From a virus, in the IMG/VR virus record IMGVR_UViG_3300009085_000022, positions 1-64,000 of that record: DNA of 64,000 nt, one strand, 5' to 3'. The notes beneath the pieces were generated by a model, which did not search any database, was not told where the DNA came from, and saw nothing but the letters and a program-made list of their open reading frames with translations. This document shows, piece by piece, positions 1 through 64,000 of this stretch. A program made the position numbers and the translations under genes. Within the stretch, counting starts at the first letter, position 1; every line of letters begins with the position of its first letter.

Positions 1-1
1 A

Positions 2-2164
2 ATAGAAGAATTAACTGGAACACAAGCTACTTCATTATTAGATGTTTTTGCTACTACTTCTACAACAAAAGGGCTGGTTCCAGGATCTAATTCTGCAGGT
101 ACAAGTTACTTTTTAAGAGCGGATGGTACTTGGGCTTTACCGGCAGCAGGAGCTGGGACGGATCATTCCAGTTTAATTAATTTAGATTATGCTTCTGCAG
201 GCCATACAGGATTTGAACCTACTATATCTGCAGGAACAACTTCACAATATTATAGAGGAGATAAAACCTGGGTACAGCCTAATCATAACAGTTTAGCCGG
301 ACTACAAGGAGGAATAGTTGGAGAATACTATCATATAACAGCTGCTAAAGTTACTCCGGTTAATAATATCACAACTACAAGCGCAGACAGTGTTCCCACT
401 GGATTAGCTTATAGTTCTACTGGAATAATTACTGGAACAGATGGTACACAATCAGCTTATATTATTCTTACATGGGATGCTATAGCAACATCTACATTTA
501 GTCATTATCAGGTTAGATATAATAAAGATCTTACAACTAATTATACTTATTTAAATGCATCTACTAATACCATTACTATTAATGGTTTATCTGGAGGAGT
601 AGCTTATGATTTTGCTGTAGAAAGTGTTAATAGATATGGTACTCATTCTGGATTCTCTGCTGATCTGACTGTTACTGTTGCATCTGATACAGGTGCGCCA
701 GATACGGTTACAGGAGTAACTGCTGTTGCGGGTATCCAATATGTTATAGTTGAATGGACTCATGTTGCAAATTCTGATAGAGCTTCTTATAATATATATA
801 GGAATATCGCTGATACAACAGTAGGAGCTACGGTAGTTGGTTCTAGTAATACAGATTATTTTATTGATGGCGGAAGAACTGGTGGTACAGCTTTATTCTA
901 TTGGGTTAAGGCTGTAGATACTTCTGGAAATGAAAGTGCCGCTTTCTCTAATCCTTCAGTTACTGCAACACCTAGAAATGTAGAAAATACTGATGTAACT
1001 GAAATTGCTGCGGATAAAATTCTGATAAACGGTATTGTATATCTTTCTAATTGGAGACACGCCAGTGATATTACTAAGATAGATGGCGGAACAATATACA
1101 CTAATTCTATTCATGTTGATGCAATTAATGCTTCTACATTAGCAGCAATTGTAGCAGATTTAGGATCTGTAACTGCTGGTAATATTGTTATTACTACAGG
1201 AACGGATCTTATCTGGCTCAACCACGCTAATGATGGTTCTTTAAATATTGGTGGGAATGTTAAAGCATCTGCTCCATTCAGAGTAACAGCTGCCGGAGCT
1301 CTTACAGCTACAAGTGCTACTATAAGTGGATCTATCTCAGCAACATCTGGAACTATAGGAGGCTGGACAGTAGGGGCTACTTATCTATATTTAGACGGCG
1401 CTACAGATGCTGATTCCTCTGGTATGGTTGCTGCAGATTATCCTTTTTATGCTGGTAAAAAATATGCTGATAGAGCTACTGCTCCTTTTAGAGTTACTCC
1501 AGCCGGAGTACTAACTGCATCAGGAGCCACTGTTTCTGGAGCTATTACATCTACTTCTGGAACAATAGGCGGATGGACTATAGCATCAGATGCTATTTAT
1601 CATGGAACAAAAACTACTTCTGGATATACTCCTGCTGCAACTGATGTCACATTATCTTCTGGTGGCAGCTTACATACTCGAAATTTTTATGTAAATGCGG
1701 ATGGTACTGTTGGTATAAGAGGCACATTGTACCCACATTTATTTAATAAAGTAGCTAGTGCTGTTCTAAGAAACGGCCTTGATACTACAGAGTATACATC
1801 ACAAAATACACATCCAAATTATCAACAAAGAGCAGTATATACATTTACTAATGGTTTCATCGGAGAGATAAGATTTGGATTTGAATTAAGACAAGAGGAT
1901 GCTGGGGGTGGTGGAACGGGTAAAGCAAGAGTTTATAGAACTCCTTTAGGCGGGGCATCTGCTGCAATAGGTGTTGAGATAAATGCTACAACTGGAGTTT
2001 CTTATCTTGCTAAGACTGATGATATTACACAAAACTTTAATCCAGGTGATACTATAGAATTATGGTTGTATTCTCCTAATGGAGATATAACAGTATATGC
2101 TACAAATATTGGATTATATTATAGTGATGGTGATTCTGGTGAAGTAGTAACCTCAGGTTTTTAA
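2..2164 (+). CDS. Tail fibre/host-specificity protein with two FN3-like domains (5'-partial, >720 aa)
   Basis: Frame 2 is open from base 2 to TAA 2164; the ORF track shows only the part from an internal ATG at 1424. FN3 signatures LTWD..YQVRY..GLSGGVAYDFAVESVNRYG and VEWT..YNIYR..YWVKAVDTSGNES; G/T/A-rich fibre repeats SGTIGGW. Confidence 0.8.
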   Translation: MEELTGTQATSLLDVFATTSTTKGLVPGSNSAGTSYFLRADGTWALPAAGAGTDHSSLINLDYASAGHTGFEPTISAGTTSQYYRGDKTWVQPNHNSLAGLQGGIVGEYYHITAAKVTPVNNITTTSADSVPTGLAYSSTGIITGTDGTQSAYIILTWDAIATSTFSHYQVRYNKDLTTNYTYLNASTNTITINGLSGGVAYDFAVESVNRYGTHSGFSADLTVTVASDTGAPDTVTGVTAVAGIQYVIVEWTHVANSDRASYNIYRNIADTTVGATVVGSSNTDYFIDGGRTGGTALFYWVKAVDTSGNESAAFSNPSVTATPRNVENTDVTEIAADKILINGIVYLSNWRHASDITKIDGGTIYTNSIHVDAINASTLAAIVADLGSVTAGNIVITTGTDLIWLNHANDGSLNIGGNVKASAPFRVTAAGALTATSATISGSISATSGTIGGWTVGATYLYLDGATDADSSGMVAADYPFYAGKKYADRATAPFRVTPAGVLTASGATVSGAITSTSGTIGGWTIASDAIYHGTKTTSGYTPAATDVTLSSGGSLHTRNFYVNADGTVGIRGTLYPHLFNKVASAVLRNGLDTTEYTSQNTHPNYQQRAVYTFTNGFIGEIRFGFELRQEDAGGGGTGKARVYRTPLGGASAAIGVEINATTGVSYLAKTDDITQNFNPGDTIELWLYSPNGDITVYATNIGLYYSDGDSGEVVTSGF
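1271..1582 (+). repeat. Internal ~34-codon duplication in the tail fibre
   Basis: APFRVTAAGALTATSATISGSISATSGTIGGWTV (from 1271) vs APFRVTPAGVLTASGATVSGAITSTSGTIGGWTI (from 1481); 210 bp apart, synonymously diverged. Confidence 0.85.
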
Positions 2165-2177
2165 AAACTATTAGATA

Positions 2178-2198
2178 ATCTACTAATTATTAGTAGAT
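2178..2198. repeat. Perfect palindrome (operator or hairpin)
   Basis: ATCTACTAAT-T-ATTAGTAGAT, immediately upstream of a promoter. Confidence 0.6.
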
Positions 2199-2215
2199 AA
2201 AATTTATTGTAAAAT

Positions 2216-2246
2216 TTTGTTTTGTTAAATAATTTATATACTTTTG
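2216..2246 (+). promoter_or_regulatory. Bacteroidota primary-sigma promoter
   Basis: TTTG (2216-2219), 19 nt, TACTTTTG (2239-2246); matches TTTG-N19-21-TAnnTTTG; ATG at 2267. Confidence 0.7.
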
Positions 2247-2266
2247 TAAAATTAAAATTCCATATA

Positions 2267-2593
2267 ATGGCAAATACTTTAGATACCCTTATTAATCTAA
2301 CCAATTTACTACTTAAGAAAGTAGCTGGAAATGCAGGTTGTGATTATTTTGCTGATGCGAATGCTCATGTTGCAAGAAGAGGAAAGATATCTTCTTTAAT
2401 TATTTTAGAAGATAATAGTCAAATTGGGTCTATAACAGAAAGTGCAGGAGGAGTAGAGACTACGTTTGCTACTACAACTAAAACTTATTTAAATGTAGCA
2501 TTTCCTTCAAATACATTAGTTATATTTGATAACCCGTTATCTTCTATTACTTTAGCTGCTGGAAAAGCAATGGTTTATTATATTGATTTATAA
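2267..2593 (+). CDS. Hypothetical small beta-rich (probably virion) protein
   Basis: ORF; start moved to ATG 2267, downstream of the promoter. Confidence 0.6.
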   Translation: MANTLDTLINLTNLLLKKVAGNAGCDYFADANAHVARRGKISSLIILEDNSQIGSITESAGGVETTFATTTKTYLNVAFPSNTLVIFDNPLSSITLAAGKAMVYYIDL

Positions 2594-2611
2594 TAACTAA
2601 AATTTAATATT

Positions 2612-2815
2612 ATGTTACTAAGCCCATTAAAAATATTAAGTCCTATTGGGCTATCTGTTTCTTCTAACCCTACTTATGCTATTTTAACCGATGGTGATTG
2701 TACTTGGCGTATCGGGGCTAGAGATGGAGAGATGGTATGGGATCATACGTTAACATCTACAGGTTTTTCAGGAACAGAAGATATAGATTGGTATAACGCT
2801 CAATCAGAAAGCTAA
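2612..2815 (+). CDS. Small protein with one RxGxR..GFxGxEDxDW module
   Basis: 67 aa; TAATG-coupled to the next gene; motif shared with the next gene. Confidence 0.7.
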   Translation: MLLSPLKILSPIGLSVSSNPTYAILTDGDCTWRIGARDGEMVWDHTLTSTGFSGTEDIDWYNAQSES

Positions 2816-4170
2816 TGGCACAATATATTTATAAAAGTAACGATCAGTATAGATATCTCCTCGATCAATCGACAGGATTCAGATTTCGTATAGGTGTAAG
2901 AAATCATTTTATTGTCAGAGATAAGGAACTTTATGAAAATGGATTTGATGATGCCGAGGACACTGGATGGGAGTATATCGGGGGTTACGGTGATCCTGGT
3001 GATGAGATTGTCACAGGTGGACGTTATCGCTTCGGTGTGAGGGATTGCGACTGGCACGATGATATTGAGTTGACGGCAACTGGATTTGATGGTACAGAAG
3101 ATACTGATTGGAAATGCGTGGGGTCGATTAATTATAATTGGACGATTTCTAAACCGTCTAATTTAGTAGCTGTTGTTTATTCAGATACACGTATAGACAT
3201 TACATGGGATGATGGTTCTGCTGGAACTGATGGGTTAAAAATCTATGTTAATGATGTTTATAATCAAACAGTAGCCTTTGGTGTTGAAGCAGCAAGTATA
3301 ACTGGGTTAACAGCAAACACAGCTTACACAATTGACTTGATGGCTTTCAAGGGAGGAACTAACGGCCCAGAAATAACAACCAGTGCAACAACATTTCATA
3401 GTGAAATAGGCACTTTTATTACAGGGCTTGTTACTCCTTTAAGTAGTGCTCAAAAGATAGATTTAAATAATCTTGTGTCTTATTGGAAAACCGGATGGGG
3501 TGTTAGTTCTTTAAGCGAAGTAATGGATGGTTTGTTTATTGATGCTGGAGCAACAGAGGAAAGTTCTGTTAAAAACATTGTAAGCAATAATTATCACGGT
3601 GTATTAGTTAATGCTCCTGCCTTTACACAGTATGAAGGATTTACTGGGAATACTTCAACCAGGTATATTCGGCATAATTATAATCCCACAAATAATGGGG
3701 TGCGGTTTACAAGAAATAATGCTTCGCTATTTGCTTTATATCGGACAGATCATGGGACAAATGCTGGTAAGAGTTTTGGTGCAGATAATACAGTAGCTGA
3801 CACAAGAGTATATACACATCGTTTGGCTAATTCAATATCTATCAAGCTAAACGATATAAATCAGTTTGTTGTTGCTACGGTAGATGATACAGCAAAAGGG
3901 TTGAATGGAGCAACACGATATGCAAGTAACTCAAGAAAAGGATTTAGAGATAAAACACTCAGTGCAAATTCTACAACAGCGAGCACTGGTCTTATTAATC
4001 TTGAATTATATTTTCTTGCTGCTAATGTGGAAGGAGCTGCTACTGGATTTTCTGAGGTTCAACAAGCTCTACATGGGTTTGGTGCTTCATTAGATCAAAC
4101 ACAACTTGATGTTTTATATGACGGTTTTGCAGCTTATATGACCGCAAAAGGGAAAACAGTAATAACTTAA
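2815..4170 (+). CDS. Putative tail/adhesin protein: two RxGxR..EDxDW modules, FN3, lectin-like C-terminus
   Basis: FN3 motif KPSNLVA..IDITWDD..ITGLTANTAYTIDLMA; C-terminal beta-rich domain typical of phage fibre appendages. Confidence 0.6.
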   Translation: MAQYIYKSNDQYRYLLDQSTGFRFRIGVRNHFIVRDKELYENGFDDAEDTGWEYIGGYGDPGDEIVTGGRYRFGVRDCDWHDDIELTATGFDGTEDTDWKCVGSINYNWTISKPSNLVAVVYSDTRIDITWDDGSAGTDGLKIYVNDVYNQTVAFGVEAASITGLTANTAYTIDLMAFKGGTNGPEITTSATTFHSEIGTFITGLVTPLSSAQKIDLNNLVSYWKTGWGVSSLSEVMDGLFIDAGATEESSVKNIVSNNYHGVLVNAPAFTQYEGFTGNTSTRYIRHNYNPTNNGVRFTRNNASLFALYRTDHGTNAGKSFGADNTVADTRVYTHRLANSISIKLNDINQFVVATVDDTAKGLNGATRYASNSRKGFRDKTLSANSTTASTGLINLELYFLAANVEGAATGFSEVQQALHGFGASLDQTQLDVLYDGFAAYMTAKGKTVIT

Positions 4171-4172
4171 TT

Positions 4173-4526
4173 ATGGATAGAGTAATAACGATAACCAAAG
4201 AACAGGCTGAAAGGATAAGGGGAACCTATGGCAAATATTCAGCTATTGACCCGATAGAGATTCCTGGTGGATTATATATTATATCTGAAGATGTAATTAA
4301 CCATCCTGAGTTTAAGGAAATAGAAGAACTGCTTGTTGATTATGAAAAAACATCCCCTAAAATTGAAATAAATGAAATTAAAGAAGGTGATACAGTTGTG
4401 AAGGATAATATTTATGTCAGCGAAGTAGGATTTGTTAAAGCAGTAAAAACCGATGTAGTCACGTCATTAACTGACAAATCATTGTTGGTTACAAAGACAG
4501 ATAAAGAAATATTAAAAGTAAAATAA
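4173..4526 (+). CDS. Hypothetical protein
   Basis: 117-aa ORF tightly packed in the operon. Confidence 0.65.
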   Translation: MDRVITITKEQAERIRGTYGKYSAIDPIEIPGGLYIISEDVINHPEFKEIEELLVDYEKTSPKIEINEIKEGDTVVKDNIYVSEVGFVKAVKTDVVTSLTDKSLLVTKTDKEILKVK

Positions 4527-5161
4527 TGAAAAAACTAATAACAATCTTATTTTTCGCAGCCCTCTCAATAGGGGCTATGGCTCAGTTCAGAGCAAGGACT
4601 GGTATCTCAGCTGGGGATCACAAAGTGTCGGGTACGAATATCGAAGTCGTTGATAGCCTGACAAAGACCGATGACGGGGAATATGCTATCTACATGGATG
4701 GCGATACTATCCCGCCATATACTCCGTTTGCAAACCGGATTCCTGGTGGTACGCTCTATCCTGAGCTGGCAGACACTACCTACTCTACTTGCTATGGGGG
4801 AGGCACAGGACAACCGGCAGATAGTACCTTATTCGCAGAGGAAGCTACTGCTTTCGGAGTGTGGACGGTAAAGGTAGATACAGCCTATATTGTCAACATT
4901 GATAATCAGCGATTCTCGGCCGGTGATAGTGCAAAATTTAATGTGTACATAGGCAATTCAATGACAATGGTTGCAACAGACTCATTATTTACAGCACCTC
5001 AGGGAGTGGGGGATAACAGAGTGGTATTTACTCCTAACAAGACCCGAAAGATACCCAAAGGCAAGGATGTATGGGTGGGCCTAATGGGTGATCAGATTAC
5101 GGGGATGCGTCCTAATCTTTGGTATTTGCAACTGAATTGGTACATTATAAAAGCTGACTAA
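4526..5161 (+). CDS. Protein with Sec signal peptide, beta-sandwich C-terminus
   Basis: MKKLITILFFAALSIGAMA|Q; TAATG coupling at both ends; visibly higher GC. Confidence 0.7.
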   Translation: MKKLITILFFAALSIGAMAQFRARTGISAGDHKVSGTNIEVVDSLTKTDDGEYAIYMDGDTIPPYTPFANRIPGGTLYPELADTTYSTCYGGGTGQPADSTLFAEEATAFGVWTVKVDTAYIVNIDNQRFSAGDSAKFNVYIGNSMTMVATDSLFTAPQGVGDNRVVFTPNKTRKIPKGKDVWVGLMGDQITGMRPNLWYLQLNWYIIKAD

Positions 5162-5901
5162 TGAAGAAGCTACTATTAATACTTTCAGTATTTCTGCTCT
5201 TTGCACAGGCTCAGGGGCAGAGTGTCATCCGGGCGCAGAGTAATGCGAGGGCTATTGCTACAAGCGGTGGTGCTTCGACTCTTTTAACTGGGCTTGTTGC
5301 ATATTGGACAATGGATGAGGCGTCTGGCAATATGACATCAGAAGTCGGTGATACGTATGGAACCACAACAGATATAACATATGGTATAGCTGGTAAATTA
5401 GGGGATTGTTATCAATTTAATAATTCATCATCGCTTGTTTCTGTTGTTGATGTGGGGAGTGTTTTACAACTAAATACTCTTACTATCTCTTTTTGGATGA
5501 AAGAGGATGGGAATAATGATCGTCTTTTGGAATATTACGCAAGTTCTCAGGGGTGGACTATCGGGACATCGTCATCTGGTTATTTATCTTGGTTTATAAG
5601 AGCCGCAACAGCTAACGAAAATCTTGATGATGTAGATATAACAGACGATGCTTGGCATCATGTTGTTTGCACTTATGATGGTGCACACATGATATTATAT
5701 ATAGATGGGGAGGAAGAGGTATCTGAGGAAAGAACTGGTGGAATAACTTATGTAGGAGCAGCATTTACAATAGGGACAAACGCAGGGGCCAATGACTATG
5801 GTGGACTAATGGATGAAGTATGTATATATAATAGGGCATTAGGACAATCAGGTGTCGATTCATTATGGAACGCAGGAAATGGTTTGGCTTATCCTTTTTA
5901 A
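5161..5901 (+). CDS. LamG/concanavalin-A-like lectin domain protein with Sec signal peptide
   Basis: MKKLLLILSVFLLFAQAQG|Q; GLVAYWTMDE, TISFWMK, WHHVVCTYDG..LYIDG, GLMDEVCIYNRAL. Confidence 0.85.
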   Translation: MKKLLLILSVFLLFAQAQGQSVIRAQSNARAIATSGGASTLLTGLVAYWTMDEASGNMTSEVGDTYGTTTDITYGIAGKLGDCYQFNNSSSLVSVVDVGSVLQLNTLTISFWMKEDGNNDRLLEYYASSQGWTIGTSSSGYLSWFIRAATANENLDDVDITDDAWHHVVCTYDGAHMILYIDGEEEVSEERTGGITYVGAAFTIGTNAGANDYGGLMDEVCIYNRALGQSGVDSLWNAGNGLAYPF

Positions 5902-5902
5902 T

Positions 5903-8263
5903 ATGAAAAAACTATTATTTATATTATTTGTATTTATTTCGATTCCCGCTTGGGGGACGAAGTATTATGTTAAGAACGGAGGAAACGATGCATCAGCAGG
6001 GACTTCAGATGGCACAGCATGGGCAACGATAGCTAAGGTTAACTCAATTTCATTCTCTGCCGGTGATACAGTTGCTTTTAAATGCGGTGATTTATGGAGA
6101 GAGGAATTAATTATACCTTCATCTGGGAGTGGTACAACAATAGCCGACTCAACAACATTTATTACATTTACATCTTATGGAAGTGGAGCAAAACCGAAGA
6201 TATATGGTTCTGAGGTTATAACTACATGGACGGCACACGAAAGTCGTCCTAATGTATGGAGAGGAGATGTTTCTGTTAATGACCCTCATGATTTGGGTTC
6301 TTATGGTTCTTCTTATTATATACTAAGTGATGGATATACTGTTTATTGGAGGGCAATGAGACCGACAGATATGCCATTATTATCTGAACTTGCTGCGGAG
6401 GGGGCGTATGCGTGGATGTGGAGGAATGATTCTATTTACATCTATTGGGAAGGTGACCCTAATTCTGACTTTACGGGAATGGAAGTTGCGCAAAGAGATA
6501 GATGTATCTATTTGAACGATAAAGAATATATTACTATCGATGGCTTAGAGTGTAGATTTGGAGGAACAAGAAATATAGGAGAAAGAGGCGCACCACAAAA
6601 TGCTCTTGATGGTTTAATAATTAAAAACTGCAAGATTAGTTATTCTGGGACTAAGGGTTATATAGACGATGGAATGCACAACGGATATGGAATATCTGCT
6701 TATCATTCTCAAATGTTAATTAAAAATAATGAGGTTTTTGGGAATGGGAGAAGACAAATAAATCTTATCCTTCAAGATTATGGCGATATTACTTTCAGAG
6801 ACGTTATAGTGGAGAATAATACTTGTTACGAAGGTTATCATGCTTACGGCATTTCAACAGGAATGAGTGGAGGTAGTTATATGAAAAACATAGTGATTAG
6901 GAATAATTACATCTATGAAGACAGTACCCAAACATTAATTGAACCTGAAAGCGAAGGCTCAAATGCTATATCAATTTTGAATAACAATGTAGGCGATAAT
7001 TTCAGGGTTGATTCAGTGTTTATTTATAATAATGTCATTTTATGGAATACCAATCATGCAATACAACTATATAGAACTCAAAATGTTTACATAGTTAATA
7101 ATACAATTTATGCCACAAATGAAAATTTACCAGATTATAGGGGGCTGATTGATGGCAGTAATTGTGATTCAATTACAATTAAAAATAATATCATATACGG
7201 GACTAAAACAAGGAACCCAGGTGATGAATTTCAACCTGCTATATATTTTGCCACAGGGACAAGTACATTTAGAGAGATTGACTATAACTTATATTTTCAA
7301 TTAGATTCATTAAGTCAACCATTACTTAGATATTCTGCTATTACTGGTTTGGGGTTAATTGTATATCCTGATTGTTCGATCAGAACTAACGATTGGACAG
7401 CGTACATGAGTGGTGATTATAATGCAGATCGTCATTCTATTGGGCAAAAAGACCCTTTGTTTGTTAATAGATTCGGGCGGTTTGGTGGTGATTATAGATT
7501 ACAGGAGGGGTCTCCCGCAATAGGAGCAGGTGATCCTGTTTCTTTCGCTACAACAGACATCCGGGGGTATTTAAGAGATACAGAAAACCCAACTATGGGA
7601 GCTTATGAATTTGGTAGTTTATCAGTAGATTCTTCTGCAACTAATATTACATCATTTATTTTAACCGATCAAGAATCTTCAGCAATCATAAATACAACTA
7701 ATCACACGGTTGTGGTTCAAATAAGAAATAGTGCTGATATAACAGATCAATCGCCAACAATAGGACTTGACTATGGAGCAACTGTTGATCCTGCCAGTGG
7801 GGTGTCGCAGGACTTTACATCCCCGGTAGTTTATACTGTAACGGCATTAGATGGTGAGACGACTCAGGAATGGACAGTGACACTAACAGTTGAAAATCCT
7901 CCCGGAGTAGCCGAAGTAACAACTGATACTATCACTATTTACAACGTCCGCTATGCTACCGGAGCGGGGAATGTCACTTCCGATGGTGGAGGTACTATCA
8001 CTTCAAGGGGTGTGTGTTGGTCAACATCAGCAAACCCGACAATATCAGATAGTAAGTTTACCAGTGGAGGCACAACAGGTGTATTCTCAGGCAGGCTGTA
8101 CCCGCTAAAGGCAAACACTACCTATCATTACCGGGCTTTCGCTGTGAATGAATCTGGTACATCCTACGGGGCAGATCAGACTTTTACTACTCCGGTGCAG
8201 TCGGTTAATACAACAGGAGGTAAATATTTATATCATAACGGTAAATTAGTAATATCAAAGTAA
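5903..8263 (+). CDS. Right-handed beta-helix (pectin-lyase-like) protein with Ig-like and FN3 domains and Sec signal peptide
   Basis: Start ATG 5903 MKKLLFILFVFISIPAWG; YYVKNGGND..GTS..AWATI, repeated I.NN.I.. rungs, DYRLQEGSPAIGAG..TMGAYE, DFTSPVVYTVTALDG, ITSRGVCWSTSANPT..LKANTTYHYRAFAVN. Confidence 0.85.
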   Translation: MKKLLFILFVFISIPAWGTKYYVKNGGNDASAGTSDGTAWATIAKVNSISFSAGDTVAFKCGDLWREELIIPSSGSGTTIADSTTFITFTSYGSGAKPKIYGSEVITTWTAHESRPNVWRGDVSVNDPHDLGSYGSSYYILSDGYTVYWRAMRPTDMPLLSELAAEGAYAWMWRNDSIYIYWEGDPNSDFTGMEVAQRDRCIYLNDKEYITIDGLECRFGGTRNIGERGAPQNALDGLIIKNCKISYSGTKGYIDDGMHNGYGISAYHSQMLIKNNEVFGNGRRQINLILQDYGDITFRDVIVENNTCYEGYHAYGISTGMSGGSYMKNIVIRNNYIYEDSTQTLIEPESEGSNAISILNNNVGDNFRVDSVFIYNNVILWNTNHAIQLYRTQNVYIVNNTIYATNENLPDYRGLIDGSNCDSITIKNNIIYGTKTRNPGDEFQPAIYFATGTSTFREIDYNLYFQLDSLSQPLLRYSAITGLGLIVYPDCSIRTNDWTAYMSGDYNADRHSIGQKDPLFVNRFGRFGGDYRLQEGSPAIGAGDPVSFATTDIRGYLRDTENPTMGAYEFGSLSVDSSATNITSFILTDQESSAIINTTNHTVVVQIRNSADITDQSPTIGLDYGATVDPASGVSQDFTSPVVYTVTALDGETTQEWTVTLTVENPPGVAEVTTDTITIYNVRYATGAGNVTSDGGGTITSRGVCWSTSANPTISDSKFTSGGTTGVFSGRLYPLKANTTYHYRAFAVNESGTSYGADQTFTTPVQSVNTTGGKYLYHNGKLVISK

Positions 8264-8264
8264 G

Positions 8265-8498
8265 ATGAAAGGAAAATCAATTTTTCAGTACGTATTGGGA
8301 GCCTTAATAGTATTAGGATTCTTTGTACTTATGGTTGTGTTGGTTTACACATCAGTACCCGACCAGAATAAAGACCTGTTAAACCTTGTAGTAGGTGCGT
8401 TGATTGGTTCATTCGCTACCGTTGTAGGATATTTCTACGGGTCGAGCCTCGGATCGTCAGATAAGAATGAATTGTTAAAACAGAAAAATGGAAGTTAA
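8265..8498 (+). CDS. Putative holin (2 TM)
   Basis: 77 aa, two hydrophobic helices, VVGYFYGSS motif and charged tail. Confidence 0.65.
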   Translation: MKGKSIFQYVLGALIVLGFFVLMVVLVYTSVPDQNKDLLNLVVGALIGSFATVVGYFYGSSLGSSDKNELLKQKNGS

Positions 8499-8501
8499 TA
8501 A

Positions 8502-8903
8502 ATGCTTAATAGATTAGTATATATAGCCAAATGCGTGGGTGCAATAATTGGAGGATTAACTGCTATTGCAGGTATTGTGTCTTTTATATATGTCAAAGGA
8601 ATGAAAGCACAGAGTCTTCAATCTAATAATATTGCGATAGAGAAAAAGGTTGATATGTTAATAAGAATGGATTCTTCAAAAAGTATTAAAATAGATCAGT
8701 TATTAGTTAATCAGGAAAAATTTAGAGAAAGCCAAAAAGATTTTGAGATAAAGGTTGATAACTTAAATAAGAGTTACATTAATCACCTTAAGTCAGATAA
8801 GAAAGTTGATGAATTGATAGACTACCTTGAAGGGATAAAAAAAAACGGAGATTTAAATTTATATCCGATAGTCTGGCAGCCGACACAGCAGAATTTAAAA
8901 TAA
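8502..8903 (+). CDS. Single-TM coiled-coil protein (possible -1 frameshift extension to 8923)
   Basis: N-terminal TM, heptad-rich body, A9C run at 8837-8846. Confidence 0.65.
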   Translation: MLNRLVYIAKCVGAIIGGLTAIAGIVSFIYVKGMKAQSLQSNNIAIEKKVDMLIRMDSSKSIKIDQLLVNQEKFRESQKDFEIKVDNLNKSYINHLKSDKKVDELIDYLEGIKKNGDLNLYPIVWQPTQQNLK

Positions 8904-8922
8904 TTATAAGAAAGATAAAGTA

Positions 8923-9543
8923 ATGTACACTCCACTAGCAACCGCAATGCAAATATCTATAATAATTGGAATTATTATTATGATATACGCTATTTATAAA
9001 TATGCAAAACACTTAACCTTATCTTTTGATAAAGATAAAATTATTTCCGACTATATTTCTTTACAAAGGAGTGGAAGTGTTGATAAGGAGATTGCAGGAA
9101 TATTACTAAGAACAAAAATTGAGTTAGGTGCGTGTAAGGTTGGGTTAATGCGATTCCATAACGGAGGAAGGTTTGCCAATGGTTTTGATATGAAGAAGTT
9201 TACTGCTACACATGAAACATCAAGTGATACGATTGAGCCTTTTATGGATAGATGTATTGGTGTGTTAAACTCTCGTTATCCGGTTGCGTTTGAGATATTA
9301 GGGCTTACCGGGCAGTTCTTTGTATCTGATGTAGAGGACTGTATTGATCTGAATTTTAAATCAGATATGAAGAAGTACGGGTTTAAGTCTTGTTATTTAT
9401 TTCTGGTTAGGCAATTAGATGGCAAGGAGGAAGGATTTATCGGTGTTAATTTTAATACATCAAAAGTTCTTGATGCCGAGAAGAGGTCAATAATTACAGA
9501 ACATATTCCTGAATTACTTCTATTAATGAATACAGGAAAATAA
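8923..9543 (+). CDS. Single-TM protein with GAF-like domain (T4 holin T-like architecture)
   Basis: N-terminal TM; LGACKVGLMRFHNG..G.KSCYLFLV..EGFIGVNF pattern is GAF-like; lies in the lysis cassette. Confidence 0.5.
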   Translation: MYTPLATAMQISIIIGIIIMIYAIYKYAKHLTLSFDKDKIISDYISLQRSGSVDKEIAGILLRTKIELGACKVGLMRFHNGGRFANGFDMKKFTATHETSSDTIEPFMDRCIGVLNSRYPVAFEILGLTGQFFVSDVEDCIDLNFKSDMKKYGFKSCYLFLVRQLDGKEEGFIGVNFNTSKVLDAEKRSIITEHIPELLLLMNTGK

Positions 9544-9573
9544 TGAATAAATTTTTAAAGAATAAATATTATT

Positions 9574-9774
9574 ATGAAAAAGACTACACAGATTACAAAG
9601 GAGTTATTAGAAGAAAAATTTATGAAATTTGTTGAACAGCAGAGACAAATTGAAAAAAAAGTAGATGAATTAGGAGTTTTGTATAATAAACTAGAAGGAG
9701 CTAAAGAATCTATTCAAATATTGTTAACTGAATTAGATGCTCCAGAAATTAAAAAAGATGAACCTAAAGAATAG
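9574..9774 (+). CDS. Small coiled-coil protein
   Basis: 66 aa, E/K/Q heptads. Confidence 0.6.
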   Translation: MKKTTQITKELLEEKFMKFVEQQRQIEKKVDELGVLYNKLEGAKESIQILLTELDAPEIKKDEPKE

Positions 9775-10261
9775 TTTTATAATACTATTATTAGTATTAA
9801 TATTCAGTTCTTGTGTAACACAGAAAAAATGTTTACAAAAGTTTCCTCCTCAGATTATCAGAGAGGTATATGATAGTATTATCATTAAAGATTCTATTAT
9901 ATATAGAGATATAGAGATTGAAGTAAAAATACCTGGTGATACAATAGAAGTAGAAAAAAAAGTTCCTATCAAAGAAAATATATCTCCTGTAACAGTTGAA
10001 AATACTTATTCTTCAGCTAAAGCTTGGGTTGAGAATTCAAAACTTAAATTACAACTTATTCAAAAAGATCAGCTTATAAAATATAAGGTAGATTCTGCTA
10101 TACAAGTAGCTAAGCATTGGGAATATAGATGGAATATTGAAAAACAGAAGGAAGTAATTAAAGAAAAATATATTCCTAAAATTTATAGTATTGCATTCTA
10201 TATGTGGATAGGAGTTATAGTTATAGTTTTATTGTATTTAGGTTTTAAATATTTAAAATAA
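9758..10261 (+). CDS. Putative unimolecular spanin
   Basis: Lipoprotein signal MNLKNSFIILLLVLIFSS|C plus C-terminal TM (IAFYMWIGVIVIVLLYLGF); beta-rich linker. Confidence 0.7.
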   Translation: MNLKNSFIILLLVLIFSSCVTQKKCLQKFPPQIIREVYDSIIIKDSIIYRDIEIEVKIPGDTIEVEKKVPIKENISPVTVENTYSSAKAWVENSKLKLQLIQKDQLIKYKVDSAIQVAKHWEYRWNIEKQKEVIKEKYIPKIYSIAFYMWIGVIVIVLLYLGFKYLK

Positions 10262-10993
10262 ATGGCAAAAAATACATCTCTTAATGAACTTGCATATGAG
10301 TTATTAGAACTAAGGAGAGCTTATATTAAAGAGACTGATCCTATAGATATAAGACTTGTATTTGATTGGATACAAAGTCAAAGAGCTCGTCTTCTTAAAC
10401 AAAAATTTGACCATCCTTTTGCAAGTATAGATGATCATTATGTACAGTCTTTAGGAGCTATTGAATTAGAAAAAACATTATCTAATGAGCTTTCGCCAGA
10501 AGTAAATGATTATAATTATATGTATAGGACTTCTGTTGATATTCCAAGAACTATAGAAAGTAAAGAAGGCATTGGAACATTTACAAGAATAGGACCTGCT
10601 GATAGGCTTTCTACTAAATTTAAAGTAGTTACATATGATGATGCATTATATCGTGGTAATGGTAAGTTTAATCATAATACAATATATGCTTTTATTCTTG
10701 GAGACAGGGTGTATATAACTAGTAAATCTGGAGCTCATCTTACTGTTAAGTATTTAGATATAAGGGGGGTCTTTCAGGATGCAATACAAGCAGCTAGGAT
10801 AAAGAATGCTAATTGGACCTATAATGATGATTATCCTATCAACAAAGAAATAGTAGATCAGTTAAAAGTACTCATTATTAATGAGAAGTTTGGACTAACT
10901 TTAGTTCAGGCTGGTGATAAAACTGACAATAGGGAAGATAACCCCGAAGGAGATACAGCTTCACAAAAAAGAATACCAACTAATCTTGAGTAA
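10262..10993 (+). CDS. crAss-like tail ring protein
   Basis: Size, SLNELAYEL..RARLLKQ..DYPI pattern and synteny (ring, IHF-like, tubular, muzzle, cargo). Confidence 0.6.
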   Translation: MAKNTSLNELAYELLELRRAYIKETDPIDIRLVFDWIQSQRARLLKQKFDHPFASIDDHYVQSLGAIELEKTLSNELSPEVNDYNYMYRTSVDIPRTIESKEGIGTFTRIGPADRLSTKFKVVTYDDALYRGNGKFNHNTIYAFILGDRVYITSKSGAHLTVKYLDIRGVFQDAIQAARIKNANWTYNDDYPINKEIVDQLKVLIINEKFGLTLVQAGDKTDNREDNPEGDTASQKRIPTNLE

Positions 10994-10996
10994 TAA

Positions 10997-11530
10997 ATGC
11001 TAGTATATAAAAGAGGCAAAAGGAAGGTAATAGCAAATTATAAATTCGACGAAATTTATAAATACTATGTAGAAAGATGGGGTTCTAAAGCTCTACCAAA
11101 AAGTAAGGTAAGAGCCTTTTATAAGAGGATGTTTCCTGAAATTGTTAAACTTATGGTATTTGAAAATTTAGATTATCGAATGCCTGCAAAATTAGGATCT
11201 ATAAGAGTTAAAAAGAAATTAATAGAGCCTGTTTTAAATGATGAAGGTAATGTAGATGCAAGAAGATTATCAGTTAATTGGAAGAAGACTAAACAATATT
11301 GGCAAAAACTTTATGTTGGTAAAACTGAAGAAGAGATTAAACTTATTGAAAACAAACCTTTGATAAGAGAAACCAATGATCATACTAATGGATATAGGCT
11401 AACTTGGTTTTGGGATAAGTTAACTACTACAATAAAAAATCAATCGGCTTATTATATTGACATCGCAAGAGACAATGACAATATTTTAAGTAGGGGTGCA
11501 AAAATGAACAATTTAAACTTTTATCTATAA
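10997..11530 (+). CDS. crAss-like IHF/HU-related protein
   Basis: MPAKLGSIRVKK..VNWKKT..NDHTNGY..FW; basic protein at the conserved position before the tail tubular gene. Confidence 0.65.
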   Translation: MLVYKRGKRKVIANYKFDEIYKYYVERWGSKALPKSKVRAFYKRMFPEIVKLMVFENLDYRMPAKLGSIRVKKKLIEPVLNDEGNVDARRLSVNWKKTKQYWQKLYVGKTEEEIKLIENKPLIRETNDHTNGYRLTWFWDKLTTTIKNQSAYYIDIARDNDNILSRGAKMNNLNFYL

Positions 11531-12309
11531 TGCTTAATGGGAAAACAGTAACAATAGATCATATTATTGAAAATCTAAATCAAGATTATGGTTTTCAAAA
11601 TGTTGATAAATCAGAAGTTGCAGAATGGATCTGGAGATCCATGTCTATTATAGGCAACCCTAGTCCTTATGAGGATAAAAATGTAACTTATACTGTTGCT
11701 GATTATAGGGCTATTCTACCTGTAAATTTGTATAGTATAGAAGGAGTCAGGGATAAAGTAACAGGTCTTCCATTAAGGGAGATGACAGATGCTTTTAGTA
11801 AATTTCCAGAATCTGCCTATGACGGCACAACTGAAATAATTGCAGATTATGATCCCGCTTACCCAAGTACTTATATATCTAATACAGAAGAGTATTATGA
11901 GACAATAGTAGGCCCAGAGTATTCTTCTGAGTATTTTACCTATAAGGTTCAAGGTAATTTTATGTATTTAGGATTTGAAACTGGTACAATAGAAATGCAA
12001 TATAAAGCTATACCTATTGATACTATAACTGGATTTCCTACAGTTCCAGATAATGCTATCTATATCAGAGGTGTAGTAAGTTTCATAGGAGAAAGACTAG
12101 CTTTCAGAATGATGTTAAAAGATTTGCTATCTGAAAAAAAATATGAGTTAATTAGACAAGATTATTTTTTTAATGTAGGTGCAGCAATGAATGTTTGTAA
12201 AATGCCAGATAAAGCTAGAATGGAAACATTAATTAATCGTTGGAAGTCAACATATTTAGGTCCCGGTCATTTTGATACAGGTTTTAAATATTTAGGCTCT
12301 AGAGAATAA
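11530..12309 (+). CDS. crAss-like tail tubular/ring protein (P22 gp4-like)
   Basis: YRAILP..I.G, YKVQGNFMYLGFETGTIEMQYKAIP..GFPTVPD; directly precedes the muzzle gene. Confidence 0.7.
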   Translation: MLNGKTVTIDHIIENLNQDYGFQNVDKSEVAEWIWRSMSIIGNPSPYEDKNVTYTVADYRAILPVNLYSIEGVRDKVTGLPLREMTDAFSKFPESAYDGTTEIIADYDPAYPSTYISNTEEYYETIVGPEYSSEYFTYKVQGNFMYLGFETGTIEMQYKAIPIDTITGFPTVPDNAIYIRGVVSFIGERLAFRMMLKDLLSEKKYELIRQDYFFNVGAAMNVCKMPDKARMETLINRWKSTYLGPGHFDTGFKYLGSRE

Positions 12310-12317
12310 TTTGAATT

Positions 12318-15300
12318 ATGGAAATGCCTAAACATACTTGTTCTTATTCAGGTGGTATGAATAAGGACTTATCTGTTAATCAGTACCCAAATACTTGTTA
12401 TTTTGATGCTACAAATTTAAGACTGATTACTACCGATAGTTCAGGTTTAACTAATGAGGCCTTCGTTACTCCCAAAGGTAATGCTGCTGCTTTTACTATT
12501 GTTAGTGATGGCTTGGTTATAGGACACACTATACTTAGAGATTTTTTAGTATTATTTGTTAATGATTTAGGAGCCACTAATCCTGATAGAATCTATAAGA
12601 TTCCATTAACAAGTTTAAAAACTGCTACAGATATTACTGTAAATAATATCTATTACTGGACTGCTGTTCATCCACAAGAAAGGTATTTAGTTTATTGGGG
12701 AGACTTAGGATTTCATACAAATTATCCTATTAGAGCCGTAGGAAGCTACGAAAATGAAGATGTTCAAAAAGTTTATTGGGTTGATGGATTAAACCCATTA
12801 AGACATATTAATACTATCTATAATGCTACATATAATGATCTAGCTAATTTAGATCCTGAATTATTAGAAGTATTACCGAATCATACATATGGGTCATATG
12901 CTCTTACTGAGGGAATTGGTGGGCATTTAAAAGCTGGTAGAATTCAATATTCATACCAACTCTATTCTGTTTCTGGCTCAGAGACTATGTATGCACCTCC
13001 AAGTAATTTATATAACATTACTTCCCATCAATCTTCTGATGGTGAAGATTTTGTTGGTAATGATTTAGAGACAATAATCAATAAATATATTCAAGTAACT
13101 TTAACTTTAAGTGTTGATACAGTTCAAACATTTAATAGAATAAGATTACTTGCCTTAGAATACGAGGAATATGGAGATATTCCAACAGTTAGAGTTGTAT
13201 CAGAGAGAGAATTAAATACCACTACTCCTATATTTTATGACTATGGAGATAAAATAGGAGAACTAACTTTAGAGGAATTTCAAATTATAAAAAATAGTTT
13301 TATTCCTAAAACAATTGAATCTAAAAATGGATATCTATTTGCAGGAAATATAACAGAAGAAATTTTTGATGTAGATGATTTAGTAGAAGATTTAGCTCTT
13401 CCATTAACATTTTTAGATACAAGAGCTTATCGTTGGAGATATGGTACTGGCACAACAATGTCAGGTTCTGATACTTTAACTGATGCTACAGATCCTGCTG
13501 CAGTAGCAGATCCTGAAACTTATGGAGCATCTGCTTTTTCTGTGTCAGTAGTATCTTTATTAGATACTGGTTGGCATGTTCATATTCTGGTTGATGCAGA
13601 GGGACATGCTACAGGATTAGGCAGAACGTTTTCAAGTATATCATCTATTAATGGTTTAGGGGCCTCTTTAGTATTAAGAGGAGTAGCTGATGGTTTATGG
13701 AATCACGGAGTTACATTAGATTTTTCAGGAGCTATTTTTGAATATGATAGTTCAGGTATACCTTTTATTAGTATTGAAGGTACTCAATATATAGGTGGAT
13801 TGCCCTCAGCGCTAGACCCGTCTTATCCTACAAATTATGATAATGATGTAATAATTAATTTTAGTTACACTTATACATATACTTATGTAGCAGTCGGTTC
13901 TGCCGTTGATTGTGTAATAAATAAGGGGATGTCTAATGAAGTAGTAATTGATTCTGGTGGAGGACCAGATTTTACACAATTACAAACTTCGGCAGGAAAA
14001 GTTAACGATTGTATTAATACTTATAATAATATTAGCAACGATACAAATGTTGATAGGGATCATGCTTATAAGTATAAACAAATTACAGCTGCCGCTCCGC
14101 CTGCTTTTACAGATTTAGGAGGGACAGGGCCTTACATTAGTTACGGTTTCACTTATACTGATATTAATTCTGCGGATAAAACCAGTAAAGGAGCTGCAGG
14201 AGAAACTTTATATACTTTTAACCCCTCTAATACCAGTCCAGGTTATACTAATCAGCAATATGTATTAAATAATGTAGGACTTCAAAGAGATGAAGTGTAT
14301 AGGTATGGTATAGATTTTTATGATTTAAAAGGAAGGCCTTCTTATACTAAATGGATCGGGGATATAAGAATGCCGGATATTTCAGAAGAATTAGATCCTG
14401 GTTCAACATATAGTCAGGTTTATCAAATTTGTTATGGTTCTACTACAGACTTAATGGTAGCAAGAATTTTAAATATAAAGTTTACTATTGATTGGGGATC
14501 TATAAATACAGACTATCCAGGATTATTAGCACAGCTTTCAGGATTTCAAATTGTAAGAGTATTAAGAACTGATGGAGATTGTACAATAAAGGGATCTGGT
14601 ATTATATTACCTACACATTACCCAAATGTTGTTGCTGGAGAGATTAAAGATAGTAGATATAGTACTTATAATATTGGATCTGCAGAAGATTATACATCAG
14701 CAACTCCTTTTCAGATAGTTGGTATAAATGGATTAAATAGTTCTCTAGATCAGACTTTAGTAGATTTTATAGCTCCAGAAATAGCATTTAATAGATCACT
14801 TATATCTGATTCAAATGATTTCTTTGAAGTATGTGGATATTTAGATAATATAAGATCTGGTGGCACTATCACAGGCGATATTAAGACTTATAGTGTAAAT
14901 TCTTCCAAAGTAACAGCATTAGATGTTACGCCTACAGTTTTGGGGTCAGATTGCATAAGAACTATTAATGATAGTTTTATATCTACTCCTGAATTAAGAA
15001 GCCCAATTACACATGTAATTGGGGCTACTTCTTATACAGCAAGGGGATATGATGATGAAGTTGATGGGGATGAACCTTGTATAACATATAAAGGCACGTC
15101 ATTAATAGCTGAAATAGCTTCAGCTTTTGGTAATGCTGTATCTCCGGCTGGTCTAGTTGCCGGAGATTGTAAAGCTATGTATGGTAGATATAGACGATCC
15201 TTAGGATATTCAATTTATGGAGGCTGTACTTATCATGAGAGATCTTATAGTCAATATATAAAAGCAGGTGAATTTTATCCAGTGGCAACTTCAGGTACAA

Positions 15301-16673
15301 CTAACTATGATGTATTTGGTGGAGACACTTATATAGGTCCGTTTACATATTTAAAATTATTTGTAGATACTGATGGTGAATATACTGATAGGGGTGGACA
15401 AGTATTAGTAACTTTTCCATATGAAAGTAGATTAAATCTATCTCATAGATTAGATAGGATTAATGCATATACAACTGTTCCTACAGGTTCTTCTTACTAT
15501 TTAGCAGAAAGACAAACTTTAGGTATAGGTCAATATCCTAATACTTACCCAGAAGTAGGAGATTTATACAGATATAATTCAGCATATTCAGCAGAAAATC
15601 AATCTAAATTTTTTGCGTCCAAACCCTTTGATTATAGAGCTGTTGATGTTCATGATAATATGGTTGTTAGTAGCGAAAAGAAAGTTAGTGGGGAATATTC
15701 TGACAGTTGGTTAAAATTTAAATACAATAATTATATAGAATTAGATTCTAATTGTGGGGCTATTACAAGACTAATAAATCAAAATGATAGATTATTTAGT
15801 TTTCAACCAAGAGGTATATCTATTCTATCTGTTAATGACCGTGAATTAGTACAGACACAAAATACTGGTGCACTATCTGTTGGTACTGGTGGAGTATTAT
15901 CTAGATATGATTATTTAACCAGACAAGCCGGTAGTAGCTGGTATGACTCCATAATTCCTACTGAATTAGGTATTTATCTATATGATAATAATTCATATAA
16001 AATATATAGAATAATAGATTCAGTAGAGCCTATTTCAGATACGAAAGGAATGAAATCTTATTTTGAAGTTAATGCTTTTACCATTACACGGGCTTTTGCT
16101 GGGTATGATAAATTAAATAGGGAAGTATTATTTAGTTTTCCTAATCTAGGGAAAACATTAATATTCTCTGCGTTTAAAGATTGTTTTACAGGATTTTACT
16201 CAGTATATTTTACGGATTCTATTCAGTTCGATAAATACTTTTTATCATATAGATCAAGTAGTAAGTATTATTTACATGATACCGGATCATATAATAGTTT
16301 CTATGGTTCTGATGTTATCAGTAATTTAACAGTAATTGCTAATCCATATCAAAATAAAGCTGTTACATTTCATGTAATAGAATGGTTGATGGATGTTACT
16401 AATAGTGGAGTAGAGGTAGCAGATGAAACATTTACTAATGTTAGAATAACTAATACTCATCAGGATACAGGCACTTTAACATTTCCAGGAACTACTGGTT
16501 TAATAAGAAGATTTAGAGTTTGGAGAATGAACTTATTTAGAAACTCAGCTGATTCTAAACGTATAAGAGATTCCTGGATTAAAGCCTATTTTACCTATAA
16601 TAATGTAGCAAGTAATAGAAAAGCAGTAATATATCCAATAACTTTTAGTTGGTTACCTACTAAGATCCGATAG
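12318..16673 (+). CDS. crAss-like tail stabilization/muzzle protein (P22 gp10-like)
   Basis: GGMNKDLS..ATNLR, KVYWVDGLNPLRHIN, QYSYQLY, LFAGNI, RDEVYRYGIDFY..KWIGDIRMP, GGDTYI, GTGGVLSRYDY, RRFRVWR. Confidence 0.85.
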   Translation: MEMPKHTCSYSGGMNKDLSVNQYPNTCYFDATNLRLITTDSSGLTNEAFVTPKGNAAAFTIVSDGLVIGHTILRDFLVLFVNDLGATNPDRIYKIPLTSLKTATDITVNNIYYWTAVHPQERYLVYWGDLGFHTNYPIRAVGSYENEDVQKVYWVDGLNPLRHINTIYNATYNDLANLDPELLEVLPNHTYGSYALTEGIGGHLKAGRIQYSYQLYSVSGSETMYAPPSNLYNITSHQSSDGEDFVGNDLETIINKYIQVTLTLSVDTVQTFNRIRLLALEYEEYGDIPTVRVVSERELNTTTPIFYDYGDKIGELTLEEFQIIKNSFIPKTIESKNGYLFAGNITEEIFDVDDLVEDLALPLTFLDTRAYRWRYGTGTTMSGSDTLTDATDPAAVADPETYGASAFSVSVVSLLDTGWHVHILVDAEGHATGLGRTFSSISSINGLGASLVLRGVADGLWNHGVTLDFSGAIFEYDSSGIPFISIEGTQYIGGLPSALDPSYPTNYDNDVIINFSYTYTYTYVAVGSAVDCVINKGMSNEVVIDSGGGPDFTQLQTSAGKVNDCINTYNNISNDTNVDRDHAYKYKQITAAAPPAFTDLGGTGPYISYGFTYTDINSADKTSKGAAGETLYTFNPSNTSPGYTNQQYVLNNVGLQRDEVYRYGIDFYDLKGRPSYTKWIGDIRMPDISEELDPGSTYSQVYQICYGSTTDLMVARILNIKFTIDWGSINTDYPGLLAQLSGFQIVRVLRTDGDCTIKGSGIILPTHYPNVVAGEIKDSRYSTYNIGSAEDYTSATPFQIVGINGLNSSLDQTLVDFIAPEIAFNRSLISDSNDFFEVCGYLDNIRSGGTITGDIKTYSVNSSKVTALDVTPTVLGSDCIRTINDSFISTPELRSPITHVIGATSYTARGYDDEVDGDEPCITYKGTSLIAEIASAFGNAVSPAGLVAGDCKAMYGRYRRSLGYSIYGGCTYHERSYSQYIKAGEFYPVATSGTTNYDVFGGDTYIGPFTYLKLFVDTDGEYTDRGGQVLVTFPYESRLNLSHRLDRINAYTTVPTGSSYYLAERQTLGIGQYPNTYPEVGDLYRYNSAYSAENQSKFFASKPFDYRAVDVHDNMVVSSEKKVSGEYSDSWLKFKYNNYIELDSNCGAITRLINQNDRLFSFQPRGISILSVNDRELVQTQNTGALSVGTGGVLSRYDYLTRQAGSSWYDSIIPTELGIYLYDNNSYKIYRIIDSVEPISDTKGMKSYFEVNAFTITRAFAGYDKLNREVLFSFPNLGKTLIFSAFKDCFTGFYSVYFTDSIQFDKYFLSYRSSSKYYLHDTGSYNSFYGSDVISNLTVIANPYQNKAVTFHVIEWLMDVTNSGVEVADETFTNVRITNTHQDTGTLTFPGTTGLIRRFRVWRMNLFRNSADSKRIRDSWIKAYFTYNNVASNRKAVIYPITFSWLPTKIR

Positions 16674-16692
16674 ATTATTTTACACATAATCC

Positions 16693-16723
16693 TTTGATAT
16701 TAAAAAATAATTATATAAATTTG
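16693..16723 (+). promoter_or_regulatory. Bacteroidota primary-sigma promoter for the cargo operon
   Basis: TTTG (16693-16696), 19 nt, TAAATTTG (16716-16723); ATG at 16739. Confidence 0.7.
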
Positions 16724-16738
16724 CATAATTTAATTACA

Positions 16739-18832
16739 ATGATAAAACGAACACCACGATTGAAGAAAAAAGCTAATGGTGGTTTATTAAAACTATCAGA
16801 TAAATTAGGTACTACCAAAGGATTGTCAGCAGTATCTGGTGTTGCAGATATGGGGTCAGAGTTTATTGATATGTTTGCTAAACCTACTGAAGTAGTTAAT
16901 AATAAGGTTAATGTTAATGAAGGAGCTGCTGCTGGAAAGGGTGCTTTAAAAGGAGCGGCATCTGGTGCTGCATTAGGTTCAATAATCCCAGGATTGGGAA
17001 CATTGGTTGGTGGAGCAGCTGGAGCATTAATAGGAGGATTAGGGTCATTTTTTGGTGGCAGAAAACAAGAAAAAGATTTACAAGAAGGATTAGATGAACA
17101 ATTAGATACAGAACAGTTTAACTCTGCTCTAAAAACCAGATTAACAACTATGAATCAATCTCCAACATATACACCTGTCGCTAAACAAGGTGGATTTATT
17201 GTCTATAAAGGCGAGACTCACGAAGGACCTACAGGCGGTAATCTTGTAGATGAAATTGGTAATCCAACAGGATTATCTTCAAGTAAACCTATTGCACTAA
17301 CTGAAAAAAATGAAGTTTCTAAATATGATCCCACCACTGGTAATACCTATATTTATTCTGACTCATTGGGATTTGCAAAACCAGCCACACATCTGGTTCG
17401 TAAATATGAACTAGATAAACCAAGTTGGAATAATTTATATAAAAATGACTCTTTACTTAGAACTGCTGTAGATAAACAATTTGAGAATTTAACTCAGGCA
17501 CAGGAGTTTTCTAAGGAAACTAATACATCTATGAAAGATACTATGACACTTTTACCTACAGCTGGCAAAGGAGGTTACCTATCCACTGCTAAAGCTAAAG
17601 AAATCCTTAAAGATGGTAAGGCTAATGGTAAGAGGTTAACTAATAAACAACGTGCTTATATGGGTTGGGTAGCTGGAGGTAAAAAAGAAGATGGAGGTCT
17701 ATTAGAGGATGGTCCATACGGAGATAGAAGTATAGAAAATCCTAGCATGAACTATATGGGAGATATATTACCTAAATATGGAGGAGAGGGAGAAAGTTTT
17801 ATACAAAAATTAAAAAAATCCTATAAACCAACAAATACTAAACCTAATCCTGATAGTCCATTTTTACAATTATATTTTAGAGGGCAAGAACCAACTGGTA
17901 CTCCATCTATATTAAGAAATGATAATGTTGGAGGAGGAACAGCTACTGGATTTCCATATATTTTAAAAGATTTTTATAATAAACAACAATCTTCTCAGGA
18001 TAAAATTCCAAATAAACAATTAGAGTGGTGGGCTGAGTATTTAAAAAGTGGTAAGATTAAAGGCCCTGAATCTACTTCTAATGCCATTAATAGAATTGAA
18101 GGTCCTGGTAGAGTTTCTGCAGATCATATAAGTCCTGGATCAGTAGTAAGAAAGTCATATAATGATATTTATAATCCATTAGCAGGTTCTCCTAATCAAT
18201 ATGAACCTACTGAAGAAGATAATTACTCTCCTACTTTAAGTCCATTAGGACATATGGCCAGTGCTTTAGGTAACCTGGCTGATTATAGAGCATTAAAACA
18301 AGCTAAACCCTCTCCTGTTAATTTACCAAGAGTAGGTGCAGAGCAGATTAATTTAGCTAAACAAAGGTTAATAAACCAACGTGGTGCTGAAGATGCCAGA
18401 AATATGAATGTTACAAATGCCAGAAATTTAGGGCTAAACGCTGGTTCTATGTTTAGTAATTTAGCTGCTTCTAATACTGGTGTAAGTAAGCTTTTAGGAC
18501 AACAGAATATGGAATCAGCATTAGCAGAAGAAACTACAAATGCTCAATTAAGGCAACAGGCTAATGCAATGAATGTTGAGGTAGGAGCACAAGAAGGACT
18601 GTTTAATACTCAACAAGATAATGCTTACCGTATGGCAAGAGCAAGATTAAATCCTTTAAGTAATTTAGCAAGAACTGCAGCAAGTTATGCTGCTGATAAT
18701 GCGTCTTATAAAAAAGGATATAATACAGCTGAGATGTTGGCTCCTAATATGGAGCTCTATAAAGACCCAGATGCTAACGCATTAAATTGGCTGCTAGAGA
18801 ATAGAGGTGTTAAAGTAAGAGCTAAAAAATAA
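16739..18832 (+). CDS. Virion cargo/ejection protein 1
   Basis: Gly-zipper hydrophobic segment (GAAAG..GLGTLVGGAAGALIGGLG), GETHEGPTGG motif, Q/N/A-rich helical C-terminus; follows the muzzle gene. Confidence 0.7.
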   Translation: MIKRTPRLKKKANGGLLKLSDKLGTTKGLSAVSGVADMGSEFIDMFAKPTEVVNNKVNVNEGAAAGKGALKGAASGAALGSIIPGLGTLVGGAAGALIGGLGSFFGGRKQEKDLQEGLDEQLDTEQFNSALKTRLTTMNQSPTYTPVAKQGGFIVYKGETHEGPTGGNLVDEIGNPTGLSSSKPIALTEKNEVSKYDPTTGNTYIYSDSLGFAKPATHLVRKYELDKPSWNNLYKNDSLLRTAVDKQFENLTQAQEFSKETNTSMKDTMTLLPTAGKGGYLSTAKAKEILKDGKANGKRLTNKQRAYMGWVAGGKKEDGGLLEDGPYGDRSIENPSMNYMGDILPKYGGEGESFIQKLKKSYKPTNTKPNPDSPFLQLYFRGQEPTGTPSILRNDNVGGGTATGFPYILKDFYNKQQSSQDKIPNKQLEWWAEYLKSGKIKGPESTSNAINRIEGPGRVSADHISPGSVVRKSYNDIYNPLAGSPNQYEPTEEDNYSPTLSPLGHMASALGNLADYRALKQAKPSPVNLPRVGAEQINLAKQRLINQRGAEDARNMNVTNARNLGLNAGSMFSNLAASNTGVSKLLGQQNMESALAEETTNAQLRQQANAMNVEVGAQEGLFNTQQDNAYRMARARLNPLSNLARTAASYAADNASYKKGYNTAEMLAPNMELYKDPDANALNWLLENRGVKVRAKK

Positions 18833-18837
18833 ATACC

Positions 18838-20244
18838 ATGCCTGTAAATCAATCTTTAAGATACTACCGCCAACAATTTAATCCCGAAGCTGCATATAAT
18901 ACACAAGCAGCTGATTCTGGAATTATTTCAATGTATAATCCAGAACAAGAGGCACAATTTATTGATGCTATATCTCAGCGTCAACAGAGGTATGATACTA
19001 CTAATGCAGCAGTAGCTGCTGAAAAAGCTCGTATTGGAGAAACAGAAACTTACGATTTGGCTGAATTAACTAAGCGTTTGCAATCTTTTGAAAGTAATAT
19101 TAATGATTTAGTTAAGTCAAAATATAATGGTGATTATGGAGCAGCCGCTAATGAAATAGCTAAACAGATAGGTACAGAACGCACCAATCCGTTCTATCAT
19201 TTTAATAAGCAGAAAGTTGAAATGAGCAAGGCTTATTTAGATGCTAAGATGAAATTAGGTTCTAATTTTTTATCAGTAGGTAATCCATTAGATGTAAAAT
19301 TTTCCGATTGGCAACAAGGTAAAACTTTTGATTTTACTCCAGTAAATAGAGAAGATATTGTAAAACAGGCTGCTACTGAATTTAGCAGTATTGCAGATAC
19401 TATTATAAACGATCCTCAGCTACGTTCTACTGCTAATGGTCAATATATTCTAAGTATGATACAACGTGGTATAAAAGATCCTACTGCACTACAAGAATTT
19501 TTAGGCACAGAAGAGGGACAGACTATGATAGATAATATTGTACAAAATAATCCTACTTTATCTAAACTTCCACAAGAACAAGTAATGAGTGCTGTATTTG
19601 AAGGAGCACATTCGGCTATTGGTAAAACTGAAATGAACTATATGCCAGATCAAAGCTATATGGACCCAGGACAGATGGCTAAATTATCTGAATCTGGCGG
19701 TAGTGGGTTTTTTGGGGTAATGTCTCCTGGTAACGGATTGGCTACAGGAAAACTTATTAAAGATGATAAAGATGGTCAAAAATTAGCTGGTTTGCAGTCC
19801 TTTAATATTAATAGTTTAACTCCTTGGAGAATGTCTACAGAAAAAATTAATGAATTGGATAAAATAAAGACCAATTTAACTACTGAACTAAAATCTATGG
19901 TATTAACAGATACTCCAGATCAATATGTAGATTATTTAAGCAGAGCCAGTAAGAAGAATATAGATAAGATGGATAGAAGTAAAAATATTACACTTGGAGA
20001 TATAGCCTTTGATACTGAAGAACCTAAAATAATTATGGAAATACAGGGTACAGATAATGAAGGCAATCCTGTAGAATCAGTAATTACTTTAGATGCTGGT
20101 TCGGATTTTTCTAATAATAGAAAAGCATTTGGTATTTTATCTTATTTATATAGACTAGGTAACCAGGGTTCTGACTTTAACAATACAATGACAGCTTGGT
20201 TACTAAAACATTTTCCACAAACTTATACAAACTCAGTACAGTAA
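18838..20244 (+). CDS. Virion cargo/ejection protein 2
   Basis: Helical 468-aa ORF between cargo 1 and the RNAP gene. Confidence 0.6.
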   Translation: MPVNQSLRYYRQQFNPEAAYNTQAADSGIISMYNPEQEAQFIDAISQRQQRYDTTNAAVAAEKARIGETETYDLAELTKRLQSFESNINDLVKSKYNGDYGAAANEIAKQIGTERTNPFYHFNKQKVEMSKAYLDAKMKLGSNFLSVGNPLDVKFSDWQQGKTFDFTPVNREDIVKQAATEFSSIADTIINDPQLRSTANGQYILSMIQRGIKDPTALQEFLGTEEGQTMIDNIVQNNPTLSKLPQEQVMSAVFEGAHSAIGKTEMNYMPDQSYMDPGQMAKLSESGGSGFFGVMSPGNGLATGKLIKDDKDGQKLAGLQSFNINSLTPWRMSTEKINELDKIKTNLTTELKSMVLTDTPDQYVDYLSRASKKNIDKMDRSKNITLGDIAFDTEEPKIIMEIQGTDNEGNPVESVITLDAGSDFSNNRKAFGILSYLYRLGNQGSDFNNTMTAWLLKHFPQTYTNSVQ

Positions 20245-23200
20245 TGGCTTTATATGAAGAAACTAAGAAGATTCAACAAGAATTAAATGATAAGTTTGGT
20301 TCTGATGATCCTATTAAAACTCTATTCTCACAAATTAAGTTACAAAATCAAGGTACTACTCCTCCTATAGACCTGGAGTCTACTAAGATTTATATGCCAA
20401 AAGATAGTCGTAATTACGCTAGATTTTTTGGTGAAGCTTATTCTCCTATACCTAATCTTGAAGATGTAGCAGCTGGTCGCCAATCTGGTTGGGAGCGTAT
20501 GGGATATATGGTTCCAAGAATAGGTGTTAAAGTAGCTTCTGAAATAGCACAGTTACCGGGATATCTTGGTGGTGCATTAGCTTGGGGTGCTACTGGATTT
20601 GATAGAGATAATATAAATTTCTTAGTTGATAACTTCTGGCAAAAAGCTATTCAATCAGCAGAAGAATCTATTAAAGGTAAATTACCTGTATATACAAGTG
20701 ATAAGGTAAAAGAAGGTAATCTATTAGAGAATATCTTTTCTACATCATTCTGGGCTAATGAAGGTGCAGACGGTGTTGGATTTTTATTAGCATTTTTAGC
20801 TCCCGGTCAGGCTCTTAAAGCTACTAAATTTGGAGCGAAGGCTGCCAGACTAATTAAGCCTGGTACGCAAATAGCCCCTACAATTTCTAAAGGTAAAGAT
20901 ATGGCATTGGCAGTTGATGCTGCTACAAGATCATTAGCAAATAATATTGATTTTGTAGGAGCTACAGTTGTTAATACTTTATTTGAGTCTGCTGCAGAAG
21001 GCGGAGAAACATTTAGAAATGTTATGGATAAAACTAATGACAAGGATAAGGCAGCTATTGCAGCAGTAGATGTTGTTAAAAAGAATTTTGGAATTTTATT
21101 ATTATCAAATGCTGTTGATCAGTATTGGTTATTTAAAGATATTAATCTATTAAAGAGAGCAGGTGATCCGGCTGAAAAGGTCGTAAAGAATAATGTTTTA
21201 AAAAGTCTGATAGATCCTAAAACTGGTAAACCTCTAACAGAAGCGGTTAAAAGATCTGGTTGGGATAAAGCTGGAACTTATACTAAAACCTGGTTAGAAG
21301 GTATAGGTAAAGAAGGGTTCTACGAAGAAGGCATGCAGTATGCAGCGTCAAAACATGCTGAAGAATTAGCTGAAGATCCTACTTTGGCAGACAGAAACTT
21401 TTTAGAAGAAATGGTTGATTTAGGAGAAACCTATATTGATAGCCTATCTGATACAGATATGCAAAAAAGTATATTCTTAGGCGGACTGCTTGGTGGAGGC
21501 ATGTCTACGATACACACATTACGTCAGGATGCTGCAACAAAAAGATTATTAGAAGGATCTGCTGAGAAAAAACCTAGTGCGTTTGCACAATTTTTTGGTG
21601 CTAAAGAACAAAAAGATACTCCAGGATTAAGGAAATTACTGCAAAATGGATGGGATTCCAGATATGTTTCTATGGCAGATTTAGCGGAGAAAACTACTAA
21701 AGACGGCAATGTTATTTCTGTTTTAAATGATGATGGTACTTATAAATTAGATCCCAAAAAAGTAGAATCCCTTGCTGAAGGTAAACTATTGGATTATGCT
21801 GAAAAAGAAAAATTAGTTCATCTTGCAAGAACTGGTAATGAAGAGGGGTTTAAACTTATTAAAGAAAAGGTAGATCATAGATATATGTCATTATTCCTCC
21901 AACAGGATGGTGGTTTACAAATATTGTTGAAACATATTGATGCCCTCGCTGAAGCAGATAAGGAAAATTTTGAAAAAGAAGGTATTACTTATGATCTTGA
22001 GGAAGTTAAAAAAGATCTAAAAGCTAAAGCTATTAAATTTCAAGCCATGTATGATCGTGTAAATAATACACATGATCTTCTTATGGATGATGTTAAAGCC
22101 ACAAAAGAACAGAGGGCAGAATTAGAAGAATATAGTAATTTAGTTAAAAATAATAAACTTAATTCTGAATTAAGAATAGGATTTTATGATGGTAGAATAA
22201 ATTCTCTTAGGAAATCTCTATCTGAAACAGAGTTCAATGGTAAAGCCTTACCTATATCTTCTACAGAAGATAATTTATCAAAAAAATTAATTACCGATCT
22301 TAAAGAAGCTCATTCTAAAGTTAAAGGCCAGCTTTCTGATGCTAGTAATAAACAAATTGATAGAGTATTATCTGATTTGGAAAAACATCAGGAAGAGCTT
22401 ATTGGTTCGAGAGAAACTAGTTCTAAATTATATAGTTCTAAATTCTTAAATGACACCTTCAAGGAGTTTACAGATAAGAAGGCGGCTAATAAAGATTCTG
22501 TAGTAGATGGTAATAAAGCTAAAGAGGCTTTAAGTTTGGGGCCTAAGATGAAAGCTTTATTTGATAAAGCTATTATCTATGAACAAATAACTGCTCCGTC
22601 TCTTATGGCTGCAAGACATTCAGGAGAGTTAGAAATATCTTACCGTGATAGAGATGGTAAAATTCATAAGGCCTATGGCACTATTAAAGGGGCTAATAGG
22701 AATGGTAACTTAGATATGAATATTCATAAAGCCGAGGTTACTAATAAAGAAACTGGTCGTACAACTTTGCAAAATATTGAGGATAAACAAAACCATTTTT
22801 TAAATGAAGATGAGACTTTTAATTATCAGGGTCAGTCTTATGAAGTTGTTAATATCAGAATCACTAAGTCTCCTGAAGAAATTCAAAAAGAAAGACGTAG
22901 TGAAGCCTTTATTTCAGCTTTAAAAGAAGTATTAAAAGCTAAGCAAGCAAAAATTTTAGGCACTCATACAGAAAAAGTTGATAAAAAAGGATTTAATGAA
23001 CAAATAAGTGATCAACAAGAGTATATTGATTCATTAAAAATAAAGTTAGAACAGTTAACTGAAAAAGAGTTAAACTCTTTGACTAAACTAACTAAACAGG
23101 GGCAGAGTAGAAAACAACTTGTAAAAATTAGAGTCGAGGCTTCAAAAAACCTGTCTAAAAAATTTCTAACTGCTAATGAATTAAAAAATGAAATTATTAA

Positions 23201-26200
23201 AGCTAAAGAATATTTAGCAAAATTACAAAGTAATAAGAAAAGCATTGTAGAAGATAAGAAAAAAATTACAGATTTAATAAAACAAGCTAAAGAATCTGGA
23301 GATTTTATAGCCTCATTAAATAAATTATCTAATGAGTATGATGAATTTATTAATACTAATGAAGATTTCTTAAATAAGTATACTGAAATTAATGATGATA
23401 ATGAATTATATTTAAAGAGATTGCACTCTACTTTAGAAGGGTATGTAACTACTTTTGCACGAGTTTTAGGATTACAGAAAGAGTTTCAAATTATAGCTGG
23501 AAATAGGAATCTTACAGATGAACAGGTAAAAGATGCTATGCTTGGAGTTATTGCTGCAAGGCTTAGTAGTGGTTATATAACAGAAGATCAATATGAACAA
23601 TTAGGTTTAATTCCAGAACATTTAGAGACTGTCAAAGCAAGAATAGTACAAACTACTCAATTATTAGAAGATAATAAAAAACTAATCGTAAGTACCCAAA
23701 TTAAAGTAAATGAGTTAAATAAAATACTTGCTTTATATAAAATGGTAAATAGGCAGTTTAATGCGTCTTATAAAGAGTATTTAAAAGATTCTGGAGTATT
23801 AGAAGATATTGTAGATGATGAAACTAAGAAGGGCGGAACACCAGAAGGAAATCCTAGATTTATTGATTGGGAATTAGATGACATTAAGAAGGGTGATAAG
23901 GATTATAAACATGTTTTCTATGATGAAAATTCCTGGTTTATATCTTCTGGTAATCAAATGGATTTAGTTAATGGAGTAAAGAATGATGATTTATCCAGGT
24001 GGTATATTTTTGTTAATAAGTTAGCTTATGAACGTACTGAAAGTGGTGCTAGTAAGTATGTCCTAAGATCATATACATTAGATCAAATTGGTGAATTAAA
24101 GGAAGACCATGCATTAAGAAAGCGTGTTAAATTTTATGCTGGAACTATTAAGGGGGAAACTCAGTTAGTAACTTTTGACCAACTAAAGAATCTCCCTAAA
24201 GAGAATCAGGATATTGCTAAAAACGATATTAAAATGGTCGTTTTTGAACGATCTGGCAAGCCTTTAATAGTCACTAAACAGGTATTTGGCGATGAAAAAG
24301 ACACCCAGTATCCTATATATAATTCATTTATTGAACATAAAGAGGGGCCTCAAAAATTTGATAGGTTCTCCATTGAGAGAGCTATTAAATTATACATTAC
24401 TGATAAAAAATGGAAAGAACCTACTAATGATCAAGAGAAAGATGAGCAAGATAGGATTGCTAGAGAAGCCGTAGAAAAAAAACTACAAGATTCTTGGAAG
24501 AAATATTTAGAAAATAGGGAAAAGCTTAAAGAAAAATCTCATGTATTTGAAATTAGTCAGGTAAATCCCGGTGTTAAAGTTTTTGACGATACAGTTGCTC
24601 CTATAGATGTTTTAGATGCTGCAGGTACAGATGATATCAAAGATATCGCTAAAAGCTTTGTTATTCATATTGCAGGTACTAGAAAAGAGGATAACATTAC
24701 AGGCACAAGACTTTACTATAGAAATAAGATCAGTAGAAAGTTAAGTTGGACTTATCACGATTTATTAAGTGGTTATTTATATTTCCAACATGATAATAGA
24801 TTTGAAAGAGTTAGACCCAATACATTTGGCGAAACAGGTTCAGTAGAAGATATCATTAATATTATTAAATATCTATCTACTAATCCAAAAGAAGCGGATG
24901 AAATTGAAAAATATTTACATAAAATACTTTATATAAACGCTTCTAATAAAAACTATAAAATTGGGTTTACTAAATTTTATGGGGCTAATAAAGTTAAAAC
25001 TGGTTTTAGATCATTATTCTTTGATGGTCATGAATTAACTATAGATCAGATCCTTAATGAAGAAGGATTAGATTTATTAAGAGATTTTATAGCTAAAAAA
25101 TATTGGAACTTTGATGAAAAAACTTTAAAAGAGAATACTTTTACCGAGTATAAAGTTAGTTGGTCGGGTAAAAAACCTAAAATCACTTCTAAATTATGGG
25201 ATAATAAAGATGGGGGTTATGTAGGATTTTTATTCTCTAAAAAAGATGGTAATATACCTAAAGGTAGAGTATTTGTAAAACCACAATCTAAAGATCATAT
25301 TGAGAATACTAAAAATCCACAATATTTAAATCAGTCAGTATCTCTTGTTAGTGTAGGTACTGAGTTTAAACAAGCTCCGCCTGCAAAATCAGGCAAAAAT
25401 AAAGGGTTATCTGGATTAGGTAAAAAAACTGAAAAAACTGAAGAGTCTGGTGAAAAGAAGAAAGGAATAGGTTCTTTATCTTCAGGAAAGGCAGGTGCAT
25501 CAGTAAAACTTGGTAGAAAAGGTGTCCAACAGGAATCTAAAGATGAAGAATCTGATACAGAAGCTAATACTTTACTTAAGCTTGGTAAAAGATCTTCTGT
25601 AGTTATAAGTCCTGGAACTGGAGGCTCTAAATTTCAAAATGAGAATGAATACTGGAATAGTTTAGGAAAAGCTAAACAAGATGAGATTGTATCTAAATTT
25701 CCAAATAAAACTGAAACAGAGTTAAAAGCTCAATATTTTAGAATATATCAGATGTCTATTAATGACTCTGGTATAAATAGATGGGCAGAAGAAGCTGATG
25801 AATATGTTAAAGAAGAATTTGATTCTAAATTAGAATGGTTTAGAAATAAATTCCCACAAATTCCTATTTCAGTAATAGAAAGCCAATTATTAAATGGAAG
25901 TTGGGGAAGATTAACCAGATTTGGAAAAGTATTAATAAGTGATCTTGCTGCAGAAGGTACAATTTATCATGAAGCATATCATACTTATTCACTATTATTC
26001 TTATCAGAAGAAGATAGAAAAAAACTATATTCAGAACTTGAAAAAAGATTAGGTAGATCATTGACTGATAAACAAGCAGAAGAAATTTTAGCTGAAGAGT
26101 TTAGAGAATATATGTTGGCTCCTAATAGTTATAATTTTGGTAAAAGTGAATCAGCAAAAAAATCCTGGTTTAAACAATTATTGGATTATATTTTAGAGTT

Positions 26201-29200
26201 ATTACAGGATTGGGGCATTCTTAAAACTGATAAGGCTGATTTCTATATTGAATCTACTTTTAAAAATATAAATGAAGTCGACTCTTTTGTTATTGAAGAT
26301 CAGCTTTTAAAGGAACGTGCCGCTAATCTAAGAGAAGATTATAACCGCAATAGAGTAATAACAGATTTTACTGAAAAAGAGACTTTATTTGCTGTTCAGG
26401 ACTTTAACTATGCTTTTTTTCAAATTATATTTGATCCACAAAATACTGAAACAGATTTACTATTTGATATTAATGCTAAACTACCAGAGGTTTATCGTGA
26501 TCTCGAAATCTGGTATGATATACAATCTAAGAAAAACGAGTTTTATAAGAAAATGTTGTCTCACTTTGATGAATTAAAGGAGAGACACCGTGAATTTTTA
26601 AAAAACTATCAAATATTTATATCTGAAACAGCTTTAAAAAATGAAGAAGAAATATTTGAAAATGCGGATATAAGTGAAGATGATAAAGGTAAAAATTCTA
26701 CAGAGTACATGGATTCAGTTTCTGTAGATTTAAATAAACTTTTAGATAATCCTATTAGAATGGTCATTGCAGGATTGCCTTCCGTTACTATGCATAATAA
26801 CAATACTAAACTAACTTTATCTGAATTTTCAACTCGTTCTACAGCAAAATATTCTGATATAGTCAATGTATTAAGTGATCAACTTGCTACTGTTACATCT
26901 ATGTCTGATATGGTATATAAACTATTTGATATATCAAAAGACTATCCTGAAATGCAAGTATTATTAAAAAGAATGGGAATTAAAAGCTTAGAGGCTAATA
27001 ATCCTACTGTTTATCAAATGAATTTACAGAACCAATTCTATAAAAACTTTTCACGTACAAGGACTAAACCTAAGTTACTTAACTATACGCATGATGGCAG
27101 GAAATATGATATTGATGCTGTAGAACATAATACACGTAGTATTATACAAGAATCGTGGATTATCAATGCAAGAGAACTTGCAAATGATAAAGCTTCTTAT
27201 ATTTATAAATCTACAACTGGTGAGTACCTTATTAAAGTTAAGACTTTAAAAAATGATTTAGCTTACTTTATGTCATTAAAAAATCAGGAATTAGATAAGA
27301 TTGCTAATGGCATAGATATTTTATCAAAATTAGGCATTAATTTAAAAAATAGAATTAATGCTGACCAGATAAAAGCCTATTTAAAGTGGTTAAATGACCA
27401 TATAAAAGATACTAAAGAAAAAATATCTCTCAATGATTTATATAATGATCAAGTTATAAAGAATCAGCAAGAGATGCGCCAGTTAATAGATACTGTATCA
27501 AAAGCTTATTTAAATAATAAAGATCTATCTTACTTTAATCAGGATGGTAATAGAGAATATTCTATTACATTGAACTCTCATTTATCAAATGTAACTAATT
27601 TACTTAATACTATTGGGTATAGTAATATAACAAAGAAAAATATTATACCAGAGGAGGTTAAGCATTTAATGGCCTACGATCCTGAGACAGAAGAAGGTAG
27701 TTTATTTAATACCAACTCTATCTGGTTGGAACAAATACTTTCAGGTGAGAAATTAGAATTAGTTCTTTTAAAGGGGCTAACTTCTATGGTTAATGGTGTT
27801 GAGATCTCTAAAGCTGTATTAGGAGATTATAAAGCTATTACAGCAAACGCTTTATTAAATGGGGTAGTTCCATTTTTAAGATCAGCTGATAGAAAATTAG
27901 AGTATGGGTTTAAAATAGGTACAGTTAATTATGAAATAACTGATGCTATTTTTAAACAGGTTATGTATAAATATTTAGAAGATGAACTTAGAACATCTTT
28001 TGCATTATTTATAGACTCTAAAAATTGGGGTGGAAATTTAAATTATTATTCTAAAAATGCTAAATCATTAAGAGTATTTAAATTTTTAGAAGATAATAAT
28101 AGGATTAATTCGTTAGAAGATTATTATGCAGATCATAAAGATGTTGATTATGAATTTTCTACCGAAAAAACTAATAAGCAAACTGTCCAACAAGCCAATA
28201 AACTTGCGAAACAATTTATTAAAAGCTTTAATAAGAATATAGATAAAAGTTTTGATGATTATATAAAAGATCTGCAAGACATGACTAAAGCTTCTTTAAT
28301 GGAAGATAATCTTATTAGAGAAGAAGGTACTGGTAAGGGACAAAAGTATTTTGTGCCTGCATTTGGTACAGAGATTTTAGAAAAAATAGGTATTTCAGAG
28401 AAATCTGGAAGAACAATATCTCCTTATAATATGGATAAAATTATCCGTATTATGACTTATAACTCTTTTGTAGGTAATAATGAACAATTAAAATTATTCT
28501 TAGGTGATCTTGCTCACTTTAAAAATTCAGTAGACTTCCATAAGAGAACTACTGGGGCAACTTCTACTAAATACAATCAAAGAGATGATGTTGAAATAAG
28601 ACAGCATTTAGATGAGTTTTATAGGCGTTTTGATAATAGACAACGTAATAACTCCATGTCTATGGTTGTTGTTGATGATATTATAACATCTAATTCTGAC
28701 CTAAAAAACTACTTTGAAGAATATAATAATATAAATGGAGTAGATGCTCAATCCTGGATGATGTTGGATGAATATAGGGATGTCATGTTAAGACATGGTA
28801 TCTGGTATCCAAGGCATGAAAGAACTTATCAATTTGAAATGCAAAAATTAGCATTAAGACTGATAAAATTACATGGAGATGGTAGAGCCTTACCTTTAGA
28901 TATTAATCGTATTAAATCAGAATTTCAGGCTGAGACTGGTATGTTTTATAAACATACTGGAGGAAAGATACCAACCACACCAATGTATCTAAAATCAGAA
29001 TTAAATGAGTTAAGTTTAACTCCTTTAACAATTATTAAACCACAAGGGTTTGGAAGGATTAGTAATTATAGTGGATTAGCGCCGACTCAATTTTGGAAAA
29101 CCAGCGCTGCTCCTGTATTTATGTCAGCAATAAGTGAAGATAGCCCAATGTTTGATTTCCTATTAAAAATGATAGGTAAAGGACAGGGATTATTTACATT

Positions 29201-32200
29201 TAAATCTTCTATGAAACAAGCTGAAATAATAGGAGACAATTCCGGTAAAATTCAGGAGTTATATGGAACAGATGATTATATATCGCAAGACTTTAAATAC
29301 CGTGATTTTGGTATTCAATTAGATATACATGAAGAAACTGAGGGAGAAGTATCAGTTTCTACACAAAGAACAAGATTAGAATTCTTAGATATATTTAACT
29401 TAGGCGAACCAGTTAAGAATGATAAATTAGCTGCTAATAGACATGAGTATACATATTTAACAAATGAACTAGAAGTTCAGTTAAGAGGAGAATTACTAGA
29501 TGAACTTGGTATATTATATGATCAAAAAACTGGAACTTATAAACTACATCCAGATAAAAAAGATCAATTTAAGAATAAGTTAATTTCAGCATTTCAAAAT
29601 CGTCAATTGCCTTTAAATGTTATTGATGGGCTAGAATTATCATTAGATAATGATAATATTGAAATGAGAATATTTGATGTAACATTAAGTAAATTTAAGA
29701 TAGAAGAAGTACTTACATCTATAGTAAGGAATAAACTTATTAAACGTAAGACGTCTGGTGAAATGTTAATTCAAGAATCTGCTTTATTATATGAAAATCC
29801 TAATTCAGCAGAAAGATTATTAGAATTTTATCAAAGAACTTTCCCCAATGGTAAGAAAATGCCAGCAGTCATTACTCCTATGGATGTAATGATAGCCTTA
29901 CCAAAAAGTCTTATAGAGTTTACTAAAGATATAGGAGGATTAGATGCATTAAACTCTGCTTTAGATGAATATTATAAAACCGGTTCATCTGGTATTGTAT
30001 TACCAGAAGATCTTATTAAAAGCCTAGTTATGCCTGCTAATAGAATCCCAGGACAATCTATTAGTTCTTTAGACATTATTAGAGTTAGAAAATTCTTACC
30101 TCCTTATCATGGTAATAAAATAGTTATACCTGCAGAAGCTACAGTTAAAACTGGATCTGACTTTGACGTAGATAAATTAACAACATATTTTAATAAGTTT
30201 ACTTATGAGAATAAAAAATTAACTTATCATAATGATCTTACTACTATTTCTGGTAAGCAGAATAGATTAAATGAATTAGCTGCTGAATCATTACTTGATC
30301 CTGAGAGATTTAAAGAGTTTTTAACCCCTATAAATACTAAATATCTAAAGGACAGAGCTAAGGAGATTAAACAAAACAAAGATAATTCTGATATAATTGA
30401 ATCCCGCTCTGGTGAATCCAGATTATCAGATGTTATTAGTTGGTGGTATAATATGCAAAAAGGGCATGAATTCTGGGTAAGTAAATCTGGAGTTGCAGTA
30501 GTGGCTGTTCAAAACGCTGCTCATGCTATAGAACAAAATCATCCTTTAGAGTTAAATAATATTATTCCATTAATGTTTGAAGGACAGGAATTAAATCCTG
30601 GTGAAAAATACATTAGCGGATTTATTAAAGATAGTTCTGGTAGATATATATCTCATAATTTTGCAGAATTCTTATCAGCATTTGTTGATGCTGTAAAAGA
30701 TCCTTTTATATTTGAAATTACAAATACTGATACTTTTAACTCAATAGCAGCACTTAATAGATTTGGTAGAACCTCAAGTGTAGGAATTGATTCTATAATT
30801 GAGTTTTATAGCCAGAAAGTAGTAAAAGACTTTTTAAAAGTTAAAAGAGCAAACTCTGCTCAATATATGACTTATAATCAGTATAATACTCCTGGAGTTA
30901 AATGGACTCAGACAAGAAGGCTTAGTCGAGATAAACAATATCAGGAAGTTTTACGTAAGCTTAAAGTTGAATTAAATCCTTCTAAAGAGGCTATACTACC
31001 TATAAGCTATAATAACAGTGTAGCAGCTATTATTGAAGATTATATTGACTTGCATTCTAAAACTTTTAAAGAAACCTTATCTGAAGTAAATGAGAGAGAA
31101 GATCTTACAGAACGTCAGAAATATGAGTTAACTACTGATATGGTCAATAATAATCCTGTTATACTTAAAATAAAAAGTGATATACAAGATAGGATTAAGG
31201 AAAGAGGTTATAAATATCTTAGTTTAGATGACTTAAAGAAAGTTAAAAATCGTAAAGGTGTATCTAATGATGAATTATTTAAATTACAGGTACAGATTTT
31301 AGATAATTTTATGATGTATAATTCTTTAGGTTGGAATGTTGTAAGTGCAAATAGTTATTTAAGACCTGATGCCGCAAGCAGTTTTAATAGCCATTTAAAT
31401 TCTATAGATGCTTCTGTAATAGTAGGTGAGAATACTATTAAAGAGAGAGGTATTATAGATTTTGAAAGTGTATTATATGCTATTGCAGGTACAAAAGATA
31501 ATCCAAGCTTAATAAGAGAGTTTTTTGAAACTAAACAAAATACTCCTGAGTATTTTAGATGGTCATCATTAATACAGAAAAATAAAGTAGTTAGAGATTT
31601 CTTTAATGCAGAAATTTATCCTACATTTGCCAACCCTAATAAAAGGCTAAAGAGTAAGAAAATTGAAGCTGCTTTGGAAACTATAGAATCAGATTTTATT
31701 ACGTTCTTATCAGTAGGAATGCTAGATCTTAATACAGAAGAAACTCAAAATCATTATAAATCTATTTTCTCTGGTAAAACTTCTGTTGCTAATAGGCTAT
31801 TAAAACTACAAAAAGATTTGCCTAATAATATGGCTATTCAAGAATTACAACCTCTTATAGAGCAAAAAAATAGTAGAACTCAAGCTATTTCAGAACTTGA
31901 TAATATTTCACTGTTTAGTAAAAAATTTGATAGCAATCAATGGGATGCTCTAGAGGCAGATATATTTGATTTAGCTGTTAATGGCAATAAAAAACTAGAG
32001 AATTTTGTAAAGTCATTAATATTATTAAGTAACTTTCAATCAGGATATAAAAAATCACCTATATCTATACATGAAGTTATACCTAATAGATTATTTATAC
32101 CTATGATTTCTGGAGCTTTAAATAAGTTTTCGGAATTAACTGAAGCAGAGCAAAAGGATAAACTATATCTATTCTTAGAACAAATGTATAGGAATAACTC

Positions 32201-34199
32201 TGGGAATAGCGATATTGTAACAAGGAATAAATTTCCTGTAAAATATGGTACTCTTATTATACACGATAACAAAGGTTATCATAAACATGCAAACTATATT
32301 GCAGCTAATATATTTATAGGTGAGTCTGAAAAAGGCAGTAAAACTCCTATGGCTGTAGGCCTGTATAAACGAATATCTCCTACTGAATTTCAAATAGTAT
32401 CCAAACTTGGAGATGATTTTAGATTTAAGGAGTATTATTTAGATGCCGCCCTAGAAGATCTGGAAACTTTAAGTATAGTAGAATCAAATAAAACTTATGA
32501 ATTTGATCTTAAAAAGGCTAAACAAAAAGCTGTTGATAACGAAAGGGATTATGATCCTTATATGGAAGATATTGAAACAGAAGATGATGCTGATATTGTA
32601 GAATCAAAAGCTAATGTTTATTTCCAAAAACCTACTAAAAAATCAGTTAAAAAATCTAATAAATTAGGATCAGAAGAAAGTGATTTAAATGATACTTATA
32701 TATTAGAAGAAGTTAATAAATATGCTAAATTTTTTGCTAATAATTCTGATGTTACTATACATCAAATTTTAAGAATGATTGAAGGTAATACTGAAAATGA
32801 TTATAAATTAGCTTTAGCTAAAATATTAAGAGAAGAGCTTAAAATGGTTGTTCCTGTAACTATATATGATACAGCGTACAGGAATAGAAATACAGCTCCT
32901 AATAATAAGAAATATAATGGGTTTTATGCTTACTATGATACTGAGCCTAAGAAAAGATTTATAGGATTATATGAAAATCTAGATGAAAGCGGATTTGAAT
33001 TAACTGCTTTACATGAAGGATTACATGCTTTAACTACCAATCGTTACGAAACTAATGGTAAGTTTAGGACTAAAATAGATAATCTAAATGAATATGTTAA
33101 AAGTCATGTTAATAGTACTAATGTATTAGAAGATTTAGAGTTAGATTTAGACATTGAAGAATTAAATGAAATAGTATTTAGTGATCCTAAAGAATTTATC
33201 AGCTATGGCCTTTCTAATATTGGATTTCAAAAACTATTAAGTGCTATTCCGGCTTTAGATATAAATAATGTAAACCCTGATATATCTAAATCAATTTTTA
33301 AACAATTTCTAGAAACCATTTATGAATTATTTGAAGGATTTTTTAATAGTAATCCTGGAATTAAAGAAGATTTTACATTTTCAGCATTTCATGAATTAGT
33401 TTCAGTAGTAGATACTGTATTAAAATTACCTGTACAAAAAGATATAGATTATTTAGCAGATTTTTCATCATCTTATGAAATAGCAAAATATCAACAGAAT
33501 TATTCTATTGCCTCTAAAACTCAGGAAGACAATAGAAGTAATAATAAATTTGAATTAGCTAAGGAAGGAACTAATAATTCAAGTACTTCTAATATAGAAA
33601 TTAGTAATTCTCTTTATACTAGAGATAGTGTTATGAAAGATAGTAACACTATGTATTTATTTACAGATAATAATAAAAGAACATCTAATCCTGGCGCTAA
33701 AGAAGAAAATGTAGATAAGGATGGTTGGTATTACCAAAAATATAAATCTACTACAAATCGTCCTATACACTTTGGAACATTACAAAATCCTACAAGTGCT
33801 GTTATTAGAGGTTTAAATAATGCATATCCAATATCTACTATGAGTGATTATGGTACAAATTGGAATAGTAGTAATTTTGAATTATTTAAATCAACTATAG
33901 ATGATGAGATAACTCAGATAAAGAAAGATTTACCTAAATTTGATAAATTAAAAATAGGAAATTATCGTATAGGGCAAGGTGGAAGATTTGCTAAGTTACC
34001 AGAACAACATCAAAAATATTTAGATAGTAAATTACTAGAAATAGGAATAAATAATTCTGGAAATAATCCTAAAATTATAGACATGAATGATGAATTTTCT
34101 AAATTATATCCAGACTATAGTTATCTTAGTGAAAATGAACGTGAAGCATTTCAAGAAGCAGTAAATAAAGGAGTAATTAAATTAGCGTGTAGATTATGA
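20244..34199 (+). CDS. Virion-packaged RNA polymerase polyprotein (4651 aa)
   Basis: Start at TAATG 20244; NRIPGQ..GSDFDVDKL catalytic DxDxD at 30159-30173; KRTTG and AFVDAVKDP motifs; zincins HEAYH (25968-25982) and HEGLH (33012-33026); N-terminal hydrophobic segments. Confidence 0.9.
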   Translation: MALYEETKKIQQELNDKFGSDDPIKTLFSQIKLQNQGTTPPIDLESTKIYMPKDSRNYARFFGEAYSPIPNLEDVAAGRQSGWERMGYMVPRIGVKVASEIAQLPGYLGGALAWGATGFDRDNINFLVDNFWQKAIQSAEESIKGKLPVYTSDKVKEGNLLENIFSTSFWANEGADGVGFLLAFLAPGQALKATKFGAKAARLIKPGTQIAPTISKGKDMALAVDAATRSLANNIDFVGATVVNTLFESAAEGGETFRNVMDKTNDKDKAAIAAVDVVKKNFGILLLSNAVDQYWLFKDINLLKRAGDPAEKVVKNNVLKSLIDPKTGKPLTEAVKRSGWDKAGTYTKTWLEGIGKEGFYEEGMQYAASKHAEELAEDPTLADRNFLEEMVDLGETYIDSLSDTDMQKSIFLGGLLGGGMSTIHTLRQDAATKRLLEGSAEKKPSAFAQFFGAKEQKDTPGLRKLLQNGWDSRYVSMADLAEKTTKDGNVISVLNDDGTYKLDPKKVESLAEGKLLDYAEKEKLVHLARTGNEEGFKLIKEKVDHRYMSLFLQQDGGLQILLKHIDALAEADKENFEKEGITYDLEEVKKDLKAKAIKFQAMYDRVNNTHDLLMDDVKATKEQRAELEEYSNLVKNNKLNSELRIGFYDGRINSLRKSLSETEFNGKALPISSTEDNLSKKLITDLKEAHSKVKGQLSDASNKQIDRVLSDLEKHQEELIGSRETSSKLYSSKFLNDTFKEFTDKKAANKDSVVDGNKAKEALSLGPKMKALFDKAIIYEQITAPSLMAARHSGELEISYRDRDGKIHKAYGTIKGANRNGNLDMNIHKAEVTNKETGRTTLQNIEDKQNHFLNEDETFNYQGQSYEVVNIRITKSPEEIQKERRSEAFISALKEVLKAKQAKILGTHTEKVDKKGFNEQISDQQEYIDSLKIKLEQLTEKELNSLTKLTKQGQSRKQLVKIRVEASKNLSKKFLTANELKNEIIKAKEYLAKLQSNKKSIVEDKKKITDLIKQAKESGDFIASLNKLSNEYDEFINTNEDFLNKYTEINDDNELYLKRLHSTLEGYVTTFARVLGLQKEFQIIAGNRNLTDEQVKDAMLGVIAARLSSGYITEDQYEQLGLIPEHLETVKARIVQTTQLLEDNKKLIVSTQIKVNELNKILALYKMVNRQFNASYKEYLKDSGVLEDIVDDETKKGGTPEGNPRFIDWELDDIKKGDKDYKHVFYDENSWFISSGNQMDLVNGVKNDDLSRWYIFVNKLAYERTESGASKYVLRSYTLDQIGELKEDHALRKRVKFYAGTIKGETQLVTFDQLKNLPKENQDIAKNDIKMVVFERSGKPLIVTKQVFGDEKDTQYPIYNSFIEHKEGPQKFDRFSIERAIKLYITDKKWKEPTNDQEKDEQDRIAREAVEKKLQDSWKKYLENREKLKEKSHVFEISQVNPGVKVFDDTVAPIDVLDAAGTDDIKDIAKSFVIHIAGTRKEDNITGTRLYYRNKISRKLSWTYHDLLSGYLYFQHDNRFERVRPNTFGETGSVEDIINIIKYLSTNPKEADEIEKYLHKILYINASNKNYKIGFTKFYGANKVKTGFRSLFFDGHELTIDQILNEEGLDLLRDFIAKKYWNFDEKTLKENTFTEYKVSWSGKKPKITSKLWDNKDGGYVGFLFSKKDGNIPKGRVFVKPQSKDHIENTKNPQYLNQSVSLVSVGTEFKQAPPAKSGKNKGLSGLGKKTEKTEESGEKKKGIGSLSSGKAGASVKLGRKGVQQESKDEESDTEANTLLKLGKRSSVVISPGTGGSKFQNENEYWNSLGKAKQDEIVSKFPNKTETELKAQYFRIYQMSINDSGINRWAEEADEYVKEEFDSKLEWFRNKFPQIPISVIESQLLNGSWGRLTRFGKVLISDLAAEGTIYHEAYHTYSLLFLSEEDRKKLYSELEKRLGRSLTDKQAEEILAEEFREYMLAPNSYNFGKSESAKKSWFKQLLDYILELLQDWGILKTDKADFYIESTFKNINEVDSFVIEDQLLKERAANLREDYNRNRVITDFTEKETLFAVQDFNYAFFQIIFDPQNTETDLLFDINAKLPEVYRDLEIWYDIQSKKNEFYKKMLSHFDELKERHREFLKNYQIFISETALKNEEEIFENADISEDDKGKNSTEYMDSVSVDLNKLLDNPIRMVIAGLPSVTMHNNNTKLTLSEFSTRSTAKYSDIVNVLSDQLATVTSMSDMVYKLFDISKDYPEMQVLLKRMGIKSLEANNPTVYQMNLQNQFYKNFSRTRTKPKLLNYTHDGRKYDIDAVEHNTRSIIQESWIINARELANDKASYIYKSTTGEYLIKVKTLKNDLAYFMSLKNQELDKIANGIDILSKLGINLKNRINADQIKAYLKWLNDHIKDTKEKISLNDLYNDQVIKNQQEMRQLIDTVSKAYLNNKDLSYFNQDGNREYSITLNSHLSNVTNLLNTIGYSNITKKNIIPEEVKHLMAYDPETEEGSLFNTNSIWLEQILSGEKLELVLLKGLTSMVNGVEISKAVLGDYKAITANALLNGVVPFLRSADRKLEYGFKIGTVNYEITDAIFKQVMYKYLEDELRTSFALFIDSKNWGGNLNYYSKNAKSLRVFKFLEDNNRINSLEDYYADHKDVDYEFSTEKTNKQTVQQANKLAKQFIKSFNKNIDKSFDDYIKDLQDMTKASLMEDNLIREEGTGKGQKYFVPAFGTEILEKIGISEKSGRTISPYNMDKIIRIMTYNSFVGNNEQLKLFLGDLAHFKNSVDFHKRTTGATSTKYNQRDDVEIRQHLDEFYRRFDNRQRNNSMSMVVVDDIITSNSDLKNYFEEYNNINGVDAQSWMMLDEYRDVMLRHGIWYPRHERTYQFEMQKLALRLIKLHGDGRALPLDINRIKSEFQAETGMFYKHTGGKIPTTPMYLKSELNELSLTPLTIIKPQGFGRISNYSGLAPTQFWKTSAAPVFMSAISEDSPMFDFLLKMIGKGQGLFTFKSSMKQAEIIGDNSGKIQELYGTDDYISQDFKYRDFGIQLDIHEETEGEVSVSTQRTRLEFLDIFNLGEPVKNDKLAANRHEYTYLTNELEVQLRGELLDELGILYDQKTGTYKLHPDKKDQFKNKLISAFQNRQLPLNVIDGLELSLDNDNIEMRIFDVTLSKFKIEEVLTSIVRNKLIKRKTSGEMLIQESALLYENPNSAERLLEFYQRTFPNGKKMPAVITPMDVMIALPKSLIEFTKDIGGLDALNSALDEYYKTGSSGIVLPEDLIKSLVMPANRIPGQSISSLDIIRVRKFLPPYHGNKIVIPAEATVKTGSDFDVDKLTTYFNKFTYENKKLTYHNDLTTISGKQNRLNELAAESLLDPERFKEFLTPINTKYLKDRAKEIKQNKDNSDIIESRSGESRLSDVISWWYNMQKGHEFWVSKSGVAVVAVQNAAHAIEQNHPLELNNIIPLMFEGQELNPGEKYISGFIKDSSGRYISHNFAEFLSAFVDAVKDPFIFEITNTDTFNSIAALNRFGRTSSVGIDSIIEFYSQKVVKDFLKVKRANSAQYMTYNQYNTPGVKWTQTRRLSRDKQYQEVLRKLKVELNPSKEAILPISYNNSVAAIIEDYIDLHSKTFKETLSEVNEREDLTERQKYELTTDMVNNNPVILKIKSDIQDRIKERGYKYLSLDDLKKVKNRKGVSNDELFKLQVQILDNFMMYNSLGWNVVSANSYLRPDAASSFNSHLNSIDASVIVGENTIKERGIIDFESVLYAIAGTKDNPSLIREFFETKQNTPEYFRWSSLIQKNKVVRDFFNAEIYPTFANPNKRLKSKKIEAALETIESDFITFLSVGMLDLNTEETQNHYKSIFSGKTSVANRLLKLQKDLPNNMAIQELQPLIEQKNSRTQAISELDNISLFSKKFDSNQWDALEADIFDLAVNGNKKLENFVKSLILLSNFQSGYKKSPISIHEVIPNRLFIPMISGALNKFSELTEAEQKDKLYLFLEQMYRNNSGNSDIVTRNKFPVKYGTLIIHDNKGYHKHANYIAANIFIGESEKGSKTPMAVGLYKRISPTEFQIVSKLGDDFRFKEYYLDAALEDLETLSIVESNKTYEFDLKKAKQKAVDNERDYDPYMEDIETEDDADIVESKANVYFQKPTKKSVKKSNKLGSEESDLNDTYILEEVNKYAKFFANNSDVTIHQILRMIEGNTENDYKLALAKILREELKMVVPVTIYDTAYRNRNTAPNNKKYNGFYAYYDTEPKKRFIGLYENLDESGFELTALHEGLHALTTNRYETNGKFRTKIDNLNEYVKSHVNSTNVLEDLELDLDIEELNEIVFSDPKEFISYGLSNIGFQKLLSAIPALDINNVNPDISKSIFKQFLETIYELFEGFFNSNPGIKEDFTFSAFHELVSVVDTVLKLPVQKDIDYLADFSSSYEIAKYQQNYSIASKTQEDNRSNNKFELAKEGTNNSSTSNIEISNSLYTRDSVMKDSNTMYLFTDNNKRTSNPGAKEENVDKDGWYYQKYKSTTNRPIHFGTLQNPTSAVIRGLNNAYPISTMSDYGTNWNSSNFELFKSTIDDEITQIKKDLPKFDKLKIGNYRIGQGGRFAKLPEQHQKYLDSKLLEIGINNSGNNPKIIDMNDEFSKLYPDYSYLSENEREAFQEAVNKGVIKLACRL

Positions 34200-37100
34200 A
34201 TTGTACCCAAATTAACTTAACAAAAGAGCAAGTAACTAATGTTATCATGCATCGTGGAGTTTTTTTTGATTTAGCTCCAGACGACACAGTTAATGATATA
34301 CTTAACAGATATAAATTCTTGCAAGATAATATGTTCTTACCAGAAGGTGAGAATGCTAGATACACTATTTTTGATAATATTATAGAAGAAAGATTTTCTA
34401 CATTAGCTAAAGAAGGCTATGAAAGACGTGTAGGTAAAACTAATGTTGAGAAAAGTACTAAACATCCTAATAATATTAAAAAGAAAGATGCTGGTACTAG
34501 AATACACACTATTCTAGCGGATTTAATGATGGTTAAATTAGGTAAAAAAGATTTAAATGTTGTAAAAGCACAAGCTTCTTTAGGTAAATATGGTGTTTCT
34601 GGAAATAATTTTAAAGCATTAGTTAATTTAGTAGACGAAGTTTATAATGATATTAATAATATACAAAAAGATATAGATCCTAAAGGTAAAGTAACTATAT
34701 TAGTAGAACAAAGAATTGTTGATCCTACTCAAAATCGTGGTGGAACTATGGATATACACGCTGTTTTTTCAGACGGTACGGGATTAATATATGATTATAA
34801 AACAACTCATTCTAATTATAATAATTATCAAGGTAATGAACTAGTAGACGATTTATTAAATGAGAATAAAATAGCTGATAATGAACTAACTATGGCTGAA
34901 TATAAAAGAGTAGCTATAGAAAGAATGGGAGTTAAAAAAATCAGACAAACTAGACTGATTCCTGTTCATATTAAACTTAAATCTTTACCTGAATATCAAC
35001 AAAAAGAATTTGATAATTATACGGATACTTTAGAACTAGTTGAAGCTGGAATTGCTTATAGTGATTTTTTAAAACCAATTCCCGTAGCTGGAGAGGCCAC
35101 TAAATATGAAGGAATTAATGAAGTTATTAACAAACAGTATAACTTGCTTACTGTTCTTAATAAAAAATTAGAGAATACAAGATTATCTACTGATGAGCAA
35201 GATAGGATAAAGCATAAAATATCATATCTTAGAAAATCAATTAGATCTACAATTATAGATGGAGAAATTTATAATATTTTAGAGACTGTGTATGATTTAA
35301 TTGGAGATATTAAAGATAGAATTAATATACCTCAGGAAACTAAAGATAATAAGATAAACCCACTTTACATATCAGATGATGAGTTGATAGAATTAAATCA
35401 GGAAATAAAAATTTATACAGATATTGTACAAAATACTTCTATTTATTATAGGGACTTACAAGAAGAAAGCCCTGAGTTATTTGAAAAACTAAGGAAAGAA
35501 ATTTCTACTGTTGGTAGTAACATTAGTCAAGCTCAATTTGATGTTAAAACTGAATTGGAAAAACGTACTTTAGAAAGTGTAGAAGAGGAGGCTAAAGATG
35601 AAAATGGTAATTTAAAACCATTAACTGAATTAGATTTTATGACTAGAAATTTTACAAGAATGTCTAGCATTAATCATCCTATTTTTAGAGCTGCCTGGAA
35701 TTTAATTCAGGATGAATTATTCGAGCAAAGACAGGCTTTGAAACAGATGTCTGAAGAAGTAGATGAAAAACATAAAGCTGTAGCTGTTTGGGCAAAACAA
35801 AATAATATGAGCGTCACAGATGCTTTTAAAAAAATTATTAATTTTAAAACAGGTAATCTTATTGGACAAACATCTCAGGAATTATCAGATAAAATTGAAG
35901 CTGCCTATACAAATCCTGATGCAGAAAAAGGTGCAAAACAATTACAAGAATTATTAGAAATTAAAGATAAAGAATTCGATCAAAAATTTAAAGAAAGATA
36001 TAACAATTACAAGGAACGTATGAAGTATAAATATATGGATGATCCTGTAGGTTATAAGAAAGCTGTTGAAAATTGGTTTGTTTCTAATAATTTAAATGAG
36101 TATTATGAGGCTTGGGTAAATAAATATAACAGAAATAGATTACAAATTAAAAAATCTGTTAAAGAGGCTAATTATTCCGAAGAGTATAAAGCTATAATGA
36201 ATATTAAGCCTTTACTTGATTATTATGAAATGTATTTAAAATATAATAATCAGTTTAGAACACTATTGGGATTAAATCATTATAACAAACTACCTGCTAA
36301 TTTTATCCCTAATATAAGGAAGAATATGACAGAAAGTATTGCTATGGATGATATTAAAAGTGCTTTTAAATATGTAGGAACAGAATTTTGGGACTCATTT
36401 AATGTAAGAGAAGAAGATGTCTATATATCCAATATAGATGAATCTGGAGATATAAAAAGAACAATACCTATATTATTTATTAATCCTCTAACCAATAAAG
36501 ATAGAGAGATAGATAATACTAAAAAATCATATGATTTAAGTAAAAATTTACTTTTATTTGGTAAAATGGCTCATAATCATTCTAGTATGAGTAAAATTGA
36601 GCCAAAGATTCTTGGAATGAGAGAGTTAATGGCTTATCCATTAGCAGAACAAGGAGGAACGCAGGTATTAGATTCTTATGGAAGAAAGGTTAAGGGTAAG
36701 ATTAAAGAATATGCTACTAAGAAAGGATTTGACACGGATACATATAAATTATTTGAAGATTTAACTGATTATTATTTATATGGTATTAAATTTAAATCGG
36801 AAAATTCTTTAGGTAACTCAGCAAAATTAACTCACACATTGCTTAAACTAAAAAATTATTATGCTAAAAAAGCATTAGCATTTGCTGTTGTACCTGGTTT
36901 AGGTGCTTATATAGCTGGTAATGTAGCTGGATTTTTTGAAGGTGTTAAAGGGGTTAATTATACTAAAGCTAATATTAAACAAGCTTTTAAAAATAAAACT
37001 ACTGAGTTTAAAAAATACAAAGCTATATCATTATTTTTTGATGTGTACGCAGAAGATCCTGCAAACGCTATGGCAGATGCTAAATCTGCAAACTATTTTA

Positions 37101-38326
37101 CAAAAATAGCTACTACTAGAAATATGTTTTATCCTTTAAGAAAAACCGATGAATTAATTAATGATGAAATATTAAATAGAGTAGCATTAAATTGGGGTAT
37201 AGATACTGAAAATAAATTAGGTTTAGGTGTTAATAGTCTCGTGAGATTAAATAGGCCTGATTTAGATACTACTGGTATTAAAAATATTTATGAATTAGCT
37301 ACATTAGATCCTAAATCTGGTAAAATGATTATTAAAGGATTACAGAATGAAAAGGGAGAGTTTATAAATAAAGATGCTTATATAGCTTTTAGAAATGCAG
37401 TAAGATCTACTTCTGGTAGCATCATAGGTTCTTTATCACAGGAAGATATAAGTAGGATAGATGTAGTTTTAATTTATAATCTTATGTTCCAGTTTAAATC
37501 TTGGGCTCCTGAAATAGTAAGAGAAAGATTTGGTAATTTAAGATATGATCCAGCAACACAATCTGTTAGATGGGGTAGATATAAAGCAGCTTTTTCTGAA
37601 TATAAACTATCTAATTCAGAAAAAAATGGAGCTCAACAAATTAATAATTTTATATCTCAAATTGTTTTACCTAATATGGGTAAAATGGTTTTAGATCTTT
37701 TAACATTTGGAATAGGGTATAAGACAGGATTAGCTGGAATTAGTAATGAGTATAAAGATCCTATTACTGGTAAAATAAGACGTGTAAGATCTAATCAATT
37801 TAGAGCTAAACTAATGTACAATGAGTGGATTATGAGAGAAAACTTAGACTATAAGAAAGTTACTTTTGAAATGTTCTTAGAGACTAAGGAAGCTCAAATG
37901 AGAGCTATGATAACAGAACTTAGAACTATTATGATCTTTATGGCTACTTTATTATTTCTGGGTGCAGATGGAGATGATGGTGAACCAAGATATATGAATA
38001 ACTTCTTAACAAGATTAATTTTTAAAGGCACAGCTAAGGCTAATTCTGAATTAACTTTTTTAATGAGTCCATCTCAATTAGCACAAATGGTTAGAAATCC
38101 TTTACCAATAGCTGCAGTATTTACAGATTTTATAAAACTATTTAAAAATACATTTGACGAAGGTAGAGATGTTATTTTTGGTGAAAATTCTCCTTATGAT
38201 AAATCTCCATCATTTTTCTATACGATACAAATGGCTTATGGAGGAAATCAATTATCGAGATTTTTTGAATTATATCAACAATACGAAAAAAATCCATATC
38301 CAGTTATAGCATTGACAGGGCAATAA
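34196..38326 (+). CDS. Large cargo protein with N-terminal PD-(D/E)xK nuclease domain
   Basis: GTRIHTIL..EQRI..GTMDI..IYDYKT; helical body; MFQFKSW motif and C-terminal hydrophobic segments. Confidence 0.75.
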   Translation: MNCTQINLTKEQVTNVIMHRGVFFDLAPDDTVNDILNRYKFLQDNMFLPEGENARYTIFDNIIEERFSTLAKEGYERRVGKTNVEKSTKHPNNIKKKDAGTRIHTILADLMMVKLGKKDLNVVKAQASLGKYGVSGNNFKALVNLVDEVYNDINNIQKDIDPKGKVTILVEQRIVDPTQNRGGTMDIHAVFSDGTGLIYDYKTTHSNYNNYQGNELVDDLLNENKIADNELTMAEYKRVAIERMGVKKIRQTRLIPVHIKLKSLPEYQQKEFDNYTDTLELVEAGIAYSDFLKPIPVAGEATKYEGINEVINKQYNLLTVLNKKLENTRLSTDEQDRIKHKISYLRKSIRSTIIDGEIYNILETVYDLIGDIKDRINIPQETKDNKINPLYISDDELIELNQEIKIYTDIVQNTSIYYRDLQEESPELFEKLRKEISTVGSNISQAQFDVKTELEKRTLESVEEEAKDENGNLKPLTELDFMTRNFTRMSSINHPIFRAAWNLIQDELFEQRQALKQMSEEVDEKHKAVAVWAKQNNMSVTDAFKKIINFKTGNLIGQTSQELSDKIEAAYTNPDAEKGAKQLQELLEIKDKEFDQKFKERYNNYKERMKYKYMDDPVGYKKAVENWFVSNNLNEYYEAWVNKYNRNRLQIKKSVKEANYSEEYKAIMNIKPLLDYYEMYLKYNNQFRTLLGLNHYNKLPANFIPNIRKNMTESIAMDDIKSAFKYVGTEFWDSFNVREEDVYISNIDESGDIKRTIPILFINPLTNKDREIDNTKKSYDLSKNLLLFGKMAHNHSSMSKIEPKILGMRELMAYPLAEQGGTQVLDSYGRKVKGKIKEYATKKGFDTDTYKLFEDLTDYYLYGIKFKSENSLGNSAKLTHTLLKLKNYYAKKALAFAVVPGLGAYIAGNVAGFFEGVKGVNYTKANIKQAFKNKTTEFKKYKAISLFFDVYAEDPANAMADAKSANYFTKIATTRNMFYPLRKTDELINDEILNRVALNWGIDTENKLGLGVNSLVRLNRPDLDTTGIKNIYELATLDPKSGKMIIKGLQNEKGEFINKDAYIAFRNAVRSTSGSIIGSLSQEDISRIDVVLIYNLMFQFKSWAPEIVRERFGNLRYDPATQSVRWGRYKAAFSEYKLSNSEKNGAQQINNFISQIVLPNMGKMVLDLLTFGIGYKTGLAGISNEYKDPITGKIRRVRSNQFRAKLMYNEWIMRENLDYKKVTFEMFLETKEAQMRAMITELRTIMIFMATLLFLGADGDDGEPRYMNNFLTRLIFKGTAKANSELTFLMSPSQLAQMVRNPLPIAAVFTDFIKLFKNTFDEGRDVIFGENSPYDKSPSFFYTIQMAYGGNQLSRFFELYQQYEKNPYPVIALTGQ

Positions 38327-38358
38327 AAAAAGGGGGACAATAATCCCCCTTCAATTTT
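38325..38358. terminator. Intrinsic terminator at the convergence of the two genome arms
   Basis: AAGGGGGA-caataa-TCCCCCTT stem (38330-38351); the A-tract on the left gives a U-tail for the - strand, and there is a weaker T-rich tail on the right. Confidence 0.8.
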
Positions 38359-38380
38359 CCTAGTCAAATCTACATTCACG

Positions 38381-38557
38381 TCACTGAACGTATTTCTTAA
38401 GTTTCTTAATAGTAATATTACTATAATCGCCTAAACTTTTTAAGCGATTTTCTTCTTTCATAGCTTCTGTAAAGGTTGAAACTTCTTTTTCATAGTCCTC
38501 AATTGAAGTATCAGACCCTTTCATGAAAATTCTTACTGCTTTTATTACATAATTCAT
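38381..38557 (-). CDS. Hypothetical 58-aa protein (below ORF-track cutoff)
   Basis: MNYVIKAVRIFMKGSDTSIEDYEKEVSTFTEAMKEENRLKSLGDYSNITIKKLKKYVQ*; ends just before the terminator. Confidence 0.6.
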   Translation of the reverse strand: MNYVIKAVRIFMKGSDTSIEDYEKEVSTFTEAMKEENRLKSLGDYSNITIKKLKKYVQ

Positions 38558-38575
38558 ATAAATTGGATTTAAGCC

Positions 38576-38662
38576 CTATTTTAAACGATTTAAAGCACTT
38601 TGCTCTTTTTTGATCCCGACTACTTACCATACTGTCAAAGTGGTCTAAATCATTAAATATAG
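38576..38662. repeat. Long imperfect inverted repeat with phased TTAA tracts
   Basis: CTATTTTAA/TTAAATATAG, GATTTA/TAAATC and CACTTTG/CAAAGTG arms around a 33-nt centre. Confidence 0.65.
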
Positions 38663-38665
38663 AGG

Positions 38666-39307
38666 TCATTTTTTACTTGTAATAATTTTTTTGAGATTAT
38701 TGTATGAAACCGGATAAAAATTGTTACCATCTATCCCTACATCATATTGAGTAGGTCTTAAAAACTTCATACAGGAATATTCTTCTTTAACATAGTCTGC
38801 AACTTCCTTGTTAGCTTCTAATAAATTATTTCCTTCATCGTCTGGCACAGCTATGGTATTACTATGCCAATGCCCAAAAGCTTGCCAAGCTCCTCTATGA
38901 CTTTGATACCAGGATAACATAGGATAATGACAAATAGTTATTCTTTGGTTGCCTTCTTTTGCATCAGGATCTTTAACAAGAATGTTTAATAATTCATAAA
39001 CCATTTGAAATTTAGTCTTAGGATATGTTCCGTCTTTATCATGATTACCTCTTACAAGAATTTTAATTCCTTGTAATTGATCTAAAAAGTATAACCACAT
39101 CTTAGTACTTCCCCAACAAAAATCTCCTGCTATAATTATATAGTCATCTTTTTGTACTACAGAATTCCAATTATCAATTATTGTTCTGTCCATATGTCCC
39201 ACATTTTTAAAAGGACGATTACAGAATTTAATAATATTTTCATGGTGTAAATGTAGGTCTGATGTAAACCAGAGTTTATCTGGATTTTCAAATTTTAATG
39301 TTTTCAT
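38666..39307 (-). CDS. Calcineurin-like metallophosphoesterase
   Basis: SDLHLHH, GDF, GNHD, HYP, GHWH, DVGID. Confidence 0.9.
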   Translation of the reverse strand: MKTLKFENPDKLWFTSDLHLHHENIIKFCNRPFKNVGHMDRTIIDNWNSVVQKDDYIIIAGDFCWGSTKMWLYFLDQLQGIKILVRGNHDKDGTYPKTKFQMVYELLNILVKDPDAKEGNQRITICHYPMLSWYQSHRGAWQAFGHWHSNTIAVPDDEGNNLLEANKEVADYVKEEYSCMKFLRPTQYDVGIDGNNFYPVSYNNLKKIITSKK

Positions 39308-39528
39308 ACTTTCATTCTTAAGTTAACTTCACTTTCCCAAAATTCATCATCAGACTCCATACCAGGAGTCGGGTCTACATAGTAAGATACTAAATATTTA
39401 TCCTCCTGATAACAAGACTCTTGTTCAACTCTAACTGCTTTAATAACTCCGCTCTCTTCATTTCTATTACTTATTACAGAATCACCATAAGTAAATTTGT
39501 GTTTAAATGTGTTTAAAAAGTTTTTCAT
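39304..39528 (-). CDS. Hypothetical protein (SH3/KOW-like)
   Basis: KFTYGDSV..GVI..YLV..W..E.NL pattern; ATGA overlap. Confidence 0.6.
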   Translation of the reverse strand: MKNFLNTFKHKFTYGDSVISNRNEESGVIKAVRVEQESCYQEDKYLVSYYVDPTPGMESDDEFWESEVNLRMKV

Positions 39529-39544
39529 ACTTAATATTTATTAG

Positions 39545-39616
39545 CTGTCCCTCAAGGATTCGAACCTCAACTCTCAGGTTCAAAACCTGATATGCTGACC
39601 ATTACATAAAGGGACA
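39545..39616 (-). tRNA. tRNA-Gln(UUG)
   Basis: Cloverleaf; anticodon arm TCAGG-TTTTGAA-CCTGA; GGTTCGAATCC; no encoded CCA. Confidence 0.9.
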
Positions 39617-39619
39617 ATA

Positions 39620-39784
39620 AAGTAATTGTTGGAAAGAATAGTTTAGCGCGCAACAGCTATCTTTCTCTGATTATTTCTATCCGCAATCAGTAAAAGGAGA
39701 CTCACCCATCCTTGATATTATCTTACCAGTCATCTACAGAGAAAAATGTCTCTTGTAGGGGAGTATTTGCTACAACAATTACTT
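39620..39784 (-). ncRNA. Candidate structured ncRNA (~165 nt)
   Basis: Perfect 12-bp closing helix AAGTAATTGTTG/CAACAATTACTT enclosing four hairpins; fills the whole Cys-Gln tRNA spacer. Strand inferred from the neighbours. Confidence 0.55.
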
Positions 39785-39786
39785 AG

Positions 39787-39858
39787 AGCCTCCGACTGGG
39801 CTCGAACCAGTACACACGGTTTTGCAGACCGCTACCTTAGCCATTTGGTTACAGAGGC
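39787..39858 (-). tRNA. tRNA-Cys(GCA)
   Basis: GCGGT-CTGCAAA-ACCGT arm; GGTTCGAGCC; U73 discriminator. Confidence 0.9.
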
Positions 39859-39865
39859 GTATATA

Positions 39866-40450
39866 CTAAGGTATATATAAGTTAGTTGGATTATCTTTAT
39901 GAATTTCAATATCTGGATATTTTGTATGAAAAGTCTGGACATTAAAAGGATGTGTAATCAAATGATTACCAGATTTTGATGGTAAAATAGCTACTAATTT
40001 ATCATAGTTTCCTATTGGTTCGCAGTCAATATTAATAAACGCCATCATTATTGGAGATACTTGTTTATTATCTATATCTAAAATCCAATAGGCGTTTTTT
40101 TCATTATGTCCTTGTCCTGTAGCTTTATCATAAGATTTGTTACAAAATGCGAATTCTTTATTAGAAATAGTATTTGCAAGATTAACCATACATTTATAAG
40201 CAGTCTTTTCAAAACTACGTTTATTTAATCTAAACATAGCCCTTGCATTAAAAACGTCACATAATTTAATAATCTCATTTTCATGAGATAACAAATAATC
40301 TATAGATTTAATATAATAATTTCTTATTACATGTGAATTAGATCCAACTTCCTCATTCTCTTTTTTACGCTGTAAGATTTGTAAAAAGTAAAAATCATCT
40401 TCGCTTGTAAAATTTAGAAGAGGAATTATTCGTTTAAAGTTATTTACCAT
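39866..40450 (-). CDS. Conserved phage protein with AEP (primase-polymerase)-like motifs
   Basis: WILDID (hhhDxD), PSKSGNHLI (SxxGxH), HKD. Confidence 0.5.
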   Translation of the reverse strand: MVNNFKRIIPLLNFTSEDDFYFLQILQRKKENEEVGSNSHVIRNYYIKSIDYLLSHENEIIKLCDVFNARAMFRLNKRSFEKTAYKCMVNLANTISNKEFAFCNKSYDKATGQGHNEKNAYWILDIDNKQVSPIMMAFINIDCEPIGNYDKLVAILPSKSGNHLITHPFNVQTFHTKYPDIEIHKDNPTNLYIP

Positions 40451-40465
40451 AATTTTAAGTTTTAG

Positions 40466-40540
40466 GGTGATTGATGAGCTACGATCTCATTACCTTCAGA
40501 TCCACAACCTGACGCTCTAACCAATTGAGCTACAATCACC
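40466..40540 (-). tRNA. tRNA-His(GUG)
   Basis: Encoded G-1:C73; TCAGG-TTGTGGA-TCTGA; atypical T-loop ATCGTAG. Confidence 0.85.
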
Positions 40541-40547
40541 ATATTAG

Positions 40548-40621
40548 TAGAGACAGGAGGATTTGAACCTCCTACCTCCCGGATATCAGCCGGGTGCTCT
40601 AGCCAATTGAGCTATGTCTCT
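40548..40621 (-). tRNA. tRNA-Ile(GAU)
   Basis: CCCGG-CTGATAT-CCGGG; GGTTCAAATCC; A73. Confidence 0.9.
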
Positions 40622-40819
40622 AAAATTACCATAATCATTATCTGGGTAATTATTAATTATTTTTTTAATTTTTTGATTTCTATCTTCTATAGTTTCAGAA
40701 GGTCGTAATGGCCTATTACATAAAAGATATAATTGGTAATCTTCTTCAATATTTTGTGGATATAATCTAAAATAAGACAATCTTTTTAATAACGCCATAA
40801 TTATTAATTTTAAAAACAT
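40586..40819 (-). CDS. Hypothetical protein running into tRNA-Ile
   Basis: Fills the Asp-Ile spacer; last 12 codons overlap the tRNA. Confidence 0.45.
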   Translation of the reverse strand: MFLKLIIMALLKRLSYFRLYPQNIEEDYQLYLLCNRPLRPSETIEDRNQKIKKIINNYPDNDYGNFRDIAQLARAPG

Positions 40820-40836
40820 TTATATTTTTATTAATG

Positions 40837-40907
40837 CAGAATGTGTGGGACTCGAACCCCTACTTCTCATAGACAGTGAGATATGTTACCATTACACTAC
40901 ACACTCT
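40837..40907 (-). tRNA. tRNA-Asp(GUC), atypical fold
   Basis: TCTCA-CTGTCTA-TGAGA; 8-bp acceptor AGAGTGTG/CACATTCT, short T-stem, G73. Confidence 0.8.
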
Positions 40908-40911
40908 AAAG

Positions 40912-40983
40912 TAGCGGAATTAGGATTTGAACCTAAGTCTTGAGCCTATGAAACTCACGAGTTAACCATTTCTCTATTCCGCA
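40912..40983 (-). tRNA. tRNA-Met(CAU), partly initiator-like
   Basis: TGAGT-TTCATAG-GCTCA; U1:U72 mismatch and A11:U24, but lacks the three G-C anticodon-stem pairs. Confidence 0.85.
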
Positions 40984-41407
40984 TAAAATTTTCTAAATAT
41001 AAAATAGCATTTTTTAATATAGTAGTATCATCTTCTGCAAATCCTAACATTAAGTTACATTGTGCACATAATAATCCTCGTACTTTCCCGCTAATATGAT
41101 CATGATCAATTACTGTACTAGGATTTTTATTACAAATAATACAATTTTTATTATTATTAATTAATTGTATTAATTCATTTACAGAGATATTATATTTTTT
41201 TGCTTTTAAAGATAAAGTATTTTTCTTTTTGTATATTGCTGTAGCTTTTTGATGTTTAGCTTTATTTTTAGGATACCATATTTCTCTAGAATACTTATTA
41301 TGGCAACTTTTACAAACACTACGATACCCATCAATTGAAGCACTTTTTTTACTAAAAAAAATAAGTTCTTTATTTTCTCCGCATTTATTGCATATTTTAT
41401 ATTTCAT
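40955..41407 (-). CDS. Endonuclease VII-family (His-Me) nuclease with N-terminal Zn finger
   Basis: CNKC..CKSC; CIIC..IDHDHISGKVRGLLCAQCNLMLG. Confidence 0.9.
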   Translation of the reverse strand: MKYKICNKCGENKELIFFSKKSASIDGYRSVCKSCHNKYSREIWYPKNKAKHQKATAIYKKKNTLSLKAKKYNISVNELIQLINNNKNCIICNKNPSTVIDHDHISGKVRGLLCAQCNLMLGFAEDDTTILKNAILYLENFMRNREMVNS

Positions 41408-41436
41408 TAATATTTTATATTAGTATGTATTTTTGG

Positions 41437-42033
41437 TTAAATTATTCTTAAAGTTAAATCAAAATTCTGATACTTTCTTAAATAAGTTTCAACGGAAGTA
41501 CCATTCATATCTCTTTTATTAACTTTTCCATTAGTTTTAAAATACAACTTAACATTTCCTGCTCCTGCTAAATGACAAGCTGCTAATATACCAGATTTAG
41601 TAATAATTATTCCATTTAGTTCAGTCCCTTCTAAATCTTTAATATAGGTCTCCATAAGAGTACTATTATATTCCATTAATGTTATTAATACTTCTTTTTG
41701 TAGTTCTGGTGGGAATATATTAGGATCTTTTTTAAATGCTTTAAGGGTTATATGATGATATCCAATCATTTTTAAAGTTCCAGTTAGAAACTGGTACTCA
41801 CTAAAAGCACCTATTTTATTAATTTCTAACCAATTATTTCTAGATTCATCATATCCCAATTGATTTATCCATAAAGATAATACATTATTGTATCGCTTTA
41901 TTTCTAAAAAATTAAAAGCATTAGTTTCTCTTATTTTATTAGTAGTATTATCTAATACAGCAGGAGCTGTAGATTTACTATAAGCTAATAAAATAATTAA
42001 AGTTAAAAAAATAATTTTTACTAGTTTTATCAT
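41437..42033 (-). CDS. Lysozyme/lytic-transglycosylase-like protein with N-terminal signal/anchor (endolysin candidate)
   Basis: ES.NN...N.IGA..YQF and GILAACHLAGAGNV motifs; hydrophobic N-terminus. Confidence 0.7.
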   Translation of the reverse strand: MIKLVKIIFLTLIILLAYSKSTAPAVLDNTTNKIRETNAFNFLEIKRYNNVLSLWINQLGYDESRNNWLEINKIGAFSEYQFLTGTLKMIGYHHITLKAFKKDPNIFPPELQKEVLITLMEYNSTLMETYIKDLEGTELNGIIITKSGILAACHLAGAGNVKLYFKTNGKVNKRDMNGTSVETYLRKYQNFDLTLRII

Positions 42034-42053
42034 TTTTTAAAAATTTAGTACGA

Positions 42054-42085
42054 CAAAGATAATGATTAATTTTTATATTTCCAAA
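42054..42085 (-). promoter_or_regulatory. Bacteroidota primary-sigma promoter for the lysozyme-tRNA unit
   Basis: Minus strand TTTG, 20 nt, TATCTTTG; ATG at 42033. Confidence 0.75.
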
Positions 42086-42087
42086 TT

Positions 42088-42405
42088 CTACTTTAATTTA
42101 GATTTTTTGAATTTAATATTACGATTTACCAATTCTTCAACATAGCTTTTATCATTTTTAGCAAATAACACCCATAAGTCTTCAGACTCTTCTCCATCTC
42201 CAAATAATTTAAACAATGTGTTTGGATATTTAATTGAAAAAGATTTTATATCTTCTTGAGCATTATACCATTTAGCCTCATTTTTACTATATCCTTCATC
42301 ATCTAGTGCCCAAGCAGCATCTTCATTTTCTTTTAATAAAGTACTAATTATATCAGGTGCTTCTGCATTTTCTAATTCTAATCTATAGTTTGTATAATAT
42401 CCCAT
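42088..42405 (-). CDS. Conserved phage hypothetical protein
   Basis: MGYYT..KWY..S.KYP..LF.L.G.GEE..DLW. Confidence 0.7.
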   Translation of the reverse strand: MGYYTNYRLELENAEAPDIISTLLKENEDAAWALDDEGYSKNEAKWYNAQEDIKSFSIKYPNTLFKLFGDGEESEDLWVLFAKNDKSYVEELVNRNIKFKKSKLK

Positions 42406-42417
42406 AAATAATATTTA

Positions 42418-44421
42418 TTAATGATTCCAAAATTTACAAATAACAGCTTCAGCTTTTAAAGGTATCACTTTACAATAAACTTTACCTGCTTTAGCCATAC
42501 AATTTTCTACTACTTCTTTTAATCGTTCTCCTAAGTTTTCTGGGCATTCTAATAAAATTTCATCGTGTATTACATTTACAAATTTTACTATATTTAATAA
42601 ATTATTCTCCTTAATATATTTAAATATATAAATACAAGCTAATTTTGTTATTTCAGCACTGCTGCCTTGTATAGGGTAGTTCAATGCCATTCTACTTATA
42701 TTACCTTGTAATTTAAAATATTTACTTACTAAAGGCTTTAATTCATTAGAAAATAATATAGATTCTTTTGCTTTTTCTTCACGATATTTTTCCCAAAATC
42801 CTGGATGATTTACTTTTCCTTCTAAATTTTTATATATATCAAAGTTATGTATAAAACATTTACTATGACTTATATTATTAAATAAAATATAACCATCTCT
42901 TAGAGCCTGTTTAATAGTTTGTTTAAAATACTTATTTACATCAGGAAAAGCTTTAAAATAAGCCTCATAAATAGCTTGTCCCTCTTCTTTAGGTATATTT
43001 AGATTATCAGATATAGTAGAGCCATCTCCTCCATAGTTTATAGCAAAACCTGCTGATTTTGCAATCTGACGTTCTCTTTTATATTTAGCTTTAATTTCTT
43101 TAAGAGGCACATCATTTAAATAAGGATAAATTTTAGAGGCAATATAGCTATGCATATCACCTAATCCATTTTGATAAAATAATAATATATCAGGATCTAA
43201 AGTCCAGTTAGCAAATACTATTTGTTCTTGTCCACTATAATCTGCATCAATAAATATATTACCTGGTTCTGGAACAAAACAATCTCTTTCATATATTTTA
43301 TCCTTTTCTCTTACTTCAGGTAATCTTGGAATATTTTGTAAATTAATAGTATCTTTATCTCCTTGCTTACCACCAGAAGACATTCTTCCAGTATCCATTA
43401 TTTGAGTAAAAGACGTATGTATTCTATTTGTAACAGGATGAACCTTAGTTAATACCGTTTCACCATATTTTGCTAAAATAGTTTCATTTTTTTTATAATT
43501 TAAATATAATGGAACTATCGGATGATTATCTTTAACTTTTTCTAATACTCCAGAATCAACAGAATCTTTTAATTCTCCTGTTTTTTCATCATTTACTTGT
43601 ATATTTAAACCTAAGTAAGTAAATAACTCAGCAACCTGTAAAGGAGACGACCAGTTTATTGATAGTCGTTTTTCAGAATTAAATAAATCTAATTGAGATT
43701 CAATATATCTTGTAATATTATTATCTATTATCCATTGATTTAATGAATATAAACTTTGTTGATATATTAATTGATTCTGTAATATCTTTTGTTTCCAAAG
43801 ATTAACATCTAATTTAATACCGGAATATTCAATATACGTTAAAGCTTGAACAAATAAATTTTCTAAATTAATAGAATTAAGTAAGTTATTATCATTTAGT
43901 CTTCTCCATTGAGATGCTTTTAAATCAGGTAAATATTGGACATCTTCTGCACAATAATTTATTACTTTATAAGAAAAGCCTTCTCTGAAGATTTTACCTC
44001 TAGTTGTTTTAGTTAAACTATAATTAAAATATTTTTTAACAACTGCTTCCAAACTTTTTCTAACAGTTTTATCTCCTTTAGATAATACACATTCGCCTAA
44101 ATAAGTATCCCATATTTTTTCAGGATAAATTCCTACATGATATAAAAATTTTAAATCAAATTTAGCATTATGTATTAACAATTCTTTATTTAAAAGAATA
44201 TCCTTTACTTCTTCTATGGGATGAATGGAGGCATCAACAACAAATTGATGCACTCCATTACCTAATTGATAGGATATAAGTTTATCTATATAGGGGTCAA
44301 ATCCAGTAGTTTCTGTATCAAATCCTATTTCATCTTTATGTTTAAAATACTCTATTAAATCCTTAATAGTAGCATTTTCTACTCCAATATGATTAACTTT
44401 TTGTCCAATAAAATATATCAT
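42418..44421 (-). CDS. polA: Family A DNA polymerase with 3'-5' exonuclease
   Basis: DTET, HNAKFD, YCAED; TGRMSS, DYSGQE, RQIAKSAGFAINYG (Phe at the 762-equivalent), NYPIQG, IHDE. Confidence 0.95.
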   Translation of the reverse strand: MIYFIGQKVNHIGVENATIKDLIEYFKHKDEIGFDTETTGFDPYIDKLISYQLGNGVHQFVVDASIHPIEEVKDILLNKELLIHNAKFDLKFLYHVGIYPEKIWDTYLGECVLSKGDKTVRKSLEAVVKKYFNYSLTKTTRGKIFREGFSYKVINYCAEDVQYLPDLKASQWRRLNDNNLLNSINLENLFVQALTYIEYSGIKLDVNLWKQKILQNQLIYQQSLYSLNQWIIDNNITRYIESQLDLFNSEKRLSINWSSPLQVAELFTYLGLNIQVNDEKTGELKDSVDSGVLEKVKDNHPIVPLYLNYKKNETILAKYGETVLTKVHPVTNRIHTSFTQIMDTGRMSSGGKQGDKDTINLQNIPRLPEVREKDKIYERDCFVPEPGNIFIDADYSGQEQIVFANWTLDPDILLFYQNGLGDMHSYIASKIYPYLNDVPLKEIKAKYKRERQIAKSAGFAINYGGDGSTISDNLNIPKEEGQAIYEAYFKAFPDVNKYFKQTIKQALRDGYILFNNISHSKCFIHNFDIYKNLEGKVNHPGFWEKYREEKAKESILFSNELKPLVSKYFKLQGNISRMALNYPIQGSSAEITKLACIYIFKYIKENNLLNIVKFVNVIHDEILLECPENLGERLKEVVENCMAKAGKVYCKVIPLKAEAVICKFWNH

Positions 44422-44702
44422 AACTTTTTATTCTTATTTATACTTGGTGCACAATTCAAATAAACTAAACCAAACATACGTTTAGTATATTTTTTAGACA
44501 TATGAAAAGTTTTACTTAATATATCAATTGCCCAACTATACCATTCATCGTGTTGAACTTGAGTTACTGCATATTTTTTATACCAATTTCCAGATTTACA
44601 TAATCTTGGGTGCTTTTTAATCATTTCTGTAACTGTAATTCCATGATATTTTTCAAGCCACCAATTTATAAGAAATTCTTCAGTTAATTCTGTTTTTTTC
44701 AT
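44418..44702 (-). CDS. Hypothetical protein
   Basis: 94 aa; ATGA overlaps on both sides. Confidence 0.7.
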   Translation of the reverse strand: MKKTELTEEFLINWWLEKYHGITVTEMIKKHPRLCKSGNWYKKYAVTQVQHDEWYSWAIDILSKTFHMSKKYTKRMFGLVYLNCAPSINKNKKL

Positions 44703-44917
44703 CCGTCTAAAGATAATAAAGTTTTTATCATATCCTGTTCTTCTTGTTCAAAATCTCCATTAGAATTAGTTCTTGCATAAGAATACGCACCTATTTTATC
44801 AAGAAGATCATCTACTTTTAGTTTATTTCCAGTCCATCTTGCTGTATGTAGATTTATTAATAGTCTTCTATATATAGCCAACTCTTCTTCTGGTGAGGGT
44901 CTTTTTAAATGTTTCAT
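44699..44917 (-). CDS. Hypothetical protein
   Basis: 72 aa, coupled. Confidence 0.65.
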   Translation of the reverse strand: MKHLKRPSPEEELAIYRRLLINLHTARWTGNKLKVDDLLDKIGAYSYARTNSNGDFEQEEQDMIKTLLSLDG

Positions 44918-44923
44918 TTTGTA

Positions 44924-45133
44924 TTATTTAATAATTTTAAAACAATTAGCGCAAACATGCCCTTGATTAAGAGTTTCTTGTTTATATCTTTTTTGTATAG
45001 GACATTTGCAATATTTTTTATCATTCTCTTCTTTAAAAGCTTCTAAAATTTCATTAGCAATATGTTCTATCAATGAATTTTCTAATGAAGTATGTCTAGT
45101 TATTTCCTGAATAATTATTTCCTTTCTTGTCAT
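44924..45133 (-). CDS. Small Zn-binding hypothetical protein
   Basis: CKC..CANC. Confidence 0.6.
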   Translation of the reverse strand: MTRKEIIIQEITRHTSLENSLIEHIANEILEAFKEENDKKYCKCPIQKRYKQETLNQGHVCANCFKIIK

Positions 45134-45324
45134 TTTGTATTATTTAAAAACTCTTTAAGTTTACTACATGTTTGAGTATGAGTACTCCAATCTTCTCCTA
45201 TTACTTCTTTAACTACTTTAGTACGAATTTTACCACGTTTTCTATTTTTAGTAATAGTTCTAGTTAAATAAACTTTAGGAATTGATTGTTTACAAAATGG
45301 ACAATAATGATTAAATTTTGACAT
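45130..45324 (-). CDS. Small Zn-finger protein
   Basis: Start revised to MSKFNHYCPFC; CxxC..HxxxC. Confidence 0.6.
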   Translation of the reverse strand: MSKFNHYCPFCKQSIPKVYLTRTITKNRKRGKIRTKVVKEVIGEDWSTHTQTCSKLKEFLNNTK

Positions 45325-45343
45325 ATTATTTTGTATTATTGTT

Positions 45344-47794
45344 TCAGTCACATTTTGAGTAGCCACACTGCTTACAGGATGTGCACCCGCTTTCACTGAC
45401 CAGACTGCCACTACTATTACAATTAGGGCACATACTATTATTACTATTATTTCCATATTTAAGATATTTTTTAAATGTTCTAGCTATTGCTTTAGCAAAA
45501 GATGTAATATCACCTTCGGCTTTATTTAGCTGTTCTACTCCAAATTCAAGTTTAGCACCGTGTCTTAATGCCCATGATACAACTCTTGTAAAAGCCTCTT
45601 CTTCCTGAGTCATATTGTGAGTAATATCTTCAATAACTATTTGATTATCTAATGATATTAAATCATATCTTCCGCCATGAACCCTTCTTAAAATACCATG
45701 TTCTATAGCTACTTTATCTATCTTACCATTAACAGCAAATACCTCATAAGGCAATCCATCTAATAATCCTATAAATACTTTCCAAGGTCTTCCTTTAGCC
45801 ATTATATTATAAACATCACAATATAAATCTTTAGGACGTTTTGGGGCATCATATTGATTAAACTTAGACTGTTGATTTATAGTAAGTATACCTTCTCTAC
45901 TTCCATCTCTATAACAAGTTATACCTTTTAATCCTTTTTCCCAAGCTACAAAATATAAATTAGATACATCTTCTTTTGTAGCAGAACTAGGTAAATTATA
46001 AGTTACACTTATACTATGATCTATCCAAGGTTGAATAACAGATTGAAGTTCAAGTTTTTTAAAAGGATCAATTTCATGAGCAGTTGCTTTACTATAAGGA
46101 GATTCCTCTATCCAAAGCTTTACATCTTCATCTGATAATTCATCTGCTGGAGCAGACGCATGAGCAGTAATTTCTATAAATCTTTTAAATTTAGGATGAA
46201 ATACATCATACTCTTCCCACCAATCTCCTTGTTTATCTTGAATAGTTTTATTAGGATTATCAGCAGTTACTTTACGTTTTCTTTTATAAGATAATGCAAA
46301 CACTGGTTCAATTCCAGAAGAAACTTTAGCTAACATAGAAATACTTCCAGTAGGAGCAATAGTTAAATTGCCTATATTTCTACGTCCTACATGCTCATAT
46401 AATCCATAAACTTCTCTCTCACCACTATCATATAAAGCAGAAAGAACTTTATTTAAATAAGGATGGTCCTTTTCTTTTTCATAATTCCATATAGGAAAGC
46501 AATCTCTTTCAGAAGCTAGAATTATAGACTCTTTATAAGAATTAATAGCTATTACTTTATTAGCCAATTCTGCAAATTTTATAAAAGAATCATCTCCATA
46601 TTTTAATCCTAATGCGGCTCCTGCATCTGCGAGTCCCATTTGACCTAATCCAGTACGTCTGCCTAATAAAAGTTTATCATATACCTTTTGCCATAAAAGT
46701 AATTCTGTGTTTTTAGTATCCTCATCTTCTGGATCTTGTTCGATTTTATAAATAATTTTACTTATTTTTTCTGCTTCTAAATCAATAACATCATCCATTA
46801 ATCTTTGTGCTAATATTACATCTTTTTCTAATGTTAATAAATCATATTTAGAATCAGGCGTAAAAGGATTTAAAACATAGGCATAAAGATTTATTGCAGA
46901 TAATCTACAACTATCATAAGCACATAATGGAAGCTCCCCACAAGGATTTGTCGAAATAGTTTTAAATTCTTCATAACAATCTGCAGGAGATTCAGATATT
47001 ATCTTATCCCAAAACAATACTCCAGGTTCAGCCGATTTCCAAGCTTGATGAATAAGTTTATTCCATAGATCTTTTGATTTTATTAATTTTGCAAATTGCC
47101 CACCAAAAGAATCTTTAGTTAAATAATCATCATTTATCATAGATTTCATAAATTCATCAGTGACTTTTATTGAAATATTAGCTCCTGTAACTTTAGTTAA
47201 ATCATCTTTTAAAGTTATAAAATCTTCTATATCAGGATGATCGACGTTCATTGAAATCATTAAGGCTCCACGTCTTCCTTCTTGTGCTACTTCTCTTGTA
47301 GTATTAGAGAATCTACTTGCAAAAGACACTGCACCAGTAGAGCTATTTGCTGCATTATTAACTTTAGAACGCTTTGGGCGTAGGGTGGAAATATCTATTC
47401 CTACCCCACCCCTGCGTTTCATTAATTGAGCTAATTCTTGATCAGCTTTAAATATACCACCATAACTATCTTTTGGAGAATCTACTACAAAACAATTCCC
47501 AAGAGTAGAAAGAGTAGTACCGTTACCTATACCAAATAAACAGGAACCTCCTAAAACAAATTTATTATAATCTTTAAGAAATTCATAAATAACATCATAA
47601 GCTATAGGATTAGGATATTTTTGTTCTATTCTAGCTAATTCTTTAGCTATTCTTTTAATTGTGTCATCAGGTGATAATTCCAAAAAATTATCTTCATTAG
47701 TTTTTAATGCATATTTATCCAACCACACATTAGCTATTAGTTCATCTTTAAAATAATCTAATGCTTTTTTCTCAACTTCACTTTTTTTATACAT
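45344..47794 (-). CDS. nrdJ: Class II (adenosylcobalamin) ribonucleotide reductase
   Basis: GNCFV, RRGALM, EPGVLF, TNPCGE, RRTGLG, TIAPTGS, KGITCYRDGSR, C-terminal CPNC..CTSCKQCGYSKC; no R2 gene nearby. Confidence 0.9.
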   Translation of the reverse strand: MYKKSEVEKKALDYFKDELIANVWLDKYALKTNEDNFLELSPDDTIKRIAKELARIEQKYPNPIAYDVIYEFLKDYNKFVLGGSCLFGIGNGTTLSTLGNCFVVDSPKDSYGGIFKADQELAQLMKRRGGVGIDISTLRPKRSKVNNAANSSTGAVSFASRFSNTTREVAQEGRRGALMISMNVDHPDIEDFITLKDDLTKVTGANISIKVTDEFMKSMINDDYLTKDSFGGQFAKLIKSKDLWNKLIHQAWKSAEPGVLFWDKIISESPADCYEEFKTISTNPCGELPLCAYDSCRLSAINLYAYVLNPFTPDSKYDLLTLEKDVILAQRLMDDVIDLEAEKISKIIYKIEQDPEDEDTKNTELLLWQKVYDKLLLGRRTGLGQMGLADAGAALGLKYGDDSFIKFAELANKVIAINSYKESIILASERDCFPIWNYEKEKDHPYLNKVLSALYDSGEREVYGLYEHVGRRNIGNLTIAPTGSISMLAKVSSGIEPVFALSYKRKRKVTADNPNKTIQDKQGDWWEEYDVFHPKFKRFIEITAHASAPADELSDEDVKLWIEESPYSKATAHEIDPFKKLELQSVIQPWIDHSISVTYNLPSSATKEDVSNLYFVAWEKGLKGITCYRDGSREGILTINQQSKFNQYDAPKRPKDLYCDVYNIMAKGRPWKVFIGLLDGLPYEVFAVNGKIDKVAIEHGILRRVHGGRYDLISLDNQIVIEDITHNMTQEEEAFTRVVSWALRHGAKLEFGVEQLNKAEGDITSFAKAIARTFKKYLKYGNNSNNSMCPNCNSSGSLVSESGCTSCKQCGYSKCD

Positions 47795-47803
47795 AATATT
47801 AAA

Positions 47804-48895
47804 TTAATATACTAAATTTTTATTCTTAGTTATTGTAGCATGAACCATTATCTCTCCATTGCACTTTTGTAAATCTAAAGGTGCAATATTTGTCTCTCCT
47901 AAATCAAATTGCCTTAAATAAATTTCTGCAGCTTCTAATACATCTAATAAAGCTGGTATGTCCCAATAACCATCTTGAATTCCCCATTCATGGAATTCTC
48001 TATGGCAAGTTTCAGACATTTTAGCAATAATAGGATATTTTGGCACTAATCTACTTATATAAAGAAATCTAAATAAATCAACTGTATAAAAATCAAAAGA
48101 TGGTAACTTATCTATAATTTTAGTTAATCCTTCTTTATATATTACCCCTTGATATCCATATTTATATTTATATAAAGCTGTTTTAACAAAGTTTCTAGGA
48201 TAATCAGAACCGGTTTTAATATCCCAAGGGGAGATAATCTTATTATTATGATCAATATAGATAATATCAATTTTAGATTTAAAGTTCATTCCTTCTAAAT
48301 CAAATTTTATCTTAAATTGATATATTATTTCTACATTGTTCTGTTTTTGTTCATCTTTTGATATAAATAGATGTTTAGACCAAGGATGATTTCTTAACAC
48401 TTCGGCTATATTATAAGCTTCAGTATACATACTCGAAGAAATAATTAATTTATCTCTATTATCTTCAAATATTTTTATGTACTCTGAACATTCTGCTAAT
48501 AATTTTTGCTTTTTAGTATCAACTTTCCAATTAACAGAAGAACCTGTTATATTATAAATATCTTCAATTTGATCATTAGTTAAATTATTTAAATCCGCCC
48601 CCAATCCATTATCTAAAATATAAGTAGAAATTTTTAAAAATTGTTCAGAAGGTTTTAAATCATTTACTAATATTTTAGAATCAACAGATTCAGGTTCAGT
48701 TAACATAATATCAACGACAGACCCAAAATTAAAGTATTCTTTTTCTTCATGTTTTTGTTCTTGTATTAGAACTTCAGGATTATCATAAACATCTTTTATT
48801 CTGGAGTATGATAAACAATTTGATGCTTTATACTCTATATCATCTTTAAAAGATTCTTGTAATTGTAATAAACCATACGGTACAGATTCTTCCAT
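47804..48895 (-). CDS. PD-(D/E)xK exonuclease
   Basis: LSYS..FGS.VD; KSKIDI..DIKT..Y..Q..Y. Confidence 0.8.
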   Translation of the reverse strand: MEESVPYGLLQLQESFKDDIEYKASNCLSYSRIKDVYDNPEVLIQEQKHEEKEYFNFGSVVDIMLTEPESVDSKILVNDLKPSEQFLKISTYILDNGLGADLNNLTNDQIEDIYNITGSSVNWKVDTKKQKLLAECSEYIKIFEDNRDKLIISSSMYTEAYNIAEVLRNHPWSKHLFISKDEQKQNNVEIIYQFKIKFDLEGMNFKSKIDIIYIDHNNKIISPWDIKTGSDYPRNFVKTALYKYKYGYQGVIYKEGLTKIIDKLPSFDFYTVDLFRFLYISRLVPKYPIIAKMSETCHREFHEWGIQDGYWDIPALLDVLEAAEIYLRQFDLGETNIAPLDLQKCNGEIMVHATITKNKNLVY

Positions 48896-48909
48896 TTTTC
48901 AGTTATTAT

Positions 48910-49164
48910 TTATATGTTATTATCTATATAAGAAGATATAATTGCATCAAGTTCAATAGCATATCTACGTTTATCTTCATCAATTATTTTTAAATTAAAA
49001 TAAATATCAGAATCTAATTCATAGATTATATTTTCTACTTTAATTCTTAATGGATGAGGATTTCCAGTTACAAAATTACTAAATTCTTTTGAATTATTAG
49101 CATCTTCATCAAATATTTTTCTATATAATGTTTTAATATAATTTATATTATCTTCTTCTAGCAT
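48910..49164 (-). CDS. Hypothetical protein
   Basis: 84-aa ORF in the operon. Confidence 0.6.
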   Translation of the reverse strand: MLEEDNINYIKTLYRKIFDEDANNSKEFSNFVTGNPHPLRIKVENIIYELDSDIYFNLKIIDEDKRRYAIELDAIISSYIDNNI

Positions 49165-49167
49165 ATA

Positions 49168-49857
49168 TTACCATATTATATGAATATTATTAAATTTTAA
49201 TAAATGTTCTCTTATTTTTACAAAATGATCACAATCCCATTCTACATTTTTATAAGCAGAATTAATAGGATGAGAACTTGTAAGTATAGTATTAGAAACT
49301 GGGTAAATATCTCCTATAAAATTTTTAGCGTGTCCGCCCCATAAACAATAAGTTATTCCAGAATTAGTATAACTCAATTTTTGTAATAGTTTTTTTGTAA
49401 AAACTGACCATAATTTTATATGACTTCCAGGTTTACCTTCTTCTACTGTTAAAGCTGTATTTAATAATAGTATACCTTGATTAGCCCATTTTTTTAATGA
49501 TGGATCAAAATCAAAATTATGGCCATGATAAATAGTTTTACTTACGGTATCTTTTACAATTTGTAAAGAAGCACTTAGTATAGGAGTACGAGATTCATTA
49601 GCCAGTGCAATTCCTGTTGCAGACCCATTATAATATGGATCTTGCAACAAGATTACAACTGATAAATTTCTATAAGGGCACTCTTTAAAAGCTCTAAATA
49701 CATTCTTTTGTTCTGGGTAAATTTTAGGACCCATATTATCTTTAGTAAATTTATAATATTCATTTACTGTATTTAAATTTACAATAATTTCGTTATCACT
49801 AAAAATAGTTTGGAAAAACGGTTCCCAATCTCCTACCAAATCTGTTAATGTGGTCAT
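49168..49857 (-). CDS. ung: Uracil-DNA glycosylase (family 1)
   Basis: VVILLQDPY, WANQGILLLNTALTV, SH..LW, LWG..A, SHP. Confidence 0.9.
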   Translation of the reverse strand: MTTLTDLVGDWEPFFQTIFSDNEIIVNLNTVNEYYKFTKDNMGPKIYPEQKNVFRAFKECPYRNLSVVILLQDPYYNGSATGIALANESRTPILSASLQIVKDTVSKTIYHGHNFDFDPSLKKWANQGILLLNTALTVEEGKPGSHIKLWSVFTKKLLQKLSYTNSGITYCLWGGHAKNFIGDIYPVSNTILTSSHPINSAYKNVEWDCDHFVKIREHLLKFNNIHIIW

Positions 49858-51311
49858 ACAAAAGGTGTTAGTGTATATAAATCTTTGTTTGAATGCTCCA
49901 TAAGTATTTCAGCTTCTCCTACATTATCTTGCCTTTTAGAATAATGTTTTTTTCTTTCTTCAATGTATCTAATTAAAATATTAGAAACTTCATCAGGATA
50001 GAACTCTGTTAAAATAATTTTTAAATTTATAGGAGATATATCCTTTAATTCAGTAGTTCCTAATAAAGTTTGATACTTTTTAGCATAAGCAAGAATAGCC
50101 ATTGTAATATAAATCCAATTAATTACTTTTTGGTCATTCATTGTAGGCACATGACACCGAAACTCAATAGTCTCTTTTTTACCCCATAATAAAGGTACAA
50201 GATTAAGCCAATAGTATCTACTGTTAACTTCCCATTTGTGTTGACCATCTCTATCTAAAGGATGTTGTCCTGTTGGAAATCTGCCTGAAAATTCATTACC
50301 AGAGCTTAACCAGTGATAAATCACTTTAAAGATTTCATTAGTATCTGTTAAAGTAGCTCCTAAATTTGGTAATGGATTACAATAAGATTTTCTTTTAAAG
50401 TTAGAAGTGTCTACATAATAGTAAGGAAATAATTTGTAAATTTCATCTTCAATTAATTGACCTAATCTGAATATAGATACTATACCCTTTACAGTTTTTG
50501 GATAACCGCCTAAATGTATATGTAATGATTCTAAAGGAGAGCAACTACAGTATTTAAAAAGTAGTTTACAATTCTTTTTTATAGCTTGTATACCTTCTTT
50601 ACCAAATAAAGGAATTGTTACATATTCAAATCCTGATATACTACCATCTTTACAAGCGATTAAACCATTAGGTTTTAATAAATTTTCAGGTATAGCACCT
50701 TTTTCAGTTTCAAATTCAACACCAAAAGTAAATCCTAGTTTCTCGATTAATTTATAATTATCAGATAATAAACTATCTCCAACAAAGTTTTCTTTAAAAT
50801 ATTTAGAAAATTCTGCAATAAGATTATCACTATTATAATTTAAGGGAAAAGAATAGTAATTGTCTTTTCTAGGTTTTAACTTTATATTAAATTCTTTAGG
50901 AATATTAGCTTCTGTTGTACAGTAATAATAGCCATTTAACCCTTCAGCAATATTAGGAATCTTATTTACAATATCTATACTTAAAATAGTTCTAAGTTTA
51001 CCTTGAATGAAAATCTTAGTATTACGTAATCTATTTGAAGTAAATTTTCCAAAAGTGATTCCTTCATCCCAAGTCCAATCTACAATTCCTTCTACTACTC
51101 TTTCGTTATTATTTAAAAGTTTCCAGAGATTGTATTCATAATCATAAAAAATATATCCACTATTTACCCTGTACCACTTATCATTTATTAAAAAGCATTG
51201 TTTATTTTTAATATAAAAATTGCCTTTAATAAACCTACATTCCTTTCGGATTGCTGGTGTACCATCATAAGTTTTTATCAACTGCTCCATAGCTTCAATT
51301 AAATACTTCAT
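49854..51311 (-). CDS. Putative amidoligase (COOH-NH2 ligase, glutamine-synthetase-like fold)
   Basis: FGVEFET, DGSISGFEYVT, LHIHLG, RYYWLNL, TIEFR. Confidence 0.85.
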   Translation of the reverse strand: MKYLIEAMEQLIKTYDGTPAIRKECRFIKGNFYIKNKQCFLINDKWYRVNSGYIFYDYEYNLWKLLNNNERVVEGIVDWTWDEGITFGKFTSNRLRNTKIFIQGKLRTILSIDIVNKIPNIAEGLNGYYYCTTEANIPKEFNIKLKPRKDNYYSFPLNYNSDNLIAEFSKYFKENFVGDSLLSDNYKLIEKLGFTFGVEFETEKGAIPENLLKPNGLIACKDGSISGFEYVTIPLFGKEGIQAIKKNCKLLFKYCSCSPLESLHIHLGGYPKTVKGIVSIFRLGQLIEDEIYKLFPYYYVDTSNFKRKSYCNPLPNLGATLTDTNEIFKVIYHWLSSGNEFSGRFPTGQHPLDRDGQHKWEVNSRYYWLNLVPLLWGKKETIEFRCHVPTMNDQKVINWIYITMAILAYAKKYQTLLGTTELKDISPINLKIILTEFYPDEVSNILIRYIEERKKHYSKRQDNVGEAEILMEHSNKDLYTLTPFV

Positions 51312-53310
51312 AATTTACTTCTTTTTCTAATAAAGTTGCTAAAGTTTTTTTACAGGCATTACAATCAGTACAACTATGAAATGTAAAATGATTTTTATGC
51401 TCACAAGTTGAACACGCTCCTCTTACAGAATTTGTAAAATCTCTTAGAAAATGGATTAACATTAACTGTATACTCTTTTCGTCTTTTAAACTAGATGTAG
51501 CTAATAAAATATTTTGAAAAGGTGAAAAAGGATTATCCATATTCTCTAAGTTATATAATCTGTATCCTACTATATATTCACTAGTTTTTGTAACACTCAT
51601 TTTACAATCACTAAAATACAAATTTACTAGTCCTTGATCATCACTGGAATGTGTAGCTGTTTTACTTTCTTTTTTAGTGTCTATTATAGAAACTAAATCT
51701 CCTTTATCAAAAGTATATTCTTTATTTGAAAACAAAGGAGCAAAAGATCCAGTATAGTACATATCAAAACTATCTTCTTTATTAAAATGATCACGACAAT
51801 CTTGTTCCCCATATGTATCAGTTAAAGATACAGTAGGATAAGCTGAATATTTAGTTATTTTTGAGGTAAAATCTTGTTCCTCGCTTTCTAAATAAATAGG
51901 ATTTTGTTTTAAATCCATCATAAAATCTTCATGGATTTTTAATGCTTTTTTATAGGCAAGTATACCATCCATCATAATACCTTCAATAAAATAATAGATT
52001 TTTAATATAGCAATATCTTTAGTATACCTACCAGGAATTGCTCCTAGTACGTTTAAAGGATATATACCATGCATTAATCCTTTATTCATCCAGAATCTAC
52101 CTTTATTAAAGACAGCTCTTTTTAATCCTTTAGTAAGAAAATCATTATTTATTTCAGCTTGTAATCTAACTGGCTCATCTATATGAAGTTTTCTAATAAA
52201 AATATGCAGATTTTTATGAAATTCCGCAATTCTTTCTAAATTATCGTGTCTTCCTATTACATTATATTTAGTTGGTATTGCCGGTAATGAATTTTTACCT
52301 TCACTATATTTAAAAGGTAAATCATCCCAATCTTTATGATTTGCAAATCCAAAATGTGCATATAAATTTCTATGCTTATTCCAATTAATTGAATTATCCT
52401 TATATTTAGTTTTATCGTATACGTAAGGAGTATTCTGCAAACAGTTAGACCTATCTATTAAATTATTGCCAACTAATATTCCTTGTTTAAAAACAAATAA
52501 AGTATTTGTAGCAAGATCTATAATAAATTCATTAGTACCTCCTATAAATTTTAAAGATTCTTCTATTGAAGAAAAATAAATATTATTAGGCCCGATTGTC
52601 CAGGTAAATAAGGGACGTTCTTCTGAAACTACTTTAGAATAATCTTGTGCTTTGGATTCGCCTTTAAATATATAAGTTTTGCCAGTAATATGATTTTGCC
52701 AAACAAGGGCAGCAGTTCCAACATATTTAGTTAAAACATCGTGATTACCATAAAATAAGATACTTAACAATACTTTAGAATCATTATGGTCTTCTAAAGA
52801 GATACCATAACTAGTAGCTAATTCTTTATAATTATCAATAGTTCCATTATGAATGCCAGAAAAAACAATATCATCATTTTGTAAATCTTTAATAGCTTTT
52901 TTTAAATGAGTATCCTTAATGGCTTTCATATTAAGATCTTTCTTTCTAAGAATTATAGGTTGAGCATACATATCTGCTTTACCGCCAGAAGAGGCTTTTC
53001 TACTATGTCCTAATACAGTATTACTAATAATAGGTACAGTAGGGCTTTTAACTTCTTGTACAAATTCATTATAAGTTTTTAATTTATCTAACCCATATTC
53101 ACAAGAATTGTTAAACACTCTACCACAAGCATCACCCCCTCTTTTATCATTAATATACCCTAAAATATTAAATTTATCCCATGAAAAATTAGTATTAGGA
53201 TCTGTACCAATAAACCCAAATAGTCCACAACCATATATAATATAAGGGTCATTAGTAACAAAAAAGTTAATAATACCTATTATCCATATTAATATTAATA
53301 ATATTTTCAT
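51295..53310 (-). CDS. Class II (Ntn) glutamine amidotransferase with hydrophobic leader
   Basis: C28GLFG, RGGDACG, GHSRKAS, HNGTI.N, DS; C-terminal Cys cluster. Confidence 0.85.
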   Translation of the reverse strand: MKILLILIWIIGIINFFVTNDPYIIYGCGLFGFIGTDPNTNFSWDKFNILGYINDKRGGDACGRVFNNSCEYGLDKLKTYNEFVQEVKSPTVPIISNTVLGHSRKASSGGKADMYAQPIILRKKDLNMKAIKDTHLKKAIKDLQNDDIVFSGIHNGTIDNYKELATSYGISLEDHNDSKVLLSILFYGNHDVLTKYVGTAALVWQNHITGKTYIFKGESKAQDYSKVVSEERPLFTWTIGPNNIYFSSIEESLKFIGGTNEFIIDLATNTLFVFKQGILVGNNLIDRSNCLQNTPYVYDKTKYKDNSINWNKHRNLYAHFGFANHKDWDDLPFKYSEGKNSLPAIPTKYNVIGRHDNLERIAEFHKNLHIFIRKLHIDEPVRLQAEINNDFLTKGLKRAVFNKGRFWMNKGLMHGIYPLNVLGAIPGRYTKDIAILKIYYFIEGIMMDGILAYKKALKIHEDFMMDLKQNPIYLESEEQDFTSKITKYSAYPTVSLTDTYGEQDCRDHFNKEDSFDMYYTGSFAPLFSNKEYTFDKGDLVSIIDTKKESKTATHSSDDQGLVNLYFSDCKMSVTKTSEYIVGYRLYNLENMDNPFSPFQNILLATSSLKDEKSIQLMLIHFLRDFTNSVRGACSTCEHKNHFTFHSCTDCNACKKTLATLLEKEVNYEVFN

Positions 53311-54173
53311 AAATCTTTAATTTCATTAAATGTTTGTTTCAAATTTTCATAATTTTTAAAAGATTGTAAAAGACTTTTAAATAGAAGTTTCATATCTGAT
53401 ATTAAATCTGATGTGATATAGGATTTATTATACAAGACATACAAATCTTCTTTAGTACATAGATTGATAAAACTTTCTATTTTCATAACTTGATCCCATA
53501 CCCAAGATAAATGTTGTTCCTGGGTGTAATAGCTACTTAAAGTTCTACATTCTACTCCATATGTTTTACTTCTGATAACTCCCCATCTGCCATATGTTTT
53601 AATTCTTTCTATCTCAGGTTTAATTTCATGTGACGGTATAGTAAGAAATAAATCAAATAATCTTCCTATCATAATATCAGTATATATTTTACCATCATTT
53701 CCTTTAAGTATGGGCTCATCATATCCTATATGAATATGAAATCCAGCTACTCTAAATTTATAATTATCTAAACGAGGAGTTGCTTTAGTTTCAAATCCAG
53801 TATACATATTACTTAACCAGGTATCAATAACTGTAGAACAACCAAAATCACAAGCTTCTCTGGTTTTAAGATACCTTTTAGCAAAATATTCTACACCATT
53901 AGGAGATAATGAATATCCTACTGGAGTTACTTTATCACTAAAATATTTTCTTATTTTAACCATATTACTTACAAATTCTTGTCTTGTATAAGCTTTTGGG
54001 ATATTACCTTCAAAAGAAATATTATCTAATTGTTCAAAATATCCTTCTCCTAATTCATTAATAGCTGAAGGATTATCTTTAGTTCCTTTTGCAAATAAAG
54101 TTGCCGGAAAAGGTTGTCCTTTTGGGTCATACACGAAAAATTCAGGATCAGATCCTAATGTTATAAACTTCAT
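53307..54173 (-). CDS. phiEco32-like COOH-NH2 ligase type 2
   Basis: LGSDPEFF, GTKDNP, DNISFE, FGC, AGFHIHIG, R...YG, YGVECRTLS. Confidence 0.9.
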   Translation of the reverse strand: MKFITLGSDPEFFVYDPKGQPFPATLFAKGTKDNPSAINELGEGYFEQLDNISFEGNIPKAYTRQEFVSNMVKIRKYFSDKVTPVGYSLSPNGVEYFAKRYLKTREACDFGCSTVIDTWLSNMYTGFETKATPRLDNYKFRVAGFHIHIGYDEPILKGNDGKIYTDIMIGRLFDLFLTIPSHEIKPEIERIKTYGRWGVIRSKTYGVECRTLSSYYTQEQHLSWVWDQVMKIESFINLCTKEDLYVLYNKSYITSDLISDMKLLFKSLLQSFKNYENLKQTFNEIKDL

Positions 54174-55444
54174 AGTTCATCAATATTAAAATTAGATTTT
54201 TTATACCTTCTTATTCTTTCATCATCTCCTTTAATAAAGAAAAAATCATCCTGTTCTGATTCTATTGAATACGTACTTTTTAATTTTAAATTGATAAACC
54301 TTGTAAGTTTTTCTGGTTTTAAAGTTAAAATATTAACAGAACCTAATATAATTTTACATAATTCTTCAATATTCTCATTCTTATATAAAGCAATGATTTT
54401 ATTTTGTATTACTGGAGAATAGTTTTGTTGTAATTTACGAAAAAAATCATTAGAAGAATCACTTGAATAATTTTTAATAAGTTTTTCAAATTTTTCTTTA
54501 GATAGTAGTTTAAAACGCCTTACTCCAGTTAGCCACCAATACTCATATATACTAAATCCCATTTGAGCTATTAATATAGCATTCCAGAAATATAAATCAG
54601 GTTTAAGTTCTTTTACTCTATAATACTGATTTACAAAAATATTTAATTCTGGAGAAATTCCAGCTCTAATAAAATGATGTATTAGGTAGCTTTCTAAAGA
54701 ATAAGTTCTTTTAGTATGTAATACTTTTAATATTATACGATCATGAAGTTCAGTACTCTGAAAAAGAATTTGTGATGTTAAATACTTTTCATTAGAATAT
54801 AAAATTTCTTTTACATATTGATAAAAATTATCACCATTTATGTTAATTTCAGATAGATAAATATAAACCTCGTTACTATAATTATTTTTAAAAAAACTTC
54901 GATATCTGCTTTTTTTATCAAGTAAATTTTTAATTTTTAGATTATTAAGATAATATTCAAAAGCTTCTAAAATAGTAATAGGTTTTACCAAAGTTTTATA
55001 TACTTGTAAAAAGTCCTCTAATATAAAATATAAATCAATAATTTCATAATTATCTTTTGTTTTTAAAGTAATCAGTTTACCTGTTTCATTGCTAAAATTA
55101 GTATATTCTAAATGTTTTGATTTATGATGATCACTACTTGGAACAAGATTTTCTTTTAATTCAAGATAAGAACTTTCTGGTAAAATTTCAAGATCTAATG
55201 TTGGAAAATTAGGTTTAAGTTCTTCTATCCAACGTGTAAAATCTTCTCTATTAACTCCTAAAGGTAAAATATAAAACCAGTTCGATTTAGTATTTCTAAC
55301 TTCTCTGGTACAGGATATACTATCATAAGTATATCTAGTACCTTTTTTTAAAGAAGTTTCTTTAGTTTTTATATAATCTAAATATATTGTACTTTTATAT
55401 CTTTGATATGTACAGTCTAATGGATCATATACAAGTTTATGCAT
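54170..55444 (-). CDS. Hypothetical protein in the ligase operon, C-terminal SH3-like module
   Basis: 424 aa; ends LKLKSTYSI..FFIKGDDERIRRYKKSNF. Confidence 0.65.
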   Translation of the reverse strand: MHKLVYDPLDCTYQRYKSTIYLDYIKTKETSLKKGTRYTYDSISCTREVRNTKSNWFYILPLGVNREDFTRWIEELKPNFPTLDLEILPESSYLELKENLVPSSDHHKSKHLEYTNFSNETGKLITLKTKDNYEIIDLYFILEDFLQVYKTLVKPITILEAFEYYLNNLKIKNLLDKKSRYRSFFKNNYSNEVYIYLSEININGDNFYQYVKEILYSNEKYLTSQILFQSTELHDRIILKVLHTKRTYSLESYLIHHFIRAGISPELNIFVNQYYRVKELKPDLYFWNAILIAQMGFSIYEYWWLTGVRRFKLLSKEKFEKLIKNYSSDSSNDFFRKLQQNYSPVIQNKIIALYKNENIEELCKIILGSVNILTLKPEKLTRFINLKLKSTYSIESEQDDFFFIKGDDERIRRYKKSNFNIDEL

Positions 55445-56270
55445 ACCCTTTATTATTTATTAATTTTGTTATAACTTCTTTATATTTGATAATGCCTAAA
55501 TCTCCTAATGCTGGGGCACTGTTTATTTCGCATACTATAAATTTTGGATCTCTTTGCGTATTAGATTGTACTCTGATATCTACTGCACCAATATCTAAAC
55601 CAGTAGAATTAACACAATTACAGGCTGCTTTTTCCATCTCTTTCCAACATCTTGGACGATCAAATAGTTTATGATCTTCTCCTACCCAATTGGAATTAAT
55701 AGAATTAAAAAACCATCTTTCTTTAGCATCTTTAGTCCTAAGTTTACGCCACGATAAAAATACTCCTATATCTTTAGCTACATGTAATCTATATTCTCTG
55801 GCATAATTATAGAACTTTTCAAAGTACCAACCATCAAAATTACCTTCAAAATGGCGATGTTTAGTTATCCAGGCTTTTAATTCTTCTTGATTATTAATCA
55901 ATTCCATTCCTCTTCCCTGAAATCCAAATATTCTTTTAATTACGATTGGAAAATCCATTCCTTCTATACCAGTAATATCAGATACAGTTTGAAAACCAGT
56001 TTTTTTTATAGTTGGGATATCAATATCTATACACCATTCTGCCTGTGGAACTTTTAATTGTTTAAAACACTCCTTCATACGAAGTTTTGATCTACTATTT
56101 TGGATAGCATCTATTGTATTAATTTCAATAATACCTGGGATTCTACCAAAAATTTTTTCAGTTTTAGTCAAAGATCCTAATCTTACAATTGCTTTAAAAT
56201 CAGTTAATATTGATTTTCTTAATGGTTTTGCAGTAAAATTAGCAGTACGAACTCTAGCAAATCTTTTCAT
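55437..56270 (-). CDS. ATP-grasp peptide ligase
   Basis: FPIVIK..G.QGRGM, EYRLHV, DIGAVDI, CEINSAP. Confidence 0.9.
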   Translation of the reverse strand: MKRFARVRTANFTAKPLRKSILTDFKAIVRLGSLTKTEKIFGRIPGIIEINTIDAIQNSRSKLRMKECFKQLKVPQAEWCIDIDIPTIKKTGFQTVSDITGIEGMDFPIVIKRIFGFQGRGMELINNQEELKAWITKHRHFEGNFDGWYFEKFYNYAREYRLHVAKDIGVFLSWRKLRTKDAKERWFFNSINSNWVGEDHKLFDRPRCWKEMEKAACNCVNSTGLDIGAVDIRVQSNTQRDPKFIVCEINSAPALGDLGIIKYKEVITKLINNKGYA

Positions 56271-56662
56271 CTATTAGGTAGTTTTGTTTTAAAATAAGTT
56301 TTCCAATCTCCAGATTCAACAAAATTTCTGGAATTTTTATGTATATTATTATATACATATATATAAGCCTTGCCAAATTCAGTATCGATTTCTAATCTAT
56401 CATACATACCGAATTTAGGGTTAGTAGCTACAAATCCTTCTAAGCGATCTAATCGTTTTAAGGTATTCTCATCTACTTCATACACTTCTCCTTTTATTTC
56501 AATAGGATTATCATTATTTAAGATAACACCAGGAAACCAACCTAAGTCTACCATAGAAAAAAGCTTGGGGCTTTTTGTTTCCCCAAGCTTTGTACTTTCA
56601 ACTAATAAACCATGATTTCCTAATCCACTTAATAATGAGCCATAAACAAATACTTTATTCAT
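56267..56662 (-). CDS. Gamma-glutamylcyclotransferase (AIG2-like)
   Basis: VFVYGSL, GEVYEV, LDRLEG, SGDW. Confidence 0.92.
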   Translation of the reverse strand: MNKVFVYGSLLSGLGNHGLLVESTKLGETKSPKLFSMVDLGWFPGVILNNDNPIEIKGEVYEVDENTLKRLDRLEGFVATNPKFGMYDRLEIDTEFGKAYIYVYNNIHKNSRNFVESGDWKTYFKTKLPNR

Positions 56663-56666
56663 TATT

Positions 56667-57401
56667 CTAATTTTCTTTAATTTCTACTTGAATAAATTGT
56701 TCAACTTCATTATTCTTAGACCTTTGAAGTAATTCTAAGATAATATAATCTCCTAATGGATCATTATGAAGCTCTTCTGGATGGTATTGTAACCCATATA
56801 TAGGCAATCTTCGATGTCTGAATACTTCAATATTTGGATTCTTTTTACCAGAATAAACTCCCAGTATTTCTAATGTATGATCAGGAAAATTATATGTTGA
56901 TACACATTGATGGTGCATAGAATTAACTTTAATTCTTCCTTTACCATTAGCTCTTTCATATTCAGTTTTAAAAGTCGAAGGAACTAATTCTATATCATGT
57001 ACTGTATCAAATCTGGTTTTATCATTAGTTTCATGAAACATATGCTGAATTAATTTTGCTCCATATAAAACAGCAAGACTTTGACAACCACGACAAATTC
57101 CTAGTACGCTGATGCCTAATGCAATATACTCAGGTAATATCTGAGTATCCATATATTCTTTTATTGGATCAGGTTTTGATGTGTAAAAATGAGGAATAGC
57201 ATTATATCTTCCAGGATCAACATCTGCACCACCTGGGACAACTATTAAATCAATTCTTTCGTCCACAGGTTCTTCTGGTGATATTATTCTAACATTGCCA
57301 AATCCTCCTAAATATTCCATATAGGCAATACTAGACCCAAAACTATTATCTCCAGTTTTCCAACCAAACAGTCCGATTAAAGGTGTTTCATTTTGTGGCA
57401 T
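56667..57401 (-). CDS. Class I glutamine amidotransferase / peptidase C26 (PuuD-like)
   Basis: PGGADVDP, GICRGCQ, VNSMHHQ, QYHPE. Confidence 0.92.
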   Translation of the reverse strand: MPQNETPLIGLFGWKTGDNSFGSSIAYMEYLGGFGNVRIISPEEPVDERIDLIVVPGGADVDPGRYNAIPHFYTSKPDPIKEYMDTQILPEYIALGISVLGICRGCQSLAVLYGAKLIQHMFHETNDKTRFDTVHDIELVPSTFKTEYERANGKGRIKVNSMHHQCVSTYNFPDHTLEILGVYSGKKNPNIEVFRHRRLPIYGLQYHPEELHNDPLGDYIILELLQRSKNNEVEQFIQVEIKEN

Positions 57402-57403
57402 AA

Positions 57404-57745
57404 TTATATCGTTTTATAAGTAGGTATATTAAATCCTATTTTTAAAGAAGTACTGTCAACTAATGTAAATTGTTTTACACAATCTATAAAAGTTTTAACT
57501 CCAAGATCAGTAGTTGATACTGGTATTACAGTTTTTCCTGTAATTTTATTTGAATATAACCTACCTTCTGCTTTTGCTCTACCGACTTTTTTTGCAAAAG
57601 TATCTTTAGGACTGCATAATGCAATACTAAGTTTAAGAAAATTCTTTGATTTTCTTAGGATTCTTTTCTCTGTAGAATAAAGTCCTGCAATAGTAAACCG
57701 TTGATTATCAACAGTTGTACCGTGAAAAAATAACACATTTTCCAT
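57404..57745 (-). CDS. Conserved phage hypothetical protein
   Basis: ALCSPKDTFAKKVGRAKAEGRL motif. Confidence 0.7.
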   Translation of the reverse strand: MENVLFFHGTTVDNQRFTIAGLYSTEKRILRKSKNFLKLSIALCSPKDTFAKKVGRAKAEGRLYSNKITGKTVIPVSTTDLGVKTFIDCVKQFTLVDSTSLKIGFNIPTYKTI

Positions 57746-57748
57746 AAG

Positions 57749-57919
57749 TTAATTTTTTTTAATTTTTAATAAATCTTCAATGTTTGTTATTGTATTAATA
57801 TTTTCTATAATTTGTTTACCAAATTTTAGCATACTATTAAGTATGTAGTTTTTTTCTACTGGATTTAAAGCTAATTTAAATCTAATTTCTTCGTCTAATA
57901 TTTCTTCTGCTGAGTCCAT
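57749..57919 (-). CDS. Hypothetical 56-aa protein (below track cutoff)
   Basis: MDSAEEILDEEIRFK..LLKIKKN*; fills the gap. Confidence 0.6.
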   Translation of the reverse strand: MDSAEEILDEEIRFKLALNPVEKNYILNSMLKFGKQIIENINTITNIEDLLKIKKN

Positions 57920-57938
57920 ATTTTTATATTTTATCTAT

Positions 57939-58199
57939 TTACTTATCCTTCAAAGCCTGGAGTTCGGCTTCAATCCTTTTTATATCTGAATTGTATGCCA
58001 AATGTCCATGAGCAACATTTTTGTAACATACTATCAACATTTCCATCTTCTCAATGATAGCCTTGTCGGTAGCTGAACTCTGGGCGGCGAACTCTTGCAT
58101 AGCATCTATAATTGCTACATGATATTCACAAGCATATTTATCAAATGGCACATTTATTTTACCACAATGCCTTTCAAGTATTTCTTCTGCTGTTTTCAT
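57939..58199 (-). CDS. Hypothetical protein
   Basis: MKTAEEIL..AMQEFA; higher GC. Confidence 0.65.
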   Translation of the reverse strand: MKTAEEILERHCGKINVPFDKYACEYHVAIIDAMQEFAAQSSATDKAIIEKMEMLIVCYKNVAHGHLAYNSDIKRIEAELQALKDK

Positions 58200-58213
58200 A
58201 TCTGTGTTAGTTG

Positions 58214-58402
58214 TTAAACTTCATTATAATCAACCTGAAGCGGTTGTAATATCTCATCTATCTGATATGTGTCATAAACAATGTTATCAGATTTAAGCCA
58301 GTCAGGAAGCAATACTTTTGCCTCAGCAATAGAGTATCCAGATATATCATAACATATTCTGGCTTTTTCTCCATTAAACGTGTAATTTATAAATACCAAC
58401 AT
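58214..58402 (-). CDS. Hypothetical protein
   Basis: 62-aa ORF. Confidence 0.55.
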   Translation of the reverse strand: MLVFINYTFNGEKARICYDISGYSIAEAKVLLPDWLKSDNIVYDTYQIDEILQPLQVDYNEV

Positions 58403-58422
58403 ATCTCTGTTATTTGATTAGA

Positions 58423-58971
58423 TTACACTCCATCAAATTGAGGGTTTAAAACTGGACACGTATTGCAACTTTCACTATTCTGATTAGGGCATGAATGGCA
58501 CTCGGCGGGTATGTCTTTAATCAGTGGTTCAGACTTTGGACTATCAAGAAGTAAAGCATCATAATTAGCTCTACTCTTATTACCGAGAAAGTCAGATAAT
58601 TGTTTCTCTAATTCCTTTGTTTCCTCTCTCTGCCCGGCATCAGTCATAAACCATTCATCCCTAAATTTATCCCATTCCCTTGTCAGGTGATGAGACCTGA
58701 TAAAAGATTGCACACAGGATTCCATTTCAGGAGTTATACTCTGCCCGGCAACCATATTGTTGACGTCAACGGAATGGTCGGAGGTGCAAAGATCATCTGG
58801 TAATGATTCTCCATTTAACATTGAATGACAATAAGGGCACATATAATTAATAGAACAACGTTCCATAATTGTTCCACAATCTTCGGCTGGGCACATCACC
58901 TTCTCCCTGCTTAGTGGCGGGGAGGTGGGCTCATCTGTCGCCAAATTGTCGACGGTTGGTTTGTTTTTCAT
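58423..58971 (-). CDS. Cys-rich hypothetical protein
   Basis: CPAEDC..CPYC and CHSCPN..CNTC; higher GC. Confidence 0.6.
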   Translation of the reverse strand: MKNKPTVDNLATDEPTSPPLSREKVMCPAEDCGTIMERCSINYMCPYCHSMLNGESLPDDLCTSDHSVDVNNMVAGQSITPEMESCVQSFIRSHHLTREWDKFRDEWFMTDAGQREETKELEKQLSDFLGNKSRANYDALLLDSPKSEPLIKDIPAECHSCPNQNSESCNTCPVLNPQFDGV

Positions 58972-58974
58972 CGG

Positions 58975-59958
58975 TTAATTATTTAAAAGATTGTTAATTT
59001 CTTCTACAGCTTTTAATACTCCAATTTTTTTAATTAAATCTGTAAAATCTTTGCATTCAAATTCTATAGGTATAAATCTACTAGGAATATTATACATATT
59101 AAAATAAGAATTAGCTTGTTCCATTCCTTGAGTATCATTATCAAATAATGTAATAATTTTACTAAATCTTATTTTATATTCATCTACAACAGAATCTTTA
59201 ATAAAACAAGTTTCTGATTGTATAGCTATAGAAGGAATTCTCATATTTTCATATAAAGCCATTACATCTTTTAATGATTTTGTAATGATAAGTAGTTTGC
59301 CTCTTTTAGGTAATTGAGTATAACCTGAATGTACTCCATAAGGATGATTATTACGCCATTTCTTACGTTTATTAGCAAAAGGACGATATATCTTAAAAGT
59401 TAAATTATTGTCTTTATATTCAATATATGCATATGCTATTCCAGGAGTATCAACATAGAAAGAGTTATGAAAATACCCTGATATGGGCTTTACATTATAT
59501 AAATTTAAAGTATTTAGTGATATACCAAATTCTTGCCAATATATTATATCTCGTTGTTCCCAAGGTCTAGCTACAATATCCAATTTACAAACTTCTTTAG
59601 CTTTTAAATCTATAGTTTTAGATAGTTTAGATGTTGATGTAGATGATTGTATTAAATCTCCATATATTTTTTGGATAGTCTCATGATAAGAAGACATGCC
59701 TAATAAATTCATTACAAAAATTATACAATCTCCTCTTCTACCAGCAAAATCTTTAAACAACAAACAATTATTACGCTTTGAATAAAATATATTAAAACTT
59801 GGAATTTCATCTCCTCTTCTTAATGGACTATTATATGTTTGTCCTAATTCAAAGTCTCCTATATAATACTTAAAAATCTCCTGTTCTGAGAACCTATTTA
59901 ATAATTGATCTTTAGTAATAAACTCAGTATTATATTTTGATTCATTTAGATTTACCAT
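58975..59958 (-). CDS. crAss-like DNA primase (TOPRIM)
   Basis: SPLR..D..PSF..FKDF..GDC; KIYRP..KW; ITKSLKDVM; FDND..G; KDFTD. Confidence 0.88.
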   Translation of the reverse strand: MVNLNESKYNTEFITKDQLLNRFSEQEIFKYYIGDFELGQTYNSPLRRGDEIPSFNIFYSKRNNCLLFKDFAGRRGDCIIFVMNLLGMSSYHETIQKIYGDLIQSSTSTSKLSKTIDLKAKEVCKLDIVARPWEQRDIIYWQEFGISLNTLNLYNVKPISGYFHNSFYVDTPGIAYAYIEYKDNNLTFKIYRPFANKRKKWRNNHPYGVHSGYTQLPKRGKLLIITKSLKDVMALYENMRIPSIAIQSETCFIKDSVVDEYKIRFSKIITLFDNDTQGMEQANSYFNMYNIPSRFIPIEFECKDFTDLIKKIGVLKAVEEINNLLNN

Positions 59959-60145
59959 ATATAATTTTTATTAAAAAATAACTTCCAAATCCAATATTTA
60001 ATAACATTACATATTGTTCAGTAGTAATAAACAATATAATATTTAGTATTATAAAAACTATATAAGAATATCTAGGATTTTTATGAATAAAATAATAACC
60101 TGTACAACTTAGTATACAGGTTATTATTTGTATGAAAATATTCAT
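59942..60145 (-). CDS. Small membrane protein
   Basis: 67 aa with about three hydrophobic stretches. Confidence 0.55.
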   Translation of the reverse strand: MNIFIQIITCILSCTGYYFIHKNPRYSYIVFIILNIILFITTEQYVMLLNIGFGSYFLIKIIYGKSK

Positions 60146-60225
60146 ATAAATATAAATAAATGTATTAATAGATAAATTATTAATAAAATAAAAAGTATAT
60201 TATTATTAATTCTGATTTTTTTCAT
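60142..60225 (-). CDS. 27-aa single-TM microprotein
   Basis: MKKIRINNNILFILLIIYLLIHLFIFI*; ATGA overlaps at both ends. Confidence 0.5.
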   Translation of the reverse strand: MKKIRINNNILFILLIIYLLIHLFIFI

Positions 60226-60884
60226 TGTAAGATCATTATTAAACAATCTATATTTATATTATTTGGAAGACTTCTATATTCTATTCTATCTCCAAATATA
60301 CCAGGTTTTATACTATATACACCCTTAACTCTTTTAGTATCTGATATTGATTTTTTAAAAAACATATCTATTTTTTGAATAACAGATAAATAATTAAATA
60401 AACAAGTATACTCTTTTTGAATTTGTTCTGCTTCATATCTATATTTATCTTCTACTGTAATTTTTTTATAAATAGGATAATCAAACTTCTTATGTTCAGT
60501 AAAATTTAATTGTAAAGATGCTTTTACTTCTCCACGTTTTAATAATTTACCTAATTTTCCTTTAGGATAAATAGAGAATTCTTCTAATACTTCTATTTCT
60601 TTTTTAGATAAATTATCTTTATCTTTTCTAAACTCAATTAATTCTATGTCATTAAATTTATGATATGGAATGATTTCCATTTTAAACCCTTTTTTACTTA
60701 ATATAAGTTGTTCAGTAAAAATTAATTTTTTTAAAGCAAAAACGGCATCTAAAATATTATTTTCAGGATTTGTACGAAGTTCTCCTAGAAAAGGATTACC
60801 ATCTAAATTATTAGTAGCTTTATAAGCTGGTATAATTTTGTTATCTTTAGATACAAAAAATTCAAATTCTATTCCTATTTTCAT
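60222..60884 (-). CDS. Divergent COOH-NH2 ligase type 2-like protein
   Basis: IGIEFEFFV, D..LGELRT, R..G.Y.IKP..RIEYRSLP; HxH replaced by LQLNF. Confidence 0.6.
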   Translation of the reverse strand: MKIGIEFEFFVSKDNKIIPAYKATNNLDGNPFLGELRTNPENNILDAVFALKKLIFTEQLILSKKGFKMEIIPYHKFNDIELIEFRKDKDNLSKKEIEVLEEFSIYPKGKLGKLLKRGEVKASLQLNFTEHKKFDYPIYKKITVEDKYRYEAEQIQKEYTCLFNYLSVIQKIDMFFKKSISDTKRVKGVYSIKPGIFGDRIEYRSLPNNINIDCLIMILQ

Positions 60885-60904
60885 ATTATTATTTTTTAAT
60901 TATT

Positions 60905-61615
60905 TTATCGTCTTTTATCATATGGGTATAATGTTTTAACTATATCACTTTGCCAATACTCCTTAGAATCTATATCCATAAGAGTCAGTATTCCTTCCCA
61001 ACCAGCCCCCTGATCTAAATTCCAGACATTACTTACATGTACTGGTTTTAAATTAGGATGCGACCAAGATGTAGTTGTATGTCCTACAAAAACTTCATCA
61101 AATTCTTTTGCAATAACTCCTTTACTTTTCCATTGATCCCACATGCAAGCTATTTGAAATAGTCTTCTATCCCAAAGAAGAGTATCTTTATCTTGATCTT
61201 TGATAGGAAGTTTCCATTCAAATCCTCCATGAACAAAGCATTTATTATCAGGTGTTACATGATAATATTTTGCATTAATTAACAAATCTCTATGTTTTTT
61301 CCAGTCAATTTTATCTAATTCTGTATGCCTATTATAAGCATTTATAGTAGCTTGTCCGCCTTGACTAGTCCAACTAACAGGTGTAGCTCCAGTTTTAAAC
61401 CAATCTAATAACCACTCATCATGATTACCAAGTACATATATAAGTTTTTTAATTTTCAATAATTCATGAAAACATTCTGGAACTTCTGGCCAACCATCAG
61501 CTGTATCTCCAAGTACTATAAGTTCATCTTCATCATAATCAAATCTTGATTCTTGAAAAACTTGTCTTAAAGCTTTATAAGCTCCATGCGGGTCACCTAA
61601 AGCAAATCTTCTCAT
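60905..61615 (-). CDS. Ser/Thr phosphatase-like metallophosphoesterase
   Basis: GDPHG, GDTADG, GNHD, HGG, GHT, LDQGA. Confidence 0.9.
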   Translation of the reverse strand: MRRFALGDPHGAYKALRQVFQESRFDYDEDELIVLGDTADGWPEVPECFHELLKIKKLIYVLGNHDEWLLDWFKTGATPVSWTSQGGQATINAYNRHTELDKIDWKKHRDLLINAKYYHVTPDNKCFVHGGFEWKLPIKDQDKDTLLWDRRLFQIACMWDQWKSKGVIAKEFDEVFVGHTTTSWSHPNLKPVHVSNVWNLDQGAGWEGILTLMDIDSKEYWQSDIVKTLYPYDKRR

Positions 61616-61965
61616 AATTTATCTATATTTAATTGTATAATACATAATACCATTTTTGTACCAGTAGTATTAATATAAGGCGTTTCAATAATACGTATTG
61701 TATACGGTTCTAATATTTCAATAATTTCTTTTTTAACAATTTTTTCTATATCTATAAAAAATTGTGGTTTTCCTACAAAATTATAAATAGTAGAAAGAAT
61801 TTTTGCTATTGATTTTTTATGTGCTATTATTTGGTAAGTATTACCTAGTGAAAAAATTTGACAATTAGCAGTTGGACTATGGTTAACATAAAATACAGGA
61901 TAATCATCTATACAGATTGCACTTGTTTTTGGATATTCCTTACTTATTTCTTTAATTGTTATCAT
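61612..61965 (-). CDS. Hypothetical protein
   Basis: 117 aa; ATGA overlap. Confidence 0.65.
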   Translation of the reverse strand: MITIKEISKEYPKTSAICIDDYPVFYVNHSPTANCQIFSLGNTYQIIAHKKSIAKILSTIYNFVGKPQFFIDIEKIVKKEIIEILEPYTIRIIETPYINTTGTKMVLCIIQLNIDKL

Positions 61966-61987
61966 GATAATATTTTTTTAAAATTTG

Positions 61988-62072
61988 TACCACTGATAGG
62001 ACTTGAACCTACACGACCATAAAGATCAAGGGATTTTAAGACCCTCTCGGCTACCAATTACGACACAGTGGC
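61988..62072 (-). tRNA. tRNA-Leu(UAA)
   Basis: AGGGT-CTTAAAA-TCCCT; long variable arm; GGTTCAAGTCC; A73. Confidence 0.9.
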
Positions 62073-62076
62073 GTGT

Positions 62077-62106
62077 AAAAAGGGAGCCTGTTTTCACAAG
62101 ACTCCC
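62077..62106 (-). terminator. Intrinsic terminator after the SSB-like gene
   Basis: GGGAGTCTTGTGAAAACAGGCTCCC-TTTTT on the minus strand. Confidence 0.75.
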
Positions 62107-62130
62107 AAACCTAAACTAACCAAACTAAAA

Positions 62131-62712
62131 CTAACCATTCATCCAATCCAGAGATGCAGGATTACCTCCTACAGTCTTTGGTATCAAAGCTTCTGCTGGA
62201 GTAGCTTCTTTAGGCTCTCCTCTTGTTGTAGAATCAGCACTACCAAGAGATAATGTATTAGGTACTGTTACTAGTTGTATAAAACTACCAAAAGATTTAA
62301 ATCCTAAATATTGTGATTTTTTCTTCTTAGTACCATAACAAACTGCTACTCTAAAAAATTTATTTAATTCTGGTGCTACCATTCGCATAACACCATCTAA
62401 TGCTTCCGTAGGCGTATTAAAAACTGGAAATTGTACATTATCTCCAAGAACTCCTTTCGCTAAATTAATAAGTCGTTGTGCCTGATATTTATTAAAAGCA
62501 TCTGAATCAGGTTCACAATAATAGAACCCTTCATTTACTTCTCCTTTACCATCCGCAGCAATTACCTTATAATTAGGATTTTTATCTCCTGGATCTGTAC
62601 TAGATTTCTTTTCAATTCTAACTCGAACATTCTCAACCACACCTGATAATCCATCATTAAAGATTTTTAATTCTTTAACATACTCTTCACTGTTGTTCAA
62701 ATTTACTGACAT
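62131..62712 (-). CDS. Putative single-stranded DNA-binding protein
   Basis: Follows the AAA ATPase, has its own terminator, and has a flexible tail ending LDW; assignment is largely by synteny. Confidence 0.5.
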   Translation of the reverse strand: MSVNLNNSEEYVKELKIFNDGLSGVVENVRVRIEKKSSTDPGDKNPNYKVIAADGKGEVNEGFYYCEPDSDAFNKYQAQRLINLAKGVLGDNVQFPVFNTPTEALDGVMRMVAPELNKFFRVAVCYGTKKKKSQYLGFKSFGSFIQLVTVPNTLSLGSADSTTRGEPKEATPAEALIPKTVGGNPASLDWMNG

Positions 62713-62737
62713 AATTTTTATCTGTTTTTAATTAATA

Positions 62738-63445
62738 TTACTTACCTGTTTCATATATATCTATACATTCTGCTACAAATCCTAAATCATTTGGAATATA
62801 CAGGTCTTTAAACATTCCATAAGGACTTTTAGCTGGATATATATTATCTCTATTTGTTACAAATTGATACAGCATTCGTTTATCTGTATCATTCCAAGTT
62901 GTTTTAGTATAGAGAAGTACTGTAAACAACCCTTGCAGGTCTATTTTCTCATCAAGAAAACGTCCAATTGTACGAATTTTCTTAATAGTTTCAAAACCTA
63001 TCTCCACATCTTCAGAATGTGCTATCACAAAAGTTTTAATGTTGTCCCTTAATCTTCGACCAGTATTTAAAACTTGCATTGTGTGCATGGCTATTTCATT
63101 AAATTTGTCAAAGCCTTTTATCATAGCCTTTTCTGTAAATTCAAATGATAACATATAATTAAAATCATCTAAGACAATATTAGTTATCTCAGGACGATTC
63201 TCATGTATATATATCATTGCTTTAGTAATCTTATTTGGATCTTCTGTATTTAAATAATTGCCTTTAGTCCCTTCAAAGAGAAGATATTCATTTCTCCAAC
63301 CTTTAAAAGGAAAAGGTTTACCAGATACATTAATCACAAATGTTTCTTTAGGGTCCAAGCCCTTAATTCCCAGACTAGTAGTAGGAAATAATGATGTGCT
63401 TTTTCCTGTACCAGCGCTCCCTACAATTCCGATAAGCGAACTCAT
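62738..63445 (-). CDS. AAA/Sak4-like ATPase
   Basis: Walker A GSAGTGKST, Walker B IVLDD, AH, AKSPYGMF..IPNDL. Confidence 0.88.
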   Translation of the reverse strand: MSSLIGIVGSAGTGKSTSLFPTTSLGIKGLDPKETFVINVSGKPFPFKGWRNEYLLFEGTKGNYLNTEDPNKITKAMIYIHENRPEITNIVLDDFNYMLSFEFTEKAMIKGFDKFNEIAMHTMQVLNTGRRLRDNIKTFVIAHSEDVEIGFETIKKIRTIGRFLDEKIDLQGLFTVLLYTKTTWNDTDKRMLYQFVTNRDNIYPAKSPYGMFKDLYIPNDLGFVAECIDIYETGK

Positions 63446-63447
63446 TT

Positions 63448-63999
63448 TTAAATTTGACTTCTTATTATATGTTCATAATTATTGTAATCAAATTCTGTCA
63501 TTGTTCTGGGGAATTCAGAAAAATGTGAACTTGATCCCAGGAAAAACAACTGTATTCCTGCATTTGAAATTCCATTTCTATTTAAGTTAATCATAAATTC
63601 CCTATGACTATCTCCTATTCTATCCAAATCAATACCCTCATATTTATCAATATTATATTTTTTTGGATAAAATAAACTAACCATTAAATCACAATCTCTA
63701 CTAGTATATTTATTGTCTGCTAATCCTTCAGAGTCAGGTTTTATTTTATCAATAATTGTGTCTCCTCTGTAATTAAATTGCGCTCTAGATGAATCTGCTG
63801 ATTGTTGTTGAACTACTATTGGTATGTAATTCCATCTGTCACGCATTTCTAAACAATATTCACTACTATATTTTCCTATAGCTTGATGTAAAGTCTCTCC
63901 CTGACCTGTCTGTAATAATCCAATATGATCTACTATTACAATAACATATTCGTTAGGTCTTACAGGAATATACTTATCTCTTACTGTTCTTTGACTATA
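63448..63999 (-). CDS. DnaB-like replicative helicase (C-terminal part; 5'-partial)
   Basis: Frame open to the window end; VIVDHIGLL (Walker B), VVQQQ, LAD..T.RD.D, LNRNG. Confidence 0.8.
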   Translation of the reverse strand, partial: YSQRTVRDKYIPVRPNEYVIVIVDHIGLLQTGQGETLHQAIGKYSSEYCLEMRDRWNYIPIVVQQQSADSSRAQFNYRGDTIIDKIKPDSEGLADNKYTSRDCDLMVSLFYPKKYNIDKYEGIDLDRIGDSHREFMINLNRNGISNAGIQLFFLGSSSHFSEFPRTMTEFDYNNYEHIIRSQI

Positions 64000-64000
64000 T

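Follow-up and report, generated by a model that had tools for sequence, protein, structure and literature searches.

A conserved, pseudoknotted RNA of about 160 nt lies just upstream of tRNA genes in a small set of phages

The window analysed here comprises the first 64 kb of a complete IMG/VR phage genome of 102,176 bp with direct terminal repeats (G000), whose DNA polymerase is closest to those of the crAss-like phages cr108_1, IAS virus and crAss001, with identities of 34-39%. On its minus strand, tRNA-Cys(GCA) at 39786-39858 and tRNA-Gln(UUG) at 39544-39616, both called by ARAGORN and matched by the Rfam tRNA model with 59.7 and 56.6 bits, respectively, are separated by a gap of 169 nt, in which the RNA described here, of about 165 nt, occupies positions 39620-39784 on the same strand. 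It is a single copy in its genome. The closing helix of the RNA starts 1-2 nt past the discriminator of tRNA-Cys, which lies directly upstream, and ends 3 nt short of tRNA-Gln, the tail UAU (39617-39619) lying between them, distances in agreement with the 2-3 nt proposed in the initial annotation of this DNA. Since tRNA-Cys has no encoded CCA, 3' processing after its discriminator would set the 5' end of the RNA. Further along the cluster, the gap between tRNA-Asp and tRNA-Ile is filled by a 77-aa ORF (40586-40819, minus strand) that runs about 35 nt into tRNA-Ile and is without family match. The neighbouring ORFs showing a family match are a phosphoesterase, an endonuclease VII and a DNA polymerase, and an AEP-like protein of 194 aa (phrog_14949; 39866-40450, minus strand) was placed by its fold.

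The predicted model of this 194-aa protein has a pLDDT of 91 and, over its full length, resembles in structure only AEP primases (RepB', PriS and the S-2L PrimPol), the best match being RepB' with a Z of 7.4 and an rmsd of 3.3 over 123 aligned residues, in a Z range that may reflect just a common arrangement. Foldseek comparison of the model with the PDB gave no significant match. The AEP-like fold agrees with the invariant DxD and SKSGxH motifs of the protein, for which 929 homologues were found, including those of Lak megaphages, Cellulophaga phage phi17:2 and the crAss-like cr116_1. The window also holds a second candidate primase, a 327-aa protein (58975-59958) with a weak, sub-threshold Toprim match.

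The 194-aa ORF upstream of the RNA was used as bait and retrieved 21 related IMG/VR loci, among which only the closest (L002, 81% amino acid identity) carries the RNA, at L002:2754-2914, between tRNA-Cys and tRNA-Asp. A covariance model (R1) trained on the window and L002 sequences, combined with an IMG/VR pattern scan on the invariant loop of hairpin P4 described below, led to two further copies, the homologues scoring 194, 97 and 83 bits with this model (96.8 bits for L044:686-840 and 83.1 bits for L062:6343-6496). The family thus has four known members, all on IMG/VR phage contigs, that form two subgroups, one consisting of the window and L002 and the other of L044 and L062. Five IMG/VR pattern scans were run, the second giving L044 and L062 and the fourth finding the same copies again, with their other matches failing the covariance model, and the first, third and fifth giving only L002 (as L024, the same contig stretch) or known copies together with chance matches; a second pattern, on the 5' motif, and a relaxed P4 pattern re-found the same set. 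No true match was obtained by blastn with the window element and the L062 copy among the GenBank phages of INPHARED, while a three-block pattern gave only three chance matches in JGI metagenome contigs, and the P4 pattern a single chance match in GTDB genome contigs, within a Chryseobacterium coding region. Model R2, used to score about 19 candidates in each of 151 sampled Bacteroidota genomes, did not find the RNA in those searched. R1 and R2 were also run on the entire records of 26 phages linked through the AEP-like protein or the polymerase, which contained only the known four copies, and a neighbour-protein search for the L062 subgroup returned only L062 itself. The RNA is specific to a small set of crAss-like phages, with Bacteroidota as their probable hosts.

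In all four copies the RNA is placed just upstream of a tRNA, at a distance of 3-8 nt, the downstream tRNAs being Gln, Asp, Gln and Gln; L044 and L062 carry it 7-8 nt upstream of tRNA-Gln(UUG) and are preceded by an ORF, not by a tRNA. This downstream tRNA is the sole constant neighbour, as flanking genes are not conserved between subgroups, upstream neighbours differ and even the tRNA-Gln sequences differ between carriers. The window genome and that of the L002 contig (G006) are syntenic relatives, whereas the genome of the L062 contig (G026, complete, 104.6 kb) has only about 20 proteins in common with G000, at 25-35% identity. Nevertheless, a block of 34 nt, CCUAUUUACUGUUCACGGACAGAAAUGAACAGAG, is identical in L002, L044 and L062, the window deviating from it mainly by compensatory changes in P4. 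Such identity despite the distance between the phages indicates either strong purifying selection or transfer between phages. Among the carriers, no phage protein specific to them was found.

The RNA is closed by P1, a perfect 12-bp helix in which AAGUAAUUGUUG (39773-39784, minus strand, as for all elements below) pairs with CAACAAUUACUU (39620-39631), 39784-39773 facing 39631-39620, and which joins both ends of the molecule. Across the family P1 measures 12-14 bp, with 100% of the alignment cells paired and six of the 12 pairs compensatory among the four sequences. Five hairpins (P2, P2b, P3, P4 and P5) radiate from the junction closed by P1. P2 (CUACAAGAGA/UCUCUGUAG, 39734-39758) shows two compensatory pairs between the window and L002 and differs in length by subgroup, appearing as a long U-loop hairpin in one and as a short UCCA-GNAA-UGGA in the second. 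It is followed by the mini-hairpin P2b (GAU-AAU-AUC, 39714-39722), which has the sequence GAA-UUAA-UUC in L002 and is GUC-GAAA-GAC in both L044 and L062, the window row being offset by one column at this point of alignment A3. P3 (AGGA/UCCU, 39695-39712) carries a 10-nt loop, U-GGG-UG-AGUC, and P4 (CUGAUUG/UAAUCAG, 39667-39690), preceded by the conserved linker UUUA, presents the loop CGGAYAGAAA, invariant except for its Y, on a stem with two compensatory pairs and one G.U. Finally, P5 (GAAAGAUAG/CUAUUCUUUC, 39632-39665) has two compensatory pairs at its base and an otherwise variable loop in which GCUA(A) is the sole conserved block. The single-stranded linker J1/2, AAAUACU (39762-39768), is invariant in alignments A2 and A3, and the 5' region reads G-UAGCAAAUACU in every copy. 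The closing helix and all hairpins listed in the initial annotation, CUACAAGAGA/UCUCUGUAG, AAGGA/UCCUU, CUGAUU(G)/(U)AAUCAG and GAAAGAUAG/CUAUUCUUUC, are thus present, P2b being an addition to that list.

Two short pseudoknot helices clamp the loop of P3, which pairs with the J1/2 linker in one and with the linker between P2 and P2b in the other. In the former, PKa, CCC (39759-39761) pairs with GGG (39705-39707), and two of its three pairs change on both sides between subgroups, from C-G to U-A, the second subgroup reading UCU/AGA. In the latter, PKb, GACU (39728-39731) pairs with AGUC (39699-39702), and three of four pairs change in a compensatory manner, GACU/AGUC becoming UGCA/UGCA in the second subgroup; this helix, absent from the earlier description, was proposed by RNAalifold on the four sequences. 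The long-range pairing of ACUCCCC with GGGUGAGU suggested previously therefore stands in its CCC/GGG part, which covaries, while its ACUC/GAGU part is absent from the second subgroup, where PKb is found instead. The other long-range pairing then suggested, here PK2, would be formed by UAGC (39769-39772), beside P1, and GCUA (39644-39647) in the P5 loop, which can pair with it. Both strands are present and invariant in the four copies, consistent with the proposal, although, as no pair varies, they yield no covariation signal.

Folding energies were in line with these features. The minimum free energy of the window RNA is -42.4 kcal/mol (z = -3.1), whereas 200 dinucleotide shuffles averaged -31.9 +/- 3.4 kcal/mol and never reached its stability, and the three homologues gave z values from -2.9 to -3.4; the possibility raised with the initial annotation, that the RNA folds no better than shuffled controls, is thus set aside. 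The antisense strand folds about equally well (z = -3.1), so that folding energy alone does not separate the strands. The choice of the tRNA strand rests on a U.G pair in P1 of L062 and a G.U pair in P4 of the window, each of which would turn into an A.C mismatch on the opposite strand.

Pairs were counted on the model-guided alignment A3, with four sequences and a model of 41 pairs that includes, as additions, PKb, PKa (CCC/GGG), PK2 (UAGC/GCUA), P2b and the base of P5. With the full model 98.8% of cells are paired, a value that falls to 37-44% once the 3' partners are shifted by 1-3 columns. Changes on both sides affect 17 of the 41 pairs, relative to 8.8 +/- 1.7 in shuffles, with none of 500 shuffles reaching 17, in a sample of four sequences and two subgroups that is too small for a formal test. 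PKa and PKb together contribute five compensatory pairs out of seven, each of them amounting to a single switch from subgroup to subgroup, while PK2 and P3 are invariant across all four sequences. The element is thus an RNA structure that is conserved and strand-specific and in which at least two pseudoknots covary.

Comparison with known families gave no assignment. Rfam 15 showed no match at gathering score on 39617-39785; the window, L044 and L024 (the L002 stretch) stayed unmatched even at E<=10, and the L062 homologue at gathering score. The search by Infernal against Rfam proposed along with the initial annotation therefore returns no known family and, together with covariation across four sequences, upholds its description of the element as a novel structured phage ncRNA. 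Its remark that T-loop and hammerhead core are lacking also agrees with the sequence, devoid of a UUCGA-type T-loop, and with the hammerhead models, unmatched at E<=10. RNase P-RNA-like, glmS-like and T-box-like readings, based on AGAUGACUG, GACGAGGAU and a CAA 'specifier', were discarded, the motifs having no Rfam support and not being conserved in both subgroups. Type III antitoxin RNAs are tandem repeats beside an endoribonuclease toxin gene, unlike the RNA here, which is a single copy without the tandem direct repeats of ToxI-like RNAs, and family scans of neighbouring ORFs revealed no toxin gene. The P4 loop was also considered as an antisense regulator and rejected, no conserved complementary site being found in the four phage genomes.

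Regarding its position, the RNA resembles RNA C and RNA D of phage T4, small stable RNAs made from the tRNA cluster whose roles are unknown (PMC3014915). In the T4 annotation these RNAs (species 1 and species 2, of about 120-140 nt) lie inside the tRNA cluster, on the tRNA strand and abutting tRNA, and the RNA reported here is likewise found within a phage tRNA cluster and on the strand of the tRNAs. The resemblance is positional and is not one of homology. Sequence and structure are unrelated, host phylum and phage lineage are different, T4 RNA C carries a tRNA-like T-arm, CCGGGUUCGAAUCCCGG, that has no counterpart here, and model R1, run with filters off on T4 rnaC/rnaD (L225:1909-2172), gave a best overlap of just 2.9 bits (E about 8). 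Other unexplained ornate RNAs, GOLLD and ROOL, are often found in phages and prophages near tRNA genes and are several-fold longer than 160 nt; the RNA here is similarly ornate and near phage tRNA genes, but has only about 160 nt and matches neither family in Rfam. One report describes GOLLD, ROOL and OLE as large ornate bacterial RNAs assembling into homo-oligomers (PMC12286853).

Additional RNAs were observed in the carriers and in other phages. G026 encodes a tmRNA (L062:3762-4090), which scores 82.1 bits in Rfam and for which ARAGORN gives the tag peptide DDTTIVRMYSELRLSA; the RNA homologue follows about 2.3 kb downstream of it. Two tRNA-Ser genes of L002 are separated by 79 nt (L002:4139-4217) in which a tRNA-like stretch, not called by ARAGORN, shows a T-arm, GAAGGUUCGAGAUCCUUC, and perhaps an anticodon loop with GUA. 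In the tRNA array of a related phage, two spacers of 160-190 nt (L004:5602-5762 and L004:6196-6385), not homologous to the RNA, are moderately more stable than their shuffled versions (z = -2.3 and -2.5) and may encode other passenger RNAs of no known class. Outside the window, at 68.9-71.1 kb of G000 (L037:4950-7154, minus strand), a 558-aa phrog_850 'RNA-binding protein' with DUF7788 is encoded, and its gene is followed by an array of small stem-closed RNAs whose units read stem-CAGCAAAUUAAAAA or stem-YAGCAAAUUAAAAA. One unit matches Rfam YrlA with 35.9 bits (E = 6e-5), below the gathering score of 69, and two match Dicty_Class_I_RNA with 37.3 and 29.3 bits, the gathering score being 41.5. 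In the phage G013 (L038:3140-3350 and L038:4420-4490) a homologue of the 558-aa protein, with 43% identity, is again followed by 'stem + CAGCAAA' RNAs, and a further RNA (AGAUGUGCA-a-CAGCAAAUUUUUAAAAA...UGCACAUCU) lies between two tRNA genes. These copies indicate that the scaffold family linked to phrog_850 spans distant phages and also uses tRNA arrays.

The placement of the RNA suggests how it might be made. In L002 a promoter of Bacteroidota type (TTTG ... TAnnTTTG) precedes the run tRNA-Met-Thr-Cys-RNA-Asp; it is a strong one, at L002:2400-2460 (TTTG ... TAACTTTG / TATATTTG), just upstream of tRNA-Met, and supports both a Bacteroidota host and a polycistronic transcript of tRNAs and RNA. 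A promoter directly upstream of the RNA was sought and discarded, no TAnnTTTG of the Bacteroidota type occurring within the preceding 300 nt. Having a promoter before the tRNA run and none directly before the RNA makes co-transcription plausible. The RNA would then be transcribed as part of a tRNA precursor, from which it is probably cut out by tRNA-processing enzymes. Cleavage by host RNase P at the 5' end of the downstream tRNA would generate its 3' end, whereas the 5' end would come from 3' processing of the preceding tRNA in the window and L002, and from another nuclease or a promoter in L044 and L062, where an ORF precedes. Release by tRNA processing, as envisaged in the initial annotation, appears plausible from placement, the four copies keeping their 3-8 nt distance to a tRNA whose identity differs. 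P1 would shield both ends from exonucleases and so leave a discrete, stable RNA. Production from a tRNA cluster would, by analogy, follow the logic of T4 RNA C/D.

What such an RNA might do is suggested by its unpaired nucleotides, the invariant single-stranded positions together with the P4 loop pointing to a specific pocket for binding or catalysis. The reading preferred here is that of a new family of compact pseudoknotted phage ncRNAs, of about 155-170 nt, co-transcribed with tRNAs, processed out of their precursor and perhaps acting in trans, a reading taken as a whole to have an even chance of being right. Action in trans is its weakest step, in which the RNA would offer its invariant single-stranded elements, AAAUACU, UUUA, the P4 loop CGGAYAGAAA and AG, to a host factor or a small ligand; it could, for instance, decoy a host enzyme acting on RNA or tRNA. 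Judging from its intricacy, the RNA could equally be catalytic or ligand-sensing. When the functions are ranked, a trans-acting RNA that binds a factor or ligand comes at the top, followed by a ribozyme or processing module, then, about equal, by a Y-RNA-like partner and a riboswitch-like leader, and lastly by a partner of the AEP-like protein.

A ribozyme that cleaves itself, or a module that would act in cis to free the neighbouring tRNAs or itself from the precursor, is brought to mind by a compact fold with up to three tertiary pairings, by junction and loop nucleotides as invariant as those of ribozyme cores and by a tRNA never more than a few nucleotides away. The HDV layout is a nested double pseudoknot in which P1 starts at the cleavage site and P2 closes at the 3' end, and theta ribozymes, much shorter than about 160 nt, share this HDV-type arrangement. 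These minimal HDV-like ribozymes offer the closest parallel, as they lie beside tRNAs in gut Caudoviricetes phages, about 90% of their predicted hosts are Bacteroidota and tRNA transcript processing is their proposed role (PMC10879173). The RNA here shares with them its contact with phage tRNA genes, but is of about 160 nt, which also exceeds most self-cleaving classes, has 5' and 3' ends paired together in a strand order unlike that of the HDV fold, shows no nested double pseudoknot and matches no HDV-type Rfam model at E<=10, nor any hammerhead, twister, pistol, hatchet, glmS or other ribozyme model at that threshold. Moreover, host RNase P already makes tRNA 5' ends, so that a ribozyme is not needed there, and the ribozyme or processing module is considered unlikely. 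A junction of several helices closed by P1, with pseudoknots and invariant unpaired nucleotides, is also aptamer-like and, being always upstream of a tRNA and having in every copy a U-rich stretch just past the 3' strand of P1 (U7 in L062), could belong to a cis-regulatory, riboswitch-like leader of the downstream tRNA or genes in which P1 would control read-through or processing. Rfam shows no riboswitch family match, however, neither a separate expression platform nor an alternative hairpin is evident, only 3-8 nt are left between P1 and the tRNA, and the copies in the window and L002 are preceded by tRNAs of the same operon and hence are in no 5' leader, all of which makes regulation of this kind quite improbable.

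No more credit is given to the idea that the RNA is a Y-RNA-like partner of a Ro60/Rsr-type protein, built on a scaffold of 'terminal stem + YAGCAAAU' common with the phrog_850 array of the same genome and bearing a larger cargo domain, which is likewise judged quite improbable. The RNA reads stem-UAGCAAAU in its four copies, near the stem-CAGCAAAUUAAAAA of the array, one unit of which has the YrlA match given above; G013 couples a homologous gene to similar RNAs, one of them between two tRNAs; and the control genome of Bacteroides thetaiotaomicron has a TROVE protein, so that a host Rsr is conceivable. Yet the heptamer after the stem is a weak sign, since stems of 7-9 bp beside AGCAA are frequent by chance in these AT-rich genomes, and pairing with the P5 loop accounts better for UAGC. 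YrlA has a tRNA-like domain with mimics of T- and D-arm, and GNCGAAN0-1G near its 5' end is the putative Rsr site (PMC4201824), a work that also attests phage-encoded Y RNAs. With YrlA the RNA has in common a terminal stem that joins its ends and a short conserved motif inside the 5' strand, but it has no T-arm/D-arm-like tRNA domain, no UUCGA-type T-loop, no YrlA match at E<=10 and, in none of its copies, the GNCGAAN0-1G motif. Nor is a Ro60/TROVE gene adjacent, the candidate phrog_850 gene of G000, where Pfam TROVE goes undetected, being about 30 kb away, and the complete genome G026 carries the RNA with no phrog_850 or TROVE match at all. Nearer at hand, the AEP-like neighbour, with its resemblance to RepB' and its invariant motifs, could use the RNA as template or partner, or the RNA could be retron-like, with a stem-closing inverted repeat followed by AGC and a priming G. 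Retron RNAs are closed by the flanking inverted repeats a1/a2, after which a conserved AGC follows, and P1 followed directly by UAGC resembles this arrangement, in a comparison confined to that general retron feature. On the contrary, no long msd-like hairpin is seen, and no reverse transcriptase (PF00078) was matched in the four phage records G000, G006, G025 and G026, although the same search gave matches in 4 of 14 control genomes. In addition, despite the 929 homologues of the protein, of the 21 IMG/VR records with one only that of L002 has the RNA, and G026, complete and carrying the RNA, has no homologue by tblastn; the partnership put forward initially is not supported by this poor co-occurrence, which argues that the AEP-like protein is not a dedicated partner and leaves this last alternative with hardly any probability.

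Thus, a trans-acting RNA released from tRNA transcripts is retained as the preferred reading, and a bolder one may be set beside it, with an outside chance of being true but less remote than any of the alternatives just weighed. The RNA could be the founding member of a new functional class, either a new catalytic RNA, self-cleaving or otherwise, or a high-affinity aptamer for a host molecule, expressed from tRNA operons and directed, for instance, at a defence or RNA-processing protein or at a signalling nucleotide. The invariant junction and the P4 loop would then be the active or binding pocket, and conservation across phages whose proteins have 25-35% identity would reflect selection on that pocket.

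The tRNA clusters of phages are mostly viewed just as a supply of tRNAs. In crAss-like phages, a very abundant gut group, the tRNA processing pathway would also carry an elaborately folded RNA without a described family. RNAs this rich in tertiary structure and in invariant unpaired nucleotides usually bind a specific target or catalyse. Considering that (i) much of its structure is tertiary and (ii) many of its unpaired nucleotides are invariant, the RNA is a small, well-defined candidate for biochemistry, with four natural variants and a fold supported by covariation on hand. It would also represent a second, unrelated instance of the phenomenon known from T4 RNA C/D, which suggests that carrying 'passenger' RNAs in tRNA operons may be a strategy general among phages.

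Follow-up and report, generated by a model that had tools for sequence, protein, structure and literature searches.

The window analysed here is a stretch of 64,000 nucleotides from a virus, whose source record is a complete 102,176-bp genome with terminal repeats. A 1451-aa virion protein matches Crassvirales only, at 25–31% identity, confirming that the source is a crAss-like phage, as an earlier note made from the sequence alone had labelled it. Its minus strand carries seven co-directional genes, g1 to g7, transcribed from position 57401 to 49854; these, their internal features and the flanking genes are as follows.

DNA primase (Toprim): 58975–59958, minus strand, upstream flank, outside the cassette; PHROG 12622, 2.2e-57
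g1: 56667–57401, minus strand, 244 aa, class-I glutamine amidotransferase / peptidase C26 fold
g2: 56267–56662, minus strand, 131 aa, AIG2-like gamma-glutamylamine cyclotransferase (GGACT family)
g3: 55437–56270, minus strand, 277 aa, RimK/LysX/cyanophycin-synthetase-like ATP-grasp amino-acid ligase
g4: 54170–55444, minus strand, 424 aa, lineage-specific protein with no family
g4 conserved helical core: 54350–54727, minus strand, residues about 240–365
g4 C-terminal SH3-like barrel: 54173–54343, minus strand, residues 368–424
g5: 53307–54173, minus strand, 288 aa, phiEco32-type COOH-NH2 ligase type 2 (glutamine-synthetase/GCS2-like carboxylate-amine ligase)
g6: 51295–53310, minus strand, 671 aa, class-II (Ntn) glutamine amidotransferase with a C-terminal domain without recognised fold
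g6 leader: 53230–53310, minus strand, 27 hydrophobic, membrane-like residues preceding the catalytic Cys28 (codon 53227–53229)
g6 four-Cys cluster: 51361–51414, minus strand, C633, C636, C647 and C650, ending the C-terminal domain
g7: 49854–51311, minus strand, 485 aa, Amidoligase_2 (GS-like) with an N-terminal domain
Uracil-DNA glycosylase (UDG): 49168–49857, minus strand, downstream flank, outside the cassette; Pfam PF03167, 5.7e-9
PD-(D/E)XK exonuclease: 47804–48895, after the UDG, outside the cassette; DUF3799
RNR: 45344–47794, after the exonuclease, outside the cassette; Ribonuc_red_lgC, 7.3e-84

The ORF coordinates confirmed that the seven genes are contiguous and mostly overlapping, as previously described: a 4-nt gap between g1 and g2 is the only junction without overlap, the remaining genes overlapping by 4 nt (g2/g3, g4/g5 and g5/g6), 8 nt (g3/g4) or 17 nt (g6/g7), and the g7 stop overlaps the UDG start by 4 nt. 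The term operon, which the note had used, holds for the seven co-directional genes but not for a free-standing unit, because the cassette is a block within a long, dense leftward array that runs from the primase through the cassette to the UDG, exonuclease and RNR genes. No minus-strand terminators were found in the 44.5–60.5 kb interval, where promoter-like sites were no more frequent than chance. The location among replication genes was likewise borne out, but is not new, having been noted for the cassettes of other podoviruses (PMC5498523).

Matches to Pfam, PHROG and NCBIfam families agreed with the six enzyme assignments, and with the lack of a family for the 424-aa protein, that had been proposed for these genes. 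The Pfam matches of g1 were Peptidase_C26 (PF07722, 8.6e-24) and GATase (PF00117, 1.8e-13), its PHROG match was PHROG 7218, and its best solved relatives were GMP synthase subunit A, Lin1909 and TrpG, a group that takes in both glutaminase subunits and proteins of C26 type. Its triad, Cys103-His207-Glu209, is intact and invariant in 7 homologues, and the best NCBIfam model, gamma-glutamyl-CDP-amidate hydrolase, scored 39.7 bits, far under the cut-off of 250. The name 'C26 glutaminase' is appropriate for the C26/class-I fold and the triad but too narrow for the function, since the sequence of g1 allows either a glutaminase subunit or a gamma-glutamyl hydrolase. The g2 product matched GGACT (PF06094, 6.8e-23, 81.9 bits) and PHROG 2520, and carries the YGSL motif and the catalytic Glu75, with Y7, G8 and E75 invariant among homologues; the nearest solved structure is E. 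coli YtfP (2.4e-12).

Three ligases complete the enzymatic set together with the Ntn amidotransferase. The g3 product matched the ATP-grasp families RimK and CPSase_L_D2 (both about 8e-6; RimK, 26 bits versus a cut-off of 21) and PHROG 2599 (3.8e-23), and its profile retrieved RimK (7qys, 7.7e-11), followed by CphA (cyanophycin synthetase), LysX and ArgX, as best solved matches. The score against NCBIfam TIGR00768 (rimK_fam, 1e-12) was 48 bits, far below the cut-off of 143.4, and by these profiles g3 is RimK-like at the superfamily level only; residues E159, R161, D231, E248 and N250 are invariant among homologues. For g5, a clear match to PHROG 3815 (1.4e-39) accompanied a Pfam match to COOH-NH2_lig (PF14395, 8.8e-5) that, at 22.3 bits, lies under the 25-bit cut-off, and the residues of its E..E..HxH..ExR motifs (E11, E55, H146, H148, E208 and R210) are invariant in 8 homologues, including those of PaP3 and Asterion. 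The g7 product matched Amidoligase_2 (PF12224) with 32.1 bits, or 32.7 bits in the whole-genome search, versus a cut-off of 22, and PHROG 2443 (6.8e-27); a conserved N-terminal domain (residues 1 to about 195) precedes the catalytic domain (residues about 195–410), whose ExE, HxH and ExR motifs (E199, E201, H264, H266, E383 and R385) are invariant among homologues. In g6, GATase_6 (PF13522, 3.9e-7, 30.6 bits versus a cut-off of 27) matched residues 98–214 of an Ntn domain that spans residues 28 to about 300, followed by the C-terminal domain (residues about 300–671). Residues C28, R104, N155-G156 and D177, the core of the C-terminal domain and its four cysteines are invariant in 7 homologues. 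Sequence searches with g6 yielded no solved relative, and the AF2 model of the C-terminal part (pLDDT 39) gave no usable fold.

Degeneracy of the catalytic residues, which the earlier note had named as evidence against its proposal, was not seen over the 6–8 divergent homologues compared per enzyme: the catalytic motifs of the six enzymes are all conserved, and the enzymes are predicted to be intact. The designation 'non-ribosomal peptide' does not apply in the NRPS sense, because adenylation (A), condensation (C) and thiolation/carrier (T) domains were absent from Pfam scans of all seven proteins and the ligases are of ATP-grasp and GS-like types.

The g6 reading frame opens with an ATG that overlaps the stop of g5 and offers no alternative start (ATG, GTG or TTG) next to the Cys28 codon. 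As the catalytic Cys is residue 28, activity of the Ntn domain would require the 27 residues of the leader to be cleaved off. The maximum 15-residue Kyte-Doolittle mean of the leader, 2.91, was reached by 0.26% of random stop-free peptides of matched base composition and by none of 2304 windows from the cassette proteins, the leader being the only membrane-like segment of the cassette. Of the 76 Ntn enzymes of crAss-like phages whose catalytic-Cys motif could be recognised, 31 (about 40%), g6 among them, carry comparable leaders, and about 45 begin directly at Met-Cys, indicating that membrane anchoring is not general. The Ntn enzyme of phage phi14:2 also has a hydrophobic leader.

The g4 product had no Pfam, PHROG or NCBIfam match, and its family comprises 37 representatives among 1.84 billion clusters. 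The AF2 model (pLDDT 81.8) consists of an N-terminal alpha/beta domain, the conserved helical core and the C-terminal SH3-like barrel, and searches of PDB and BFVD with it gave nothing at E<=1e-3 (best Z = 6.7); the SH3-like domain, a common small fold, reached a Z of about 5–6 only. Identity of g4 to the L006 orthologue is 28%, versus 45–56% for the six cassette enzymes in the same comparison, and C-terminal tails are not conserved within the family. Three of the 65 complete loci from crAss-like phages carry the gene, each time flanked by g3 and g5, and in different lineages the slot after the ATP-grasp gene is occupied by unrelated, fast-evolving proteins. From these comparisons, g4 is a member of a small, fast-evolving new family that fills a variable slot 3' of the ATP-grasp gene. 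It has no catalytic signature and is probably a lineage-specific adaptor or scaffold.

Co-occurrence of the genes in relatives, suggested as a check on the proposal, was evident from a census of the 65 complete crAss-like IMG/VR loci. ATP-grasp, Ntn amidotransferase and Amidoligase_2 genes occur in every locus, the last two adjacent and in the g6-g7 order in all cases, and are accompanied by the COOH-NH2 ligase in 62, C26 in 59 and GGCT in 48. The primase precedes the cassette in 65/65 loci, a UDG lies 3' of it in 44/65, and the exonuclease bounds all 65, a consequence of how the census was built. The recurrence of the same genes in the same order in 65 related loci indicates that their co-occurrence is not due to chance, and shows that a large crAss-like clade has kept the cassette at one site, after the primase and ahead of the exonuclease, with or without an intervening UDG. 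C26 and GGCT are usual members of the crAss-like cassette, not additions; the three ligases, two amidotransferase classes and GGCT that had been singled out are the usual crAss-like set, so that the present cassette is not an extended one.

The proposed relationship with phiEco32 was also correct, the families being the same and a tblastn search with g5 retrieving 311 phage records. Five phages of different lineages, phi14:2, cr108_1, PaP3, Klebsiella phage Asterion and Leptolyngbya phage Lbo-JY46, are annotated with matching gene content and synteny, the genes co-occurring and being co-directional in each. These data show that the seven genes are the crAss-like version of the phiEco32/LUZ24/RIO-1-type amidoligase cassette. 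The cassette is not peculiar to this phage, being already annotated in Cellulophaga phage phi14:2 (g037-g041, NC_021806) and the uncultured phage cr108_1 (gp028-gp034, NC_055878). The cassette was predicted in 2009, reportedly by Iyer, Abhiman, Burroughs and Aravind (Mol Biosyst 5:1636; cited in PMC10580990). Hardies et al. (2013 and 2016; PMC4819975) described an 'operon metabolizing gamma-glutamyl amide linkages', and Duhaime et al. (2017; PMC5498523) a 'peptidoglycan modification cassette'. In agreement with the earlier note, which considered the product unresolved, we found no experimental product for the cassette in the literature searched (2017–2025), which still cites only the 2009 prediction.

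Taken as a whole, the locus is very probably best explained as a crAss-like amidoligase cassette that encodes a multi-step, ATP-driven amide-bond pathway. From family membership, all steps would operate on one acceptor. The g3 ligase would couple a carboxylate on a peptide-like acceptor to an amino acid, glutamate being the most likely one, and g5 and g7 would convert carboxylates to acyl-phosphates for condensation with an amine or ammonia. The ammonia would be supplied to g7 by g6 through hydrolysis of glutamine, the two forming a glutamine-dependent amidating enzyme, and g1 may be a gamma-glutamyl hydrolase or else a second glutaminase that serves g5. The cyclotransferase g2 would take a gamma-glutamyl group off an amine as 5-oxoproline, for trimming or deprotection, with g4 probably serving as adaptor or scaffold. 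The putative write/erase gamma-glutamyl/amide chemistry put forward previously is a fair reading of these families.

The target could, tentatively, be a peptide-bearing envelope precursor at the inner membrane face, such as the peptidoglycan stem peptide, although the cassette contains no peptidoglycan-specific domain (Mur ligase, transpeptidase or amidase). An envelope target matches the published prediction, and the membrane-like propeptide of g6 in the present lineage also points there. A more elaborate version, which we consider improbable, places the cassette at the cytoplasmic membrane, with g6 as an anchored zymogen that is switched on there by self-cleavage at Gly27|Cys28 and g4 as a host-specific adaptor that chooses the acceptor. 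Were that the case, g4 would direct the reaction to an envelope protein or to a wall precursor linked to lipid, the conserved enzymes would amount to an 'amide-writing' machine that can be re-targeted, and the variable slot would bear the traces of an arms race with the host.

The acceptor might instead be a host or phage protein, tagged or tailored by g3 and the GS-fold ligases with glutamate or other residues, in the manner of RimK (on S6), LysX (on LysW) and PafA (with Pup); the GGACT and C26 enzymes would then act as erasers, and slot proteins such as g4 would pick the target or be the target. The nearest solved relatives of g3 (RimK, LysX, ArgX and CphA) use the C-terminus of a protein or peptide as substrate, members of the GGACT family split isopeptides of the gamma-glutamyl-amine type, and unrelated, fast-evolving slot proteins are what would be expected of a target-recognition part. 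However, the ORFs of the window include neither a small tag gene nor a shared or acidic C-terminal tail, tails vary within the g4 family, and the 113-aa protein encoded upstream likewise lacks a conserved tail and is not consistently linked to the cassette. The slot of phi14:2 is empty, and we regard protein tagging as rather unlikely. We hold the same view of a soluble product, that is, a gamma-glutamyl metabolite or peptide, glutathione-like or with a transient protecting group, acting as inhibitor, signal or protectant. Three sequential ligases would suit an assembly line, and the BtrJ/BtrG logic of butirosin synthesis favours it as well. Counterparts of all the enzyme classes exist among pathways for gamma-glutamyl small molecules, on general knowledge of the families and two papers (PMC9804317, PMC12653102): a GCS2-type ligase and an ATP-grasp enzyme are combined in glutathione synthesis, and Ntn (EgtC, DUG3), C26 (GGP1, PuuD) and GGCT enzymes remove gamma-glutamyl groups. 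Yet genes for an exporter, a carrier protein or precursor supply are absent from the cassette, we know of no metabolite described for any of the hundreds of phages that carry it, and a soluble product leaves the hydrophobic leader of g6 and the variable, non-enzymatic slot proteins unexplained.

The position between the primase and the UDG and exonuclease genes would be accounted for if the cassette modified DNA, the nucleotide pool or a replisome protein, and adjacency to the primase in all 65 crAss-like loci, and to primase/helicase genes in PaP3 and Asterion, is consistent with this. Nevertheless, Pfam and PHROG scans of the flanking ORFs tested within the window revealed no base-hydroxymethylase, pyrophosphorylase, transglycosylase or other hypermodification family, none of the enzyme families of the cassette is known to act on nucleic acids, and placement among early or middle genes is common for host-takeover functions (PMC5498523); we consider a replication-linked role very improbable. 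Even less credible is an auxiliary role in nitrogen metabolism, in which the genes would boost host glutamine, glutamate or amino-acid turnover during infection, as proposed in eLife for a phage with amidoligase, amidotransferase, 'glutathione synthase' and GGCT genes (PMC10945688). The proposal drew on effects on growth only. Close homologues of the genes in hosts are lacking, the seven form a phage-specific, tightly coupled set in conserved order, and bulk assimilation would not need three distinct ligases and a cyclotransferase.

The amide-bond pathway that we favour has partial parallels in cellular systems. RimK (the S6 poly-glutamylase), LysX/ArgX (acting on the C-terminus of the LysW carrier) and cyanophycin synthetase share the ATP-grasp fold of g3, in which the ATP- and Mg-binding residues are kept, but no S6-like or LysW-like substrate gene lies near g3. 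In butirosin biosynthesis, the ATP-grasp enzyme BtrJ installs a gamma-glutamyl group that the GGCT-like BtrG removes, and BtrJ/BtrG, PuuA/PuuD and EgtA/EgtC all pair an ATP-dependent gamma-glutamyl ligase with a later GGCT-like, C26 or Ntn remover. These are, however, bacterial small-molecule pathways with known substrates, some with carrier proteins, and lack the set of three ligases and two amidotransferases, their likeness to the cassette being at the superfamily level. MurT/GatD carries out glutamine-dependent amidation of lipid II (PMC6085368) with the same logic, an ATP-dependent ligase and a glutaminase that amidate a stem-peptide carboxylate at the membrane, but MurT has a Mur-ligase fold, not a GS-like one, GatD is a class-I enzyme, and we found no sequence relationship of either to g5, g6 or g7.

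The closest systems are those of other phages. The phiEco32/LUZ24-PaP3/RIO-1 cassette contains the same families (PF14395, PF12224, RimK-like ATP-grasp, class-II amidotransferase, AIG2/GGACT and class-I/C26) in co-directional genes among early and replication genes, but the podovirus copies are reached by tblastn only with the COOH-NH2 ligase. The crAss-type ATP-grasp retrieved few non-crAss records, with weak matches, and the crAss-type Ntn and Amidoligase_2 enzymes none besides phi14:2, cr108_1 and Lbo-JY46. Compared with the podovirus cassettes, the crAss-type Amidoligase_2 bears the N-terminal domain of roughly 195 aa and the Ntn enzyme a long C-terminal domain, plus the hydrophobic leader in the present lineage, and g4 is missing from the podovirus cassettes examined. 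The enzymes of phi14:2 and cr108_1 are 31–38% identical to those described here and occupy the same position, in the order primase, cassette, UDG, exonuclease and RNR. They differ in that phi14:2 lacks a C26 gene, whereas cr108_1 lacks GGCT, has an Ntn enzyme starting with Met-Cys and carries in the slot two uncharacterised proteins of about 300 aa each, one of which weakly resembles the g4 fold (Foldseek E 0.022, TM 0.30–0.39; hhalign negative). The system is already known from hundreds of phages, and the present locus is an intact crAss-like copy rather than a new system; the 65-locus census, the g4 family in the variable slot and the membrane-like leader on about 40% of Ntn enzymes are new here.

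The window covers the first 64 kb of a virus genome that is complete, has terminal repeats and measures 102,176 bp. The 1451-aa virion protein matched Crassvirales only (25–31% identity, 83 records), and therefore the crAss-like label given in the earlier note is right; the phage represents a divergent lineage of this group. All seven open reading frames of the amide-ligase cassette (g1 to g7) were present at exactly the coordinates first claimed, and searches with Pfam and PHROG upheld every domain call that had been made from the sequence alone:

g1, 56667-57401, minus strand: 244 aa; Peptidase_C26 / class-I GATase (8.6e-24)
g2, 56267-56662, minus strand: 131 aa; GGACT (6.8e-23)
g3, 55437-56270, minus strand: 277 aa; RimK-like ATP-grasp (PHROG, 3.8e-23)
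g4, 54170-55444, minus strand: 424 aa; no family match
g5, 53307-54173, minus strand: 288 aa; COOH-NH2 ligase type 2 (PHROG, 1.4e-39)
g6, 51295-53310, minus strand: 671 aa; class-II GATase, Ntn amidotransferase (30.6 bits)
g7, 49854-51311, minus strand: 485 aa; Amidoligase_2 (32.1 bits)

The Pfam score of g5, 22.3 bits, was slightly below the 25-bit cut-off. Transcription runs from 57401 down to 49854 on the minus strand, with overlaps of 4–17 nt at five of the six internal junctions, among them that of the g6 ATG with the g5 stop, and the stop of g7 overlaps the start of the gene for a uracil-DNA glycosylase (UDG). In the tightly packed leftward array, a primase (58975-59958) and then several small ORFs precede the cassette, and UDG, a PD-(D/E)XK exonuclease and a ribonucleotide reductase follow it in this order; the large subunit of the reductase (45344-47794, minus strand) has a TSCPD domain at its C-terminus (Pfam, 4.6e-5). 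From 44.5 to 60.5 kb a scan for terminators detected none on the minus strand, and sequences resembling promoters were about as frequent as expected by chance. The cassette is a block inside a larger array of common transcription direction and not a separate operon.

Upstream of g1 lies a 113-aa gene, g0 (57404-57745, minus strand), with the conserved motif HG.T.D.RRFTIAG ... C S..D.F..K.GR.KA. It is 39–43% identical in three related contigs and had no match in Pfam, PHROG, NCBIfam or the PDB. We rejected the idea that g0 is the cassette's eighth member or its substrate because the primase gene separates it from the cassette in two related loci (L007 and L010). Moreover, g0 was detected within only one of 65 primase-to-exonuclease intervals; it goes with the primase region, not with the cassette.

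To evaluate catalytic residues, each enzyme was aligned with 6–8 homologues from five or six phage lineages. Invariant in these alignments were the Cys103-His207-Glu209 triad of g1; the YG motif and Glu75 of g2; the Mg/ATP ligands E248 and N250 of g3; the E..E / HxH / ExR set of g5 and g7; and Cys28, Arg104, Asn155-Gly156 and Asp177 of g6. Because the expected residues are invariant rather than degenerate, all six enzymes look active, as far as sequence can predict. The nearest solved relatives of g3 are RimK, cyanophycin synthetase, LysX and ArgX; the g5 and g7 profiles found no solved relative by sequence.

Searches for related loci with single g4 or g5 sequences gave no match, and profiles were required. 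A profile of the crAss-type Amidoligase_2 recovered 177 relatives from IMG/VR, and we analysed the best 80 of these 177 loci, 65 of which contained a complete primase-to-exonuclease interval and made up the census. Genes were detected with HMMs built from our own alignments.

Cassette genes and UDG in the 65 complete crAss-like loci, among the best 80 of 177
ATP-grasp: 65/65 loci
Ntn amidotransferase: 65/65 loci
Amidoligase_2: 65/65 loci
COOH-NH2 ligase: 62/65 loci
C26/GATase-I, 0-3 copies: 59/65 loci
GGCT, 0-2 copies: 48/65 loci
UDG: 44/65 loci

The genes of the interval were co-directional in every locus, and ATP-grasp, Ntn and Amidoligase_2 genes co-occurred throughout; without exception the Ntn gene was the direct upstream neighbour of Amidoligase_2. 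A lack of co-occurrence in relatives, which the earlier note named as a possible refutation, is therefore excluded. The combination of three ligases, two glutaminase classes and a gamma-glutamyl eraser, listed in the earlier note, is the ordinary crAss-like make-up and no addition found in this phage alone. In some loci a member is split into two adjacent ORFs, namely the COOH-NH2 ligase in L046, L047, L062, L064, L066 and L071, and C26 in L022, L025, L031 and L039. Frameshifts, errors of assembly or decay may underlie these splits, which would then hint that single cassette members are dispensable.

The gene position after the ATP-grasp gene, occupied here by g4, is hypervariable, although the cassette is otherwise conserved (loci L009-L088); this slot lies between the ATP-grasp and the C26 or COOH-NH2 ligase genes. 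The g4 family occupied it in three of the 65 loci, each time between ATP-grasp and COOH-NH2 ligase; in other lineages the slot contained a pair of paralogues of ~323 aa (17 loci), two proteins of 191 and 242 aa (seven loci), or nothing, and it holds no gene in the annotated crAss-like phage phi14:2. None of the ~323-aa, 191-aa and 242-aa proteins was related to g4 by hhalign, and kinship of g4 with the slot proteins of other lineages, or with any cassette enzyme, was rejected after negative hhalign and BLAST comparisons. The gene is also the fastest-evolving member, with 28% identity to its closest IMG/VR orthologue as compared with 45–56% for the six enzymes.

No Pfam, PHROG or NCBIfam family and no PDB sequence matched g4. 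Among 5.8 billion proteins, a word-indexed search yielded one relative, and HMMER, run exhaustively on 1.84 billion cluster representatives, yielded 37, all ≤470 aa and none a fused form. Conservation is concentrated in the C-terminal half, and the residues invariant across the family are Y253, R260, Q273, Y274, K278, F286, W287, W304, T306, R309 and Y354. An AlphaFold2 model from 26 sequences (pLDDT 81.8, pTM 0.73) predicts an alpha/beta domain at the N-terminus, followed by a helical core and, at the C-terminus, an SH3-like barrel. Foldseek found nothing at E≤1e-3 in the PDB and BFVD (PDB E-values 0.18 or worse), and a wide VIA-align search gave best Z scores of 6.7 (KH-like) and ~5.7 (SH3-like), which are in the range of common arrangements and barely cover the core (~265-367). 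ESM Atlas models were of low quality and uninformative for this comparison. The sole suggestive fold match was the 300-aa protein in the same slot of uncultured phage cr108_1 (E 0.022, TM 0.30-0.39); profile comparison gave no support for homology between the two. We infer that g4 could be a non-catalytic component specific to its lineage, serving as adaptor, scaffold or target selector.

Ntn enzymes require a free N-terminal Cys, and the catalytic Cys28 of g6 is preceded by a leader of 27 mostly hydrophobic residues (53230-53310, minus strand), with no in-frame start codon beside the Cys28 codon. The maximum 15-residue Kyte-Doolittle mean of the leader is 2.91, a value that 0.26% of random stop-free peptides with matching base composition attain and that none of 2304 other 27-residue windows of cassette proteins attains. 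The leader is a conserved feature: a catalytic-Cys motif was recognisable in 76 crAss-like Ntn enzymes, of which 31 had a leader of 22–57 residues, made up of a membrane-like stretch plus a polar or basic spacer, and 45 started directly with Met-Cys. GGCT was present in 29 of the 31 loci with a leader versus 26 of the 45 without. The enzyme of phi14:2 bears a leader, whereas those of cr108_1, Lbo-JY46 and PaP3 do not. Since propeptides are known in Bacillus subtilis PurF and in glutamate synthase, self-processing of g6 to expose Cys28 is plausible by analogy, and the leader suggests that g6 is a membrane-anchored zymogen. A lipoprotein signal was rejected: between the hydrophobic stretch and the Cys lies a polar, acidic spacer, and a lipid on this residue would destroy the nucleophile.

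The 370 C-terminal residues of g6 contain a conserved core and a terminal cluster of four Cys; this domain had no sequence relative in the PDB, and its AlphaFold2 model was unusable (pLDDT 39). The cluster (51361-51414, minus strand) has an invariant CxxC ... CxxC arrangement and is followed by a tail of ~20 residues with a conserved (N/D)-Y-x-(V/I/L)-(F/Y) ending. The cluster could form a zinc ribbon, and the tail could serve for docking.

Our analysis shows six intact enzymes of defined superfamilies, a fixed gene order and an invariant Ntn/Amidoligase_2 adjacency. In the proposed mechanism, g6 and g7 would constitute a glutamine-dependent amidating enzyme, g3 would add an amino acid, probably Glu, onto a carboxylate, and g5 would form a further amide, perhaps supplied by g1. 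The gamma-glutamyl group would be taken off an amine as 5-oxoproline by g2, with g1 possibly carrying out a similar trimming. Such install-then-remove gamma-glutamyl logic has precedents in the butirosin (BtrJ/BtrG), Puu and ergothioneine pathways. The observation and gene calls of the earlier note are confirmed, and its interpretation, a write/erase system acting on peptidoglycan precursors, a protein or a small-molecule signal, is partly supported.

As acceptor we tentatively favour a membrane-proximal envelope precursor, which agrees with the published prediction and is compatible with the g6 leader. Protein tagging is slightly less likely, and checks directed at it were negative: the last 20 residues of all ORFs in the window show no shared or acidic C-terminal tails, and the conserved g0 is not fixed to the cassette. 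A soluble metabolite as product is about as likely as tagging. A replication- or DNA-linked role is improbable, and more improbable still is bulk nitrogen metabolism, which one paper proposed on indirect evidence (PMC10945688).

The window cassette is a phiEco32-type amidoligase cassette, a type reportedly predicted by Iyer et al. in 2009. Duhaime et al. named it the 'peptidoglycan modification cassette', placed it among transcription and replication genes, and listed as carriers phiEco32, 7-11, PA11, tf, MR299-2, LUZ24, PaP3, CW02 and RIO-1 (PMC5498523). Papers from 2023–2025 still cite nothing beyond the 2009 prediction, and the literature searched contained no experimentally determined product. 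Judged by a single marker, the COOH-NH2 ligase gene, 311 catalogued phage records contain the cassette, most of them from LUZ24/PaP3-like, phiEco32-like and Vibrio phages, and it also occurs in at least 177 crAss-like contigs of IMG/VR; it is among the most widespread phage enzyme modules still without a known product, and its solution would annotate thousands of genes. Amidoligase_2 (PF12224) also scored above cut-off in one of 14 control genomes, that of Bacteroides thetaiotaomicron, so the likely host phylum has bacteria with members of this family.

Among crAss-like phages, the cassette was already annotated in Cellulophaga phage phi14:2 (g037-g041: GGCT, ATP-grasp, COOH-NH2 ligase, amidotransferase and amidoligase) and, as the same gene set, in cr108_1 (gp028-gp034). 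In both it lies between primase and UDG, as in the window. Pseudomonas phage PaP3, Klebsiella phage Asterion and the Leptolyngbya phage Lbo-JY46 have versions with a shuffled gene order. In Lbo-JY46, a cyanophage (L003, 2748-6957), the cassette comes directly after genes whose annotation is PncB (nicotinate phosphoribosyltransferase) and PrsA (PRPP synthetase); it includes as many as three C26-like genes, and its ATP-grasp, of 536 aa, has an additional domain at the C-terminus. The sole blastn match of the whole region to phages was 147 bp of phi14:2. At tblastn sensitivity, only phi14:2 and cr108_1 carried the cassette among the many crAss-like genomes of a curated phage collection; it is therefore an accessory module of one large clade, not universal in crAss-like phages.

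The window copy is of a known, widespread kind and adds no new one. Its main value is in three leads: the invariant Ntn/Amidoligase_2 pair, which suggests that one step is a glutamine-dependent amidation; the propeptide of membrane-like character, present in ~40% of crAss-like copies including that of cultured phi14:2, which points to the membrane; and the variable slot after the ATP-grasp gene, which points to a host-specific component. With its culturable Cellulophaga host, phi14:2 is a crAss-like system in which these leads are directly testable.
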